Shown here: positions 1 through 28,586 of the stretch, in pieces | How the letters are laid out: every line of letters starts with the position of its first letter | Numbering within the stretch: the stretch's first letter is position 1 | From: Cirrosporium novae-zelandiae | Taxonomy: Eukaryota | Reading direction: 5' to 3' | Assembly: GCA_026023565.1 (NCBI GenBank) | Contig: JAPETS010000069.1 | Coordinates: 62,001 to 90,586, forward strand | DNA length: 28,586 bases | Made by a program: the position numbers and the translations under genes | Notes under the pieces: model-generated | What the model was told of the DNA's origin: nothing | Seen by the model: the letters and a program-made list of their open reading frames with translations, nothing else | The model's database searches: none

Positions 1-2106
1 TGGTGGACGGCGAGATCGTAGCGGTTGGAGAAGATGAAGAGGTAAGGGGATGTGAAGGAAGGTTCGTTGCCCGGGTTGAAGATTGTGTAGTTGAAGGTGG
101 AGGAGCCGGAGGGGTTTAGGTTTGGGACGAAGAGGGTGAGGAGTTTGGACGTGAAGGTTGCGGGGCCGCCCGAGAGTGCTATTAGCGTTGATATGTCGTG
201 GTGTGGGGAGAAGGAGTATTCCCACGGCAGTGCTTCGTAGTAGGCTGAGGACCAGTAGCAATCTCCGCAGGAGAGTGGGTCTTGGGATATGTCAAAGGTG
301 CCGTTGGCGTAGCGCGGGACGAGGAAGCCTGAGAAGTTTAGAGATGTGGTCATGGGGTTCCAGTGGTTGCGCCAGTTGCGGGAGCGGTTTAGGTATTTGG
401 TTGCGTCGGTGGATTTGTTGAGGCCGGAGGCTACTTGGAAGAGCGCGAAGTCGTTCAGGGCGTATTCGGCAGCGCGGGAAACGGAACGAGAATAGCTTGG
501 GGTGATGTAACCGTATTTTAGCCAGTCTGGAAGTGCGCCGCGGCCCTCTTTGGTGCTGGAGTCTGGAGCCATGGGGTCGGGGGGGTTAGTGTTTTTGGGT
601 GTCACTTCGGCGTCTTTGACCATGGCTGCGTAGCCGTCTTCCCAATTCACAGCACCGCGAACGCCCTTGATGTAAGCGTCCGCGAGGACATTGTCGCCGT
701 TCGATCCGCCTTGGGTGCGGCCGTTGTAGAGGGAGGATCGGGCATCTGGGAGATAGCCTTCGTGGCGCCAGATGTCGATGAGGGAACGTATTTGCTCTTC
801 GTAAGCAGTGGGTTGGAGGATCTGCCATAAGGGAGTGGTGCAACGGAAGAGGTCCCAGAACGTGAAGATGTCGTCGTAGTAAGGTTCAGAGGACGACCAG
901 AGGGGGTTTTCGCCTGTTTTGTTGGTGGGAATGATAAACATGCCGTAGAGACTCGTGTACAGAAGCTGGAGATTTGTCACGTTTGTTTCGGTTGTTGTGA
1001 CTTTACTTAGGACGTTCTCGTTCCATATTTGCTTTGTTTCGCTGACGAGAGTACTTAATGACGAATTTGCGATTTCGGTATCGATGTAGTGGCAGGCCTT
1101 AGCAGAAGACATAAATGAAACCCCGACGCGCGAGGTTAGTGATTGTGTAGAGAACGAATAAACGGCTCCAACTTTTATGCTTTGCGAAGAGGAGAAGCTT
1201 GAATTGGTAGCGCCGTATGAAGACAATGCCTCACCAGTCCCCGAAAATACTTTTATACTAGAGGCTGGTTTGTCAAATCTTCCGCAGAAATAGATTGTCC
1301 AATCAGGAGCTACACGTAATTCAAGTCAGTTGGGTTTACTTTCAAATATATCGAAAGAAGGATTTACCTCTGTTCCATCCATTGTTATAAGTTCCACTGC
1401 CCTCATAGTGGTCATCAGAAGCGATTGTTATGTTTCCTCCTACAAGCAAAGAATGTCTAGCGTTAGCTTTTAAGCATCTATGAGAATCAGTTGGGATCAT
1501 ACCGGTATAATTCTGACCCAGACCTTGTCCTCTGAAACTTGGTAGAACATGACTAATATCAACTAATACATTGGAGGTAGTTCCACTTGGAAAGGAATAT
1601 TCAAACAAGGCAGAATGATCGCTAGCGGCAAGCTCTATCCCTACTCCCGAACTGAGCCGTAACTTATAGTAGCCAACTTTTGCTTCATCGGCTTCAGCAC
1701 GAGGTATTCCAGAAATGGTCAAGGGATTGCTAATATTTCCAATAAGGGGCAACTGGGAGACTACCCCATACTTTGGAGCACCTCCAGTTCCAGATTCATG
1801 CGTGAGAGAGACTCCCGTCACATTTCCAGTAGGGAGATAACCGGAATAAGCATCTGAACCGGTATAAAGATCAGGGCCAAGCTTTACAACACCATAAGGT
1901 CTAGTTACTCCAGGGAACATGTTCCCAGAGCCTTTTGTGCCAACACTGTAGTACCCATATCAGCTTCAAGAAAAATACGGTCGTTCAAAGGACTAGTCTG
2001 ACAATGGAAGGACATATTGTGTATAGTCTGTGGCCTGTAAAGTTGGTCGTACAAGAAATACCAACAAAAGCAAAAAGAAAGTTGAAGTCGGGTTAGAAAT
2101 AGCCAT
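1..2106 (-). CDS. Secreted glycoside hydrolase family 92 alpha-1,2-mannosidase (3' end runs off the window)
   Basis: ATG 2106, signal-peptide-like MAISNPTSTFFLLLLVFLVRPTLQA. Exons 2106-2003, 1945-1503, 1439-1368, 1309-<1 (introns 57, 63, 58 nt). Spliced product has GH92 motifs VGTKGSGNMFPG, THESGTGGAPKYG, GWNRAPDWTIYFC, YYDDIFTFWDLFRC, GRTQGGSNGD, YYEALPWEYSF, NPGNEPSF. Confidence 0.93.
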
Positions 2107-3086
2107 GCTACCAAACAGAAAAGGATTGATCTCGGGAAGTAAAGATCTGTACATCAACTCTTGATATATATATACCAATAATTGCAAACCTAGCAATAGG
2201 GAAAAGACGACGGTAAAGCGGGATTTCAAAAATGAGACGTATTGAGGGTGTGATATGAATAAACTAATATTAACAAAAAAGAGAGGGATTTCGGGCTCGT
2301 GTCATTTTTACTCTTGCAAGGTCATCCACCGGCCAGGGGTGAATTACCCATGGCTTCAAAAACGGCAGGAAGAGAAAAAGCAAAGTGTAGATATGACCAG
2401 TAGGATCCCCCAGTTAGCTCCCAAGGCACGTGTATGCAAGAGCAGCTCTGTTTCGCTTCCAGGCTGTAGTAGTATCCAAACCTGGAGACCACGAGAGCAA
2501 TCCCCCCCCCCCCCCACCATTTGTTTATTGAAAAGTGTGTTCAAATGCCCACACTAATTAGATATACTTAAGTAGATGGAAGTCCAAAGCTCCCTGCCCG
2601 TGCCATTTTGAGTTGTTATCGTCGTTTATTGTGAGGGTTAGACTGATCACCATAACTGTATTGGTTAGTCAGGGGACACGACGATGATGATGATGATGAT
2701 GATAAATGTAAATCAACGTGCCCCTATTCTTGAGAAGATGGCTGGTATTTTCCAAGTAACTATAGTCTATATGCTGATACAAGTTATAGAGGAGGTTGAA
2801 AGATGCCTTACTCTTACTACAAATTCCATCGATCCTTTGACCCTTCGCTTAAGACTTGGCATCCACGAATGACAGACATATGACGATAATGTTAGAAAAC
2901 ACCATGACCCACCCAAATATAAAATAAATCCAGTTCAAAGAGTCATGTCTCCTTCCCGTATAATCATGCGAAAATTAGTATTGCTAACACCAGGAATAAT
3001 TTCATTTCTATCAAGTTTGCAAGACCTATATGGTCCATTTTCAGGCATTCAATCCCTCCACGCACATCTCATGACAAACTAATCAA

Positions 3087-3920
3087 TCACACGCAACGTC
3101 CACCATCAACCTCGAGCTCCACTCCTGTAACAAAAGCAGCCTCGTTGCTAGCAAGATAGCAAGCCGCATTCCCAACATCTTCGGGTGTACTAAACCTGCC
3201 CATAGGAATAGTTGACATAAACGCCTTTCTATTCCCTAGCGTATCTGGCTTCCCAAGAAACAAGTGTGTCATTCCCGTTCCACCCACGACCGGAGAGATA
3301 CAATTGAATCTGATCTGCTGAGGCGCGTACTCGACGGCCATGGACTTGGAAGCAGTTACTATGGCGGCTTTGGAGGCCGAGTACCAAGTAAGACCTGGGC
3401 GTGGTCGCTTGGTTGCTGAGGTCGAGGAGATCTGAATGAATACTCCACCGCGGTTTTGAGACATGAGGTGGGGGAGGATAACGCTAGTGGAGAGGAAGAG
3501 CGATTTCGTGTTGACATTCATACAAAGGTCGTAATCCTCATCGGTGACTTCGATTGTTGGCTATATGGGTTGTTAGCCTTGATGATTATATCTGTGACTT
3601 CATTTGACAGCAAAAGAGGGAGGGGCATATCATAATACCTTATTCTGATAGCAAGCCCCAGCGTTATTAACAATAATATCAATTCCTCCATATGCATCCA
3701 CCGTCGTCTTCAGAATATGCTCCCAGTCCGCCCGCATCGACACATTCGCCTTGACAAACTTACAATCCAGCTCCTTTCGTACCTTTTCCCCATTTTCGGA
3801 ATTTAAATCCGCAAGCATGACCTTTGCACCCTCGTTTACAAACTTCCTTGCAATCCCATGGCCGAACCCGCTGGCGCCACCCGTCACGATTGCAATCTTT
3901 CCCAATAGTCGGCCTGCCAT
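3087..3920 (-). CDS. Classical short-chain dehydrogenase/reductase (3-oxoacyl-ACP reductase/TsaC-like), 251 aa
   Basis: Exons 3920-3639 and 3560-3087; 78-nt intron GTATTA..GCTAAC..TAG. Motifs TGGASGFG, NNAG, RPRPGLTW-YSASK (YxxxK), C-terminal VDGGRCV. Confidence 0.93.
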
Positions 3921-4020
3921 GGATGCTAGTTAAAGGGAACGAGAAATAGAGGATTGATTGATTGATTAGAATAATTAAATTACTTAGTATTAGGAAACTG
4001 CACTTTTTGTCATAGCTGTT

Positions 4021-4048
4021 GCGGGGTTGCGGGGAAGGAAATGCGGAG
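4021..4048 (+). promoter_or_regulatory. Three clustered CreA/Cre1-type SYGGRG sites in the bidirectional promoter
   Basis: GCGGGG 4021-4026, GCGGGG 4029-4034 and GCGGAG 4043-4048 in an otherwise AT-rich 607-bp intergenic region; TATAAA near 4437 upstream of the dehydrogenase. Confidence 0.5.
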
Positions 4049-4527
4049 AAGGGCTGGATATTAATAGCTGGAAGAACATTGGTACTTTGAAATTGTTTTC
4101 GAATCAATTTTTGTGAGAAGCAGCAATTAGATAAAAAGTATCTGGGTGATTCCTCGTAGCTACACAAGAGGTGATACTATACTTACGTAGAGTTGTCCAC
4201 TGTACCTCAAACAAACAAGCACCACAAAGCCAGGAGTGATGCTCTTCTAATTTATTACATGACTTAAGAAGGATTATTATATAACATATTTGTCGTTCTC
4301 TGGTAGAAATATAGAATACTAATTACTCGAATTCATTAAGCAGAAAAAGAGGAGGAGAAGAAGAAGAAATTGACATGGGACCTTTTTTTAGTGATTGCGT
4401 AATGAAGGGCACAACAATCACGTCAACCACAACTCATATAAAGCCTCACTTTTACTCACCTTCCCATGAAACCAATTGAAGTCTATATGAAAGCAAAACA
4501 TTCTTCTAATAATAAAAATAATTAACA

Positions 4528-5740
4528 ATGTCTTCAAGCACCCTTGGCAGCCCTGTCCCAATCTACAAGATCGCATCCATTCCTGCCGATGGCATTGGCC
4601 CCGAAGTCATTTCAGCCGGAATCCAGGTCTTGCAGAAACTTGCCGCAACGTTAGGGACTTTTGAGTTTCAGTTCGATCATTTCGATTGGAGCAGTTCTTA
4701 CTATAAAAAGCATGGGAGATATATCCCCGAAGGAGGTTTGGAGCAATTAAAGAAATATAATGCTATTTTCTTCGGTGCAGTCGGGGCCCCTGGTGAGCTC
4801 ACAGCTCTCCCCAAGATCCTCAAGGAATATATATATAAAGAATATCCAAATGACCATATAAACCACGCTTCCATCAGATATCCCCGATCACATCTCCCTC
4901 TGGGGTCTCCGTCTCGCAATCTGCCAACCCTTCCAACAGTACGCGAATGTCCGCCCAACCAAAATCCTCCGAGGTACCTCATCCCCTCTCCGGGACTGCC
5001 ACACCGGTGACCTCGATTGGGTAATTGTGCGTGAGAATTCTGAAGGCGAATATGCAGGCCAAGGAGGCCGCTCTCATACAAACCAACCCTACGAAGTTGC
5101 CACAGAACTCGCCATTTTCACCCGCCATGGAATCGACAGATTGATGCGGTTTGCCTTCGAAATAGCGCGCAGCAGGCCAAGGAAGAAACTTACGGTAGTC
5201 ACCAAGAGCAATGCGCAGCGAAACGGGATGGTCTTATGGGACGAGGTTGCTCTAGCCGTAAGCAAGGACTTTCCTGACGTCGAAATGGACAAAATGCTTG
5301 TAGATGCCATGACTACACGAATGGTACTACATCCTTCCGCTATCGACACCATCGTGGCGACGAATCTCCATGCCGACATCCTCTCTGACCTCGCTGCCGC
5401 CCTTGCAGGCAGTATTGGCATAGCACCGACTAGCAACCTGGATCCCACACGCCAACACCCCAGCATGTTTGAGCCAATTCATGGCAGTGCGTTTGATATC
5501 ACAGGAAAGGGGATTGCAAACCCTGTAGCAACATTTTGGACAGGCGCGGAGATGATTCGGTGGTTAGGACAAGGGAACGCAGCAGACTTGCTATTAACGT
5601 GTGTAGAAAATGTATGCGAGGCCGGAATCACTACTGCGGATCTAGGGGGCACGGCGACAACGGAGGAAGTTACCGAAGCTGTCTGCAAAGAAATTGAGAA
5701 GGTTTCTAGTGAAATAAAGGAGAAAGAGAAAGGAAAGTAA
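4528..5740 (+). CDS. Tartrate dehydrogenase/decarboxylase / D-malate dehydrogenase (isocitrate-isopropylmalate dehydrogenase family), 375 aa
   Basis: Exons 4528-4792 and 4878-5740 (85-nt intron GTGAGC..CAG). Motifs IPADGIGPEV, GAVGAPDIPDHISLWGL, YANVRP, RENSEGEY, VTKSNAQ, LVDAM, NLHADILSDL, FEPIHGSAFDI. KSNA..VLWD and PDHISLWG fit the TtuC/DmlA subfamily better than LeuB. Confidence 0.9.
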
Positions 5741-6606
5741 GCATTTCCACTTTTCTAAGCCCCGTCAAAATCTATATTCGTTGAATTCGACTCTAACCAT
5801 AATATATTTGTCTTGACCTCTAGAATCCACGACACTCAAGGCACCACCCTTCCATCCAGACTATGACATCCTATTTAAATTCTCAATATTCATACACTAG
5901 GCTTTAACGGTCTTTGAATGATAGGTTAATATTGATTTGGGTTAGAAATCTATAGAACAAGAATATCTAGCAGCCACCGGCTAGTGATCCTAAGGGTGCA
6001 AATATGAAAGCCCATTTCAATGGACATACCTCAATTACTGTTCTGGACAGTACTGGTCATTAGTATAGCCCTCCCACACACCTAACTACTGAAACATGAT
6101 ATATCAAAAACAAAAGAAAGTCTATCAATTCACCTTGGGGAGACCAAAGAGCTTCCATAACAAAGGGAGTTTTCGTCAGAAGAGAGAAGAGGGAAGGAAT
6201 AGAATGAGATTTCTCCTCGAAATGGGCGCCCAATCCAGTGATTCCTAAATCATATTCTTCTTGCCAACATTCTATCACTCCATATCCTATTCGCCCTTCT
6301 CATGATCCATTGCAGCCACATCATTTATGCTCAATCCACCTATGACCGTAAGTCCACTTCGCCTTCAAACGCATTCGTTTATTTATCGGTCCTATACTGT
6401 GATCCCTAAATTTCTATCCGAACCGAGCAACGATTAATAATCATCTCAATTGCATCCACATTAGATGCTAGTACAGGCCTTGACTACCTCACGTATCCTA
6501 TACAAGTTCATGGTCTAGAGAAATGCCCCTGTTTTAATTGTGGTCGGTGAGGTATTCCGAGGTTGCTGTCTCTGCAATCTTTCCATCAACAACGTTAGTA
6601 AACTAA

Positions 6607-7165
6607 CCACCAAGGGGCCACATGAGGAATTAATTATCTTGAGAGGAAATTGTTGCCAAGGACGGACCCGCTCCAGACAGGTCTTGGCGTTCCGAGTCAA
6701 CTTCGATATAGAAGTGCCAAGCATTCCGCTAAGGTCTCTTTGAGTACCGCCAAGCAGATTGAAGCTTCAAAAAGGCAATAGCTCAACTATCTTCAGATGT
6801 AAGTAACATCGTGTAGTTGGGTCTAAGCTGGCATGGCTTCTTTTCTCCCTCAATATGTCCCATCCAAACAAATTCCGATGCCGAATCATGCGATGCCATG
6901 CAGGCTATCTTGAGCTTTATATTGCTTAGACAACTATAAGGTTCTTTAAGATTTAGCCCAAACCTGAAACAGGGCTTGAGCGACAATACGTCCTATATTC
7001 GATTTATATTGTTTGTTGTTCAGCAGCTTCTCGTATTCAGTGTTGTTCAAAACGCCAAGGTGGTAAAAATTAATATTCTCTGATGGTCTGATTGATGGCG
7101 ATGGTAGCGGCTGGGGAATGCTGAGAGACTGCTAGGAAAGAAGTAGAGGGCAAGAAATATATAAA
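6607..7165 (+). promoter_or_regulatory. Pectate lyase promoter: five PacC-type GCCAAG sites, two CCNCCAA cores, one CreA-type site, TATA box
   Basis: GCCAAG at 6655, 6683 (reverse), 6716, 6749, 7054; CCACCAA 6607, CCGCCAA 6747; CTGGGG 7111; TATATAAA 7158-7165. Confidence 0.55.
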
Positions 7166-7343
7166 GACATTCTTTTCATGTTCAAGATTCTTTTCATCAC
7201 CCAAGTCGCTTCAATCGTCTTTTCTTTTCATCCAAGGTAGCTCTACCAGTCTCAGTTCCCTCCAGAAGGTGCTCTTTGCTCTCCCTGTATCAAGCCAACC
7301 AACGATCGAACATCCCGTTCAATCACAGTTTCACAAATCCAAC

Positions 7344-8309
7344 ATGCATACCGCATCTTACATCTTCCTCGCCGGCTTAGCTGCCTTGGCCACCGCGGAA
7401 CACGGATCCACGCACAACCACCAGCTCCAGGAACGATCTAGCTTCCCCATCCCCTCCGCCGTTGGCACCATCACGCTGTCAGAGCCCAAGGTCGTCACAG
7501 GGGAATTCGACTGCAAATTGTACCGTTATGACCGCGGCACCACATGCGGCGGGCAATCAGAGGGCGGTGCAAGCGACGCCGTGTTCCAAGTCAAGGAAGG
7601 TGGTACACTGAAGAACTGCATTATTGGTGCCAAACAGTCGGAGGGTGTCCATTGCTTGGGTTCCTGCACCATCAAGAATGTTTGGTGGGAAAATGTTTGC
7701 GAAGGTAAATAAATTCCTTGAAACTTTTTTATTTATGTTTTTCGAAAGCGATCAAACCCCTAACAACTGCTGCTTTATTTAACCAGATGCCCTCACCATC
7801 AAGCAAACAAAGGGAACATCCTACATCATCGGCGGTGGAGCCAAAAGTGCCTCCGACAAAGTGATCCAACACAACGGTGGCGGCACGGTCTCTATCTCCG
7901 ACTTCTACGTCACCGACTTCGGCAAGCTATACCGATCTTGCGGTAACTGCAAAAAGCAGTATGAACGACACGTTATTATCAAGGGTGTCAAGGCCTCGAG
8001 CGGAAAAACCCTTGTTGGTATCAATCCAAACTATGGTATGTTTTTTTTCTTTTTCTTTTCTTTTCGCAAAACATCCGGGAAAAAAAAGGCACCAACACCA
8101 GATGATGACGAAAAAAAAAGAAGAATTTAACTAATGAGAACTTAATTATAGGTGATACCGCAACCATCGACTCAGCCACTTGCGCTAGTAGCGTCAAGAC
8201 CATCTGCGCTGAATACAAGGGCACCAGCAACAACAGCGAGGAGCCTAAGAAGACATCCACTGGCGTTAGCAAGTATTGCAAGTATTCCTCGCCTTTGAAA
8301 TCGTGTTAG
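7344..8309 (+). CDS. Secreted pectate lyase, polysaccharide lyase family 3, 255 aa
   Basis: Exons 7344-7704, 7787-8035, 8152-8309 (768 nt). Signal peptide [20 protein letters not shown]3 motifs [54 protein letters not shown]. Confidence 0.95.
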
Positions 8310-8739
8310 GGCTCTTAACGCAATGTGATTTGCATGTTGATGGTTGATTTCGAGCCGAGGTGGGGAGGGGGAGGGAAGGAAGGAAGGACTTTAGCTAGTA
8401 CAAGCGTTTCCAAATCTAGGGAATTTTGCTACTACTTATATTAAGCTTTTTTTTTCTCTTCTTCGTAAATAGCTTTTGTGTCGTCGTAATTTGCTTTTGT
8501 TTTTTATTTATTTTTTCTTGTATACATGGTTCGTAGATGAGAAATGAAAAAGACAAAACATGTCATTAAACGATATGATGGGTCATAAACTAAATAAAAC
8601 TAGCCAAAATGTCATTTGTCCAACCAATTTGAAACCAAATATTGACTGAAATAGGGGGGATGGAGGGGGGGGGCTTGGGATTATAAATTCAAGGCATCTA
8701 CTATTACTACCCCCCGCTCCCTTCCCCATTACAACTAGG

Positions 8740-9664
8740 ATGAATTTTCCCATGGCGTTGAGTTACCATTCCATTATTGAGTTCGTGAAGGCCTCCCCTG
8801 AATCTTCTCTTGATTGGACTCTTTCCTAGAGTGAATAATGATTCTTTAATACATGCAATGGAATGATGCTTCATCTAAAGGTTCTTCGAGTGGTTGCTGT
8901 TAGACGGACTGCTTGTCACGTTTATTCCCCTCTGAATATCGCGCCCAATCCAGACTAGGGAGTTGTAACATATAACTTAGAAGTGTATGTTCTATATATC
9001 TTTCATGTTTGAAGGTAGGCAAGCAGCTAACGGCGTTAGGGAGCGTAGAAAGCTACGCAATGACAAGTCCTTCTTGAGGACAAAAAGAGGAGGAGTGACC
9101 GTGAAAAATGATGGAGGCCTCTCTATCTTACTCGTTAAGAGAGTAAGTACACAGGTTCGAAACAGATATGGAATGGGTTCTCCGCTGTTATATTTAGAGG
9201 TGAGCATTTCATCCAACAGAAAAGAGCAACGAATTCACACTCAACTAGGCCAACCGAAGACATGCCGGTAATATCCATCGTCCCGGGGGGAGGGGGGGAA
9301 GAAAGATATTCTTCAAGTATTCTAGCTAAGGAAGTAGCTGGACTCTTAGGGCAGGCGATGGAAGCATGCCACCTAACTAGGCGGATGGAGTGATAGTGAT
9401 CAGGAGGCGTTCGTCCTCACCATACATGGAACTCATCTCGGGTTAACAGCTACGCGTTTTACCGGAAAATATTTTTCGCATGTGAACAGTGCGGATATAC
9501 CAGAAACTGAGAGATTATGGGTAAGGCGTTCTAACCCGTATGACTTGAAGTTGCAGTCAGGGAGGGCCGGCGCTTTGCAGTTGTGCATTGGTATCTACGA
9601 GTACCTTCGAAGTGGCGATTCAGAGATAGGCTTATTACAGAATGCTTTAAAACGATATCTCTAA
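8740..9664 (+). pseudogene. Degenerate gene for an uncharacterised fungal protein with PD-(D/E)xK nuclease-like motifs (copy A)
   Basis: TATAAA 8682; ATG 8740 (MNFPMALSYHSIIEFVKASPES, stop after 29 codons); fragments W..HLKVLRVV and SRLFPSEY; introns 8985-9039 and 9200-9248; VKNDGGL...PLLYLE|ANRR...ILAKEVAGLLGQA...DQEAFVLTIHGTHL...RSNPYDLK...IGIYEYLRSG. Frameshifts at the G-tract 9285-9298 and near 9376. The fold assignment is pattern-based inference. Confidence 0.7.
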
Positions 9665-9668
9665 TCGA

Positions 9669-10692
9669 TTATTTAACACTTTCAACGCTAAGAAATTTAC
9701 AAAGTCCAATGAGAACTTTTAGAGCCTCCCTTCGGCGATCACATTCCTGGAGATCATAGGATTCTGAGCAGGAGAGCCGGAGGTTTTCGCTCAAGGGTCT
9801 GCCTTCGCAGAGTTCTTCTATGTAGATACGAGGTATGACTGCCACGTTGAACTGTAAGATGGTTCCACTCATGCGCAGCACGAACGCGGTATAACTCTTC
9901 AGAGTCGGATCCTGGTCGTACGCTAGGAATCCCTGCAATAGGATCTGTGAAACTTCGTCCCCTATGATATGATCCTCGTAATATTCGGATCATCTTGGTC
10001 TTTCACGGCCTATTATACTGTATCAGCCTTTGTATGAGGTTAGAGAGAATGTGAACAAACGGAAAATGTAGCAAATGGAAGAAACATCCCCCCATGCGTA
10101 GCATTAGAGCTAGAAATTGCCCCCCCCACATCTTAAGGCACCGTAGGAGCGTATTGTGAATGGAATATTTAAAATCCAAGTTCTGCGCATGTTCTCTATA
10201 AGCTCCCATACCCAGGAAAGAAGTAGACGATCACAAACTAACAATTTTCTTGCTGCTTCAACGCTGCTAAGAAGGACTTCGAAGAGATAGGATATGATAT
10301 ATTTGGAAGAATCGGAATGGCTATTGGTCCTGGCCGCTTCATTGAGTCGGAGGAAAACATGATGGAAGATATTTCGGTAATAAATAGAGCGCTTGATTTA
10401 AAAATCCTCCAAATCGTCTTTTGTTGGTTTGGTAAACTTGGTAGCAAGTTCTTCAAATTCTGCTTGTGAGTCAGTGTGCATTGCATGAAGCGAAATAGAG
10501 GAACTGAAGGAACACACCTTCATCCTCGTCGCTGGGCAAATACCGGGCTTCGATAATGGCCTCGGCGGGGAGATTGTCTTGCTGAATTACTTTCAGTGTA
10601 CGAAAATGTTCCGAGGTCCATTTCTTTGGCGGTTGAAGGAGAAATGAAGGAATCGGTTGTCGAGAGTCTGATGGGAGTGATAAAGGATTCAT
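9669..10692 (-). pseudogene. Degenerate distant paralog of the adjacent gene (copy B), lacking the putative catalytic residues
   Basis: ATG 10692 (MNPLSLPSD..PKKWTSEHFRTLKVIQ..YLPSDEDE); intron 10517-10460; in-frame TAA 10400-10398; donor at 10211 with an unclear acceptor; probable frameshift at G8 (10127-10120); intron 10060-~10010; another lesion near 9990; intact C-terminus IIGDEVSQILLQG..AFVLRMSGTIL..SESYDL..RREALKVLIGL. Confidence 0.7.
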
Positions 10693-11064
10693 GCTAGAAG
10701 GATGTGAATATTAGATTGGAATGGATGATAAACTCTATCATTAATACTGATATTTATTAGAGGGAAGTAATAAAAAAAGATAAACGGGTACACTTACCCT
10801 GGGCTAGTCATGGCCCTAGATTTGAGCCTCATAGAACCTAGTCGTAGTCAAAGAAAAAGGAAGAGGAAAAAGGCAACTGGAGTTGATACTTATTTTGTTC
10901 TATTTACTATTATTATTAAAATAAATAGAATAATAATATAGTGAGAGGTCTTGGATTATATAACCCTGCCCAGCTCACCTCTCTAGTGCATAAAATGCAT
11001 AACTCCCTACCTCCGCTTTTTTTTCACCTTTCCCGTTCCCATCTACACTCGAATCCTCCCACCA

Positions 11065-28586: not shown

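Follow-up and report, generated by a model that had tools for sequence, protein, structure and literature searches.

The window analysed here, a stretch of 28,586 nucleotides from Cirrosporium novae-zelandiae (GCA_026023565.1, contig JAPETS010000069.1, positions 62,001 to 90,586 of the forward strand), holds two broken, intron-bearing genes lying tail to tail, with 4 nt between their stop codons. An earlier note on this DNA had described two convergent decayed genes; both are present where it placed them, and all of the peptide strings it quoted were found in the sequence. The two genes are as follows:

8740..9664, + strand: copy A, a pseudogene of the A-type (D...ExK-bearing) restriction-endonuclease-fold family, traced by tblastn with P0003, P0004 and P0005 and by three-frame reading; ATG at 8740, stop TAA at 9662-9664
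9669..10692, - strand: copy B, a pseudogene of the B-type (ExK-less) paralogous family, traced by its match to P0002; ATG at 10692, stop codon at 9671-9669

Undamaged members of the same family, which has no name, occur in other Pezizomycotina. The C-terminal exon of copy A shares 67-77% identity with P0003, P0004 and P0005, and that of copy B shares 63% with P0002 (Elaphomyces granulatus V8E54_008464). By tblastn, P0002 matches copy B with 45% identity across 289 columns. The locus itself is a fossil in which both copies are dead and nothing functions, with at least seven lesions in copy A and three in copy B. The breaks are local to the gene pair: the flanking genes keep uninterrupted reading frames of 902 and 773 aa, which match Pfam families cleanly. 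Repeat-induced point mutation (RIP) was ruled out as the cause of decay, its indices in copies A and B (TA/AT 0.93 and 0.69; (CA+TG)/(AC+GT) 1.12 and 1.32, respectively) being near those of the intact neighbours. The public gene model skips the entire middle of copy B and is a chimera, joining exons of this copy to the neighbouring amino-acid transporter.

The damage to copy A comprises four frameshifts, a 42-nt stop-laden segment, the loss of about 200 nt and a Lys-to-Asn change in the ExK motif, distributed along the + strand as follows:

8818..8859, + strand: lesion 1, 42 nt inserted in frame, containing three stop codons and lacking GT-AG borders, between Trp (8815-8817) and GMMLHLKVLRVV
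8881..8939, + strand: lesions 2 and 3, two frameshifts, by comparison with LRVVLLDGLPMPRLFPSEF of P0005
8940..9094, + strand: lesion 4, about 155 nt against about 120 residues in homologs (tblastn), with about 200 nt of the central region lost
9095..9199, + strand: core exon VTVKNDGG...PLLYLE, with Asp at 9110-9112 and Glu at 9197-9199 (reading frames, tblastn)
9200..9248, + strand: 49-nt phase-0 intron, GTGAGC...CTCAAC...TAG, after PLLYLE
9249..9290, + strand: coding piece ANRRHAGNIHRPGG, with lesion 5, Asn 9252-9254 (AAC) in place of the catalytic Lys of E-x-K-R-R-H
9283..9376, + strand: lesions 6 and 7, a frameshift inside a G6-A-G7 run before ERYSSSILAKEVAGLLGQAMEACH (9298-9372) and another before LGGWSDSDQEAFV (three frames)
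9377..9664, + strand: last open piece, LGGWSDSDQEAFVLTIHGTHL...RYL, ending at the stop codon at 9662-9664

Between 8881 and 8939 the reading passes through three frames, with VLRVV in the frame of 8881, LLDGLLV in that of 8882 and RLFPSEY in that of 8880. Residues 471-479 of P0005 align to 8913-8939, and the NDGG block begins at 9095. The gene model P0004 retains an insert at the position of the copy A intron. The Asp and Glu codons of the core exon lie where the earlier note had put them, and the E-A-N that it had called ExK-like is a mutated E-A-K, the intact homologs having LEAKRR or FESKRR.

Copy B is damaged by a TAA nonsense codon and two frameshifts, and its parts are listed here in its own direction of reading:

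10463..10517, - strand: intron 1, 55 nt, phase 1, after SDEDE; the P0013 gene model retains an insert at the same position
10398..10400, - strand: lesion 1, an in-frame TAA, DLEDF-stop-IKRS versus DLADFRSKSS in P0002
10194..10238, - strand: probable intron 2, 45 nt, phase 0, from enumeration of GT..AG pairs
10120..10127, - strand: lesion 2, a run of eight G (C on the + strand) that shifts the frame between ALRCGG and AISSSNATHGGMFLPFATFS
10010..10060, - strand: intron 3, 51 nt, phase 0, after LPFATFS and followed by Ala, homologous in position and phase to the copy A intron
9957..9973, - strand: lesion 3, 17 nt between ITR and EVSQILLQG that are absent in P0002

Removal of the probable intron 2 restores LL-NMRRTWILN-IPF, against LL-MHITVNSR-IPF in P0002. 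An 86-nt intron that bypasses lesion 3 would keep the frame, but it was rejected and the 51-nt intron preferred, since the sequence downstream of the shorter intron aligns with P0002 (AVKDQDDPNITR versus VVTDHRNSSITR). Lesion 3 holds a tandem ATCAT-ATCAT and results in a frameshift and a TAG.

Of the two introns that the earlier note had proposed at equivalent positions in both copies, one is real. The phase-0 intron after PLLYLE in copy A and LPFATFS in copy B, each followed by Ala, was found at 9200-9248 and 10060-10010. The other, at an equivalent Trp, does not exist: copy B is open through KKWTSEHFRTLKV, and the corresponding segment of copy A (8818-8859) lacks GT...AG borders, contains three in-frame stops and is a lesion at a point where homologs read W-x4-HL.ALRV uninterrupted.

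The two copies are paralogs. Their C-terminal exons share 31% identity over 67 aa (BLASTP E 5e-7, a single comparison) and have no similarity at the DNA level, the best blastn result being an 11-nt match with an E value of 0.40; products that align without underlying DNA similarity are what the earlier note had reported by eye. Its further view that the pair diverged anciently, and is not a recent inverted duplication, agrees with alignment of an A-type profile (8 sequences) to a B-type profile (20 sequences), which gave an hhalign probability of 99.9 and an E value of 4e-32 over 255 columns, and with a tree of 40 rows built from C-terminal parts. In this tree the 13 A-type rows, window copy A among them, form one branch (100/99), and window copy B groups with P0008, close to P0002 and P0006. 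Branches are short in the A-type clade, which is the better conserved, and the B-type falls into many deep subclades. The phase-0 intron at a homologous position is common to both types.

A restriction-endonuclease-like (PD-(D/E)xK) fold for the products of both types is supported by AlphaFold2 models of one A-type protein (P0126; pLDDT 85.7, pTM 0.87) and one B-type protein (P0002; pLDDT 87.7). Both models have an alpha/beta core with a central mixed sheet and match dozens of solved nucleases, in line with the nuclease fold that the earlier note had suspected. The best VIA matches of P0126 are two human mitoribosome chains, 3j7y_5 (Z 14.2, 229 aligned, rmsd 4.0) and 7a5f_s3 (Z 14.0), followed by BpuSI (Z 8.5), DrdV (Z 8.0) and SgrAI, NgoMIV, BbvCI, NucC and HsdR (Z 4-7). 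Foldseek likewise places the mitoribosome chains first (E 2e-5) and then, weakly, Cas4, lambda exonuclease and MGME1. The structural search with P0002 has the same targets on top (Z 13.6, 13.5, 9.2 and 8.5).

The catalytic motif divides the two types. The A-type signature is NDGG...E-x-K-R-R-H followed by a QEVAELL helix, and intact A-type members have Asp before beta-2 and (D/E)xK in beta-3; in P0126, D200 directly precedes the strand 202-207 and E226-A-K228 lies within the strand 223-228. The Asp is present in three of the four A-type rows covering that column, and also in P0004, P0005 and window copy A; the Lys is present in all eight A-type rows, and KRRH in seven of these. P0100, an A-type relative, is without both the Asp and the Glu. 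This catalytic arrangement is missing from window copy A, through its Lys-to-Asn change, and from the B-type, in which an acidic residue occupies the ExK Glu column in 0 of 34 rows. The expectation that the catalytic motif would be confined to the A lineage therefore holds for ExK but not for the first motif, at which Asp is kept in 10 of 32 B-type rows and Glu in three more, so that calling the B-type dead depends on the missing ExK alone. Intact A-type proteins, examples of which are Xylona heveae L228DRAFT_243284 and Emmonsiellopsis FQN50_002796, are most likely Mg2+-dependent nucleases. The B-type, which has the same fold over its full length, is most likely non-catalytic because ExK has been lost.

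The family is large and diverse, a single B-type query retrieving 119 representatives at E ≤ 0.001. Its fungal proteins are stand-alone, 270-364 aa long, with a conserved N-terminal W-T-x-x-H-L-x-x-L-x-V region. None of 43 family members matched a Pfam profile at E ≤ 1, and the window fragments were likewise without a family match. A PDB profile search with the A-type at E ≤ 10 and a PADLOC search with the family each returned no match, and NCBIfam gave one match at chance level (E 0.22). Family members did not match the PDDEXK_12 (PF20516) profile, and the Atlas feature score of PDDEXK_12 (0.76) is under the tool's own bar. Metagenome contigs scanned with the A-type alignment yielded 598 pattern matches and with P0004 61, of which none was confirmed in either scan. 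No paper on this family was found in the open-access library searched. Unnamed clusters that resemble the family are expanded in Basidiomycota, Mucoromycota and Mollusca.

Among known systems, the closest likeness is to the animal mitoribosomal proteins mL37 and mL65 of the PDCD9 family. We take 3j7y chain 5 to be mL37 and 7a5f chain s3 to be mL65 (mS30). These chains are the best structural match of both A-type and B-type models, at Z 13.5-14.2 over 229-240 residues with the N-terminal part included, and the models share the three-dimensional architecture of PDCD9 / mL37-mL65 (PF07147) about 5 Z units above the next matches (Z 8-9). At the sequence level the PF07147 profile matched 0 of 43 family members at E ≤ 1; in the Atlas, an mL37/PDCD9 cluster scores 0.76 and is one of the closest clusters to bear a name, which is no more than a lead. 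To our knowledge D...ExK has been lost in mL37/mL65, whereas the fungal A-type keeps it, and the fungal family bears no sign of mitochondrial or ribosomal association. In the available text of one source, mL37 and mL65 are a paralogous restriction-fold pair, like A and B, and form a pseudo-dimer of repurposed endonucleases (PMC8998825).

Type IIG, IIS and IIP restriction enzymes and their relatives (BpuSI 3s1s, DrdV 7lo5, SgrAI, NgoMIV, BbvCI, BspD6I, HsdR and NucC) have nuclease domains that share the core fold with the fungal proteins at Z 4-9 and, like the A-type, show the canonical layout, Asp ahead of one strand and ExK within the strand that follows. The entry titles of BbvCI and BspD6I describe heterodimers whose subunits are related. 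They differ in serving prokaryotic defence and in having DNA-recognition or methylase modules, and their sequence relation to the fungal proteins is undetectable. XPF-ERCC1 and Mus81-Eme1 each combine a catalytic subunit with a paralog lacking catalytic residues and so resemble the pairing proposed here, but their ERCC4-type domains have no sequence match and no top-ranking structural match to the family, and we know of no genome in which their genes are linked. The spore killer Spok of Podospora has a PD-(D/E)XK domain whose catalytic Lys is required for killing and whose best HHpred match is Vibrio vulnificus HsdR, according to the portion of the source available (PMC6660238); the structure of this HsdR, 3h1t, is in the match lists of both of our models (Z 4.6 and 6.0). 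Spok differs in being one long protein with killer (nuclease) and resistance (kinase) functions, whereas here the partner would be a dead paralog encoded by a separate gene. A kinase domain was present in 0 of 43 family members scanned, which thus lack the nuclease-plus-kinase architecture.

Linkage of the two types is seen in two lineages, that of the window and Onygenales. In the latter, B and A are adjacent and in tandem: two gene models, P0043 from Onygenales sp. PD_10 and P0125 from Emmonsiellopsis sp. PD_33, fuse a complete B-type to a decayed A-type. The B part of P0043 reads intact and that of P0125 nearly so, its middle being unlike that of P0043. A-type remnants without the catalytic core are found in three Onygenales models (P0043, P0125 and P0129), and an intact A-type is found in P0072, from a related strain. 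The adjacency in other genomes that the earlier note had anticipated is therefore borne out in Onygenales, but the convergent orientation of the window is replaced there by a tandem one, and the Onygenales B neighbour belongs to a different B subclade from window copy B in the tree. Borders of the mobile 2-kb cassette that the earlier note had suggested were sought within 7800-11600, where there are no direct repeats and only two short, weak inverted repeats; no mobile-element genes are present at the locus.

We lean towards the view that the two dead genes are relics of a linked, ancient paralog pair encoding a two-subunit nuclease, with active A and inactive B, now extinct at this locus. In the intact pair, an active protomer would have worked with an inactive one as a single two-subunit enzyme, following the logic of heterodimeric restriction enzymes and of the mL37/mL65 pseudo-dimer, the best structural match.

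Less probable, though still a serious competitor, is the absence of any functional coupling. A and B would then belong to a multigene family that is diverse, fast-evolving, dispensable and possibly of mobile-element origin, and would lie side by side through an old local duplication, each acting, or having acted, alone. The 119 representatives with their many deep B subclades suit such a family, as does the expansion of look-alike clusters in three phyla, often seen for selfish or mobile families. The two linked cases differ in orientation and in B subclade, and many restriction-fold enzymes are homodimers. Weighing against independence, an A-type lies beside a B-type in each of the two lineages whose gene neighbours could be inferred, the stops in the window are 4 nt apart, and the Onygenales genes are near enough for predictors to fuse them.

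It is unlikely that the pair was a selfish toxin/antidote module of the kind that the earlier note had suggested, A being a putative nuclease toxin and B its inactive decoy or antidote in meiotic drive or allorecognition, extinct here. Tight linkage in two lineages and frequent decay would fit this, both window copies being dead and three A remnants existing in Onygenales, beside intact or near-intact B in P0043 and P0125; so would the loss of toxin before antidote, the expected order, with seven lesions in copy A versus three in copy B, and the precedent of killing by a PD-(D/E)XK domain in Spok, as far as the consulted part of that source goes (PMC6660238). However, the decay pattern is equally expected of any dispensable gene pair, flanking repeats and mobile-element genes are absent at the locus, and the short branches of the A-type clade suit a housekeeping-like enzyme as well. 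An ordinary two-subunit nuclease, with one active and one inactive paralog, accounts for these observations no less well than a toxin with its antidote.

It is highly improbable that the organism itself carries both genes unbroken and that a metagenome-derived assembly introduced the stops and frameshifts by error: the best identical record carries a MAG label, two frameshifts lie within G homopolymers and could be sequence errors, and the window ends in a 70-nt poly-G, but at least eight lesions lie outside homopolymers (the TAA, the 17-nt insert, the 42-nt segment, the loss of about 200 nt, the Lys-to-Asn change and three frameshifts), the neighbouring genes read cleanly and the public gene model itself passes over the middle of copy B.

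In a wider and speculative reading, to which we attach little weight, the fungal linked active/inactive pair would be the closest structural kin of mL37/mL65, the ribosomal pair having arisen from an old eukaryotic two-subunit nuclease that survives in fungi as a dispensable, repeatedly decaying and possibly selfish module, with the dead paralog serving the live one as its partner or its antidote. For the C. novae-zelandiae genome, the finding means a fossil locus and a public gene model that is chimeric with a transporter. If the pairing of A and B is true, these genes represent an unannotated eukaryotic nuclease family with an active/inactive division of labour that has been repeatedly lost, and this division and loss would make them candidates for one of two roles, a new genome-conflict system in fungi or the free-living relatives of the "repurposed endonucleases" of the animal mitoribosome.

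Two convergent reading-frame mosaics lie in the window of Cirrosporium novae-zelandiae (class Xylobotryomycetes): copy A, the D...ExK-type gene, at 8740-9664 (+) and copy B, its ExK-less paralog, at 10692-9669 (-). Only 4 nt separate the TAA of A (9662-9664) from the stop of B (9671-9669). All peptides quoted in the earlier note were found, and its positions for the Asp (9110-9112) and Glu (9197-9199) of copy A were exact. The C-terminal exons of A and B share 31% identity over 67 residues (BLASTP E 5e-7, one single comparison), and DNA-level similarity is absent, as had been claimed, the best blastn match being 11 nt at E 0.40. RIP indices at the pair were unremarkable, and no repeats were found flanking it.

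Every frame of both copies was read against homologs to call lesions, and on this reading both are pseudogenes.

Lesions and introns of copies A and B
8818-8859 (+), A: in-frame 42-nt segment with three stops, directly after Trp
8881-8939 (+), A: two frameshifts separating VLRVV, LLDGLLV and RLFPSEY
8940-9094 (+), A: ~155 nt against ~120 residues in homologs, so that ~200 nt are missing
9200-9248 (+), A: canonical 49-nt phase-0 intron after PLLYLE
9252-9254 (+), A: Lys of E-x-K replaced by Asn (AAC)
9283-9297 (+), A: frameshift within a G6-A-G7 run
about 9373-9377 (+), A: further frameshift ahead of LGGWSD
10517-10463 (-), B: intron
10400-10398 (-), B: in-frame TAA, DLEDF*IKRS against DLADFRSKSS in homolog P0002
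10238-10194 (-), B: intron
10120-10127 (-), B: run of eight G, one G extra
10060-10010 (-), B: 51-nt phase-0 intron after LPFATFS, at a place homologous to the A intron
9973-9957 (-), B: 17-nt insert with tandem ATCAT, shifting the frame into TAG

The phase-0 introns after PLLYLE and LPFATFS are thus present as proposed, and since they share a homologous place they support common descent of A and B. The suggested intron at an equivalent Trp did not hold up, B having none there and the A segment lacking GT-AG borders. Decay is local, because the genes around the pair keep long, clean reading frames and match Pfam families clearly (GH92, SDR, Iso_dh, pectate lyase, Aa_trans, FYVE/Rabenosyn, SPO71-like PH, S26 peptidase, and DUF7082).

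G-rich runs recur in and around the pair at 8655-8680 and 9283-9297 and at 10082-10127 (-), comprising GGGGGGATGGAGGGGGGGGG upstream of A, G6-A-G7 within A, and G6 and G8 within B; two coincide with frameshifts. Elsewhere, a 14-C run (2502-2515) is intergenic or intronic between the GH92 and SDR genes, and a 16-G run followed by a 70-G run occupies the 3' end (28360-28463). GC skew is strong in the first (0.38) and last (0.40) kilobase. These end features look like a sequencing or contig-end artefact, not biology.

A word-indexed search with the last exon of B returned two proteins, P0002 from Elaphomyces granulatus (321 aa, 63% identity) and the Cirrosporium gene model P0001 (100% identical). 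The latter (372 aa; 9669-13032 (-)) joins 3' exons of the Aa_trans transporter to the first and last exons of B, skipping its broken middle, and is a chimera of an amino-acid transporter and a pseudogene. The last exon of A matched P0003, P0004, and P0005 (67-77% identity). P0005 (Aspergillus ibericus, 774 aa), recorded as a pepsin-like aspartic protease, fuses such a protease (Pfam Asp, residues 54-406) to a full A-type protein occupying its C-terminal 350 residues and probably represents two adjacent genes merged by annotation. An exhaustive phmmer search with P0002 gave 119 cluster representatives at E <= 0.001 (51 at <= 1e-10, 5 at <= 1e-30). A profile search added the A-type proteins P0072 (Emmonsiellopsis sp. 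PD_5 FQN50_002796, 364 aa) and P0126 (Xylona heveae L228DRAFT_243284, 358 aa), the B-type P0010 (Aspergillus wentii AWENTII_009980), and three Onygenales models, P0043, P0125, and P0129. By sequence the family is unnamed: Pfam gave no match for the family itself among 43 members at E <= 1, and there were no PDB matches by profile at E <= 10, none in PADLOC, and only a chance-level match in NCBIfam, and no description of it was found in the open-access literature searched. One of the 43 members scanned, P0108 (217 aa), carries the first 43 positions of NACHT_N (NWD-type NLRs; E 3.6e-7, residues 65-107) before a B-type C-terminal half, so that either the model is chimeric or B-type genes may lie beside NLR genes.

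All 132 proteins collected were matched by the family HMMs, one made from 8 A-type sequences and the other from 20 of the B-type. The A-type HMM scored higher for 12 of them and the B-type HMM for 120, a tally biased by the B-type query of the large search and by the presence of some of these proteins in the HMMs themselves. Nearly the whole length of both profiles is covered when they are aligned with each other (hhalign, 255 columns, probability 99.9, E 4e-32). A maximum-likelihood tree of 40 rows, with proteins cut to their C-terminal 125-135 residues and two window exon translations included, grouped the 13 A-type rows on a single branch (100/99) whose internal branches are short, window A falling among P0003, P0004, P0005, and P0126. 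The B-type rows split into several deep subclades, and window B pairs with P0008 (99/84) near P0002 and P0006. Motifs were counted in the 43-row alignment. The NDGG Asp is found in 3 of 4 A-type rows covering the position (Tyr in P0100), and also in P0004, P0005, and window copy A; B-type rows have Asp in 10/32 and Glu in 3/32. The ExK Glu is present in the three complete, correctly modelled A-type rows (Val in P0100), four short models starting at that exon border, and the position is acidic in 0/34 B-type rows. The ExK Lys occurs in 8/8 A-type and five B-type rows, and K-R-R-H in 7/8 A-type rows and no B-type row. The proposed split between a catalytic-looking and a dead-looking gene is therefore real at the family level, with P0100 an exception among A-type proteins and the Asp partly kept in B.

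AF2 models of P0126 (A-type, 43-row alignment; pLDDT 85.7, pTM 0.87) and P0002 (B-type, 48 rows; pLDDT 87.7, pTM 0.82) returned the same top four matches in the same order against structural representatives.

Top structural matches (Z, A-type; Z, B-type)
3j7y chain 5: 14.2 (229 aligned, rmsd 4.0); 13.6
7a5f chain s3: 14.0; 13.5
BpuSI: 8.5; 9.2
DrdV: 8.0; 8.5

Lower matches (Z 4-7) include SgrAI, NgoMIV, BbvCI, Bse634I, Cfr10I, NucC, HsdR, Can2, Hjc, and others. In Foldseek the leading matches were mitoribosome chains of human and mouse (E 2e-5, TM about 0.4), followed weakly by Cas4 SSO0001, lambda exonuclease, MGME1, and RecB. We take 3j7y chain 5 and 7a5f chain s3 to be mL37 and mL65. In a review, mL65 is described as forming with mL37 "a pseudo-dimer ... 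repurposed endonucleases" (PMC8998825). The model of P0126 has D200 immediately ahead of strand 202-207, E226-A-K228 within strand 223-228, and helix 247-268 (QEVAELL...) after the ExK strand, a predicted arrangement that is the canonical placement. ESM Atlas look-alike clusters were all unnamed for P0126 (Mollusca 0.96; structural TM 0.60-0.65 to Mollusca, Basidiomycota, and Mucoromycota clusters) and unnamed for P0002 (Basidiomycota 0.97); named clusters (HSDR_N, PDDEXK_12, mL37/PDCD9) scored below 0.8 and are leads only by the tool's bar.

Linkage outside Cirrosporium comes from P0043 (Onygenales sp. PD_10) and P0125 (Emmonsiellopsis sp. PD_33), in which a complete B-type part (residues 1 to about 249) runs directly into an A-type remnant retaining N-terminal DVKHLGALRVLAFDD and the C-terminal 94 residues (71% identical to P0072), without the NDGG...ExK core. 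From these fused models, B and A are therefore same-strand neighbours in Onygenales, A decayed and B intact, in contrast to the convergent, doubly dead pair of the window. P0129 (Onygenales sp. PD_12) consists of this A remnant alone. The central deletion of the catalytic core is common to all three models and P0072 is intact, so that functional A is a presence/absence difference among related Onygenales fungi. Onygenales B falls in another subclade (with P0020, 100/100) than window B, and the A copies are also divided between two A subclades, a pattern compatible with, without proving, co-divergence of the linked pair.

A and B are thus ancient paralogs that share a restriction-endonuclease fold, D...ExK being present in one paralog lineage and absent in the other. 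They are adjacent in two fungal lineages and have decayed repeatedly. The main alternative to a joint function, that A and B are merely adjacent members of a diverse, dispensable family, seems doubtful. The toxin and antidote put forward in the earlier note is an improbable candidate: the linkage fits, as does the order of decay, with A lost first in Onygenales and bearing more lesions than B here, and the PD-(D/E)XK killer domain of the Podospora Spok spore killers is a precedent, but no sign of mobility was found at the pair. In Spok, the catalytic Lys mutation K240A is reported to abolish killing (PMC6660238). That the lesions are assembly errors is very unlikely. We lean slightly toward the paralog pair being a two-subunit nuclease, a preference carried mostly by its descriptive part. 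BbvCI and BspD6I, both heterodimeric restriction enzymes, are among the structural matches listed for the A- and B-type models, and on the pattern of such enzymes and of the mL37/mL65 pair, A-type proteins would be Mg2+-dependent nucleases and B-type proteins their non-catalytic partners, the two together forming a single two-subunit enzyme.
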